NCBI GenBank assembly: GCA_965287045.1
Contig: OZ336884.1
Span: 41,292,001-41,356,000 of the forward strand
Origin: Carcharhinus amblyrhynchos
Taxonomy: Eukaryota
Length of the DNA stretch: 64,000 nt
Direction: 5' to 3'
Shown: positions 1 to 64,000 of the stretch, in pieces
Layout of the letters: every line of letters starts with the position of its first letter
Position numbering within the stretch: the first letter of the stretch is position 1
Made by a program: the position numbers and the translations under genes
Notes under the pieces: model-generated
Databases searched by the model: none
Told to the model about the DNA's origin: nothing
The model's input: only the letters and a program-made list of their open reading frames with translations

Positions 1-789
1 GGAACTTGACATCATGATCTCTGTGGTAAACTTTATTAAGCAAAATCCTATATGGTGAAAAAGATTATTACACCACAAGCGATATCTGAGCTAATATTTT
101 ATGGCTTTGCATTGGACATAGTGAAGGGTATACACAGGGTTTGCCATAGTGAGCAGGACATAGCTTCTTGATAATACAACCAAAAGTCGGAGATGAGATT
201 AAGGTCATCGGCAGAAGCAATACATAGCTTCAGGTTGGAAAATTCCAATCAATATTTTCTCTCTCAATTTTTTACAATCTATGGCCATATTAAGATTCTA
301 TAATAAATGGCTTTACTACATACTGTAAGGAAATATTACTGAGGAAAAAATGATATTTTAATCAGATACAAAGCATTTTATTTGATTACAAGGTATTTGA
401 TGATACCTGGTTGTTACCTTTCCAGAAAATTAGACGTATATGGCTTGGATATTCAGTTACATGAATGCCAGCTTTGAGTGATAAACTCAGTAGTACAAGT
501 ATTTAGATTCTATTGTCCTCCCACAACCCCCCACCACCACCCCCCCCTACAAAAAATCTGAGTTTGTAACCAGTGGCTGGTGTTTACAAGTCAAATCTGA
601 TATTTCCACATTATGGAGCTTCTATTTTAAAAAAAAATTAAACTATGATATTTCCATCAGATATCTAAAGATTAATAATTCACGCATGACCGGCCTCAAA
701 GTTTTAAATGCAGGGCTTTGTTCCTGTGGTTGAAACAAATTCCTACATCTTAGACACACTTATGCAATCTTGTTACAAAATGTGCCATT

Positions 790-880
790 TTATGTCAGAG
801 GAACAAGAGACGGCTATTCAGTCCCTTGAGCTGTTTCTGCCATTCTATTAGATTATAGCTGACCCTCTACCTGAACTCTG
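790..880 (-). mobile_element. Degenerate CR1 3' tail fragment
   Basis: ggctattcagtcccttgagctg..ctgccattc..tagattatagctga resembles the CR1 tail at 22690-22755. Confidence 0.45.
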
Positions 881-2734
881 TTTGCAGCGAAGTATGCGTG
901 TGGAGTGTTCACTACAATCTGGGTTGAGCTTGCAGTCTGCTTAGAATTCTGTCAAGTGCTTTGGCTGGAATGGAAACAATTTCTCCCAGTTCAACTGGTC
1001 TTAGAGCCAGATGACAAACACACAGGGTTTGCCATTTAGCAACAGAGATACAAGTTATGGTTGATGGGTAGAATTATGGGGAGCATTCCATAACGTCAGG
1101 AAAATTATCATTGGAAGGATAATATCTCCTGACAAGCACACTTTAACCCTTAAAAATAACACAAATAACTTTGAAGCCTTGTTTAGTATATACATTTGCT
1201 ATTATTCAATGGCTCAATTCGTCTCCAAGTGCAGTATTGGATCGCAGTGTATACAACCTTACAAAAAAAAGACTATGTAGGTTAATGCCTAGTTACATTA
1301 TTCAATGATGTAATTTAAGATGAATATGTCAAGTATATTTGCAATAATATACAATGTAACTTTTCGGCTTTAGATTTTATACAACATTAAAGCAAATGTT
1401 AATATGTGACTGATAAATTCTATTGGATAACTTTATGCAAAACACACAAAACGTTTCTAACTACCTAATACAGACCTGCAGTGGTTTTAAACTCAAAGAT
1501 CAGATTTGAAACCAGTTTGCTTCAACATCTCCCAAATGTATATCTGTTCACACTTTTTCTTTCCAGCTCAGTTGACTCAAATTGGCTTCCCTGTATTCAC
1601 TGAAAGCAAATCAATATTGTATTTGTAACCATAGTACTTCACTACAATGATTTGAATTATTTTATTTATAATAGACCTAGCTCGCCATGTCTTTATTTTA
1701 AGGTCGCAACAGTATAGCCTCATCACTATACAATAGTATAGTGGTTTGCAGAATTACTTCAACAGTACTTTCTGTACAATTCACAACTGAACAAGGGCCT
1801 AACAAGTACCACTGAAATTTTGCCAGAGGGAAAGTCTGCTTTTTCAATGCTGGAAGAGAATCTTATTAATTATGGCTGCTATAAGGAACTCATCTAAGCA
1901 AAACATTAGCTGGTCACAAAGAGACCTCATATAATGGACATTATATCATTATCAGATAATTGAGCAATATCATTCAGAAGAACATCAATGCCACAAGATT
2001 GTATTGAATCTTGAACCAATCAAGCAATTTCTTTCCGCTCATATTTTCATTTGAGTAGCAATCTCTCTGTTCTTTTGTATTATGTTAAAAACTACTTCCT
2101 CAAAATTCTCCCACCTCAAAATAACAAAGCCTAGAGATGGTTAGGGAGGTGGTGATTGTTTGAAAAATGAAAGTCTGCTAGTTGGATGACCATATTTTTT
2201 CATCAAGTATCCTTCGCACCCTGCAATCTATATGGACAAAATTGCTTTGTCAAACCACTGCCCTATGTAGGCTGTGTTCAATAAAGAGACACTTTACCTG
2301 ATTGATTTAAAAACATAGGAAAAATAATTCTGAATAAGATTTCGTTTTAATTTTTCCTCCATCCTTAAAGTTATAAAGCCAGTGCTCAGAACAGACCAAG
2401 CAAATCCAAATCCACTCCTTGCTTGCTACAGAAACCAAATTCAAATTCCAACTGAATCCAATTCATGGTCCCCACAAATATAAAGATGGACGAAGCAAGA
2501 TGGGCCTCAACTGAAACTTTGGGATGTGTGTCAGATAAAATGTGCAATTGAGAATTAATCCGTTACTCATTGTGCGACATAATATGCATAAAACATAGAT
2601 TAAGATGATGTTGCAGATATAAACCACCGATTGGAAAGTAGCTTATTCATGGTCAAAGAAGATGATGCCAGCAAAAAAAATTGCATCATTTCAGAACCGT
2701 GAATGTTATAGGTGGTCATCTGGGGTGGTCCATC

Positions 2735-3097
2735 AACTTGATCACAACCTTCAAGATCTTGAGGGGTCTTGGCAAAGGGGATGTGGAGCGGATGCTTCCT
2801 CTTGTGGGAAAAACTAGGACTAGGGAGTCACTGTTTAAAAATAAGGGCTCACTCAGTTATTAATGATATAAGGAGAAATTTTTTCCCTCAGGAGATCGCG
2901 AGTGTTTAGAACTCTTCTTGGAAGCAGGGTCTTTGAATATTTTCAAGGCAGACTAGACAGACTCTTGATTAGCAAGGTGTGGAAGGATATCCACCATAGA
3001 CAAGAATGTGGGTTGAAGTTACTATCAGACCAGCCATGATCTTATTGAACGGTGAAGCAGGTCCACGGGGTTGAATAGTCCAATACGTATGTTTGTA
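2735..3097 (+). mobile_element. Old CR1 LINE 3' end
   Basis: ORF fragment LITTFKILRGLGKGDVERMLPLVGKTRTR (CR1 ORF2 C-terminus), then ccatgatcttattgaacggtgaagcagg tail. Confidence 0.75.
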
Positions 3098-3907
3098 CTG
3101 TGTCTGCACTGGAACTTTGCTATGCTGATTTCTCTTCATTACCCTGCATCTCCCACTTATTTATCAAATTCTAACTTAAAACATGAAATAGCTTTGCCCC
3201 TACCATGCAAAGTGTTTTGTGCTCCAACAATACTGTTTGGAATTTCTCCAAAACCCTCTCCTTAAATGGTTAGTACTGAGATATTACTTTGTAAATGGTC
3301 GTGGATCCGACCACTGGAATTATTTACTTCCCAAATTACCTCAACAAAGCTTTATATTTTAAAAATCTTCTTGGTCTTTGGTTCCAATGGGAGTCTTTTC
3401 TCTTGACCATTTTTTCCCATTCTTGGCACTATCCTGATGAATCAATGGTGCAATTAGTCATGAAATAAGATTTGATGTTTTTTTCTGAACTTAAACAAAC
3501 ATAAAAATATTATGTCAATAATAGTTTTAATCTAATTTCTTCTAAAACATATCTATCAATCTGATGGAGCAAACAAAAATTTGTATTTTCTCTAGAGGTA
3601 TACGTACACAGCGTTTTGCATTGATACAGTAGGATTCCTTCTTGCACAGATGCTAAAGTGAAGGTTAAACCCAATCAGGTTTGACGCTGCGTGGATGTGT
3701 AAATATATTGTGGAATCAATCCTGATTGATCAAGGGGATGCCTGTTGGATTATAAATGTTTTATCGACAGGGAGAATGCTCTGCTCATGTTTACTCCTGG
3801 ACATGCAAATGGTATCACAGTTAAAGTTCTCACAATATAACTGCCAGGTTGGGACCAGAGCTACAATCAGAAACTGGCAGCTATGATGCACTTCACCTTG
3901 AGGGCTA

Positions 3908-4250
3908 TATGGTGGCTCATTCATTAGCACTGCTGTCTCTTCGTGCCAGGGACCCAGATTCAATTCCAGTCTTGTGGAGTTTGTATGTTTTCCCCATGTC
4001 AACATGCGTTTCCTCCGCATGCTCCAGTTTCCTCCTACAGTCCAAAGATACGTGGATTAGGTGGATTGGCCCGTGCTAAATTGTCCCCTAACGTCCCGAG
4101 GTGTGTAGGTGAGATGGATTAGCTATGGTAAGTGTATGGAGTTACAGGGATAAGGTGGGGGAGAGCAGCTAGGTAAGATACTCTGTCAGAGTGTCGGTAC
4201 ACACTCAATGGACCGAATAGCCTCCTCTGCACCATAGGGATCCTGTGATT
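3908..4250 (+). mobile_element. HE1-type tRNA-derived V-SINE with CR1/HER1-type tail
   Basis: ttagcactgctg...gggacccagattcaattcc head; gtttcctcc..gctccagtttcctcctacagtccaaaga V-domain; cctcctctgcaccataggga tail. Confidence 0.85.
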
Positions 4251-5104
4251 TAGTGCTTTGCCAAGAGATACTCGAGTGACATTAGAAAATTTTTACAGGA
4301 AACTTTATTTCAGTGGGGCCCAAGAAAAAAGACAGCAATAATCAGAAAGCCACAAATCAGTGCTTTAAATGATTATACAGGTAAGTTCCAAAAATCTTAA
4401 AGAGAAAGATTTATTAAAATATTCCAGATACCCAGATCATTATCAAGGTCTTATTATGGCGGACTATTGTCATTGTCAGCTGTCATTGTGGATATTGCTT
4501 CACAATTCAAGTAGTGTCTGCTTCCTGAAGAACTGAAGAAACATTTCAATCATTAAAAGCACGGTGCCAAAAATTCAAGCACATCGTGTTCAGACAGTAA
4601 CCTTAAGGCTATGCATATTTTCCACTTGAAAGCTAATTAATCAGGCCAACTCAACCGAAAACCATTTTGAGATGTACCATATGTAAATTACATAATTGGC
4701 TCCTGCTTTGTCCTGCCTCTTACCGCTGTCCTGAAGGCTGGTGACCGCTGCTAATTAAAACCAAGAATCCTTACATTTTGCTCATCAGAATAATCCACAT
4801 GACAATTTGTTGCAATAATTAAAACCATGCAGCATCCAGATTGCCAACCAGAGCTTCCAGTTAGTGAGGATCAAACATGTTTATAGGTGCTCTATTTCAT
4901 TCAGATGGAAGTTTCAGCAAGAACTTCACTCCAGCCATATGTCAGTGTAAGATCCTGCGGAGTCTTCAACCATCACTAGCTGGCATTAGAGTGCTATTTC
5001 AATGCCTGATCCACTGACATTTCCTTGTCATATTCTTGTGCATGGAATGGACAGTTGCTGCAGCGCAAAATCTCTTTTCATTCTTTCACAAAACATGATC
5101 AGTT

Positions 5105-5240
5105 AAAGGTCAGCATTTATTTCCCATCCCTAATTGCCCTCTGGAAGGCGACACTGATCCGCCTTCTTGAACTGCTGCCATCCATGTGTGTAGATGCATC
5201 CACATTGCCATTAATGAGGGACTTTTAGGATTCTGAATCT
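5105..5240 (-). mobile_element. 3' end of the LINE family sharing its tail with DeuSINEs (L2/CR1-like)
   Basis: cagcatttatttcccatccctaattgccct..ccgccttcttgaactgctgc matches the reverse complement of the tails at 50620-50770 and 56840-56990. Confidence 0.6.
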
Positions 5241-6404
5241 GTGAAAATAAATGGAACTGTTGCATAAGGAGGAATTCTCCCAATACCTGCCAGTATGTTT
5301 GATGGCGGAAGTGGGAGAGAATATGGTACCAGCATGAATTTATATCAGGATCTTCTGCTGGTGCCCGCCATGGCAGGTCGGAAAACCTGCTGGAGACTAG
5401 CATGAGTCTCCTTTTCATTCCGCTAATGGGATGCAGATGCAGGCTCGATTTCCCCATGCCTTATTCTCCATGGTGCCAGTCTGAAACACGTTGGCATGAA
5501 ACACATGAGGAACAATGTGCGTGCAGATGTCAGGACTCATCTGAATAATGCCTGGGGCTGCCTCCAGTGTACAGGATGTAGACCGCCTGCAATCCTGGAC
5601 TCTGGAACACCACAGCAGTGAGTCGGGGGAAACATCTGCAGGTGGACTTTCCAGATTAAGTGTCCTGGAGCAGTTGGGGGGAGGGTGGTGGGCAGGTTCC
5701 ACCTTCCAGCCTCAGAATGCTCCTGGAGATCCATCTTCATTTCCAGGTGATTCAGTTTCTTTCTTCAAGTCTGAGTCAGTGATATGGCACCCGGACACAA
5801 TCCAGGTTTGCCTTGTTACAGAATACACCATAAAACACCTGGATGCTCAATTACTGAGATTGGTGCTAGAAGATTTGGTGCATTTTTCCACCGGCTGCCA
5901 CAGCGAGAAACACTCCACATTCCCAACCCCAGGAGGCCTAGGTGAGTGCGTGATTATCACAAGTTATAGGTAGCCTGCACCTTTCGAAGGAGAGTTTCTT
6001 GCTGGAGACAGAATGTGGTGAGAAGTTCTCCATTAAAAACTTCCCATAAGGAACAAAGGGGATAAAGACAGCCACAAACCAGAGGGAGGTTTTCTGGTTT
6101 GGATTGGAGGCCTTAGTCCAGGTGGTGGAAATGAGGTGGTAAAGTTTTCACAGAAGAACAAGACACCCTCAAGACAGATACTGGAATCTGAGTACACAGC
6201 CATGGAGGTCAATTCAAAAGTCCAGCCCCAAGGACCTAGTTTGCTGTGTCTTAAAAAGTTTAATGACATTACATGCGTGGTCAGAATCAATGAATGCGTC
6301 TTCAAATGCCATCACCTACCAATGGCACCACCAACCTCACATGCTACTCAATGCATTATTCTGCCATCACCCAACATTCAGCAAGCTCTGGCAATAAGGA
6401 CACA

Positions 6405-6985
6405 TGATGTGGAGATGCTGATGTTGGACTGGGGTCTCACAACACCAGGTTAAAGTCCAACAGGTTTATTTGGTAGTAAACACACAAGCTTTCGGGGCTC
6501 TGCCCCTTCGTCAGATGAGTGGAGAGCTCTGATCACAGAGTTCTGATCATATAAAGGCACAGTTTACTGAATACTGATTAGAATGCGAGTCTTTACAGGT
6601 AGTCAGCTAATCAAATCCTAAAGATGCAGACAATGTGAGTGGACTTAGCATTAAGCATAGGTTAAAGAGATGTGTATTGTCCCCAGACAGGACAGTAAGT
6701 AAGATGTAGCAAGCCCAGGAAAGTCATGGGGGTTACAGATGGTGTGACATGAACCCAAGATCCTGGTTGAGACCGTCCTCATGTGTGTGGAACTTGGCTA
6801 TCAGCTTCTGCTCAGTGACTCTGCGCTGTCGTATGTCGTGAAGGCCGTCTTGGAGAACGCTTACCCGAAGATCAGAGGCCGAATGCCCGTGACCGCAGAA
6901 GCGTTCGCCAACAGGAAGGGAACAGTTTCACCTGATGATTGTCGAGCGGTGTTCATTCATCTGTTGTTGTAGCGTCTGCATGGTC
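6405..6985 (-). mobile_element. Penelope-like element 3' end (GIY-YIG endonuclease C-terminus plus terminal repeat region)
   Basis: Minus translation TMQTLQQQMNEHRSTIIR*NCSLPVGERFCGHGHSASDLRVSVLQDGLHDIRQRRVTEQKLIAKFHTHEDGLNQDLGF is typical of PLE GIY-YIG C-termini. Followed by aataaacctgttggactttaacctggtgttgtgag. Confidence 0.85.
6481..6520 (-). ncRNA. Minimal hammerhead ribozyme-like motif in the Penelope-like terminal repeat
   Basis: Minus strand CUGACGA-A-GGGGC-AGA-GCCCC-GAAA-GCUU-GUG: CUGANGA core, 5-bp stem II, GAAA, palindromic AAGCUU. Confidence 0.6.
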
Positions 6986-9064
6986 ATAACAGTTAAAATT
7001 GTCGAGGGGTGTTCATTTAGTGTTGTTGTGAGACTTCTTACTAATAAGGACACATGCATAACATTCATAGTCTCCACCTTACTCCCCCATTCCCTTATCA
7101 CTGACAGAGGCCTGCATTTCACAGCTTGTACATACATACTTGTAGCTGTTCACCCATGAAACATAGACAAGTGCATTGCTCTCATTGATTTTCTTCTTCT
7201 CGTTTGCAGGAAAAGGTGACATATCACAGACAAGAGACACAGAGACCCTGCAGTGGCCATTCACATCTGCACTCTTGGGCCCCTAAAAGGTGATGGTGTT
7301 GTGAATTATTGGAATGGTTTTGACTCTTGTAATGACCATCATCAAGAACATCAAGAACATTGCTTTCCGGCAATCAAGTGCAAGCTGCAGATAATCTGCT
7401 CAGAGGTCTCTTGCTTCAAACTCCAGACCTGACAGTTGGGTTGTGTACAATTGTATATAGGCTTGGAGACACATTCCAACATGAAGGGTGGTCTTCGTGG
7501 GGTCCTGACAGTGGAATGTCAGTGGTTTCCTTCATAATTTTGTTGGTTGCAGAATGGCTTCTGATGCAAGCATTCTGTCCCTGATCTCAAGTGACAAAGG
7601 AGACCAGTCAGCCAGGTGGAGAGAGGGTTGTCCTAGTCACCAAATGACCACCCCCTGAACCATTACTGTAACTCAAAAATACAGCAAGATTTGTTGACTG
7701 GTAAAAGTATCACAGCCACCTCAGACACTGCTCAATTAACCAAGACAGGGATAGGAGAAATTCTGTCCGAGTGGTCTTCTGCTGAGTGTTCCTCCTGCTG
7801 CTCTCTTTGTGTATTGCCTATGCTTCATTTCTCTGTCATGTTGCAACTTCAGCAGTGCAGGAAGGGCTGCAACCATAGTCAGCAGGAGTATTGATAGAGT
7901 TTCTGACCAGAGGCTTTGAAATTCCACTGAACTTGGAAAGATCCAGCACCTCTCGCTTCTGACGTTTCCTCCAATGATATAGTATACATTATGTCCACAA
8001 ACCCATCTTAAGCACAAGAATGTCAACTAGGTGAAGGAACTGATGTTTGCATAGAGCTGATTGCCTGACAAATTAAGTTATCTACTATTGTTTCTATTGT
8101 TTCTCAAGGAGACACTCTAGCCCTTTGGTGGCTAGGCTTGAACTAATACCCCATTGCACCAATCTAAGTGGAAGTAAATGAGTTATGACAATGATACATC
8201 ACATTCTACTTGCCATTTAGTGCCAGAGATTTGAAGAGGACCTCTGAAAAATATTGGAGACTTTGGCTTCCAGTGGAGAGCCAATGAGTCAGATTGTCAG
8301 TTCACTCCTAATAACTGACCATAAAATGCAGCTGCTCCTACCTCGCCTGACCTTCCCACTCAAGCAAGGTGAGGTCATGCGAGTGCAGCAAATTCTTAAG
8401 GCCTGGAGTCAAGAGCAGCTCAGCCAGGCAAAAAAGCTATGCCATAAAACAGGTACCTTTAAAGAGGTCCAGCCACTTTTGCCAAGCCAGAGGGTGGGGT
8501 GAAGGTGTGGTTTGGTTAGTACAAATGTTATCAAAAGTTAGAACTGGTTTTATTTCTTTTCCTCTAACATTTTTCTAGATAATTGTTGCTGTATGACAGT
8601 TGGAATCACCCAAAGTTTGCAATTTAATATGCATCATTTCATGCTGCAGGGTAATTTCCCAAAGGAAGCTCAAACTTCTTGCCCCCCTCAAGCTCCCCAC
8701 CCCCCCAACAACTCCACCTGTGCTCCCCCTGTGTCCCTAAGCCATCCTGAAACCTCCTGTTGTGACTCAGCCAGTCCACTACATACCTTCAGTGAAAGTG
8801 CATGCTTGGAACCCTCATATATCGTCCTATGAAAATCCTAATCAGTGCTTGAGTGCTAAATCTGCAAGTGGATTTAGAGTTTCCGAATGGCAGATTAATT
8901 AATTTCAGAATCATCTTTAAGGAGTGTGGTGCAAGTGGAGAAAGATGGGGGTTATGGACCCCACACTTGTAAACCGAGGCTAATGCATTGAGATAAACAG
9001 AAACAGAAAGTAACTTTCCAAAGGGATAGTGAAAAGAGCAATTGGGAGGTTTCATTGTGGAACA

Positions 9065-9186
9065 GTAATTAGGTTGAGGGAAGGTTTAATAGAGTTGTTC
9101 AAAATCATGAGGAGGTTTGGACACAGTATTTAGGGAGGAACTGCTCCCATTGATGGAAGGATTAAGAACCAGAGACAGTAGCTCAA
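9065..9186 (+). mobile_element. Old CR1 3' region, left part (resumes at ~9507-9530 and 11340-11578)
   Basis: aggttgagggaaggtttaatagagttgttcaaaatcatga... CR1 ORF2 C-terminal DNA, split by a SINE and a young CR1. Confidence 0.65.
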
Positions 9187-9506
9187 GGGCAGCATGTTAA
9201 CACAGTGGCTAGCACTGCTGCCTCATAGTGCCAGGAACAGGGGCTTAATTCTAGCTTCGAGTCACTTTCTGTGTGCAGTTTACACATTGGACTGTGGGAG
9301 AAAACTGTAGCACCCAGAGGAAACACACGCAGACCAGGGACAAAGATGAGTGGATTAGATGGATTGACCATGATAAATTGCCCCTTAGTGTTGGGGGGAT
9401 TGACAGGGTAAATATGTGAGGTTATGGGGATGGGGCCTGGGTGGGATTGTTGTGGTGCAGACTCGATGGGCTGAATAGCCTCCTTCTGCACTGTAAGGTT
9501 CCTATA
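9187..9506 (+). mobile_element. HE1-type SINE with a locally inverted internal segment
   Basis: gggcagcatg..acagtggctagcactgctgcctca head and ctgcactgtaagg tail on +. 9285-9335 (tggactgtgggagaaaactgtagcacccagaggaaac) is the V-domain in the opposite orientation. Confidence 0.75.
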
Positions 9507-9530
9507 ATTGGCAAACGAAGCAATGGCGAC

Positions 9531-11340
9531 AAAGAACAAAGAACAAAGAATAAAGAACAAAGAACAACGCAGCACGGGAAACAGGCCCTTCGGCCCAACG
9601 AGCCCGCGCCGCCGCATCCTCCTACACCTACCCTGCCCTGTGTGTATGTGAATGGAACCCCTAATGTAGCCAGATTCAGGGGAGAATAGTGTCAATTTGG
9701 TAAAACCAATCAGCCTAAGAGCACATCTTTGGGGTGTGGGAGGAAACCGGAGCGCCCGGAGGAAACCCACGCAACCACAGGGAGAATGCGCAAACTCCCA
9801 CAGACGCAGGCCCAAATCCATGTATCTGCACAGCTAGCAGTGCTAGTCACCGAGCTGTTGTGGTGCCCGTCTACCGGTCCAGGATTAAGCACACACAACG
9901 ACGCGAAGTACTAGGCCACTCTCGGAACCTCCAAGAGCAGCCCACGCACGACCCACCGTGTGCATGCCCCTCGTTTGACAACAAGGTGGACCGACACCTG
10001 TGGAATAAAAAGACAAAATATTAACATGTAATACTACATTTCCGGTGTTGTCCCGAGGCTCTGACCCTTTTTAATACCGTCTACTATAACCCTCCTTCCC
10101 TGTTTCGCTCATGTGTCTATCTAAGTAAACCTTAAACAAGTCCAACGTGCCTGCCTCCACCACCTTACTTGGTAGCGCGTTCCATACCCCCACGACCCTC
10201 TGCGTGAAAAACCTTCCTCTCATATCCAAATTATACTTCTCCCCCCTCACCCTTAGATCATGACCTCTCGTAATTGTCCCCAATCTAGGGAAAAGCCTAC
10301 CACTGTTGACTCTATCTATTCCCTTCATTATTTTATACACCTCTCTCAGATCCCCCCTTAATCTGTCTTTCTAAGGAGAAGAGCCCCAGTTTCTCCAACC
10401 TTTCCTCGTAACTCAGTCCTTCCATGCCAGGCAACATCCTGGTAAACCTCCTCTGCACCCTCCCCAGGGTCTCCACGTCCTTCCGGTAGTAAGGTGACCA
10501 GAACTGGACGCAGTACTCCAAATGTGGTCTAACCAATGTTCTGTACAACTGAAGCATTAGACGGCAGCTCTTATACTCTATAGCCCTTCCTATAAAGGCT
10601 AGCATTCCATAAGCTTTCTTCACAACCTTCTCTACCTGTGTTGACACCTTCAGAGACTTCTGCACCTGCACTCCCAGGTCCCTCTGTATTTCTATACTCT
10701 TAATCAGTCTACCTTTTATCACATAGCTCCTCCCTGCATTATTCCTTCCAAAATGCATCACCTCGCATTTGTCAGGATTAAATTCCATCTGTCATCTATC
10801 TGCCCAATATACCAACTTATCTATATCCTGCTGTGTCACCTGACAGTCCTCCTCAGTATCTGCCAATCCTGCCATCTTGGTGTCATCCGCAAACTTGCTG
10901 ATCACACCACGTACGCTCTCTTCCAAGTCGTTTATATATACTACAAAGAGGAGAGGTCCCAGTACTGAGCCCTGCGGCACACCACTGGTGACTGACCTCC
11001 AGCCAGAAAAGGACCCTTCCACTACTACTCTCTGTCTCCTATTGCCCAGCCAGTTTTCAATCCATCTATCCACCTGTCCTTGTATCCCATGTGCCTTAAC
11101 CTTTTCTACCAGCCTACCATGAGGGACTTTGTCAAACGCCTTACTGAAATCCATATATATAACATCAACGGCTTGCCCATCGTCAACCGTTTTTGTCACC
11201 TCCTCGAAGAATTCTACCAGATTCATAAGGCAAGACCTCCCCAGAACAAAGCCATGTTGCGTATCCCTAATCAGATCGCAACGCTCCAAATGCTCATACG
11301 TCCTATCCCTAAGAATTTTTTCCAATAATTTTCCTACCAA
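9531..11340 (-). mobile_element. Young 5'-truncated CR1 (HER1-like) LINE: RT and C-terminus with two frameshifts, ~540-bp extended 3' UTR, (TTGTTCT)n tail
   Basis: ORFs 10792-11340 (QHGF, DFSKAFDKVPH, GVPQGSVLGP, FADDTK), 10333-10788 and 10071-10340. Tail aaagaac repeats at 9531-9566. CpGs retained. Confidence 0.95.
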
Positions 11341-11578
11341 CGTGGAGAAACATTTTCACACAGTGCTAGAACATGGAATACACTGGCTAAGAATGTGTCG
11401 GAGGCAGATTCATTTGTAGATGAATTGGATCATTACCTGACGAGAAAAATATTTCAGAGTTCTGGGGAAAAGACCAGGAATTGGCACTTGACGAACTACT
11501 CCTGCAGACAGCCAGTACAGGTGTGACAGGCTGAATAGCCTCCTTTGTTGCTGTAACCATTTTGATTCTATTCTATGA
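11340..11578 (+). mobile_element. Old CR1 3' end, right part
   Basis: gagaaacattttcacacagtg..tggaatacactg..gaggcagattca..ggctgaatagcctccttt..tgattctattctat. Confidence 0.7.
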
Positions 11579-13314
11579 CACGTGCCTCAATACTTTCATA
11601 AATAAACACCCTAGTATGCAATATAAAACGCATTATAACAGTCTGTGATTATAGATATTGAATATCAAATTGCATTTTAACAACATTAAGAGGCAATTCC
11701 TTTTGAGAACTAATTCCCTTAAAGATGAGGGTGCATCAGTACATAACTAGACAAGGGTGAAAATTCATTGTCTCATCCATTGAGGCTGATCAAACTACTG
11801 TTCAAGCATGGATGGAGACTCCTGACCAATGTAATATAACAATTTTTCTACATTATTAGATAAAACTTGCTTGGAAATACCAGGGAAGTTGGCTTTAAGA
11901 TCTGTACAAGAGTGAAGCCTGCTGATTGACTTTGTGTCTATGATAGGAGCATACTACCAGCTTTATTGTGATTATGCCCATATACTTAATGGTGCCAGAA
12001 ATGCTGTTAATACACTGCAGTGAGCACACCATTATAGGTAGTAGCTTCATTGTTTAAAAACCAGGAATACAATTGGATCTTGTATAAGAAATCAAGTTCA
12101 TCACAGAATGTTGACATCGCAGTAATAAAGTCATCTCAAGTAAGAAGTCAAGATACCAAAGCTGCAAAAATTCAAATGTTTAGGTGTCTGAATACATGAT
12201 CACCAAAATATGCCGCAGAATGAAAGCAATCATTTAATCACAATTTTAAGCAGCAATTGTTAACAACCTGGCATAGCTTTTATATATAACAGTGCCTGTG
12301 TCTGCTGTAGGTCCTTTGTATTTGTGACCCAAGCAATTATAAAGAAAGACAAACTCATCAATGCTCCATGGGAACTCATCATACACAGATCTTATTATGC
12401 AGTCATTTGCTTGGCTTTCTATCCCCTATTGGCTGCATGATGTCTGTTCGTTTTCACTATTAGAATCTTTCCTTCACCCTTCTACTGATTGTTACATGCT
12501 ATACAAGATCTTTGGTCTGGACAGCAGACAGACAAGCTGTTCAGAGGTCTCTGCCAGGGCTTCTTTGAAAACAGGTCTATGTGATAAATACAGCAAGTTA
12601 ACATCCCTGCCCATCAGCTGCCTCTAAACCACAAGAGACATGTGGGAATATACACTCCAACCTTGATCACTGTAGAAATTATTGTGGCAGTGGCAGGGAT
12701 TCAAATTAACAAGTCAGGAAACTAGGAACAAATGTCGGATACTGCAGGTGGCAAAATTTGCCAAAATATGTATTTTGTTTGCTGTAATGCGCAGATCTGT
12801 TTACTATGTTTATGAAATGAAACAAGAATAAAACTGATGAATAAATAGCAGCTGGTATGACTTCTTGATATTTAGCATTCAAAAACATTAGCCAGGTCAT
12901 CGACATTCATATAAAATAGAACAGTCCCATTTACTAATGGTTTAGACTGACAAAAAACTGCTTTTCAAACAGTTTGTGCTAAAAGCTTCAGGAGCTGTGT
13001 TTGTTACACATTGGGAATTCTGACCCATGGACATTTTCTGTTCGCTGCAGTGCTGCAATTCCCCTTAGGATTGTCTCACAGAAGTTTATTTTTGGATTGC
13101 ACAAAAGTAGAGAAGTTGGTTAGCTACATGTTTTCTGTTCGAGAAAATCCATGTCAGGCCATGAGATTAGATTTGATGCTGTGCTTCTGAGTAACTAGGT
13201 GATGCGCTATCTATCTCTTGCCCTCTCTCTCCCATTGCTATTGTCAATGGTTCTCAAAAGGAATATTTACTTGCACTGTCTCAAAACTTCTTTGTGCATG
13301 TTTCATTCACTTAC

Positions 13315-13978
13315 CATGGCAGGCTCCATTAACTTCCTCATAGCCAATGCTACAGACACATCTTCCCAAAGGAACCAACCAGTCCCCGTCTGCACCGCAG
13401 TACAGCTTTGGTGTATCTTTCTCCTCTGCGTTCTTCACACAGGACCCACGGACTTCCACAAGGGATGAAGAATCAACTCTAGGGATGGTGTCAGGAAACA
13501 TTGCCAAGTTGCGGAACGTAAATGGGCATTTTTTATAGTACACACGCACAGAGACAAGAGCGATGCAAGCACCAATATCCTGAAAGGCAAGGTAAAATCC
13601 CTTTTTGGTGATTGGCCCAACCTCACGGATCTCAGTGTTCAGTTTAAGTATACGATCTCCTAGATCCATCTGAGTGAAACTCTCATCGGCTGCAATTGTA
13701 TCAATTTTAGTGTATTGATTTTGCTTGAATTTAACACCATGAGACTCATTTGATTCCATGTAATATAGATTGAACGTTTCTTTGCAAGTTCCCAGAACCC
13801 AGGGAATGCTGTTGCAGTCCCTCAAGGTGAACTTTAATTCAATGTACACCTTCTGAGCCGCCTCACGGGAAATCCAGTTAGTCCGCAGCCAGTTGTTCTG
13901 ATTGGGTTCCATCACATTGCAGACCTGGTAAGTGTGGATGGGTCGGTTGCGTTCGTCCATCTCTGGGATAGCATCCCA
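13315..13978 (-). CDS. EPHA6: Ephrin type-A receptor 6, large internal exon (exon 3 equivalent): ephrin ligand-binding domain plus start of Cys-rich region
   Basis: Translation [37 protein letters not shown]...[17 protein letters not shown]...[20 protein letters not shown]...[20 protein letters not shown]. The motifs [16 protein letters not shown] and YCGADGDW match EphA6 rather than EphA3/4/5/7 as I recall them. Acceptor ttgttttccag|TGG at 13978; donor CATG|gtaagt at 13315. Confidence 0.93.
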
Positions 13979-14769
13979 CTGGAAAACAAGAAAAATCAGA
14001 TGAAGAAACTGAGCAGCTCTGGATTCAGTCGAATTGTAGTCCATGATTATAAACCATAGGAAGTAAAATATTATACAGAAGACAGACAAGAATATTTACT
14101 GATATTATAACAGGATATTCAGACTTTAATACTGCTCTCATAAAACTGTTTTATCCTTCAACTAAGTCCCTTAATGATACTGTAATGAAAATTTACTGGT
14201 AACCAGATAAGATTGGCAATCAATTAATCCCAATGTACCACCAAATAAACCCCATGTCACAGAATGCATGAATAGTGCTTTTTCATGTTTTGCTTTCTGT
14301 AATGCTTTGTACTAACATAAGAATTTTCAGTGGCACACCTGACTTTCAAGAAGACTGCAATCTACTCAAAAAGTAATTTTTTTAAAAATATGAAGATGGT
14401 TGAATACTCTTAAAAGATATATGCTTGCTGTTCACTGAAAAAGCAGCTACACTGCTCCAATTTTGACACTAAGGTGGTGAGTCTGCTCAGAATGGAACTG
14501 GGGAGCCAATGAGAGCTAAGATGAGGAGTTGGGAAGTAGAGAGCAGTGGGAGGCCTGGGGGGTTTGGGGGCTGCACAGTAGGAGATCGTAGGGTGGAAAG
14601 AAGTGAAAAAGGAGGACCAAGCAGATAAGTCGTGGTGATAAAGCATAGAGCACGTAAGAAGAAACTTTTTAAAGATGCAGGCAGGTCCAAGAGAGCACGC
14701 GTGTAGAAGCTGAGCAGGTTTTATATCATAACCATAGTATCGGTGTTCAAATTTAATGGGGCAAATATA

Positions 14770-14882
14770 CCGTGCCGCCCACCACCGGAATTGGAACAGG
14801 CGAGGGGCAGACCATGGAAAGGTCCATTGAACTCGGACAGGATTTTCTGGTTTCAGGGCAAGCAAGGCCAGAATATCCCGCC
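14770..14882. mobile_element. End of a short MITE-like interspersed repeat
   Basis: GC-rich ggacaggattttctggtt...ccagaatatcccgcc internal inverted repeat. Related terminus (ccggaaaattctacc) at ~20200-20310. Confidence 0.4.
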
Positions 14883-15398
14883 TAATATATTTAAAATTAA
14901 AATCGCAAAGTAAAGCCATCTACAGCAACCAGACAATTATGCAATAGTTCTGATAGATGCGTCGCAAAATTTACTCTTGAAACAACAATTTATAATTTGA
15001 AAAGGTTGACAGAATGTGTGACAAAAAAGCAATAGAGAATCAACTTGAGCAGATGTAAGGTTGTTCCTTATGCACAATTAGTAATACTGGGATTTATTCA
15101 ACGTAATGGATTTAATCTAAAATAATGGACTGATTTTAATGCTCCCTGCCTCAGTGGACAATGAAAATTAGCAAGGTTACTTAACTGTGTTGCAGCCACC
15201 TAAATACAATTTTAAATTGCTAAACTGAACAACAAGGACACCCACTCAGAACCAATGGGGTCCTTTTTTGTTAATGCATGTCAGGCATCAATAATAACAG
15301 ATGTGCTTTTTCAGCCATACAGGGAAAAAAAATTACACCTCTCCTGTCCAAACCCAGCTCCCAATATGATCATCCCTCCAGTGCACCAAACACCCTGT

Positions 15399-15677
15399 GG
15401 GTGGCATGGTGGCACAGTGGTTAGCACTGCTGCCTCACAGCGCCGGGGACCCAGGTTCAATTCCCAGTCTGGGTCACTATCTGTGTGGAATTTGCATGTT
15501 CTCCCCGTGTCTGCATAGGTTTCCACCGGGTGCTCTGGTTTCCTCTCTCATTCTGAAAAATGTCTTGGTTAGCTGCATTGACCCGAACAGGTGGCAGATT
15601 GTGGCGAGTAGGGGAATTTCACAGCAATTTCATTGCAGTGTTAATGTAAGCCTTACTTCTGACTAATAAATAAACTT
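15399..15677 (+). mobile_element. V-SINE with alternative tail (…gtgttaatgtaagcctacttgtgacactaataaataaac)
   Basis: Same head and V-domain as HE1, different 3' end shared with 18333-18610, 22445-22590, 45187-45840 and 54517-54805. Confidence 0.85.
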
Positions 15678-16531
15678 GATTTTGACACATCCTGTCTCCA
15701 CACCCCCCACCTCCATTCTCACCCACTGCAGCCAACACCCCCCCCCCCACATCAACTCAGCAGCCCAATCCCATCACTTGGTCTTGGGGGAAAGCGCGGG
15801 GTCATATCGTTTTCCAACACTCATGCCTGGGATGATTCAGAAGTCAATTGGCAGGATTTAAACGAGCCCTGGATATTAAAATATCCTGAGACTCTTTTCT
15901 GGGGCAGCCGGTGACTATCTAATTTAAATATTCACTTAGTATTGAAACACCCCTAGAGTTAAAAGTGGGCCATGTATGTTGTAGATGTTCAGCTTCCCTA
16001 GTATTAGAAGAAATATGGTCTTGTCAGAAAATTTTCTTCTTCAGCTTAAGTATGTAATTTCACAACTTGTCAGACTTCTCATTAGGGCTGTTCATAAAAA
16101 TAGAAGGGCATATGATTTTACATGATCCATAGTTTAGCATTTTAAAAAATTATAAATGTAACTACCCTACATTTTACATCCTAGGTTTTAAGAATTCCAA
16201 CAAAGCCACAGTTATTCATTTCAACATCTGTCACTTGAATTTTTCATTCCATTTATCTCTCTCATGTGTAATTCAGGCTGAATCCTGTGGTGTACAGGCC
16301 CAATAGTCTGTCCAACCATGGTTTTTACCCAACATCCAGGTTGTCACCACAGCTGCATTTATCTATCTTCAGCTTTTACTTCACTCTCATACTTCTATCT
16401 CTTCACTCCTTATCTTCTCGGCTCCCAAAACCTTGAAACTTTAAATAACTAAGGATTGTTTTCTCCATTCAGATCCCATTTCCATTGTTCTCAAACTCCT
16501 CAATTTTGCAGCCCAGCTATCCTCTCACATC

Positions 16532-16826
16532 ATAGAATCCTACAGTGCAGAAGGAGGACATTCTGCCCATCAAGTCTACACTGACCACAATCCCATCCAG
16601 GTCCTCCCCTCATAACCCCATGCATTTACCCTAGCTAGTCCGCCTGACACTAAGGGGCAATTTAGCATGGCCAATCCACCTAACCTGTACATCTTTGGAC
16701 TGTGGGAAGAAGCTGGAGCACGGACACAGGGAGAATGTGCTGACTTCATGCAGACAGCGATCCAAGCTGGTAATTGAACCTGGTGCTGTGAGGCAGCACT
16801 GCTAACCACTGTGCCACCATGCTGCC
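16532..16826 (-). mobile_element. HE1-type SINE
   Basis: atagaatcctacagtgcagaagg tail through gctaaccactgtgccaccatgctgccc head (reverse). Confidence 0.85.
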
Positions 16827-16849
16827 CATCCTTCTTGAGCTCCAGTGAC

Positions 16850-18180
16850 TCCTTGTGCACCGCTCAATTCATTTCAAGAGGCCCTCCTGCTATATTTTAA
16901 ATCATTTGACAGCCTTGTTTCACTCTATTTGAGTAATGTTGACCAAAGCGTTCTCCCTCAGCTGATTCCATTCTTGTCTATCCAGTCACAACCAGAGAAT
17001 TGCTTGTGTGACTTCTCTTCCTGCACCTTTACTTCCGGTTTGTCTCCCATTTCTCAGCTAATACTGCCTGATTGTTGATGTCATACACACTAACAATACC
17101 CAGCTCTACCTCACCATCGACTCACCCACTATTAATAAGTTATAAGGCTGTGTATATGATATCCAGTATTGGTGAAGCAGAAATTCCTCCAATTAAATAC
17201 TGGGAAGACCGACTTCCATTGTTTTGGATTCCCACACCAAAGTTTATCCCCCGTCTACCAAGTCTATCCCTTTCCCAAGTAACAGACTATGCTGTCCGTT
17301 CACAAACTTGGTGTCACATTTGACCTCATGATGAGCTTTTAGCCACACATTCATTCCATTACTAAGATCAATTTTGTCCACTTCCATTACATGTCTGATT
17401 TTGTCCTTGCCTCAGTTCATCTTCAGCTAAAACCTTCATTTCCACTCTCATTATCTGTTGTCCAAACTATTTTAACACTCTTCTGACTGGCCTCTTGCAA
17501 TCAACCTTCTGTAGACATAAGTTAGCAAAACTCTTAACCTGCATCAAGTCCCATTCAATTATCACTTCTGTGCTCACTGACCTACATTGGAGTTGCTTGA
17601 CTAGGAGCCAATTTAAAATTCTCAGTTTTCCTTCCAAATTCCTTGATTGTCTCATCCCTTCCTACCTTTGTGACCTCCTCCGACCCCACACTCTCAGAGA
17701 TATCAACAGTCATCTAATTTTGGCCTCTTGAGCATTGCACTTTTAATTGCTTTCCTTCCTTGAAGACGCGCATTTAAACCCACTTCTTAAACTAACCCTT
17801 TAATCTGCTGGCCTAATATTTTGTTATTTGGTTTGGGGTCTATGGAGATTGTGACGATTGTCCCTTTAAGGGCAACACAGCAGAACAGGGTCATTTGGCT
17901 TGAAGGACCAATTGGGACCAAGATTGGGTAATCACCCCCAGGGCTGGAGTCCTCTCTTAGGCAGACAGACATCGAGAAGCCATGTAGAAAATATGTAGGA
18001 ACTGAGGTAGCTGGTGGGCTGCTCAAGGGCCACAGTATAGATTTCCTTTATTAATAAATATCCTTTGTGTTCCTGATGAAGTCTATCAGTGTGCATCATT
18101 AATGTCATCATTTGTTTCATCATGCTTCTGTGCAGTGCCTTGGGATATTTTATTATATTAAATGCAAAAATTGCTGCTGG
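16850..18180 (+). mobile_element. Degenerate L2-clade LINE (RT to 3' tail), interrupted at ~17850-18110
   Basis: aacttggtgtcacatttgacc; HSIITSVLTDLHW..QFKIL (cf. L2 HITPVL..LHWLP...FKIL); tail gtgcagtgccttgggatatttt. Confidence 0.7.
17850..18110 (+). mobile_element. Possible solo LTR nested in the L2 tail
   Basis: Starts TGTGACG, contains AATAAA near its 3' end, ends near ..GTCA/TCA, and interrupts otherwise continuous L2 3' sequence. Confidence 0.4.
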
Positions 18181-18332
18181 TGTAATCATCTCAGTCATAC
18201 GTACCAATCAGCAAACTCCAATCCTCTAGCTTCGTATTATTGTTGCTTTTAAACCCATTTATGTCACAATGTTCCTGCTCCCTGCAACACTCTCTGAAAA
18301 CCACTATTTTTTTGCGCTTTATGAAATGCCTG

Positions 18333-18610
18333 GGGTGGCACGACGGCATAATGGTTAACACTGCTGCCTAACATCACCAAGGACCCGGGTTCAATTCTCA
18401 GCTTGGGTTACTGTTCTCCCCACGTCTGTGTGGGTTTCCTCTGGGTGCTCGGGTTTCCTCTCAGTCTGAAAGATGTGCTGGTTAGGTGCATCGGCTATGC
18501 TAAATTCTCTCTCACTGTACACGGACAAGTGTGGCGACTAGGGGATTTTCACAGTAACTTCATTGCGGTGTTAATGTAAGGCTACTTGTGACACTAATAC
18601 ATAAACTTTA
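18333..18610 (+). mobile_element. V-SINE with alternative tail
   Basis: ggtggcacgacggcataatggttaacactgctgcc head; ggggattttcacagtaacttcattgcggtgttaatg tail. Confidence 0.85.
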
Positions 18611-19394
18611 AAAATTCTTATAACCTATATCATTCAATACCTTCAGCCACCTCCTCTGGAATATCATTGCTCCCCCGCGATGTCCTCCATAACATTCTGA
18701 AGGGAAGCTACTTTATAATGTTCTCTCACTAATTCAGTGCAAACCAACCAACATTTCTCAGCGTGTTACTTTGACTGATAGCACACTGTCATGTGTTGTA
18801 GCTTTTCTTTCCTATTTCCACATTTATAAGGTTAAAATGTTAAATCTGAGCTCGGCCATCAGCCAGTAATGGGAGTGAGGAGGTGGGTAAGTGGCATCAG
18901 CACTAGCACAGAGAAATCCTGAAAGCTCGGTTTGAGAGACATATATTTGTGTTATAGGCAAATGTTCCTCGTGAGGCATTTGGACTGAGATATTCTAAGT
19001 TTTGGAAGGTGGGGGAGAGCAAGGGGCTGGTAAAAGGGAGAAATGGCTTGTATTCTACTTTGATTCACACTGCAACATTTAAAATCTTGACACTTTCAAA
19101 CTATGTTAATTTACAGATAGCAATTAATAATCAAACTCAAATCTTTGGCTCCATTCTGCTAGTCATTCAAGCAATCTTATATTTTTACTGTAGTTTACAA
19201 AAATGGCTGCTGGTTTCTTATAGAGGATACCTCTGTTTTAGTTAATAGATGACCAATTTCCTTGAGGATCAGAATATCCTACCATTATTTTGTTACTATT
19301 TAAATTTCTTTGGAAGTTAGTCAATATTTTTGTTCTGGAACTAAACCGGAAATTGTGCTCCAACCTCTGGTGCACAAGAAACGATTGTGCCTAA

Positions 19395-19710
19395 TCCCTA
19401 TGGTGCAAAAAGAGGCCACTCAGCCCATCGAGGCTGCACCAACAACAATTCTACCCAGACCCTCACTCCGTAACTTCACTTATTTACCCTATCAATCCCC
19501 CTGACACTAAGGGACAATTTAACATGGCCAATCCACCTAACCTGCACAGCTTTGGACTGTGGGAGGAAACAACAGCACCCAGAGGAAAGCCGTGCTGACA
19601 GGGGGAGAGTGTGTAAACACCACACAGATAGTGATCCGAGGCTGTAAGTGAACCTAGGTTCCTGGCACTGTGAGGCAGCAATGCTAACCAGAGTGTCACC
19701 GTGCTGACCC
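19395..19710 (-). mobile_element. HE1-type SINE
   Basis: Reverse of the HE1 head, body and tail. Confidence 0.8.
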
Positions 19711-19789
19711 ACTGGCCTCGAATGTTCTCAACAACTCATCACTGAATAAAGCTGCAATTAACTGCTGTACAAGAACATCTGCGACCATT

Positions 19790-19990
19790 TCTCCCAAGTG
19801 CTCTGGTTTCCTCCCACACTCCAAAATGTGCAGGTTAGATGGGTTGGCCATGCTAAATGAATCCCTAGTGTCAGGAGGATTAGCAGAGTAAATGCATGGG
19901 GTTAGAGGGAAGGGGCCTGTGTGGGAATGCTGTCGGTGAAGGCTCAATGGGTCAAATGGCCTCCTTCTGTGCTGTAGGGATTCTATAATT
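19790..19990 (+). mobile_element. HE1-type SINE, 5'-truncated
   Basis: gtgctctggtttcctcccacactccaaa...ggcctccttctgtgctgtagggattctat. Confidence 0.8.
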
Positions 19991-20539
19991 CAGTTCCACT
20001 GTGAATTTCAAGAATAGTTTTTGACTACGCTTGTTAACAAGGAATATTACAAAACATTTGATTAGCAATTCCACACAAGCTCTAATTAAAATGTAACAAA
20101 ATACTCCTTTAATGAATTATTTTATACGCACAGGGTATTTAGCTTCCTAATACAGGATTAAAATACTGCAGGTGCTGACAATCTGAACTCAAAACATCTG
20201 CCCCTCCTGCCAGTGGGATCTTCTGGTCCCGCTGAAAACAATCACCTTTTGAATGACTTGCCGCATTTTCCAGCCCAGGCCTTGTCGCCTGAAGTGCCGG
20301 AAAATTCTACCAAGAAAATGCCAGAAATGCTCAGGTCAGGGAGCAGGAGTAGAGAGAGAGAAACAGAGTTAAACCTTCTGGTTCATGCATCTTTCACTTT
20401 TCTCACTTCCAATTAAAGGTTAGCAGGTTTTAAGAAAAGCAAAGAGGTAGGAAAAGATTAGATTTTTAAAGTTTATTTATTAGTATCACAAGTAGGCTTA
20501 CATTAACACTGCAATGAATGCTTTTTAAAAAAAATAGAA

Positions 20540-20866
20540 GTCAGTGCAGAAAAAGGCCATTCAGCCCATCGAGTCAGCACTGACAGCAATCCCACCCCAA
20601 GCCCTATCCCCACAACCCCAAACATTTACCCTGCTAATCCCGCTAACCTGCACATCCTGGCACACTAGGAGACAATGTAGCGTTGACCAATCAAGCAAAT
20701 CTGCATATCTTTGGACTGTGGGAAGAAACCGGAGCACCCAGATGAAACCCACACAGACACAGAGAGAACGTGCAGACTCCACACAGACAGTGACCCAAGC
20801 TGGGAATTGAACCTGGGCCCCTGGCACTGTGAGGCAGCAGCGCTAATTACTGTGCCACTGTGCTGC
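20540..20866 (-). mobile_element. HE1-type SINE
   Basis: cagtgcagaaaaaggccattcagcccatcgag...tgaggcagcagcgctaattactgtgccac. Confidence 0.85.
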
Positions 20867-21539
20867 TCAAGTCTAGAGGGAATATATATACACAATAGCA
20901 GAATTTGACATCTGTAAAAAAATGGGAAAGAGATTATGATCAAAATTATTGAACTCAATGTTGGGTCTGCCTGGCTGTATACTGCCTATTCCAAAGGTGA
21001 GCTGCTGTTCCTTAAACTTACACTGAACTTCTCTGAAAGAATTCAGGACATTGAGGGCAGAGGGGTCAGAGTGCAAATGGAACGGAGAATTAACATGACA
21101 AGTGACTGGACCATAAAACCAAAAGATAAAGCGGCAAAATTTGGCCATTCAGTCCATCGTGTCTGCTCCACTATTTGAATATGACTGGAATTTTGGGGTC
21201 ATGCTTAACAGCTGTATCTATGTTCGTCCCTCCAGTGTAAAGGATACATTATACAGAACAGTGAATATGGTGTGCTAAATTGAAAGTCATGCAAATAAAT
21301 CACTGACAGAACAACATGTTCCACCCAATCACAGACCTTACCTTTTCTCTATCCCTTGCTTTTCCCTGCCTTCGTACTCAAAACCTTTTACACCTCTAAT
21401 CCTTTGCAGTTTTGACAAGAGATAGTGACCCTGAAATTTTAGCTCTTTTTCCTGGTGCCACCTATCCTGCAATTTTTGTTTTAATCTCATACTTAGCTCC
21501 CTCTTAGCTTGCCAAAACCATGTTCCTCTGAAGTTTTTC

Positions 21540-21950
21540 ATGGACAAGGGCGTCACTGGTTGGCCAGCATTTATTGCCCATCTCTAGTTGCCCTTGAGGA
21601 GGTGGTGATGAGCTGCCTTCTTGAAATGCTGATACAACTGAGTGGCTTTCTGAGCCATTTCAGAGGGCATTTAAGAATTAATCACATTGATGTGGTTCTG
21701 GAGTCACATGTTGGCCAGACCAGATAAGGATGGCAAATTTCCTTCCCTGAAGGACAACAGTGAACCAGATGGGTTTTCCCGACAATTGACAATGGTTTGA
21801 TGGTCATTAGTAGATTTTAATCCCAAATACTTTTTACTGAATACAAATTTCACCAACTGCCATGGTGGGATTGGAACCCAGGTTCCCAAAACATTAACTG
21901 AATTTCTGGATTAATAGTCGAGTGATAATACCATCAGGCCATCCCTCCTC
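21540..21950 (-). mobile_element. DeuSINE (SacSINE1-like)
   Basis: Deu-domain ctggagtcacatgttggccagaccagataaggatggcaaatttccttccctgaagg; tail ggccagcatttattgcccatc; tRNA-like head ggtgggattggaaccca. Confidence 0.8.
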
Positions 21951-22444
21951 CACGTAACATGTCAAAATGTGCAGCATATTATCCTGCAACTTGCATCTCC
22001 AGGAGCAGAAATGCATTGTGATGGCTATAGCTCCAATTTCTTACCATTGTTATGCTTGCAGCATTAGAGCAAACATCCTCAGTTGCGCTCTCTGATATAA
22101 ACATTTTTCACTGATAAAACAAGGGAAAAAGTACACACGCATCATCTAAAATTGAGCTCTAATTGAATAAAAACTGCAGGTGGGTAAGTAAAAAGGTGCT
22201 TTGTTGCTAGATTTCTGAGCGAATGAGCCCTGCTGCTCAGTATCACACTAATTTATAATTCAGCCCAATCGATTAGTTACTCCGCAACTGACTGCCTTGT
22301 TTCTTACATTACAACAATGACCGCACATCAAAAGTACTTCACTGGCTGCAAAGTGCTTCAGATGGTTATAAAAAGCACCAAATAAATGCAATTCATTCAA
22401 ATGTTTATTTTTTGTAATGAAAATCTTCTGGCTATAGTGAAAAA

Positions 22445-22590
22445 GATCTGCTGGTTAGGTGCATTGGCCATGCAAAATTCTCCCTCAGTATACCGGCACA
22501 GGCACTGGAGTGTGGTGACTAGGCATTTTCACAGTAACTTCATTACTGTATTAATGTAAGCCTACTTGTGACAATAATAAATTAACTTTA
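22445..22590 (+). mobile_element. 3' part of alternative-tail V-SINE
   Basis: gctggttaggtgcattggccatg...cctacttgtgacaataataa. Confidence 0.75.
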
Positions 22591-22662
22591 AATGCCGTGT
22601 CCTTAAAATATAGTTCATATGTAATGAAATACGTGACGGTTACAATATCCAAAATCCCACTT

Positions 22663-23266
22663 ATAAGAACATAAGAACATAAGAAGTAGGAGCAGGAGTA
22701 GGCCATCTAGCCCTTCGAGCCTGCCCCGCTATTCAATAAGATCATGGCTGATCTGAAGTGGCTCAGTTCCACTTTCCCGCTTTCTCCCCATAACCCTTAA
22801 TTCCCTTGCCTACCAAAAACCTATCTACCCGTGTCTTAAATATATTTAGCAAGGTAGCCTCCACCACTTCAACGGGCAGAGAATTCCAGAGATTCACCAC
22901 CCTTTGAGTGAAGAAGTTCCTCCTCAACTCTGATCTAAACTGCACCCCCCACCCTTATCTTGAGGCTGTGCCCCCTAGTCCTGTTGTCCTATCTGAGTGG
23001 GAAGAATCTCTCTACCTCTACCCTATCCATCCCTTTCATTATCTTATACATCTCTATAAGATCCCCCCTCATCCTTCTAAACTCCAACGAGTACAGACCC
23101 AGTCTAGTTAGTCTCTCTTCACAGTCCAACCCCCTCATCTCCGGTATCAGCCAAGTGAACCACCTCTGCACTCCCTCCAAGGCCAAAATATCCTTGCGCA
23201 AGTGCGGCGACCAAAACTGCACACAGTACTCCATCTGCAGCCTCACCAATGCCCTGTACAGTTGCA
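22663..23266 (-). mobile_element. Young CR1 3' fragment, same subfamily as 32018-33630
   Basis: QLYRALVRLQMEYCVQFWSPHLRKD...; (ATAAGAAC)n tail; 3' UTR nearly identical to 32030-32130. Confidence 0.92.
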
Positions 23267-23959
23267 AAATAGAAAATATTACTCAGCACATATTAGATTC
23301 TAACCTGCATTTCCTGAAAGTTCTACTTTTCCGAGATAGAATTTCCTTTTCTCAACTGGAAAGTGTGAACACTTGCATTGAAATTTTGTACTTCAGTGTC
23401 AGCTGTTTATTGTTAAGCACGATTCCATTTATTTTTCATCATTGCAGTCAGCCATGAAGTCGGTTGTTACAAGTTTGGGTAATGGCATATTAAATGTGTT
23501 CTTGGTGTCTCCTATTGGCAGATCCTACATCCATAGAATCCCTACAGGACAGTCCTGTAATAACAGCTATTTATCATTGTTGCTCAATATCTAGCCATAT
23601 GAGGGCCCAGTTAGTTCAATTAGCTGGAAAGCTACCATGCAGTTCAGATATAATGCCAATAGCATGGGTTCTGGCTGAGCTAGACCTGCCTCCTCATCCT
23701 GCCCAGGTGCTGTCAAAAACAATCAAGAGAAATAAATACCTCAGGATTCAAGCACAGCAGAGAATGGACCAAGGACCGTTCTTTGGGCAGAGCACTCATG
23801 GAATGGAAATGAAATCTAGTCACAGATGCAAGGATGGCCTAATGGAATTTCTTATGTCAGGTGAATTTTGTAATCTTGAACGGGTCCTCGTTAACAAATG
23901 AGAGCAGAGCTAGGCCTCACAGTTCCTTAAGACTCCTCCACATCGGAATCACAGCTAAT

Positions 23960-24160
23960 TTTCAATTCTACTTCACTTTCCCATCCATATCTCAATTCCC
24001 TTAGAACTCAAAATCCAATTGGCCTCAGCCTTGAATGCACTCAACAATTGAACATACAAAGCTTTTTAGTGTAGAGAATTCCATAGGTTCACAACCCTCT
24101 GCTGGAGAAATTTCACCTCTTCTCAATGTCCAGTGACTGACCCCTTAACTTGAGGCAATA
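23960..24160 (-). mobile_element. Old CR1 3' fragment
   Basis: gtagagaattccataggttcacaaccctctg..agaaatttc..ctc. Confidence 0.55.
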
Positions 24161-24559
24161 CACCCCTGCTTTAGCCATCGCAGCATGTTTGTTCTTAATT
24201 CTGAAGGATGGACTGATAGATTCACTACTAGGGCAAGGACTGTTGCAATTACATTCAACATAATCTATCCTATTTTTCAATAAAAGTAAATTCATTTCAA
24301 TGTTCCATGTAACAAAAAAAAGGCAAAATATATTTGCCTGGATCTTTTGCGAAGCATCACGGGAATTGAAAAGGTTGAACTTCTCCATACTTTGACGCTG
24401 TTCCGCAATTCTTGCTCAGTTTTCTGACCCCATCTTCTCCAGAAGCGTGGAGCACATTGTCACTTGGAGACCTCTATTGCAGCGATAATGGGTTAGGGGA
24501 GAATCAAGACTTGGTAAGCTTAAACATCCAGTATCAAAGTTAAGTGAATGAGTGAATTT

Positions 24560-24890
24560 TTCTTTTATTCATTCGTGAGACATGGGCATCACTGGTTGGC
24601 CAGCATTTCTTGCCCATCCCAAATTGCCCTTGGAAGGGTAGCTGAGAATCAATCACATTTCTGTGGCTCTGGAGTCACATGTAGGCCAGGCAAGGATGGC
24701 AGATTTCTTTTCCTGAAAGACACTAGTGAACCAGATGGGTTTTTCTGACAATTGTTTCATGGTCATCAGTAGATTCTTAGTTCCAGATAATTTTTTTTAT
24801 TGAATTCAAATTTCACCATCTGCCTGGGTAACCAGAACATTTCTGGATTAATAGTGTAGCGATTATACCACTAGGCCGTCGCCTCCCCTT
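24560..24890 (-). mobile_element. DeuSINE (SacSINE1-like)
   Basis: Colinear with 21540-21950. Confidence 0.8.
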
Positions 24891-25969
24891 ATAAATGGGT
24901 AGAGTAGGTGAAGTAGGCTGGTGAGTGGGCAGGGTGATAGGTAAGTGAGGTGCCATGAGTGGTCAAATCAGGGGAGGTAATCAGGAGTCATTGGAATGTC
25001 AGGGTCTCAGTGTGAGTACAGTGTATGTGGCTGGGGAATGGGGGCAATGGCCAGGGGTACAGTTCTGTAGTTACCCAGGAGTTGGACCAGATTTTCCTGG
25101 CTAACGTTTCCTGGGTAACTATCCAAATATGTCCCACAGATCTGTGTGAAATCTCAGGTTCTAACTTGGAAGTTGAAATTCCCCAGGCAATTCCCAATCA
25201 GCACATAAGGGTTTCAGCAGGTTCCTAACAAACATCTTGGGCCATGAGTCTGGTGTCCAATGATCGGCAGACCAAAAGATCTGAACCAACCTATCCAATA
25301 GCAAACTAAATACATTTACACTTTCCTGAGTAAATGTGCTGAAATTGAGCAGTGCCATACTTACGAAGACAGTCTTCACCTTAAGGTAAAATGGAATATT
25401 CCAAATGATGTTTGGGGGGGGGGCAGATTTATATTGAACTCTTCCTGGAAACAGGCCTGGGTGTTCTTCCATGGAAACCTATAAATAAAATCCGGTGCCC
25501 ACTTTCACAATTTCATACAAATCAATGGTAGCATGTTTGCTCAACAGAGACACAGAGACAGATGGTTGAATTTTATGGGCAACTCAAAGCAAGTAAACAG
25601 GTGTGTGGACCTGTAAATTTGGCTGCCATGTCATTGATTGCGTATCCACCCCTAGCCCACCCGCTTCCATCCCTACCATCATGTTAAGGATTGCAGGGGA
25701 GGTTTCGGGTAGGCTACCAACTCTTGGCCAAATTGGGAGCCTTAAATAGCCATTAAATTATCAAATAAGGATCTCATCTCACCGCTGTTCCAATTTAACA
25801 TGTAGCAAAAAAAATCTATACCCAACGTGCAGCCAGCATGTCTTACCCTGCAAGCTGATGGTCAGTGAAAGGAGGGCTGGTGCCTCCATCCTAAGCTCCC
25901 TCAGCCAGTGGACACCCCACCCTACAGTTTTGCCACCCAGTGTCTATACACCAATCCTCAGCCCTTCAT

Positions 25970-26272
25970 TGAATAGAATCATAGAATCCATACAGTGCGG
26001 AAGCAGAGTATTCGGCCCATCGAATCTGCACCGACCACAATCCCATTCAGGCCTATTCCCGTAACCCCAAATATTTACTCTGCTAATCCCCCTGACATTA
26101 AGGGGGAACTTAGCATGGCCAATTAACCTAACCTGCATGTCTTTTGAGGAAACCCACACAGACACGAGGAGAATGTACAAACTCCACACAGATAGTGATC
26201 CAAGCCAGGAATTGAACCTAGGTTCCTGGTGCTGTGAGGCTGCAGTGCTAATCATTGTGCCACCACACCTTG
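25970..26272 (-). mobile_element. HE1-type SINE
   Basis: atagaatcatagaatc tail; aggaattgaacctagg..gaggctgcagtgctaa head. Confidence 0.85.
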
Positions 26273-26329
26273 CCAACCCTTGGAGGGTCACTCCCAAAAT
26301 TTACACTGGGGAGTTTACCTTTAGGATAC

Positions 26330-26695
26330 AGTGGGGAGATAGTGGTATAGTGACAATGTTCCTATGTCAAGAGGCCCAGGCCAATGTTATGAGGTCACAG
26401 ATTCAAACACCACCACCACAGCTGGTAGAAATAAAACTTCAATTAATAAAATCTGGAATATAAACCAAGTCTTGGTAATGGTGACCATGAACGTTGTAAA
26501 AGCCCATCTGGTTCCTAAAGTTCTTTAGAGAAGGAAATCTGCTATCCTTACCTGGTCTGGCTGACGTGTGACTCCAGGCCAACGGTCATGGAGTTGGCTC
26601 TTAACTGCCCTCTACAATGACACAACAAGCCATTCAATTCAAGGGTAATTTGATAGGGATGGACAACAAATGCCAGCCTCTCCAGCCACAAAAGA
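26330..26695 (+). mobile_element. DeuSINE (SacSINE1-like)
   Basis: cccatctggttcc..gaaggaaatctgctatccttacctggtctggc..gtgactccag; tail gggatggacaacaaatgccagcc. Confidence 0.78.
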
Positions 26696-27399
26696 ATATT
26701 GTTTAAAAAATCTAGCCAAGAGACACAGAAGCAGAAACAACTGCTGTGAAAAATGACAGAAAAGCCTGTTTTTGGTGTTAGCCACCAAACAAGATGCTGG
26801 TGAGAACTGGTTCTCTATTTGAAGAAACAGGACTTGAGGATTTAAAGACCAAGGAGCTGCTGGAAGCTAGTTTGGAGATATACAGAAGACTCAAAAGGAT
26901 GTTGGAAGACTTGCCTTTGTCTTGCAGAGAGAAAAGGAGTCAACTGAAAAGCCAGGAAATTGGGACTTAAATTTCAAGGCTATGTATCTGCTGTGAGCGT
27001 GGCACAAAGTAAAACTACGCTGTAAAATATTTGATTGTGTTGGTCAATGCAGAAGTATCTTTTCTATAGTTCGGGTTATTCATTGCCTATTAAATAATGT
27101 TTAGGCAATGTTGATTTTAGTTTGTCGCATTAAAAGTCAGAAAATATGAAATTTAGTCCTATTATTCCCATCAGTTGCTTAGAATTTAATCTGTTTTTTT
27201 AAAAAAAGTTACTGGTCTCTTGAAACAACTGTTGTGCCCTGCTGTTGAGAATTCTCTCAATTCCTCTGACATTGCTACATTACCAGACTGCCACTCCGAC
27301 AGCCAGTGAGCAGAAAATTCAACCAATTGAAATATTTAGGAAGGATGAAGCCATTGCCTTCATCTCCTGCTACAGAATCACTTCCTTAGCTGCTGACTC

Positions 27400-28082
27400 G
27401 AATCCTTTCCCTGCCAATGGTCCAAACCTTGGTATCATATTTGAGGTGGACATAGAGTTTCTTAGCACATATGCCCACTCCATCTCTCAGACAACCTATT
27501 GTCACACTTCTTAATTGTTCACCCATGCTTTATTATCTTTCGACTTGATTGTTCAATACAATTCTGGCTGGTCTGACACATTCCACACTATAAACTTGAG
27601 ATCATCCAAAATTCTGATGTTGTTTCCTTACCTACATTAAGTCCCATTCACCCATCAGTTCCGAGCATACTAGCCTACATTGATTCTTGATTGATCAGTA
27701 CTTCAATTTTCAAATTTTACTTGTTGATTTAAATTCCTCCATGGCTTCCCTGCTCTCTCCCTCTTGCCAATGTCTCCAGCCCACAACCCTCTGGGATATC
27801 CACACTTGTCTAACTCTGGGCTCTTGAGCATCGTTGATTTCAATTGCACCACCTTTGGTGGCCTTCAGTTGCTGAGGCCCCAAGCTCTAGAAATCTCTCT
27901 CCAAGCCACTCTGCCCTTTGAGACCCTCCTTAAAACCACTCTTTAGAAAAAGCTTTTGACCATCTGTCCTAACAACAAGTTATGGGGGCTTAGTTTTTAA
28001 GTTTTGTTTTATACCGTTTTGATAAAGGAAGAGCCTTGGGAACATTTAAAGGTGCTATACAAATGTAAATTGCTGCTGTTGT
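27400..28082 (+). mobile_element. Degenerate L2-clade LINE 3' end
   Basis: aaccttggtatcatatttga; ctccttaaaacc..tt; tail aaaggtgctatacaaatgtaaattgctgctgttgtt. Confidence 0.7.
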
Positions 28083-28824
28083 TCTTGAGGAAAGCCATCA
28101 TGAGAAGCTTTTGAAACTTGCACTTGAGGTACAACCTTGTTCTTGACCCGTTTTATCAGATGAGAAAGGGCAAAATGTATCCCTTTTGCTCTGCTTACGT
28201 TATTTTGACAGGTTTACAGATTTGCATTGCTGCTTGTGGTCTGACACCCGTTCAAAATCTACGATACTGTAGCACTGCCTGAAATACATTACAGCCTGAA
28301 GGGGATATATCAATATTTTAAAAGCAATCTTCCAAGAGAAAGATTGATTTGATTGGAAGACAGATGCAATTTTTTTTAAAAAAGCACTTATTTCAAAAGG
28401 AAAAAGTGATCCAGTAATTACAAATACATAGTGGTTTACTATTAAACATTACAATGCATATTTTACGATTTAGGCATTTGTCCTATCCTCTCTTTGTAAT
28501 AAGGTTTTTATTTTTGCACCTATAATCAACAGCTGTTGCACTTAGATTATAGTTTTTAAAAAGTAAATTAAACATCCGGTTACTATTCAACACAAAATTA
28601 CAAATAATTTATTCGTTCGCATTTGTAATTCTTGTTGGATTTAGGCTGACAGTTTTTTAATGTTTAACGGAGATTTCGGGCCATAGGTATCTAAAGATTA
28701 GAAAGCAAATATTCCACAATGTGGAAATCATTTAAGCTTAGATTTCAGAGGTAATGACATGACCCAATTTCTAGTCAGACTTTAATTACAAAACATACTT
28801 TGATACAATGAATGGAGAGTTTTA

Positions 28825-29340
28825 GCTACAAGGAAAGATTGCATACACTGGAGTTATATCCTTTGGAATAGAGCAGGTTTGATTTCGTTGAGTTATATAA
28901 AACTCTCTTGGGCCTGGACAAGTTAGATAGTAAAGACATATTTAGAATGATAGCAGCTATACAGTGCAGAAGGAGGTCATTCAGCCCATTGAGATTGCAC
29001 CAACAACAATCCCATCCAGGTCCAATCCCCGTTACCCCACCTATTTACCCTGCTAGTCTCCCCTGACACTAAGGGGCAATTTTGCATGGTCAATCAACCT
29101 AACCTGCACATTTCCTGGAGCAGAGAGTTTGAAGCAGAAGGATTAGAAGGGAGTTGAAGAGAATGTTTTTCACCCAGAGGGAAGTAGAACCAGGCACTCA
29201 TCATCTTTAGAAAGTACTTGGAAGTGCTATAACATCAAAGGCTATGGTGAGAGCTGAAAAGTGGGATTAGGCTGGTTACTTCTTGGCCAGCAGAAGCACG
29301 ATGGGCCAAATGTGCTGTAAATTCTCTTTATTTCTATAAT
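28825..29340 (+). mobile_element. Old CR1 3' end with a nested minus-strand HE1 fragment (~28955-29110)
   Basis: tacaaggaaagattgcatacactggagttatatcctttgga...gtttttcacccagagg...gatgggccaaa; SINE tail acagtgcagaaggagg inside. Confidence 0.65.
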
Positions 29341-29832
29341 AGAAACTTTACAATTAATCCTTGTTAGATTTCACAATATCATTATTCATAGCCAAAATTA
29401 ATGTACTCTTGAATATTTTAAGATAATTAAATGCACTGATACAGAACATTACTACTTATGAGCCTGATTAGCTATCTGCTCAGATGTCCTGCTTCATTGC
29501 TACATTCAGCATAAATTGATTTTTTTTCTCTGCTGGGAACAAAGTGCATTTATGCAACAATCCATACAAAATAATACATACAAACAGAAAATTACAACAA
29601 GAGACATAACTTGTAAAAGGCGTCAATCAAATCTAATAATAAATTCCTTCACACTGAATCATCATTTGTCATTTCAAGTGTTAAATAGGCAATGCGTTCG
29701 TTTCACTTCATTAAAGGATTTTATTTTTATATCAGAGTCCGGGCCTATGACCTTAGAGTATGATTTTCAAGGCTATTCCTGTGCATGATGTGCAAAATTA
29801 CACACACACTTTGGAATTGTGCAGCATGGTAC

Positions 29833-30183
29833 AGGGCAGCATGATGCCACAGTGGTTAGCACTGCTGCTTCATGGTGCCGGGGACACAGATTCGATTCCA
29901 GCCTTGGGTCATTGTCTGTGTGGAGTTTGCACATTCTCTCCGTGTCTCTGTAGCTTTCCCTGGGTGCTCTGCTTTCTTCCCACAATCCAAAGATATGCAC
30001 GTTAGTTGGATTGGCCATGCTAACTTGCCCCTTAGTGTCGAAAGTTGTGGATTAGATGGATTAGCCATGGTAAATGGGCAGTGTTATAAGGCTAGGGTAG
30101 TTAGTAAACCTGATTGAGATGCTCAGAGAGTCAGTGGAATCTCAATGCACTGACTGGCCTCCTTCTGCACTGTAGGGATTCTT
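29833..30183 (+). mobile_element. HE1-type SINE
   Basis: gggcagcatgatgccacagtggttagcactgctg...ggcctccttctgcactgtagggatt. Confidence 0.85.
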
Positions 30184-31064
30184 TGGATGATAAAAGGCCC
30201 TCAAAATCCCTTGACTCTGCCAATCAAACTGAGTCACCATCCCAACTCACAACAAGATGAAAAATTCACTGGGCTACAGTCACCCTAAATTTTCTTTCAC
30301 ATCACCACAGTAGTTGCCATACAGAGCATTCTAAAACAAGAATAAACCACTGTAAATTGAATTCTTACCAATTTATCAAGCCTTGCAAGTCTGCTTTCAC
30401 AAAACAAAGTAAATAAGCAGCTCTTCCCAAGAGAGAGAAGAAAATAATTTTTAAACCTCAAATGGCTCTTTGAAAAACAACACATCATTCCCTTGTTAAA
30501 GGAAAACTGGCTCTTCACACTATTATTCAGACCCTGCACCTGTCAAAGCAGCCTGGTGCCACTTTAGCTGCACCAGAAAATTTCAAACTGCTTTGCAAAG
30601 CTGGATTTACTATTCATATTTAAACTATTTCAAAAAGTACTTGGGGAAAAAAAAACAATGGAATTTATAATGTAAACTCAAAGCATGTTATAATTGTGAC
30701 AGATTTATATAAAAGGCACAAAAAATATTAAACACAAATGGGTTTGCGACACATGCATTTCTCTGTTAGATGCATGGTTTCCTGTATGGATTGGATGCCT
30801 GAAGGTGGAGCTGACAGAAGGTGATTTCGCCCATCTAACTTCTTCATAAGAATCAGGCCAAGAATTTCCTCATGGCTGCTTCTTTTCCATTAGTAAATCC
30901 TCATCTATTTCAGCCATTGTTTTAAACGATTAGTAATTATAAAGCAAATATAGTATCCAAAAGATCTCCTGGAATACACTACAGATTGGATAAATTAAAC
31001 AAACAGCCAATCAGAACTAAAAGGAAACAACTAAAAAGTCTGGAAGAATTTCTTTTTGATTAAA

Positions 31065-31610
31065 TCATTCATGAGATGTGGGCATGGCTGACAAGACCAT
31101 CATTTATCACCCATCCCAACCACCCTTGAGTAGGTGGTGTTGACCCAACTTCTTCAACCACTATGGTTCATTTGCGTAGGTACACCCGAAGTGATTCTTA
31201 GGAGTTTGATTCAGTGACAGTGAAGGAACTACAATTTAGTTCCAAATCAGGATGGCTTGCAACTTGGAAAGCAACTCAGGTGGTAGCGGTATTCCTGGCC
31301 TTGTTTTTCTAGGTGGTAGAAGCTGCAGGAATGCAAAGGATTGTTGAAGGAGGGTTAGCAGGTTGCTGCAGTGCATCTTGTAGCAGTGGTGGTAGAAGGA
31401 GTGAACATTCAGGATGGTGGAGGAAGGGGTGTTAAATGGATTGTTCTGTCCTCAATCATGGTGAGCTTCTTACTGCACTCGTCCAGGCGTATCATCACAT
31501 TCTTGATTTATGCCTTGTAGAAGATGTAAAGGAACTGTAGAATCAGGAACCGAGTTACTCACCATAGAGCTCCCAGCATCTGAATTGTATTGATACAGCT
31601 GATCCAGTTA
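31065..31610 (-). mobile_element. Degenerate LINE 3' end (DeuSINE-tail partner family)
   Basis: gatgtgggcatggctg..catttatcacccatccc..; ctgcagtgcatcttgtag; gccttgtagaagatg. Reverse of 49790-50775. Confidence 0.65.
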
Positions 31611-32017
31611 AGTAAGGATGACTCCAAGTGTCAGGATTATGAGATAAGTGAATAGAAGAAGCTAAAGATAGCATCTGAAAGTTGATCTCATAGAAAAATA
31701 GTAAATGGAATAGAAAAGGTTAATCCAAAATGCTATTTAAACCATGGAGAGGAATAACAGGGGTTTATGTTCAAAGTAGAGAAAGGTAGCCAGTATTGGC
31801 ATCAAGGACACCTCAGACAGAGTAAGCAATATTTATAATAGAATTCTGAGCAGAGTGATTGAGCAAAAAAAAACTGAATGCCTTTGAGAAACAATGAGAT
31901 GCAGTTATGTAGAAGTTGGTTCCATTGTTTTGCATTATTAGGAGTATAATGGCCTTCTTCATTTGGCAGTATCTATTAATGGCCAACTGGTTTCAAGCTG
32001 AGCTTCACATTCAGTGA

Positions 32018-33630
32018 ACATAAGAACATAATAACATAAGAAATAGGAGCAGGAGTAGGCCATCTAGCCCTTCGAGCCTGCCCCGCCATTCAATAAGATC
32101 ATGGCTGATCTGTCGCTGCTCAGTTCCACTTTCCCGCTTTCTCCCCATAACCCTCAATCCCCTCTCTTATCAAAAACCCATCAACCCGCGTCTTAAAAAT
32201 ATTTAGCGAGGCAGCCTCCACCACTTCAACGGGCAGAGAATTCCAGAGATTCACCACCCTTTGAGTGAAGAAGTTCCTCCTCAACTCCGTTCTAAACCGC
32301 CCCCCTTTTATCTTGAGGCTGTGCCCCCTAGTCCTACTGTCTTTTTTGAGCGGGAAGAGTCTCTCCACCTCTATCCTATCCATCCCATTCATCATCTTAT
32401 ACGTCTCAATGAGATCTCCTCTCATTCTTCCAAACTCTAACGAGTACAAGCCCAGTTTATTCAGCCTCTCCTCATAGCTCAACCCCCTCAACTCCGGTAT
32501 CATCCTAGTAAACCTCCTCTGCACTCCCTCCAAGGCCAAAATATCTTTGCGCAGGTGCGGCGCCCAAAACTGCACACAGTACTCCAGCTGCGGCCTCACC
32601 AATGCCCTATACAGCTGCAGCAAGACCTTCCTACTTTTATATTCAATCCCCCTCGCTATGAAGGCCAGCATCCCATTCGCCTTCCTGACCACCTGCTGCA
32701 CCTGCAAGCTGGGTTTTTGCGACTCATGCACAAGGACCCCGAGGTCCCTCTGCACCGTCGCCTGCTGCAGTTTTTCGCCCCGTAAGTAATAGTCCTTCCT
32801 ACCATTCTTCCTCCCAAAGTGGACCACCTCACACTTGCCAACATTAAATTCCATTTGCCATTTCCTGGCCCATTCGCCCAGCCTATCTAGATCCTTCTGC
32901 AGACTCTCCACACCCTCCGCACAATTTGCCGTTCCCCCAATCTTGGTGTCATCAGCAAATTTCGACACCCTACACTCGGTTCCCTCCTCCAGATCATCTA
33001 TATAAATGGTAAAAAGCTGAGGCCCCAGCACCGACCCCTGGGGCACTCCACTAGTCACCATCCGCCAATCCGAATAGCACCCGTTGACCCCCACTCTCTG
33101 CCTCCTATTTGACAACCAATCCTCTATCCACACTAACACCCTACCCCCAACTCCATGTCCCTCAACCTTCTGCAATAACCTCTTGTGAGGTACTTTGTCA
33201 AACGCCTTCTGAAAATCTAGAAAGACCACATCCACCGGCTCTCCTCTATCCACCGCCCTAGACACATCCTCATAGAACTCCAGTAAATTTGTCAGACACG
33301 ACTTCCCTTTAATGAAACCGTGCTGCGTCTGCTCTATCAAGCAATTCCCTTCAAGATGCCTCGCAATTTCCTCCTTAATGACAGATTCTAACATTTTACC
33401 TACCACAGACGTTAAACTAACCGGCCTATAATTCCCCGCCTTTTGCCTGGCACCCTTCTTAAACAACGGCGTAACATTAGCCGTTTTCCAATCATCTGGC
33501 ACTTCCCCGGAATCCAGCGACGTCTGGAAAATAACCACCAAGGCATCCACTATCACCTTCGCCATTTCTTTCAGAACCCTCGGATGCATTCCATCCGGTC
33601 CTGGGGACTTGTCCACAATCAGCCCCCCTC
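32018..33630 (-). mobile_element. Very young 5'-truncated CR1 LINE with uninterrupted ORF2 C-terminal half (RT domain)
   Basis: ORF 32120-~33630: KSPGPDG, NYRPVSLTS, QHGF, DFQKAFDKVPH, GVPQGSVLGP, FADDTK, EYCVQFW, RRNFFTQRVVNLWNSLP, with no stops. (ACATAAGA)n tail. Candidate 6-bp TSD CAGTGA (32012-32017 / 33631-33636). The ORF-track N-terminus MLCICLCFINL is flanking DNA. Confidence 0.97.
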
Positions 33631-33904
33631 CAGTGAGATTGATGAAACACAGACAGATGCAAAGCATGGTTTAAAATGGACAGCTTCGCTTTTTACAACG
33701 AAACATTGGAGGGAAAAATTTACAAAACAACACTTAAGTTCCTAAAGGGAGATTCCATTCCCTAATCCCAGTAATAGCAATGCAATCAATGCAGAATCAG
33801 CCAAAGCAGCAGAAGTATGAGGGATTTTTAAATGAGTGTTTGGCTTTCCTGTAATCCTGCACGCTGTTTCAAGATTCAATTAATCCAGATAATACTCTGC
33901 TCAC

Positions 33905-36900
33905 AAAAGAACAAAGAAGAACAGTACGGCACAGGAAGAGGCCCTATGGCCCACCAAGCCTGTGTCAATTACATTGTTCTATCTAGACCAACCACCTGTA
34001 TCCGTCTATTCCCTGTCTGTTCATGTGTCTATCCAGATAAGTCTCAAATGTCGCTGATGTGTCTGCCTCAACCACCTCACTTAGCAGTGCATCCCAGGCC
34101 CCCGCCACTCTGTGTAAAATAACTTCCCCCATATATCGCTACTGCAACTCCACCATCACACCACCACCACCACCACACCACCCCCCCCCCACCTTACCTT
34201 GAACTTGTGCTCCCCCTTGTAATAGCAATTTCTGCCCTGGGAAAAGCTTCCAACTGTTCACCTTATCTGTACCTCTCATAACTTTATAAGCTTCTATCAG
34301 GTCACCTCTAAGCCTTCATTTTTCCAGGCAGAACAATCCTAGTTTATTCAATCTCTCCTCATAGCTAATACCAGGCAACATCCTGGTAATCTTTTCTGTA
34401 CTCCTCTAAAGCCTCCACTTCCTTCTGATAGTGTAGTGACCAGAATTAGACACAGTATTCCAAATGTAGCTAAATAACATTTTATATAACTGTAACACAA
34501 TTAGCCCACTTTTTTTTGTTTTTATTCCAATTCAATCCATTAAGTCCAATTCAGAGTCTCAACAAGTTGAGACATTCCTGATCCAAGCTGACAAGACAGG
34601 ACTCTAACCTCCTGTCTTGGGCTTGATCTACATGATCCAAGATGATTGGAGTAAGCATAGCTCCTCTTCCAAGGCTTGATCTCATTTGCATCTTAGCCAA
34701 AAGGCTGAGATGCTGCTTTAAAAAATTGCTTCAAATGAAGCTGAAATGTAACCTAATGACTTCAATCAAGTACAGCATGTCGATACTACACGATCTTAGC
34801 CAACTCTGGCCGATGAAGGCAAACATGCCATATGCTTTCTTCACCACCTTTTCCATCTGCTGTCACTTTTAAGGATCACTGGATCCATACTCCCAGACCT
34901 CTGTGTGTCTCTGCTCTGATGATTCTGCCATTTATTTCATAACTCCCAGCTGAATTGGATCTTCCAAAGTGCATCACCTCAGTTTTTTCCGAATTAAATT
35001 CCATCTGCCATTTCTCCACCCTATTTTCCAGCCCATCTATATCCTGCTGTATTCTCTGACAATCTTCACCACTTTCCACATTTTCAGCAATCTTGGTATC
35101 ACCCACAAACTTGCTAATCAGACCAGCTATGTTTTTTTCTAGGTATATATATATTACAAACAACAAAGGTCCCAGCACTGACCCCTGTAGAACACCACTA
35201 GTTACAGACCTCCATTCAGAAAAATACCCTTCCACCTCTATCTTCTATGGCCAAGTCAGTTCTGAATCCATCTAGCTAGTTCACCCTTGATCCTGTGTGA
35301 TTTAACCTTTCACACCAGCCTGCCATAAGGGACCTTATCAAATGCTTTACTAAAGTCCTCATAGACAACATCCACAGCCCTTCCTTCAATCATTTTTGTC
35401 ATCTCCTCAAAAACTATCAAATTAGTGAGACATGACCTCCCTCATTCAAACCCATGCTGTCATTAATAAGAATATTCAGTTTCAAACGTGTATAGATCCT
35501 ACCCCAAAGAATTTTCTGTAACAATGTCACTATCACTGATGTCAAACTCACTGGCCTATAATTACCTGAGTTATCCTTGCTACTCTTCTTAAGAAACATT
35601 GGCTAGCCTCCAATCCTTTGGGATCTCACCTATGGCCAACGAGGAAACAAAGATTTCTGTTAGAGGTCCAGCAATTTCCTCTCATCACCGTCAGCAATCT
35701 GGCCCTGGGGATTCGTCCACCTTAACACTTTGTAATACACCTAACACTTCCTCCCTCATAATAATGACTTCGTCTAGAGGGTTTACATTCCCCTCTGAAT
35801 CACCATCAATCTACGTGTCCCTCTTCTTTGGGAATACCGATACAGAGTGCTCATGAAAGATCTCACACACTTCCTTTGGTTCTATGCATAATTTTCCTCC
35901 TTTGTCCCTCAGTAGACCAATTCTTTCTCTGGCTACCCTCTTGTTCATAATATATGTATAACATGCCTTGGGATTCTCCTTAATTCTGCTTGCCAAGGAC
36001 ATTTTATGACTCCTTTTTGCCTCCTAACTCCCTGTTTGAGTTCTTTTCTACTTTCCCTGGATTCTTCAAGTGCTTCATCTGTTTTTAGTTGCCTAGACCT
36101 TATGTACACATCCTTTTTCTTTTTGTCTAGACTCCATGATTCCTGAATCCTGCCTTTCCTGTCCTTGCTTTTCACAGGCACATGCCTGTCCTGCATTCCG
36201 ATCAACTGCTCCTTCAAAGACTCCCAGATGCTAGATGTGGATTTACACTCAAACAGCCTCTCCTAAACAACAGTTTCCAAATCCTAGCTAATCCAGTTGT
36301 AGTTATCCTTCCCCCAGTTTAGCACCTTAATCCTAGGATAACACTTGTTCATTTCCATGAGAGTCCAAAAACTTACGGAATTGCGGTTACTGTTTGCCAC
36401 ATGTTCGCCCACTGCTATTTTGATGACCTCGCTGGGTTCATTCCCTAGTACCAAGTCCAGTATAGTCCCATCTCTAGTCAGACTATCTACATATTGTTCC
36501 AGAAAACCTTCCTGGACATACACCATCCAAGCACCTAGCCCTAAGGGATTTCCAGTCAACATGAGGAAAATTAAAGTCCCCCTCTATAACAAACCTATTA
36601 TTTCTACATCTGTAGAGAATCTGCTTATATATCTGTTCTTCAATTTCCCATGGGCTATTCAGAGGTTTGTAGCACACCTCCATCATAGTGGCTGCTCCGT
36701 TTCTGTTTCTGAGTTCTACTCATTACATGATTCTTCCAAGGAGTCCTCCCTCTGTACAGCTATAATATGTTCACAAACCAGTATTGCAACTCTCCCACCT
36801 CTTTTGCCTTATCTTCTGTCTTGCCGAAAATACCTATATCCTGGAACATTTAGCTGCCAATCCCGTCCCTCTTTTAACCAAGTCTCTGTTACTGTACTCA

Positions 36901-37290
36901 CATCCAAGTTCCATGCATGAGTCAAGGCTCTAAATTAATCTTGTCTTACCTGTTATAGTCCTTGCCTTGAAGTAGATGCACATCAGACCTCCTGCCCACT
37001 GAGTTTGATCTCCCCCAGCTCTTCTCTTAGCTAGGCTGGCCTTGGTCCCATGCTCATCCCCAGTCTCTACACTTGCTGACCTACTGTTCTGATTCACACA
37101 CCCCTGCCACACTAGTTTAAACCCACCTGAACCATGGCGGCAAACCTCCAAGCCAGGATATTGGTGCCCCTCCAGTTCAGTTGTAACCTGTCCTTCTTGC
37201 ATAGGCCCCACCTTCTCTGGAAGATATCCAAACAATTCACAAATCTGAAACCCTCTCTCCTGCACCAATTCTTTAGCCATGTGTTCAGTG
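33905..37290 (-). mobile_element. Long degenerate CR1/HER1 LINE (end of ORF1, APE endonuclease, RT, 3' tail)
   Basis: Fragments GDFNFPHVDW, ILDLVLGNEP (APE), KENPKACYTYI, NYRPVSLTS, GVLQGSVLGP. Tail aaagaacaaagaa at ~33905. Interrupted by the U2-headed element. Confidence 0.9.
34510..34803 (-). mobile_element. U2 snRNA-headed SINE-like element, slightly 5'-truncated copy inserted into a CR1 RT region
   Basis: Reverse complement reads TTGGCTAAGATC--GTGTAGTATC-GACATG... and ends GGAATAAAAACAAAAAAA. Colinear with 51081-51392. CR1 sequence resumes on both sides. Confidence 0.85.
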
Positions 37291-37371
37291 TTTCTTCAGA
37301 AGGAACTCTTCAAAAATGCAGATACAAAAACACAACAAAACATACTCCAACTTATAAATCAAAGAAAAGGA

Positions 37372-37637
37372 TTTTGTTTTAATCCAATTCAATCAAATCA
37401 AGTCCAATACAGAGTCTCAACAAGTTGAGACATTCCTGATCCAAGCTGACACGACAGGGCTCTCACGTCCTATCATGATCTACATGATCTAAGCTGATTG
37501 GAGTAGGCAGAGCTTCTCCTCCAGTGTTTGATCTCATTTGTATCTTAGCCAAAAGGCTAAGATGCCGCTTTTAAAAATTGCTTCAAATGAAGCTAAAACG
37601 TTACCTATTGATTTCAACCAAGCACAGAATGTCAATA
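37372..37637 (-). mobile_element. U2 snRNA-headed SINE-like element, head-truncated copy joined to a CR1 fragment
   Basis: Colinear with 51118-51390: includes internal U2 stem-loop (atcttagccaaaaggctaagatgc on +), gtctcaacaagttgagac hairpin and ttttgtttt tail. Confidence 0.85.
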
Positions 37638-38108
37638 GTATTCCAAATATGGCCTAACCAACTTTTTATATAACTGCAACATCATATGCCAACTTCTATA
37701 GTCTATGCCCTGTCCAGTAAAATCAAGCATGCCATATGCCTTCTTTACCACTTTTTCCACCTGTGTTTCAATCTCTGGACTTGCACACTCAGATCCCTCA
37801 GTGTGTCCATACTTCCAATGGTTCTGCCATTTATTGCATAGCACCCCCCTCACCCCTGCATTAGATTTACCAAAATGCATCACTTAGCATTTATCTGGAT
37901 TAAATTCCATCTGCCACTTCTCCACTCAATTTTCCAGCCTGTATCCTGCTATATTCTCTGACAATGTTCATTACTATCTGCAACTCCAGCAATCTTTGTG
38001 TCATCCACAAACTTACTAATCAGACCAGCTACATTTTCTTCCAAATCATTTATATATATCACAAACAGCAGAGGTCCCAGTACAGAGTCCTGCAGAACAC
38101 CACTAGTC
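37635..38108 (-). mobile_element. CR1 RT fragment
   Basis: QVEKVVKKAYGMLDF..MLQLYKKLVRPYLEY. Confidence 0.85.
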
Positions 38109-38319
38109 TGCATCATTACTCCAAACTTGGAGCCTTGTCCTGGGCCACTTCAAGCTCTCCACAATTCTTATGTATAGTGAATCAGCTGGTCAGCTGACTA
38201 CTACATCACTCTGTAATTGATTCCATGGTTTACTGGGTCAGCTGATCCTTACATCTTGTTCCCATTGATCACATTACAACCAATACAAAGTTGTCACCGG
38301 TTACACTAACGTTCAGCCG

Positions 38320-38625
38320 CACTATCTCCCTGTTCCTAGCATCACTAGCATGTGGCAGGAGGAATAATCCTGAGACTACTACCCTAGAGATCCTGTTTTT
38401 CAATCTTCTACCTAACTCCCAAAATTATTGTTGTAGGATCTCGCTACTCTTTCTACTTGTGTTATTCATGCCAATGTGGACAAACACATCTGTCTGATTT
38501 CTCTCCTGGTTTAGGATGCTTTGTACCCACTCAGACATCCAGGACCCTGGCACCAGGGAGACAAACTATCATCCTGGAGTCCCTTTCACAGCCACAGAAG
38601 CATCTGTCTGTGCCCCTGTCTATTG
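38320..38625 (-). mobile_element. CR1 ORF1 (esterase-like) fragment
   Basis: ggaataatcctgagactactacc; catccaggaccctggcaccaggga = reverse of C(L)PGARV.D, typical of SGNH-type CR1 ORF1. Confidence 0.55.
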
Positions 38626-38629
38626 AATC

Positions 38630-39572
38630 AAAAAACAAAGAAAATTACGGCACAGGAACAGGCCCTTTGGCCCTCCAAACCTGCACCAACCATGCTTCCT
38701 GACTTAACTAAAACCCCCTACCCTTCCAGGGACCATATCCCTCTATTCCCATCCTATTCATGTACTTGTCACTGCCGTATCCACTTCTGCTAACTCCCTC
38801 AGCAATGAGTTCCAGTCACCTACTACTCTGTGAAAAAAATCTGCCTCATACATCTCCTTTAAACTTTGCCCCTCGCACCTTAAATCTGTGTCCCATAGTA
38901 ATTGACTCTTCCACCCTGAGAAAAAGCTTCTGACTATCCATTCTGTCCATGCCTCCCATAATCTTGTAGACTTCTCTCAGATCGCCCCTCAACCTCTGTC
39001 GCTCCAGTGAGAACAAAGTTTCTCCAACCTCTCCTCATAGCTAATGCCCTCCATACCAGGCAACATCCTGGTAAATCTTTTCAAAGCCACACTACCAGAA
39101 GGATGTGGAGGCGACCAGAATTGAACACTATATTCCAAGTGAGGCCTAACTAAGGTTCTGTAAAGCTGCAACATGGCTTGCCAACTTTTAAACTCAATAC
39201 CCCGATCAATGAAGGCAAGTGTGCCGTATGCCTTCTTGACCACCTTCTCCACCTGCATTGCCACTTTCTGTGACCTGTGTTCCTGTGCAACCAGATCCCT
39301 TTGCCTATCAACACTCTTAAGGGTTCTGCCATTTACTGCACATTTCCTATTTGTATTAGATCTTCCAAAATGCATTACCTCATATTTGTCCAGATTAAAT
39401 TCCATCTGCCATCTTTCTGCCCAAGTCTTCAACTGATCTATATCCTGCTGTATCCTGTGATGGTCCTCATCTCTATGTACAAAATCCACCAACCTTTGTG
39501 TGGTCCGCAAACTTACTAATCAATCCAGTTACATTTTCCTCCAAATCATTTATATATATTACAAACAGCAAA
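38630..39572 (-). mobile_element. CR1/HER1 3' fragment nested in an ORF1 remnant
   Basis: ORF 38989-39510 WAERWQMEFN..LYRTLVRPHLEYSVQFWSP; tail aaacaaagaaaattacggcacaggaacaggcc. Confidence 0.9.
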
Positions 39573-39889
39573 GAATCCCCTACCACTATTGTTTTGCTAA
39601 TTTTGTACACTGCCTCTGTGCAGCAGGGCTAGCCCATCCTGCCTTTGCTCTGGTCACTGCTGTCGCTGATGGACCTTCTCCTCATCAGTATCCAAAATTA
39701 CATACTTGTTAGATAGGGGGAATTGCCATAGGGGACCCCTGCACAGGCTGTTACCCTGTCTAGTTGTCACCCGTTTATCTTCCTGCACTTTGGGTGTGAC
39801 TACATCCCTGTAGCTATTACCTATAACAATTTCAATTAATTGTGTGCTCCTCAGTCCTTCATCCAATGGTTGAGGTACCAGGATTCTGA

Positions 39890-40080
39890 TATATTGGGGC
39901 AGTGGATCCAGATGTGAGGTTTATACTGGACAGTGGGGTCCAGATGCAGAGTATAACAGGCAATCGGTCCAGATGTGTGCTCTATCTAGGGCAGTGGATC
40001 TCAGTATGGGGTGTATAATGGGCTGCTGGCCCTGGGGGCTGGTATGTAACAGGCATTCAGCTCTAGTGCAAGTGTACAAT
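39890..40080. repeat. Degenerate ~30-bp minisatellite (about 6 units)
   Basis: Recurrent gg(g)cagtgg(a)tccagatg...tata(a)c units. Confidence 0.5.
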
Positions 40081-40339
40081 GAATAATTAGCTCCATACCC
40101 AGCTCCGCATCCCCACAAAGGTTGAAACTGACCCTCGAGATGCAGTGAACATCTTTTCACCAGTGGTTACATCTATGGGATTCTATCTAAACATTGCTGC
40201 TGCTTCCTCCACACGTCCACCTTCATTGACCTGTATCTCCCTTTCCTCAAGTTCAGCTCCGCGATTCTCCCATTGTGACCCTCAACTTTTCTATCGGCTT
40301 GTGGTGGGAGATGCACGTCTGCAGCCTTGAACAAGGATT

Positions 40340-41230
40340 TGTGCATGTGCCAGGAATGCATGCGCATCTCCCAGAGTGGGCAAGTATTCGCCAGTCAAAC
40401 CATGCTGGAAACCGTCAGGAAGGCAGGTAATTGATTTCAATCTTTCTACATGTATTTGAAATATGTTTATTAGCTCATCAGGAATTTTCAGGTTCTGATT
40501 GAATCTCCCACCCTGCCAGGAATGCTTCATTCTGGCGGGATTCAGACTAGCTCCCCACGTTCAGGGAAATAGCGAGAGACCCCTGCCAGAATGAAGGTGG
40601 GGACAAGTGCCCCCCCCACAAGTGGGTTGGGCAGTGGGAGGGATGGGTGCGCCCTGGGCATGGGCACCCTGGGACTGCTTGGCTGTGCCCCCGGCACTGC
40701 CCAAGGGGCAAAGTGCCCATGTCAGGGGACACCTTGGCGCTGCCCAGCAGGCAATGCCAAAGGGATGAGGCCTATTGTGGGTGGGGCCTATAGGGTGATC
40801 GGTGGGAGTGGGGGGACCTGCTACCACTCTGCATAGCAATTGGTCTGGGATGGGAGGGAGGGCAGTGATTGGGATGGGCTGGGGGTGGGGGGGAGGGAAA
40901 TTGCCACTGCTGGGGGCTGGGGGTTAGGGTTGGCCCAGAATTGCTGTGACAGCCATGAGGGGGCTGGAGAGGCAGCACTATGGGGGTCCCGGGCTGGCCA
41001 GCAAATAGGAGGTTGGCAGTTAAGGGCCACTGTGTATGCGCAGATTTCCAGAACTATCAGACTCTAGCACGAATAGGCCCCATCCTCCTGGGTTCTTAAC
41101 AATCTTCATGACTGGGACCTCTGCAATGCAGACAGAGTGTGGAGATTCAGGTGAGAAGCTGAACTGTCAGAACAGTCGGAATTTCGAACAGTTTTCCTGC
41201 CAATTCAGCACTTGTGGGAGAATCGCTCTC
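40340..41230. mobile_element. GC-rich non-autonomous DNA transposon/MITE-like element
   Basis: ggcactgccc/gtgccc-rich, G-run-rich core; terminus gggagaatcgc; resembles 44076-44891. Confidence 0.5.
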
Positions 41231-44075
41231 CAAGCTTCATGAATAAATCATTCAGGATCAATAACAAAAGGGTCAGTGGTTATTAAGCAGCCTTTGCATA
41301 TTCAGTTTATAACTGGGTTTGCTCCATCATGGGGTGCCCCATTCTCCACAACTGATGAAGTCACATAGCAGCCACATAGACAACAGTCAAACTGTGTAGG
41401 GAAATAAGTCCAGATAATTTATGAGAAGACTGGCTGTCCAAACTGGAAGAATTATGGAAACATTCTCAGTATACCCACTAGCAGAATGTCCCTTTCTCCC
41501 ATCATCTTAAAATCCTGCCCCCCCTCCTCTGCGCCCTAGCTCTTCGCATAATCGATTACTGCCCCTCACTGTGTTTTATTCCCCCTAACCCGAATCTCCA
41601 GCTCTGCTTTACTCCTCTGCGTGGACAGTGTTATTTGTTAAATACTAACAAAAGATGGCCTCACTCTCTGCTGTGCTCCTCTTCTGGCAGTGAGCAAATT
41701 ACACATCTACATCTCAACAGCACAGTGCATAGTGCTCATGGCCAATTTTTCTCTCTCTATGGAGGCCAATTGTAGCGCGAGTCTGCTGTGCTAGCTGAAA
41801 CCAGCTAACTCAACACATAGCAGGAAGCAAGCTTGGAAGCATCCTTTCCTTGCATGACTCAGTATCAAGTGATGTATTTATATCAATCTCCCTGTTGCCT
41901 CAATATCTCATTTCACAGAACACCAAGGTGGTATATGCATAAAGTTAATTAAATTTTTGGATTACTTTAACATTTTGTGCTAGAGACAGAAAAGCACAGG
42001 GTGATAGATCTGATTAAGTAAAACACTTCTTAGTCATTTGTATATTTCAGGAGAGCCATTGTATCACAAGTTTCCCTTCACAAGCAAAATAAACCTGCAG
42101 AGAGATAAATAAACCAGAAAAAATTCAAACTGCTTCAGGAACATACATCAGGAGCTTGCCACATTACACGAATATGAACATATATCTTATGAAGGTGAGT
42201 TAGCTTTAATTTTCTGTATTTGCATATAAATTTTACATTTCCCAATGCTCATTACCACAACATTTGTATTCATGGTGAATGCTTTTAGGAATTTAATTAC
42301 ATTAAATTGTTCCTCATCAACATGTCGTGTGGAAACTCTGCCTCTTGCACTCAATGACACTCATTTCATAAGCAGGCTTGTTTATACATCCTTTCCAATG
42401 AGTGGCTGCACTGATACTACTTCAAACTGCACGCTGCAGAATAGTTTTCTGCTTTACTGATCCTGCTATCAAATAATGAAAGTATTTCTAGTGAATTAAT
42501 TATGTAGAAATAATAATTAAAGCAATGGCAATAGCAAGTATGCAAGATATAAACTGCATCTGAGCAAAGAGTTAAACAAGCCTTCATGCAAAAACATTTG
42601 CCTCTAATCAGGAGTTTGTCATTCATACAACAGACATGCTTTGCATTGGCTGTATGTTCGCTATACCAATCGTATTCTTAGCTGTGGCCTTTCCAGCCTC
42701 TTCCATATTATCCAACATTAGGCTCCCGGTATCCATTGTAAAGAAAATATAATAAAAATTCAACGGAGGGATTGATCATCATTACATTACACATTTGAAA
42801 AAAGTGAAGGCATTCTTGGACATGGGATCACACCCCTCCTGCTGCAAGCAGAGTTCAGAACAACTCCTATCTGCGTGTATGTGAATGGAGTCGAGAAATA
42901 ATCTAATAAATCAAAAACAGCTCAAAAATGCAGAACCTCTACGAACTAAATTAAATCACCATCTTCAATCACTGTGGGTTTAAAGTTTATTTATTAGTGT
43001 CACAAATAGACTTAAATAGACTTAACTCTGCAATGAAGTTGTTTTAAGAATACTTGCAATGTTGTGAGGCATGAAAATTTAGGTTTTCAAATTCCACCAC
43101 AGACATCAGAAAAGTAGATTTCAGAATACTTAAAAAAAATCACTGTAGCATTCAATTGTTTTGTTCTGAAAAGTGTCTGGCAACTAACCTACGTTCACTT
43201 TGCTTGATGGTTTAGGCCTGGGTGTTGATTCAGAGCTAAGTAAACAGAGCTGTCAATGCCGACATTTTGTGCTTGCAGAAACGTTTTAAAGTATGATAAA
43301 TAAAACCTGTTGTGCACTTAGAAACAAGTGTCTTCCCTGCATCACAGGATAGCAACAACTCTCTGGCAATGTGCAAATACATACTGGTAGCAAAAATGCA
43401 TTGATTTATGGTTTATTGTCCTTTCGCTTCTCAGAATCCAGACACCAAAAAAAGAGTGAAAACGAGGTCGCTCACTGTGTCTGGCACTATAAAAGACTTC
43501 CAGTTTTACTGATGCTTCAGCATGTATTATATACCAGGTCACACAAACCCCAAAATGGCTCTAATTTCTAGACCATGCTGGATTAGTTAATCTGCTGGTA
43601 AAGTTAGCCTCACTGGCTATGAATTGTTGGTGGAAGATTTGTAAAGATCTATCTAGCCATTGGAGAAAGTCTGAGAAATAGGAATCACACTTCTGATCTA
43701 TTTGCAGTAATTGAAAAGTCTTTATGAATGGTTGCCAGATTAAGACAAGACTAGAATTTTTGCCTTTATTTAAGATTGGGTTCATTTATGATACCCCCAT
43801 AAACAGACTACCAATGCTCCCAAGTGAAAGAGATCAGAAAACAGCAAGAAAGCATGTAAAAAAAAAGAAAATAAATTGCAGAAAATAGATATAATCAATA
43901 ATGCATCAATTAAAAATAAATTAACAAGTAACAAATATGCAATGAAAGAGTGAAATATATTCACGAACACCCTTCCCTTTCAATTCAATTCTGTTCACAG
44001 TGATATCAATGATAGTGCTTCAAAGCACATCTATTTAGGCTACTTGCCATGCTCACTCTCCCAGGAAAACACTGT

Positions 44076-44891
44076 GGGGGCAATTCTCTGACCTCACGTG
44101 CCATTAGCAGATTGTGCTGATCCTGCAGAATATTGTGCGGGCCTAAATTCGGTTTTGCACCCAGATGCAAAACAGTTTGCAATTCTCCCTATCTTTTTCT
44201 AATGGTGTGCACTGGATGGTGCCCAGGAAGGGTACAAGGCTAATCAGAATATTTAAAATAGCATTTAAATGAACATAACTGTTTGAATCCAAGTGCACAG
44301 AATTCTCCGGCCTTCAATGTGACAATCGTGAGAATCACCACTGGTCTCCTGGTGTAATGGTCATGCTTTTGGGGCGGGGGGGGGACGCTTGGGGGCCACT
44401 GAAGCCCCTGGGAGATTGGAGACATGGCCAGGCTGTGCCAATTGGGCAGTGCCAATTTGGCACACTGAGTGCCCAGCTCTGACCATCGGACAGGCACAGC
44501 AGTGCCCACCTGGCACCACCAAAGCAGTGGAGCCTGACCATAGGGTGCCTTACAGGGACATGTTAGGAGATCAGACAGGTGGACCCATCGGGTGGGCCCC
44601 AATGTCCATGATTCTTGTTGGGGAAGAGGTGGGGGAACATACCAGCGATGAAAGAGGGAGGAATCCAATGTCCGTCGGAAAAGGAATCTCCAGTGCACTG
44701 TGAGATCCATTGGGAAACAACACCCGAGTGCTCCGAAGGTAGGTCATCCCATCATGTACCGGTGCAAAACTTCCAACTCTCCAAAAAAGTAACCTGAGTG
44801 TGGGAAGATTGCGGTGTTGAGTGTGCCTGAGAGACAAGTGTGGATCACTCCATTATTCTCACTGTTATGACTCTTTTTTGGGAGAATTCAC
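44076..44891. mobile_element. MITE-like element with short terminal inverted repeats
   Basis: Left gggggcaattctc, right gggagaattcac (AATTCTC/GAGAATT inverted pair). GC-rich ggcagtgcc core. No coding capacity. Confidence 0.55.
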
Positions 44892-45186
44892 TATGTATGG
44901 TCTTAGATCACTGCATCATGTTTTGGCACATGTTTGAACAGGGAAAACGTTTTTTAAGAAAAAGAATGTAGGCTAATGATATACTAAATGACATTTCAAT
45001 GTTCCACCAATGCCATTGTGACCTGTTACATTAGATTTATTTAAATTTCAATTTTATTGGCTGAACTGACATATGCAGATTTAGTAAAAAAGGTAGTTTC
45101 AAATGTAGGCTTAAGGTGGTTGCCACAGGCCACCCGACAAGGCTGCAACTGCAAACTTGTAAAGTTTCTAGAAGATAGGGTAGTAT

Positions 45187-45840
45187 GTGGCACAGTGGCT
45201 AGCACTGCTGCCTCATTGCACCAGGGACCGGGGTTTGATTCCCGGCTTGTCTGTGTGGAGTATCCACGTTCTCCACCTGTGTCTCTGTGGGTTTCCTCTG
45301 GGTGCTCCAGTTTCCTTCCACATCTGAAAGATGTGCTGGTTAGGTGCATTGGCCAAGCTAAATTCTCCCTCAGTGTACCTGAACATGCGCCGGAGTGTGG
45401 TGACTAGGGGAGTATCATAGTAACTTTTGATTTGATTTATTGTCACAAGTATTAGTAAACAATGAAAAGTATTGTTTCTTGCATGCCATACAGACAAAGC
45501 ACACCATTCATAGAGAAGAAGAGAGTGCAGAATGTGTTATAGTCATAACTAGAGTATAGAGAAAGATCAATTTCACACGAAGTAGGTCCATTCAAAAGCC
45601 TGACGGCAGCAGGGAAGAAGCTGTTCTTGAGTTGGTTGGTACATGACCTCAGACTTTTATATTTTTTCCCAATGGAAGAAGGTGGAAGAGAGAATGTCCT
45701 GGGTGTGTGGCATCCTTTCTTATGCCGGCTGCTTTTCCAAGGCAGCGGGGTCAGTGGATGGGAGGCATGATGACAGTGCAGTGTTAATTAACATTGCAGT
45801 GCTAATGTAAACCTACTTGTGACACTAATAAATAAACTTA
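45187..45840 (+). mobile_element. Alternative-tail V-SINE interrupted by a LINE 3' end
   Basis: Head and body 45187-45426; tail cattgcagtgctaatgtaaacctacttgtgacactaataaataaac resumes at ~45790. Confidence 0.8.
45427..45768 (-). mobile_element. LINE 3' end, probably Rex1/Babar-like
   Basis: tttgatttgatttattgtcac tail; gggaagaagctgttcttgagt = reverse of RLKNSFFP; ttccgtc-like LPSGRR region. Confidence 0.6.
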
Positions 45841-45909
45841 AAATTAAGATTTCCAGTGTGGATAAAACTACCACATTCCACGTAATCCTCCTATGGAATT
45901 CACACCTGC

Positions 45910-46126
45910 AGATGTTAGGGGTAAGTTTTTCACTCAGAGGGTGGTGAGTGAATGGAATCGGCTGCCGTCAGTGGTGGTGGAGGCGAACTCGCTGGGGTCT
46001 TTTAAAAGACTTCTGGATGAGTATATGGGGTTTTATGGGATTGGGGGTTATAGATAGGAGTTGATGTGATCGGCGCAACTCGTGGGCCAAAGGGCCTGTT
46101 TGTGCTGTAGTGTTCTATGTTCTATG
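45910..46126 (+). mobile_element. CR1 3' end
   Basis: gtaagtttttcactcagagggtggtgagtgaatggaat...gggccaaagggcctgtt..tgttctatgttctatg. Confidence 0.85.
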
Positions 46127-49100
46127 TCAAGGTTTACTTCAAGGATAAGCAAACTTAAAATGGCTGCCACCATTTGCATCACTGAAAAGCCACATTCCAT
46201 TAGGCTGGAGACAGAGAGGCTATAGAAACAATGGCTACATTGGAGGTGTCGGTGTGTTCACAACCCATTATATGAAAGAATGAGTCAATCAGAAATGATT
46301 TGGACATTTAAAAAAAATCACGAAGGCCACAACACAATGGCCAAGGTCTTTCCTGATGTGGGCTAATCAATTATCTTTGCTGGAGTACTCAATCTTTATG
46401 AGATCACCATTTTGAAATGTCTTTTATTGTAAACCCTTGATTGCAGTCTGGAGAATGAACATTTGAAGTCAGCAAAAGGCTGCATACATCTCTCTCTTTC
46501 AACTGAAGTGAGCCCTGCCTGCTTATGCCACAGTACAAACAGCAAAGCAATTCTTAAGCAAATTTCAAACTCCAAAGCCATGTTTCCAAGAGAAAAAATA
46601 AAGAACCACAGTCTAAGAACTGATTCAGCTGTGAATTGCAACAAAGGACTCAATCCATGATCACGATACATCTTTGTCTTTTATCATTGAATTTTAACTT
46701 GCTCAAAATTAACGTCCTCTTCTCTGTAACTTGTATTTTTGAAAGCTTATGTGTTCACCTATGTTTTTTGGCAGTCAGGATATGTTTGCCTTTTTTCAAT
46801 GTATTATCTTTACCTAGATAGGCTTTTAGCTTACTTAATCTCAACAATGCTTGGCAGACTGAGTTTTTTGTAATCAATATATAGCCAGTTTTAATTTCAA
46901 AATACCCTGTTACAATCAACGAAGGAATGGGAAAAAAGTGGGCTGAGAATTCTTGCACCCTTCTTCGCCAGGTTATAACACACTGTACATCTCAATTCAA
47001 ATCTGAGCATCTTTTAACCAAGAAACTACACTAAGAATATGTCACTGAGTTAAATGATTAATTTTCTTAATCTTATAACTCAGAGATTGCAATATTTAAA
47101 TTCTGAAACATTTGAAATTGCTTCAAGAATTTTGGGTTCAAAATTAAGTAATTAAGTAAATGTTTAACTCATTGATACCTGAAAGCAATTGGAGGGGGAT
47201 TCTGATTTATATAGGGAGGAGGATTCTGATCTATATGGAAGGGAATAATAATACACATTTTTCCATTGAATAGGAGGGAGAAAGGAAAGTCCAAAGCAGG
47301 TTATTGGTTTATAGCGAGCCCTGTCTACATTGCGCTGAAGAAGTTTAGCTTCCACCAAGTACTGTGAAGGCCAAAACCAACTGTCCTCCTGCAAAGGCCA
47401 ACACAGACAAGTTCTCACTGTTTAGAGAACAGCACAGCTCTGTTTATGTTCAGCTGGAGCTACTAGGGTTCTACACCGAAGCAACGATTGAGACAGCATT
47501 GTCAAGGCACAAAAGGACTGCCTTTGAGTGCCTCAAGCTAGCAATACTCTATGCCTAAGGCATCTAGACATTTCCAGTAAACAGTATTTTAGAAAAACGT
47601 CCCTTCCAATATCACATCTGGCATATAAATGAAAGAATTCTAATCACAATCAATCACTTAATCCATGCAAAATATTTTCCAGTTCATCAGCACTGATAAT
47701 CTCATCACTCTTGGATTATTGCAAACCTCTATTGTGCTGTAGGAAGTGGTACATTCAAGACAAGGATTATCCGTTTTTTGGAAACAACAAGAAAATAAAA
47801 TACTTTGGCATGGTTTCCAAAGTGTTGACTTTTATCGGCTGCAATGACACCCTAGGATTGGGACAGAAATAAATTTGCAAGTAAAATTAACATTTTCAAT
47901 TAATGAAAGCATTTTAAAATATTTCCTAATTTTAACATAATTGTGAATGAACATGATGTGCATTTTCAGTAGAAGTGTGAAAACACAACATTCAGTTCAA
48001 TATTTTCTGTTAAAAAACAAGTCTGAACAAACAAACTGTAACACAAGTGCTGTGATATTCTTTCATTCCAAATACAAGATTTTGAGAGTCATATTTAAGT
48101 TCAGTAATCATACCTTCCCTCATTCATAATAAGATTAGAAGCTATTTTCTTAATGTGGCAGTCAGAGGAGAAATTAAATGAATGGACATGACTTTGTGCA
48201 CATTGACCATGATATATGACCGTTACTGAAGGCTGTAGCGATCATTATTAACCAGTAGATCATTATTTCACAATTTTAAACATTTCATTTTTGAAACGTT
48301 AAGAGCATAATAAGCTAGTTTTTTCTAAGTTAGGTTTCTGTTGGGAAGCCCTGAGTTTACTTCCCATTCTTTAGGAGTTACATTTATGTTTTGGAAACAG
48401 TATTAGTTGCATTTACAGATTTTCTCAGGCTTGGGCTGGATATATCGCAAAAGTTACTTGAAAAGAAAAGGCATAAAACAATGTAGCAGAAGTATGGTTT
48501 TTGCATTTTCCAAGGGGGTAGCATTAATCTCAACATACTTTCAAAAAGGAGCTTCTTGCCTGGAGGAGTCTGGAGTTGACCGAACAAAACCTGGAGGTAA
48601 ATACAGGTTTAGGGATTGCTGTAAGAACCCAGAGATGAGGCTAGGGATTTGCCAAAAGAAGTCCCAAGGTATCAGTGTTTGATTGATATTAGAATTCAAT
48701 ATTAGGTTTGAAGTGTAAGAAGAAAGTGAAAGCTGCCTTTAGCATTCAATACTAAAAGGGGCTGGTGTATTCATTAGAATCAAATGGACTGAGGTAGAAA
48801 CTTTAAAACTTCAAGAGTCAAGAGACCAGCTTTTAGGAACCAAAAGAGAGGACCCAGAATTCTGGGGGTCCATGGGAAGGACACTGTATCATGCCAAGCC
48901 TTGACTAGTGGAATGTCAAGTGTTAATATTTTTTGTTCAATAACCCTTGTTGGATTTCATCTTTAAATTAGTGATCACCCGTTTTTCCAATAATGTCATT
49001 CCCCCACAAGAATGAATAGAGTTCAAATCCTAATAGACTTCATTCATATGCAAGGCCATGTTTCCGATAAATCATATCCATTCCTTCTCCTTTGGGTTAC

Positions 49101-49789
49101 TGCTTGTTCTGTAAACCTTCCAGGCCACTATTAAAGATGAATCTGACAGATACCACACCTCTGTCTTCTGAAGGTCACTCACAAAGTTAAATTTTCTTTC
49201 TCCATTTTCAAAGCTCTCCTTAAAACATGTCCACTTCTGACAGCCCCTTCAATCTCCCAGTTAAAATACCTGTACTTCCCATTTAGGGTCCATCTTTTCT
49301 GCATACGTTGGCTCTTTTACACATAAAGAGTACTATATATCATTTAAGTTTATAAACGCAATGCCCACTTCTTCCCACAATCAACAAGCCAACTAACCCA
49401 TAACTGGCAGCACAGAATTAATCTAACAGGATGAACACCTCCAGCTTGGTGCAAAGTATTATTCTGTGATTTTAGGAAGCGATGTGGCAGACGTGGCACC
49501 GAGTGCCACGACAAACAAGACTGCTGTGAATTTGTGCATAACTGGAAGAAGATGCAATAACATTTTTGATGAATGTAAACTAAACCTAACACAGACTTTG
49601 CATTCAACCAAACATTCTTTCTCACCTTCTATAGTAACACACAATTACAAGTTAAATCCTCTCTGTTCCTTTCAGAGGTTTTATATTTGATCCAACAATC
49701 TAACAAAATGTTGGTAAATGTAGAATACCATAATGAAATAATGGCCAAAGCGATGGACTGGGAAGGCAAGACACAAGAGGTAACCTAGG

Positions 49790-50775
49790 CACATTATACT
49801 CAACATCACTGTAGGTGTTCCTTAGCGAACAATCCTAGGCCCACACATTTCCAGCTGCTTTAACAATGGCCTTCTCTCCAACATGCAGTCTGGAGTGGGG
49901 TCTTAAAATAGCAAAGCATTCACTACCAATTCACAACTTCGCGGGTAGAAGCAGTCTGTGCCTGCATGCAGCAAGGCCTGAATAACATTCTGGCTTAGGC
50001 TGAGAAGTGGCAAGTGACATATGTGCCACTCAAGTGCGAGGCATTAACCATCCCCAGCAAGAAAGAATGCAACCGACTCCCCTTGACTTTCATTGGCATT
50101 ACTATCACAGAATTCTCCACCATCAACATATGTGGGGGCACCATTGATCAGAAACTTCATTGGACCAGCCTTATAAATTCCAAAATTGCAAAAACAGGCA
50201 CAAGGCTGGAATGTAGCAAGTAAATAACCACCCGACTCCCCAAAACCTGTCCTCCATCTACAAGGCACAAGTCAGGAGTGCAATGGAACACTCTCCACTT
50301 GCTTGGATGAGTGCAGTTCCAATAACATTTAAGAAGTTCAACACCACACAAACAAATTAGCCCACTTAATTAGGACCCCATCCACCACCTTAAAGATTCA
50401 CTCCTTCCACCATCAGTGCACATTGGTAGCAGTATCTATCACATACAAGATACATTGCAACAACTCATTAAGGTTCAACAACATTTCTAAACCCTCAACC
50501 CTCTCTCTACCACTTAGAAGAAAAAGGGCAGCATACCATATGGGAGCTCCCTCCACCACCTGCACACCTCACCTCATCTCACTTGGAATTATATTACTGT
50601 TCTACCATTATCACTGTGTCAAAATCCTGGAACTCCCTCCCTAACAGCACTGTGGGAGTACCTATACTACATGGACTGCAGCAGTTTGAGAAGCTGGCTC
50701 ACCACCACTACCTTGAGGGTGAGTAGGGATGGGCAATAATAAATTCTGGTCCTGCCAGCAATATTCACATTCCAA
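49790..50775 (+). mobile_element. Degenerate LINE 3' region (DeuSINE-tail partner, L2/CR1-like)
   Basis: ccatctacaaggcacaagtcaggagtgcaatggaacactctcc (IYKAQVRS.ME.S); aaaatcctggaactccctccctaacagcactgtggg; tail gggatgggcaata. Confidence 0.8.
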
Positions 50776-51080
50776 GATTATTTTTAAGTCGATATTCTTC
50801 AAAACTTTACATTAATATTTTCTTCTGGTTTAAAATGGGCAGGCTTTCCATTGGGTAAACCTCACAAGTTTGTTGATTTAGAATGTCAAGTCTAGACTAG
50901 TCACCATGGGAAGAATGCCCCAAGTTCAGTATGTGAGGAAGACCAGCAGCAAAGTGAAGGGAACATCCAGGAAACCAGAGGCATTGTGTATATTTGGGGA
51001 TTGGCATGTCAGAAAGAAATGCTGCAGGGAGGGCAGACATATATTCCAGGGAAAGTTGTATCTGTAACTGAAGAGATTTA

Positions 51081-51392
51081 ATCGCTTCTTGGCTTTTTGG
51101 CTAAAATCAAGTGCAAAATCGACATGTTGCGCTTAGTTGAAGTCATTAGGTTACATTCAGCTTCATTTGAAACAATTTTTAAAAGCGGCATCTCGGCCTT
51201 TTGGCTAAGATGCAAATGAGATCAAGCCTTGGAGGAGATGCTCTGCCTACTCCAATCAGCTTGGATCATGTAGATCAAGCTCAAGACAGGAGGTGAGAGC
51301 CCTGTCTTGTCAGCTTGGATCAGGAATGTCTCAACTTGTTGAGACTCTGAATTGGACTTGATTTGATTGAATTGGAATAAAAACAAAAAAAA
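51081..51392 (+). mobile_element. U2 snRNA-headed SINE-like element, full-length copy
   Basis: Starts ATCGCTTCTTGGCTTTTTGGCTAAAATCAAGTGCAAAATC (34/40 identical to U2 snRNA nt 1-40). Internal perfect U2 nt 7-27 at 51191-51211. Ends GAATAAAAACAAAAAAAA. Two further copies in the window. Confidence 0.85.
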
Positions 51393-52179
51393 TGAAAATG
51401 ACTCAGAGTTACCAAGAGTTGACGGTTTTCTTGGGAGCTGTCAACAATAACAATTTGACTTACAACAGAAACACTTTGTTACAAAGTAGTTCAGTACCCG
51501 GGTATTACTGTAAATATGGTAATAATTTTACACATTAGCCATCTCACAATTGTGGCAAAACCAGCACACACAATCACTACTGTTACCATCAGATAAAAGA
51601 TACTTCTTCTTACATCAGCACCAATTGAAATGGGAGTAAAGCTGAACTCACTTCAATGCGGTACTAATAGTCATTGTCAGGTTTTATACCGGCTCTATCA
51701 TATATACTAGCTACCACACAACAGGAAACTAAATTGATTTCATTATTTATCACTGCACATAGGACCAGATCTTTTCAGGGCACATTTAATATTAATACCA
51801 AGTCAGATAAATAAAGAAACTAACAGGGAATTGGATGAAGTAATGGATTAAAAACATTCCCACTTTACCTCTGGGGTAAGCCAATAGTCTAAGTGATTCA
51901 TGGCAGGACAATCAGAGACACCTTGGGCAGAGGGCTTGTCTGTTGGCAAGGAAAACACTAGCAAAGATCTTGAATTTGGCTGCCTACAAAGGACTTCAAT
52001 TTACTTTTGCCATTTCTAACTTTCCTATTATCAAGGTATTGTAAGAGTTATAATGCCTGCGGATGGTAATTATGTTGGATCGATAAACATTTGGTTGCTT
52101 GAAAGCTGCTTTTGTGACTTTGTGCAAATCACTGTACCACTCTGCCTGGCATATTAAGGAGCAATTCAGCAACAAAAAG

Positions 52180-52540
52180 CATGCTTTTATACCATTGTGA
52201 TTGTGACAAGGTAAGTGATGTGATCTGCTTCCAGGTGTATGGCAATGTCATGTTGTCATGAGCAGTCTGGGGTTGGCCCTTCTCCAATTTTTCCTCTCTC
52301 TTCAGGGGGCTGCCAGCCTTCAATTGCATAGCTCCCTTAATGCTGCAGATTGGAAAGTCTCTATGTGGAGAATTGCACGTACATTTTATCATAGAATATT
52401 GGGAGAAAGATTTGTACCATCGTGGTGCAGTGTGGTCTTCTGTAGCTAAGGCACTTTGTTGAGGTATCAGAGAAATAAGCTTTCTCCTGGCTGCATTGAT
52501 GTTGCTGACCAGGTAACATTGGATAACTACAAGAGGTGGC
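52180..52540 (-). mobile_element. Possible ancient RTE-like LINE C-terminal remnant
   Basis: Weak resemblance of PRWYK..SMIKC...SIKGAMQL...REEKLEK to RTE ORF C-termini. Inference only. Confidence 0.3.
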
Positions 52541-52989
52541 AAAAATTAAGATAAAATATTCCACCCCTTAGCACTTAACTTTTAATCTTGATGAGAACTA
52601 AATTTGTCATATAAAATTAACACAGTATAAAATGACAAGCAAACATGTTCTGCCATCCAAACACACTTAAATTCATTTTCCTGTTCCCAAAAGGTGGAAC
52701 TAAAACAAACATATTTTTGCCAGGGAAGCGATTAAGGAAGACTACTAAAAGAAAAGTAATGCATCAGCATAAAGCTAAACTTCCAAGAAATGATGCAATG
52801 ACCCAATGCACTCTTTCCCCCAATATTCTGTGATAAAATGTATGAGCACAGCTGCAATTCTCCATATAGTGGCCATTTCCATTTATTTTATTTCATTTTG
52901 TTTCATCTTATTCATCTATTTGTGATGGTAATTTGTACCTCTCACTGCCTCCACATATCTCTGGCAAGGAAATCATGCAAGCTTAAACA

Positions 52990-54390
52990 CTGCCATTCTA
53001 TCCTCTACCCTGCAGAATAAGACTATCCACAGCAGAGGAACTGGCGAGGTTGGGAGAGCACCTGTCCAACTTCTGAGTCCCTTGAGATGGTGCTTGGAAT
53101 CACAGGGCTGGCAGCAGAGACTGCAGCTTATCGTGCCACCAAGACCATCCAGGAAGACACTACGTGACAGCCTGTGCAGTCTCTCAACTCCCTCTGAACC
53201 TGTATCCTCAGATGTAGCACAAATTTAAAGCTGCAGATGGTATGATCATGGACCTCTTGCTATCTACCCACTACCATCCTCACCCCAACACTCTGGTTAT
53301 GATTTGGCGTCACCTGGAAATTTTCAAAGAGGAGAAAGAAAAGCAACCCCACACTGGGGATAAGGGCGCACCATCACTCAATCTGACTCTTGGAAGACTT
53401 CAACTCAGATATTGGCATTGCATGCACTGACAGGCTTGTGCAGAGTCAGGACCTGCTTGTGCTGTGTAACTGTGCATGTGGGCTGCAGGCAAGCCAGAGG
53501 AAGACAGTGCATCATGTGTCAACTTTCCAAAGGGCAAGGATGAAGATAATGGCTGGAATTTTACCAGCAGAATGGAATTCTGTATTCTCGGGCAGGATTT
53601 TATGAGCCTCATCCAAGCGAGGTATGAAAATACTACTAGAAGGGGCTCAGATGAGGACTATGGTTGGTCAGCCTAGAGGAAAAGGCTGAGGAGTATGGCT
53701 TTTGAGATGTTTGATGCATTAACAAGCCTGCCTGGCAGGCTCCTATCAGTCACAAGACTCCATCGTGGCAATGGGAATTGCACAGTGCTTGAAGTCCATC
53801 CATTCCACTGTGGAGTTGGTGGCCAACTCCATGTCTGCACCTGCAGATCTGACCTTGGAGCATTTGGTGGCTGCTACCTCAGTTTCCAATGCAGCACAAG
53901 CAGAAAGCTCGCGACAGCTGACTGCTGCAGGGGAAGCTGAGGCTGAGATTGAAAGATTCAGGTTTCATTCCATGCTGGTTCAGATTGCTGCCTCAAAGGG
54001 AATCCAGGCTCTTGTAGCAGCTCAGCAATTAGTCCTCCAAAAGATTAGTCGGGTTGCTGAGGCAATGCCCCTTGGGGGTGGCAGCGTTTTTGTGGAACAT
54101 GGACCGGCTCTTCTCTCCAAGTGAAAACATTCGTTCTTTCATTACTGCCATTCTGCCAGTGCCCTGGTTATTGCCCATAACCCAGCTCACCCCACTGCCC
54201 ACTCGCTCAGTCGATGCTGTCAAAAACCAGTCAAGGTGAAAAACTGCTCAAGGGCATCATGCAAGGCCATCTGCAGTCTCCCCCAGTGAAAATCAGCAGA
54301 CTTTCACCAGTCATGCCACAGTCACCAGGGGCTGTGTGAGAGCACTAGGAAAAGCAAAAGCACCTGCAAAACAGGCACTAAGGGATTACA
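52990..54390 (+). mobile_element. Probable second Harbinger Myb/SANT-gene remnant (downstream exons)
   Basis: Acceptor ctctaccctgcag| then NKTIHSRGTGEVGRAPVQLLSP (cf. K.AHN..TGGG.P...L.P). Ala/Gln-rich coiled-coil-like ORF at 53765-54124. Inference. Confidence 0.4.
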
Positions 54391-54516
54391 CAAGGGTGAG
54401 TACTTCATATATGTCAGCAAAATTGAATGCTTTGTTGGATAAAGATGTTATGCGGGGGTTTTTGTGGATGGCTTTTATTGTCTGATGATGGCCAAGAAGA
54501 TGCTGCAATATGACAG

Positions 54517-54805
54517 TGGGGAATGCACAGTGGTTAGCACTGCTGTCTGTCAGTATCAGAGGACCCCAGTTCGATTCCCAGCTTGGGTCACTGTCTGCCG
54601 GCAACTGCGTGTTCTCACTGTGTCTGCGTGGGTTTCCTCTGGGTGCTCCAGTTTCCTTCCACAGTCCGAAAGATGGATTGGCCATGCTAAATTTTCCCTC
54701 AGTATATCCAAACAAGTGCCAGAGCGTGGCAACTAGGAGGTTTTCACAGTAATTTAATTGCAGTGTTAATGTACGCCTACTTGTGACACTAATAAATAAA
54801 TAAAT
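54517..54805 (+). mobile_element. Alternative-tail V-SINE
   Basis: gcacagtggttagcactgctg..gttcgattccc..cctacttgtgacactaataaataaataaat. Confidence 0.85.
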
Positions 54806-54884
54806 ATTGGTGTGGCAAAAGCTTTTTGATGGAAACAGAGCTTCTTAACCCACTCTCTGACAGCTCGCCCAATTACAAGGGATC

Positions 54885-55200
54885 CACAATCCAAAAATGT
54901 GTGATTAGGTGGATTGACCTTGGTAAATACACAAGGTTATGGAGTTAAAGTGGGTGGGTCTGGGTAAGATGCTCTTTTGGAAAGTCAATGCAGGCTTGAT
55001 GGGCCAAATAGTCTCCTGCACTGTAGGGATTTTATGATTCCATTGCAAGAGGAATGGAATATAAAAGTGGGGATGTTTTGCTGCAACTGTACAGGGCTTT
55101 TGTGACACCACTTCTTGAATATGTGTACAGTTTTGATCTCTTATTTGGAAAAAACTGCTTTCAAAGCAGTTCAGAGAAGGCTCACTCAACTCACAAAGCA
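54885..55200 (+). mobile_element. HE1 tail followed by a CR1 fragment
   Basis: ctcctgcactgtagggattttatgatt; then cattgcaagaggaatggaatataaaagt..ctgcaactgtacagggc. Confidence 0.65.
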
Positions 55201-56464
55201 GAATAAAGGACAATTTTGCATTAGCTATCAAGTAGGATGCTGAGGAGAACAGATTATCTATTAAAAGGTTCAGGACTTGCAGGTTTAAAGACCAAGGGGC
55301 CTCCAGAGTGGGCCTTGCTATTGGAAGTCTGTTCAGAAATACTCAGAAGGCTGGGTGAAGCAACTTTCAAAAGTTTCCAGGAGACTTACCTTGGTGCAAG
55401 AGAGAAGAAAGCCTGTTGAAATGCAGGAGCAATGTGGGACTTCATCTGGAACCACTTGTTGAGAGTACTGCAAAATGTATAAATTTTGGGTCATAAAGCA
55501 TTTTTGGTTGAGTTAATTCACTTAATGGAGAAGTACCTTTTCTCTAGTTTGATATATTGGAAGTAATATTTAATATATGTTAATTTTAGCTTTTTTTAAC
55601 TCTAACACTCTGTATATGATATTTTGTCATGCAATTCTGTTGGTTGTTGGAAAATTCTTTTTTTTAAGTTATTAGTCTCTGGGGGATGGTAACAAGATAA
55701 AGATATTTGTAGATTCATGGGAAAAAGGCAAAAATAAGAGATGGGGAGGAGGGTGGAAAGGGGAGAGAAGGGTCATAAAACAGACATAAGAAAGAGTGTC
55801 TGATAAAAAGAAACAGACATTTTATGGAGTATTGTGGTTAAAAAGACAGTTTTAAAAATACATTCTCCCCTATTTTCAGGCCCCATCTTTTCATCATTAA
55901 TTGCTTCTGCGTGGTCTTTCTTCAGCCAAGTGTGGAAATGCAGGGATATTGATTCCTCTAGCACTTGGAAAAAAAATCCAATGAAGCTGTGGATCACTTG
56001 ACAGGGGATTCGCTTACTGCAGGGTGAAAAAGGCACAATGCCATTTCTTCCCTGAGCTGTGACACGCCAATGCAGCGCTCTGCAGTTATGTGGCCTACTT
56101 CACCCCCAGAGGATTATTAAAATGTAGAACTGAACACCAGTCTATTGCAAGCAAACAGCAGGCATCTTAACGTATGTCAATGGGTTTAAAATCATCAATA
56201 ATGGGAACTGACACAAGATTCAATGGTTTAATAAAGAACTATGAGTAATCATCATGTTTCTCATTTATTAATTTATCACACTGAAAAGTATTCATGCAAT
56301 ATAAGTGATGAGTTGATAGATTAAAATATCTTGGGTGCACATGAGAGATTCAGCTCCTTTTATTCTAACTCATAGGACAGTAGGCAAGCGCATGTGCATG
56401 TGTGTGAAGTGACATTAGATTTATGGGATGAATATGTCAATATGTACCTCCTGCTGCCCTCCCC

Positions 56465-57000
56465 CTCCCCCAAAAGCCTGTTCACCATCTACACAAATCA
56501 GGGGTGCAATGGAATATTCTCCACTTGTGATTAATGCAGCTCCAACAGCACTCATGAAGCATAAAACCATTCTGGATAAAGTAGCCTACTTGATTTTCAT
56601 CCCATTCATACCTTCAACCACCAACGCACAATGGCAGCAGTATGTACCATCTGCAAGATACTGTGCAGGAACTCATCACATGCCCTTAGACAGCACCTTC
56701 CAAACCCACAACCAATATCATTTAGAAGGACGAGGACAATAGACACATAGGATCACCACTACCTGCCAGTTTCCTGCCAAGCCACACACCATCCTCACTT
56801 GGAAATATATAGCTGTTCCTTCATTGCCACCGGGTCAAAATCCTGGAACTAGATCTCCAAACAGCACTGTGGGTGTACCTTCACCTCAGGGACTGCGGTT
56901 GTTCAAGAAGGCAGTTCATCACTGCCTCAATGGCAATTAGCGATGGGCAATAAGGGCTAGCCTTGCCAGTGAAGCTCACATCCCAATAATGAATGTTTTA
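56465..57000 (+). mobile_element. LINE 3' end (DeuSINE-tail partner family)
   Basis: Colinear with 50240-50775. Confidence 0.8.
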
Positions 57001-60000
57001 AAAACATGGCTCCCTGCCTGCAACAATATGCTAAATATTAAAACTCTGAACGGAGGAAGAGAAGAAACCTGAAGATGCAGATTTTGATCGTCAAGAGAGA
57101 TATAGTGCACACATAAAAATAAATAGGATTCACTGATTCATACAAAGGGCACTGAATAGAAAAGCAAGGACGTTATGTGGACTTCCTGCAAGACGCTGAA
57201 AGACTAGGAGAAAAGTCAGGAAGATTGAGATTCATGGGAAATGTAAAGAATGATGAATTAAACAGGGATAGGAGATTATAGTCATGGACTAATGAAGTGT
57301 ACAGCATGGGAGGCCAGTCAACTCATTATCCCTCAGCTTGTTTGCAGCCAGATTAATTCAAAGAGAGTTTTGAGAAACTGTTGTCCACCCATCTTTTTTC
57401 TTTAATATTGGAACTGAAACAAATAAAATTTTTGTAAAGTTTGAAAACTTGAGGGGAAGTAGTTCAAAATAATCCATTGGTTGGTAAATTGGATGTTTTG
57501 TAGCAGAGCCAGAAGCCAAAGGGTTATTAAAATGCATTAGAACAAATTCACAAATGGCTAATTAGGCAGAAACTGGATCATTCAAACATATTTGAAAAGC
57601 AGACAGCAGGACAGGAGCATTAGATTGCAGTAGCTGGATGTGTTTAAAAAACCAACAGGCACAGCTTGCTGAGTTGAGCTGAGCAAACAGCTTTTTGGTG
57701 TGATTCTTATGATTCCATGACAATGTATATTTGAATTGAAAAGGGTGAAATTGGCTTTGGACATGAGTACTAAACAAGTGACAGCAAATCAGCAACAGCC
57801 TTTACACCCATCAGAATTGCCTTGTCCACTAAACAGTAAGATCGGGCAGGCTGTAAAATGCCATTTGGCATTTTCGTCCAAGACTAATTTCATCTCAAGT
57901 GTTAGGTTGGTAACACTCACACTAAGCCGAATGACAGTGTTTTGAATTTCACACCAAGATTTAAACATAAACTGAAAGAGTTCTGTATTTTGAATTATCA
58001 GATGGGGATGTTAAATATCTGGCTACCCAATGGACAGAAAAGGTCATGTTACACACTACAAATTAAAAACAGCTCGTGTCCTTCACAAATTAAGCAATAA
58101 CCTTTGCTTATAAAATCTTGCTTTGGTTAAAATGGATGTTGCCTTGTCGATATGACAGCAAATGCATTTCAGAATAAGTATCTATTACTTGTGAAATGTT
58201 TTGGGATGTTCTGAAGCTGCCAGCAATTTTGTAAGAATGCGAGCTGTTTCTTAGCACAGAATTTACACAAATCTTGCGGACTGGAATTGCGATTCATTCT
58301 CATTTAAATATCATGCTGTTGCAATAATTACAACACACGTGATCTTCGCTTGATGGGTCAACGGTTCAACTTGTGAAAAACCCTACTGCTGAAACTAGTA
58401 AAACATTTTTAACAATTTAAGATGTCTTGCAAATAATCCATTAAAACAAAGTTTCATTTATATAATTAATATTGGCTTTGATTATGATACCATTCATCAG
58501 GATTTTATCAGTTTGCCTTTAGTCTGACTTCTACTTTTCAGCAAGAAGGAACCTCGCTATCATAGTGTTCATTCAATTCCTTCTTGTTACCTTTAATCCA
58601 ATACATCTCTGTATTGTGATTGCTGGGTTATCAGAAATGGCTTTTGAAATGCTGAGCACTTTAGATGCCCATACTTACCTCCCTCAGTGCAATACTTTCA
58701 ACTACCTAGCTTCAATATTTCAGTTCTAAAAAAAATCAATACATCAAAACAGCTTGACGTTCAAAGATAATTAACTCGTGACAACTGAATTTACCTCAGC
58801 ACTTTTGACCTACCATACTTTTTGAAAACTATGAGAAAAGCTATCTTGATCTGCAGAGGACTTGTATGAAAGAAACCAGGTGGTTTAAAAAAATCTTCAA
58901 GTAATTATTTCAATCGCTTCAAATCTTCTCAGTTTGTCAGAGCATTGTTTACCCATTGAATTATGAAACCATTGCTTCTTTCAGCCCAACGGATGCAACA
59001 AAATTAAGCATAAACATGGATCTAAGTAAACTAATAGAACCTCAATTTACTCAAATGCCAAAGTGATGTTGCTGCTTGATACTAGCAATAAATTCTATTT
59101 ATGGTGCATCATATTGATTTTTCTTGTTTTACTCTTAAGGTATTGACAGGATTAAAATCATATTCAATTTGAAAAAATGACTGATGCACATCAGAACAGA
59201 AATAAGAACAGTGATGATACATCTTTGGTTGTTGGAATGAAACAGAAGGTTGTTTTTTTTGTACACTGATGCTTGTTGAGCACAAAGCACTGCTGTTATT
59301 CTTCTATCCAACTTGTGTCACACATCAATTTTTACAAGTATTGATGTCCTGCATGAACTCCATAGTGCAAAAAAGAGATTATACATTGGACCTCAAGTTT
59401 TTGCTGAGTGACTTTACCAGGTCTTGTTTTATATTGTGGTTTTGTGACTTTATGTTACATATTCTGAGGAGTATCATCTCTATTTTATAAATTATGGCAC
59501 ATCTGCTATTTGTTTCTGCTACTCGGCATTAAATTGCTTGGCAGTTTAAATCTTGCTGTTACAGTACTGGAGGAGTTTATTACTGCTGTGTTCAACTGCT
59601 TTAGTTATGCTCATTTCAAGTCCCCCCTGTCATTTTGTCAGCCCCTGTTGAATATTCTGCTATTCTTTCAAATGGTTTGCTTCACCTTTGTCTCCAAAGA
59701 CTTTTGGGAGTTGTTTTCTCTATTTCCACTTTTCCCTCTCATTAATTCACTTTGGGTCATGCTTATTTAATGTGTTTCCTTTCCTTGCATTTGTCCTTTT
59801 TCTGCATGCCTAATATTTTCATAAAAGGTCCCTTTCATTTTCAAACAGAGGCACTCCTGCAGGTTAACCTTGCCCACCTCATTCTACTTCATGCTTTTCC
59901 CTTGGTGCCATAAAATTGGCCCTTTTAGAGTACTGTTTAGCCGCACTGGTTCATCATTGCTCGTGTTAAATTTGATGTTAAGCAATTGTTAATTACACAA

Positions 60001-63000
60001 ATGACAGGAAACATTTTTGTACTAGTTTTTGACAAATTGATGCATGCTTCATTCCTTTACATGGCAATACACTGATATTGAGCTAATGAGCCTCGAATTT
60101 GAATGTTTAATCAATTACAGTAATTTGTGCAATATTCAACTACAGAATTATTGGCTGGCACAATTAATATAATTGCTTTGAGGTTAAAGCTTTATGATTC
60201 AAAGATGCATTTTTAAACAGGATTTTTTTTCTGTAAAACTGTGAGGCAAAATAATTGTTTGTATAACTGATAGATTTTTGACCTTTTAATTTCTATGCTG
60301 TTATGTTTCATTAACATGCATTGAACTCAACTGCCAATCATATTTTAAATTTGTTTTCAGTTATATTTATTATTTAGAATCAATATTTTTTAAACTCAAA
60401 TTATTTTACCACTGTGTTTAATTATCCCTACATTAAAATAATGGCCTGGATTTGTGGTCAATGACTTTGAAGGAAGATGCGAGCATCACCTAGGAATCCC
60501 CAGTATCCAGCTACAGTAATGTTACCAAGCAGGTTAAACAGCCAATTACATTGCAGAATTTTCATTGACAAGAAACCAGGAAGCAAAAAGCACTGATGAT
60601 TCTTCATTATTTAATCAATTCACAACGAAAATGAAGTTTGGGACATAAAAAGTTGCAATAACAGAATACTGTGGAACCTAATTCAAATGTAGACATTTGA
60701 CATTGCACATGTGTCATTTTTCAGTATCGCGGGGAGGGGGGTGTATTTCAGCAGTAATAATGACAAACCTTTGTTTCACATGATTCAGCAAATGCCAACT
60801 CTTTCAAGCATGTTTGCAGCACGATTAATACAGATGTTCACCTCACATTGAGTTTGAAGATTACCATTCCACTGTAAGGAAGTGGGAAATCACGGGCAGC
60901 AATTTCTAGATTTTAGTCTTTACTGCACATGTCAATGCCAGAAGTTGTTGTTGATTTCATTGTGTAACCATCAATGATATTATGATTTATCTATCATCAC
61001 AATGACAAAATCTGAGCCAATGCCATTTCAGAAAGGAAACAAGCTGCATCAGTTTTTGGTTTGCATTGTGGAAATCTATCTACAAAGCATATCAATTACC
61101 CTACAATCTGATTTGTGAACATTTCTTTCATTATTGTTATAACTTTCAGCTAATCTGAAATAATGCTAAAACTGTTAAATGTGATCACTGTTCTTTGTAT
61201 ATGGGAAATACTAGCTCATAAACAATGACTAATTCCAATATGGTACTAAGGTTAGAACAGAAAATAATCAGAGGAAAAGTATCACCCTTCAACCCCTTCC
61301 CATTAGATTTTTTGGCATACAGATATTTTTGCACGCAACAGAAAATTGACATGACCAGCTTGTGAATAGTCAGTGGTATGTTAGAGTGCCTTATCTTAAG
61401 ATATGTCAAAGGCTGTTGTCACTGTTAAATGGTCTTTCTCTATTGCTGAACCACTGCAGATAGCTGTTGATACTATAGAATCCAACACATTCACAACGTG
61501 GCTGTTCCACTGCAGCAGCAGGAACAATCAAACAGCAGCTTTTATACAAGCTAATCCCCATTCAGTTATTTGAAAATTCATTTTATTTTGGTGGCCATGC
61601 CCTCCCTCAGAGTTAGAGAAAAGATGTGCATAATTTGAGAAAGGGAAATCTGCATCACTAACCTGCACAGCTGAGCCGAGCACCCAGCCTGTCAATGGCA
61701 AAATAAAACCATGCCAGGCATCATTGACCTCAATGTTCAAGTTTGCAGCCAGTACAATGGTGCATCCTGAAACACAAGGTTAGATCATCTCTTGTGGCGT
61801 GTCTGAGTTCCTCCATTAGCAGCATTACCTCATTTACTTGCTTCTGCTGAAGTTGGACCGCCATTGGTAGCACTGCTATAATGGGAAGCTGCCACAAGGC
61901 ATTTCAAAGTGAAAGCATCATTTTAAATTAGTTCACTTCAGAGCTTATGTATCAGCTATAATGACCTTGTTAACCTCCTGTGCATTACTACAACACACAG
62001 TTCTTGAATCCTAAATGCATTCTCACACTCAAAGCATTAAACAAGTCAATAAACTATTACTGTTTACCACCTACAATAAACTATGTCTGTTTGCTGCCCT
62101 TCAATAAAGGTGTAGGTTAATTCAGTGTATGAAATTCAGGAGCATCACTCTCAATCTTCTGGCAGAAGACTGAAAGTCAAGTCATGAAATCCAAAAGATT
62201 CTCTAACCACCTAAATTTAACAGTTTTACAATTTTCTGCCTGTCAGAATTAGTTACAAGGGACATTTGTACTGGCGAAAGCGATGGCTGCATTCCCTGTT
62301 TGCAGGACTTAGCAGCACATTCTGCTTCAGACCAAAGTAGACCAATCTTCATCAAAATTAATTCAAATCCAATTCACCATCTTTCGGTTACAATAGGTGT
62401 ATCTTTGTCATTGTAAGACTGCAGGATTCTGCTTCGCCCAGAAGGAATCGTCTGTAGCTGTTGCAATTTAAAGCACTGGTGGTTTCGGCGTCTCGCTTGA
62501 GATACAGATCAGCCTCTTGAAAGTTGTCAGAAAAATGCAGTTTCTTTGAGTGATGCTTGATATGTTCTGTAAAACTTGCTGTTAATTTTTCCCATGGTTT
62601 CTCACAGCAACCTTTGATGGCTCACATGGCTCTTTCAAGTACAGATCAAATAAAATGTTTGCTGAAAGCTGCCCGTTACAGTAAACCAAGCATTTCAACT
62701 TGCGAACATCTCTATTGGCAATCATAGGCATTGCCTCCTTTCATATGGGAATCGGCGAAACATTTCATCTAAATCTCAATGAGGTGAAGTAGCTTTCTAT
62801 GCTACAAGATTATCCTGGATGTTGCCACTTTGACAGCATTATATGCTCCCCACAGAACTGGAAAGAACACATACAAAAAGGACTAATAGATAAATTAAGA
62901 CATCATTATCAAGGAGACCAAAAGTAAGGGATCAGTAGGTTAGCTCATCTGTCAAACAAACAAGCAAGGAGTTGTGCTAACCACTAACAGGATTCTCATG

Positions 63001-63494
63001 GATATTTTCATAAGGAAAATTTCTACCAGGGTTTCTGCTTAGAGAAATGTTCCTTTAGGGAGTGAGCCTGATACAGAATGGCCCAGCTTAAAATAGTATC
63101 CAGGAATGAGAGAATGTGGCTATGAAATTTCTGTTCTGCATTCAAGAATTCATCTTTTCATCAGTCAATAAGTTTAGTGTTTAGAATGATGGAAAATTCT
63201 GAACAAATGCAGATGGTGTGCTATTAGCACAGACCCACGGAAATATCCTGTGAGAGAAATGACTCAGATGGAGGGGCTGGTGGGAGTGAAGGGGTGGAGG
63301 AAGATACAAAGGGAAGAAAGAACTTGTGTTGTGGAGGATTTAAAGATTTATTACAACACCGAGACAGGCATTCGCTGATTTGCTTTTACTACACTTCAAG
63401 AGTAACAGTGCTGGGGGTGGCACTTCAGCCCCTGTGGCTGAACTGGCTTTTTCAAAAAGCTGATGAGATGTTAGTGTACCTTTAAGGGTTTCTT

Positions 63495-64000
63495 AAAAAA
63501 AACCATGATCATTGTAGCTGTGACAGCTTCAGTGTTTCTCAGCTCACAGCCTCAGTTTGTTTTTCTTATTGTTGCCAGGCTGTCTATGAGTGTCTTTTTA
63601 TTGCTGCTTAAATTTTTTTTTTTCAATTTTTACTGGGATGTTTATGACTCTGCATTGTTAGTAGAAAAACTGGCCGGCAGGTCAGGTGATAGGAGTTTTT
63701 TTTCTTTTTAATTTGGAGCTGCAGGTTTGAGTTTTAGAAGGGGCATCAAGCTAAAAACAGTCTCTGTCTCTCTGATTTTGGAAATTCTGTGGGTTAGTTG
63801 TAGCAAGGTCTTGCCTTTTTGAAGGAGGGAAATAGGCAGCTGATGGCTTTCCAGAGTCCCTGGTGTTTAGAAGTTGTTCTGACTTCAAACTGTTCTGAGT
63901 CTATCCAGAAAACTGTAGACTTCATCTAAAGGTTTCAAGTCCAATATCACATGAGCATGAGTCTTTGCTGTGTTAAACCTGTGAAAAGGGCTTTTTGTCT
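63495..64000. mobile_element. Possible LTR-like repeat running off the window end
   Basis: Composition and motifs (cagtctctgtctctctg, aaacctgtgaaaagg) suggest a retroviral/Gypsy LTR. No termini confirmed. Confidence 0.25.

Follow-up and report, generated by a model that had tools for sequence, protein, structure and literature searches.

A U2-headed retroposon family of the SINEU type in Carcharhinus amblyrhynchos, with copies at the Keno insertion site of U2

Introduction

What is the element of Carcharhinus amblyrhynchos that begins as a U2 small nuclear RNA (snRNA) and continues, after about 40 nucleotides, as something else? The question is raised by a locus on contig OZ336884.1 (assembly GCA_965287045.1), of which we analyzed a stretch of 64,000 nucleotides (positions 41,292,001 to 41,356,000), called the window here. 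The first-pass annotation had proposed that the part behind U2, the body, is a non-autonomous derivative of the U2-targeting retrotransposons Keno or Utopia sitting in a U2 gene, and that read-through from the U2 promoter gave a U2-body RNA that dispersed through the genome.

Short interspersed elements with snRNA heads have been described in crocodilians as SINEU-1 through SINEU-3, with Tx1-Mar as their partner (Kojima 2015, PMC4494074). That paper found no SINEU outside crocodilians and leaves their transcription open, since an internal promoter is lacking in snRNA genes. The restriction to crocodilians is repeated in a 2017 review (PMC5381603, available text). A search of published papers returned no SINEU outside crocodilians; Repbase may hold such a family.

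Results

The junction between U2 and the body at about nt 40 proved to be real, with U2 nt 1-40 joined to the body. Using a U2 numbering taken from the genome's own U2 gene, position 51081 corresponds to U2 +1, the similarity to U2 stops at 51120 (nt 40), and GACATG comes next. An Rfam scan of the window returned U2 as the sole match (E value of 0.0011; 36.4 bits, which is less than the gathering score of 46), and a classical RNA polymerase III SINE head (tRNA, 7SL, or 5S, with internal promoter) was accordingly absent. The annotation had quoted the same junction letters for both copies that retain a head. The GACATG after U2 holds for both, but the preceding letters GTAGTATC are those of the copy at 34.8 kb only, whereas the focal copy reads GTGCAAAATC followed by GACATG and has 3 changes in nt 34-37. 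The head of the copy at 34803-34510 (minus strand), besides starting at U2 nt 17, lacks 2 nt.

The element as a whole is built of U2 nt 1-40, a body of ~270 nt, and an A tail, amounting to ~311 nt (Table 1). Within the body of the focal copy, the internal U2 piece (51188-51211) is identical to U2 nt 4-27 at 23 of 24 positions. A clear target-site duplication was not seen by eye around this copy. Three copies in the 64-kb window form a local cluster. The second and third of them lie within or beside LINE reverse transcriptase-like repeats that recur in the window (34300-35000 and 37600-37940, minus strand; families D1, D6, and D20).

Table 1. Parts of the focal element and its relatives in the window
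Feature	Positions	Strand	Remarks
Full-length copy of the U2-headed SINE (SINEU type)	51081..51392	+	94.5% to family consensus
Head, U2 snRNA nt 1-40	51081..51120	+	stops at the insertion site of Keno, nt 38-40
Fold-back arm	51124..51144	+	predicted to pair with the head at U2 nt 19-39
Spacer	51145..51187	+	common to the older U1/U4-headed family
Second, internal U2 piece (U2 nt 4-27)	51188..51211	+	start of the ancestral remodelled-U2 core
Hairpin module 1	51219..51267	+	duplicate of module 2
Hairpin module 2	51272..51321	+	homolog of the third family's single module
Terminal hairpin	51328..51345	+	matching stretch of the older families aligns with U2 nt ~68-87
AATAAA, then A-rich tail	51376..51392	+	
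Second window copy	34510..34803	-	head from U2 nt 17; junction GTAGTATC followed by GACATG
Third window copy	37372..37636	-	5'-truncated near the junction, headless

To assess the size of the family, we searched the 2.92-Gb assembly. A first look yielded 2,881 candidates, and the 40 that were scored, the query itself apart, were 91-94% identical to the query. The exact 20-nt SINE tail occurred 879 times genome-wide, as compared with 0 for the control, and was present in 3 of 19 incidentally collected copies, from which we estimate ~5,600 copies with a wide margin; the family is thus likely to comprise several thousand copies. A family of ~100,000 copies, as suggested by 119,259 rough U2 candidates, was rejected on the basis of these counts. 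Five loci (L162, L231, L248, L258, and L359) hold young SINE copies of a subfamily whose tail ends differently (AATAAAGT...) and which lies outside the exact tail count.

The 132 distinct copies analyzed diverged from their consensus by 4.8% on average (minimum, 2.1%), and the family no longer looks active in the sampled copies. Their flanks are unrelated, so that the family is interspersed, multicopy, noncoding, shorter than 500 bp, and provided with a 3' poly(A). The 5' end fell at U2 nt 1-10 in 86 of the 132 copies, and U2 sequence was present upstream of the SINE in only 2 of 145. Among 117 copies spanning the junction of head and body, 109 had no indel in nt 33-48. Because this junction is common to them, the family is a master-driven retroposon and not a set of independent chimeras. 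Target-site duplications of at least 8 nt were detected in 20 of 60 copies that were not selected by their flanks, as compared with 2.7% of shuffled pairs; the other 40 had none of that length, and no clear base preference was apparent 3' of the A tail in these 60 copies. Of the 24 sequencing runs listed (11 studies, with 8 organism labels and a fish metagenome), 20 contained all or part of the stretch, and no RNA run containing it was among those listed.

Immediately behind the head, the consensus contains an arm complementary to it. Consensus nt 44-58 are predicted to pair with nt 25-39 in an unbroken run of 15 pairs (9 Watson-Crick and 6 G-U), a run reached in 1 of 5,000 shuffles, and the predicted pairing extends to nt 11-71. 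The fold z-score was -4.9 for the whole consensus and -1.6 for one single copy. Relative to an exact antisense, the arm differs by transitions only (4 A-to-G and 2 C-to-T), and one of its positions is still A/G variable among copies. The U2 stretch that it covers is the branch-point-binding region. The join of head and arm could represent a single template switch to U2 RNA, in which case U2 fragments of similar length are to be expected.

We then compared the body with LINEs and with other SINEs of the same genome. Its comparison with an intact Keno gave chance words only (best non-U2 E value of 0.059), and in none of 64 Tx1 5' regions (of 87 ORF1 matches) was the body joined into the LINE, beside which it stood only as separate A-tailed SINEs. 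The autonomous U2-targeting element with shared untranslated region (UTR) sequence, for which the first-pass annotation had recommended a search, was therefore not encountered in this set.

Relatives were found instead among older SINEs. The 3' ~230 nt of the body are 77% identical to an older U1-headed family (1,988 candidates, with 30 copies diverging by 11.1% from their consensus; loci L259:704-1090 and L269-L298). This family carries U1 nt 3-96 and U4 nt 17-47 (0 of 2000 shuffles each), and in its 3' part the alignment with U2 spans nt 39 to about nt 102 (0 of 2000 shuffles). A third family (1,635 candidates, with 25 copies diverging by 8.8%) is U2 itself, collinear over nt 5-143, with a single hairpin module inserted after nt ~31 (between ~31 and ~44). 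This family (L299-L323) has its own tail and resembles the description of SINEU-3, and a 3' fragment of it is present in the window (2351-2477, minus strand; 86% to consensus). In the young family, the module is duplicated (0 of 2000 shuffles). The young family therefore consists of a new U2 head, the arm, the spacer, and the remodelled-U2 core with its module duplicated.

Compared directly with U2, the 3' end of the young family gave no significant match (134 of 2000 shuffles), and neither did young nt 41-110 with U4 or U1; the homology of this 3' end to U2 is, to judge from the alignments, transitive through the older families. On the same grounds, we place the body as a descendant of the older U1/U4-headed and remodelled-U2 SINEs of the same genome. 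The order of the three families, whose samples are biased toward their queries, is suggested by structure and divergence.

The U2 genes are arranged as an array of 10.5-kb units and as arrays of 407-bp units, and several of them are interrupted by an A-tailed element with two ORFs, of which L061 is an intact representative. ORF1 (419 amino acids) is open and contains ZCCHC3-type RNA-binding domains and a zinc knuckle, whereas ORF2, an open frame of 1190 codons, contains an APE endonuclease, a reverse transcriptase, and a zinc finger. By its site and anatomy, this is a Keno-type element. Its A tail adjoins U2 nt 39, which provides a measurement in this genome of the insertion just under nt 40 that the first-pass annotation had taken from general knowledge, and its 5' side consists of U2 1-57 in the full-length insertion and of U2 1-50 or 1-40 in truncated copies. 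In a sample of 37 junctions between an A run and U2 nt 39, 33 showed the Keno tail and 2 the SINE tail, while one of the others was situated just behind a Keno tail and one was U2 with an A run only. A Utopia-like tail was seen at 0 of these 37 junctions, in a census that requires an A tail and sees A-tailed elements only. At one locus (L328, C5), an A run separates a U2 5' piece from the part of U2 that starts at nt 39, and no element intervenes.

Keno sequence is also abundant elsewhere. A 21-mer of its tail had 985 exact occurrences, and U2 nt 39 onward followed the tail in 0 of the first 30 loci. Since most Keno-like copies stand outside U2, the specificity appears relaxed. Dispersed Keno 5' ends bore U2 heads, often doubled, at 8 of 14 off-array loci and at 15 of the 29 additional loci that had a UTR match; at 4 dispersed loci, U1-derived sequence takes the place of the U2 head. 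The autonomous element therefore shows the same head behavior as the SINE. A U1-derived 5' end characterizes a Keno-like subfamily at L231, L240, L245, and L258. The arrays on C98 and C334 (L042-L050 and L059-L062) consist of 407-bp units with a variant U2 (88% to the gene on C45) and are heavily loaded with near-identical Keno copies having open frames, suggesting current activity. In the U2 array on C45 (L051 and L053), LINE-like frames are located in the 10.5-kb unit and are identical across several units.

SINE and Keno are frequently neighbors when the analysis starts from Keno: in 6 of 30 loci, a SINE started within ~125 nt downstream of the Keno tail (P < 1e-13 even at 26,000 copies). 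Starting from the SINE, Keno sequence was present within 1.5 kb at only 3 of 59 loci. The two also have non-U2 landing sites in common, and the joint targets seen here are U2 and LINE 5' regions. Two of the joint sites, T1 and T2, closely precede a LINE ORF1-like frame, which we take to resemble CR1 ORF1. At several loci (L095, L166, L181, L182, L019/L188, L178, and L162), SINE and Keno-like landings are 20-40 nt upstream of a GGTRAG motif, presumably splice-donor-like, and at two of these sites the CR1-like ORF1 follows. A common repeat of ~260 nt is a recurrent Keno-like landing site (L156, L161, L164, and L232; window 6748-6983). No tail sequence is common to SINE and Keno. Keno is likely to be the mobilizing LINE, an assignment made from two features only, namely, insertion site and co-location.

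A targeted search, which gives no frequency, retrieved seven distinct copies in which the SINE is followed by 74-153 nt of U2 (L063, L064, L066, L067, L083, L139, and L149). U2 resumes at nt 39 in six of them and at about nt 42-46 in the seventh; the U2 behind one copy is a variant, and in two cases the sequence continues for 39 nt into the 3' flank of the gene. No U2 promoter sequence was present upstream of these seven copies. The motif TCTGTTC directly followed the exact tail in 7 of 879 cases, as compared with ~0.3 expected (34 of 36 candidates examined), and a U2 junction was visible in only ~1% of the exact-tail copies. Copies of the body followed by the rest of U2, which the first-pass annotation had proposed to look for, thus exist in the genome, and to these seven is added one in a U2 gene unit (L359/L363). 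On the 5' side of L359/L363, the 215-nt spacer of the 407-bp U2 array is present over its whole length (82%) and is followed by U2 1-37; a complete SINE with its own head and tail comes next, then U2 39-45, and then a truncated Keno. This copy is decayed, with the SINE 91% identical to the consensus and the spacer at 82%. In L069, U2 12-50 precedes a complete SINE with its own head and tail, after which U2 39-48 follows.

In six copies (L135, L137, L146, L151, L154, and L192), the 3' end consists of a U2 stretch of 6-10 nt with a second A tail behind it. Of these, L137, L146, and L192 are 5'-truncated and have no U2 upstream. The most plausible interpretation of the six is that they derive from an RNA leaving a U2-embedded element and cleaved shortly after AATAAA, because a read-through RNA cleaved just 3' of this signal would yield headless copies of this kind. 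An intact young master was not found; the exact pattern of promoter edge, head, and body gave 1 match, which had no promoter homology. All 3 of the SINE-free U2 retrocopies examined extend over 32-60 nt of 3' flank, so that the long U2-trailing copies may be insertions into U2 pseudogenes. In six copies, leaving out L066, in which U2 is a variant, non-CpG divergence was 6.2% for the U2 parts and 4.4% for the SINE parts (P = 0.085).

Discussion

By its structure, and by comparison with the description of the crocodilian elements, we class the family as SINEU-type. It has a U1/U2-derived head, it is a short, A-tailed, interspersed family derived from a master, and it shares the target preference of a Keno-group element. 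The reading that we favor, with a probability of roughly 0.7, is that of a SINEU-type retroposon in which a U2 nt 1-40 head sits on an older snRNA body, inserted by Keno at U2 nt 38/39, transcribed from the U2 promoter, and mobilized by Keno. It builds on the fixed junction, the Keno site, the copies in or before U2, the co-location with Keno, and the ancestry of the body, and the events may have taken the following order. A Keno-type Tx1 element would have placed an older snRNA-derived body at nt 38/39 of a U2 gene; U2-embedded copies would have been transcribed from U2 +1 by the upstream promoter of the gene; the transcript would have been polyadenylated at the AATAAA of the element; and the RNA would have been copied around the genome by the Keno reverse transcriptase, that is, by trans-mobilization through Keno ORF2. 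The family likely borrowed the U2 promoter and the Keno enzymes because some copies occupy or trail U2 genes at the insertion base of Keno. Read-through from the U2 promoter at this site, the other half of the first-pass proposal, is thereby favored by genomic traces, namely, the Keno site, the U2-trailing copies, L359/L363, and the co-location with Keno.

The origin of the body as first proposed fared differently. An internally deleted or otherwise non-autonomous derivative of Keno or Utopia in a U2 gene would explain a junction at the site common to both LINEs, and an older Keno subfamily starts with U2 1-35 and then GATCAAAGCC, ~10 nt of which are like the start of the SINE module and are in part a U2 repeat. 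However, neither the intact Keno nor the 64 Tx1 5' regions provided a UTR or ORF match, the tails differ and no Utopia-like tail was present at the 37 sites, and two older snRNA-derived SINE families, themselves collinear with U2, align with the body. A minority of copies showed insertion before U2 nt 39, but 5' or 3' sequence in common with Keno was not seen. We consider this origin largely refuted and very unlikely. Even harder to credit is that independent U2-body chimeric retrocopies, with no master behind them, make up the family. A longer head in one copy (L012, U2 1-45) and the variable length of Keno heads point in that direction, but the constancy of the junction in 109 of 117 copies, together with an arm complementary to the head that is fixed in the consensus, refutes it for the sampled copies.

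It is improbable, in our view, that the head was gained once by a template switch to U2 RNA, that the masters used unrelated flanking promoters (e.g., LINE 5' regions), and that the copies trailed by U2 arose later, as Keno-style insertions in U2 genes and pseudogenes with no role in transcription. Template switching and flanking promoters are what the available text of Kojima 2015 (PMC4494074) proposes for crocodilian SINEU. In the shark genome, U2 retrocopies are available as targets, the landing sites T1 and T2 are just upstream of a LINE ORF1-like frame, and no intact U2-embedded master was found. Such a scenario nevertheless fails to account for headless copies in which U2 39-48 and a second A tail form the 3' end. 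Moreover, the 5' ends pile up at U2 +1 with no common upstream extension in the flanks inspected, and the junction would have to agree with the Keno site by chance.

As far as described in the available text of PMC4494074, crocodilian SINEU resemble the present family in being short, noncoding, and A-tailed, in having U1 and U2 heads added in turn to a common 3' body, and in showing partial duplications, with one member being a remodelled U2. Their tail, too, is common to no LINE, their partner is a Keno-group Tx1 with a joint target preference, and some partner families bear U1 or U2 heads (PMC4494074). The differences concern the target, which is Mariner-N4_AMi in crocodilians and U2 together with LINE 5' regions here, and copies in a U2 gene, which the same text does not report for crocodilians and which are found here at U2 nt 38/39 (PMC4494074). 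Further features that set the shark elements apart are the U4 piece of the older family and the arm predicted to fold back over the head.

With the U2-specific Keno of the Tx1 clade, which according to the accessible descriptions has an APE endonuclease and a reverse transcriptase and inserts before U2 nt 39, the SINE shares the site but not UTR or ORF sequence, and the Keno-like copies of this genome differ in standing mostly outside U2. For Utopia, a non-LTR element with a restriction-like endonuclease (RLE), the available part of PMC4640811 gives a downstream U2 that starts at nt 39, with an identical 3' flank for Keno, and a relaxed specificity in crocodilians; by contrast, there was no sign of Utopia at the 37 A-tailed U2 junctions studied here.

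A further parallel is R2, which has short non-autonomous derivatives in rDNA that derive from the LINE itself. As we propose for the SINE, R2 and its derivatives have no promoter of their own and depend on read-through from the targeted host gene. R2 cuts off the host RNA, whereas the SINE keeps it as a head and has an snRNA-derived body. Co-transcription of R2 with the host gene is cited in the available text of PMC4494074.

The shark family places SINEU-type elements outside crocodilians. As a tentative extension, which we hold to be somewhat less probable than its negation, the three families may form one lineage of SINEs made almost entirely of spliceosomal RNAs (U2, then U1 plus U4, then U2 again) that breeds in U2 genes at the Keno site on the U2 promoter, with the antisense arm of the youngest family, over the branch-point-binding end, possibly sparing splicing. 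If true, this three-generation lineage would answer how SINEU are transcribed. For this question of transcription, the genome offers a testable route through copies in U2 gene units at the Keno site, copies carrying downstream U2, and an intact partner that itself has U2-headed dispersed copies. The SINE would be a case of noncoding cargo that a target-specific retrotransposon brings to a defined place in the genome.
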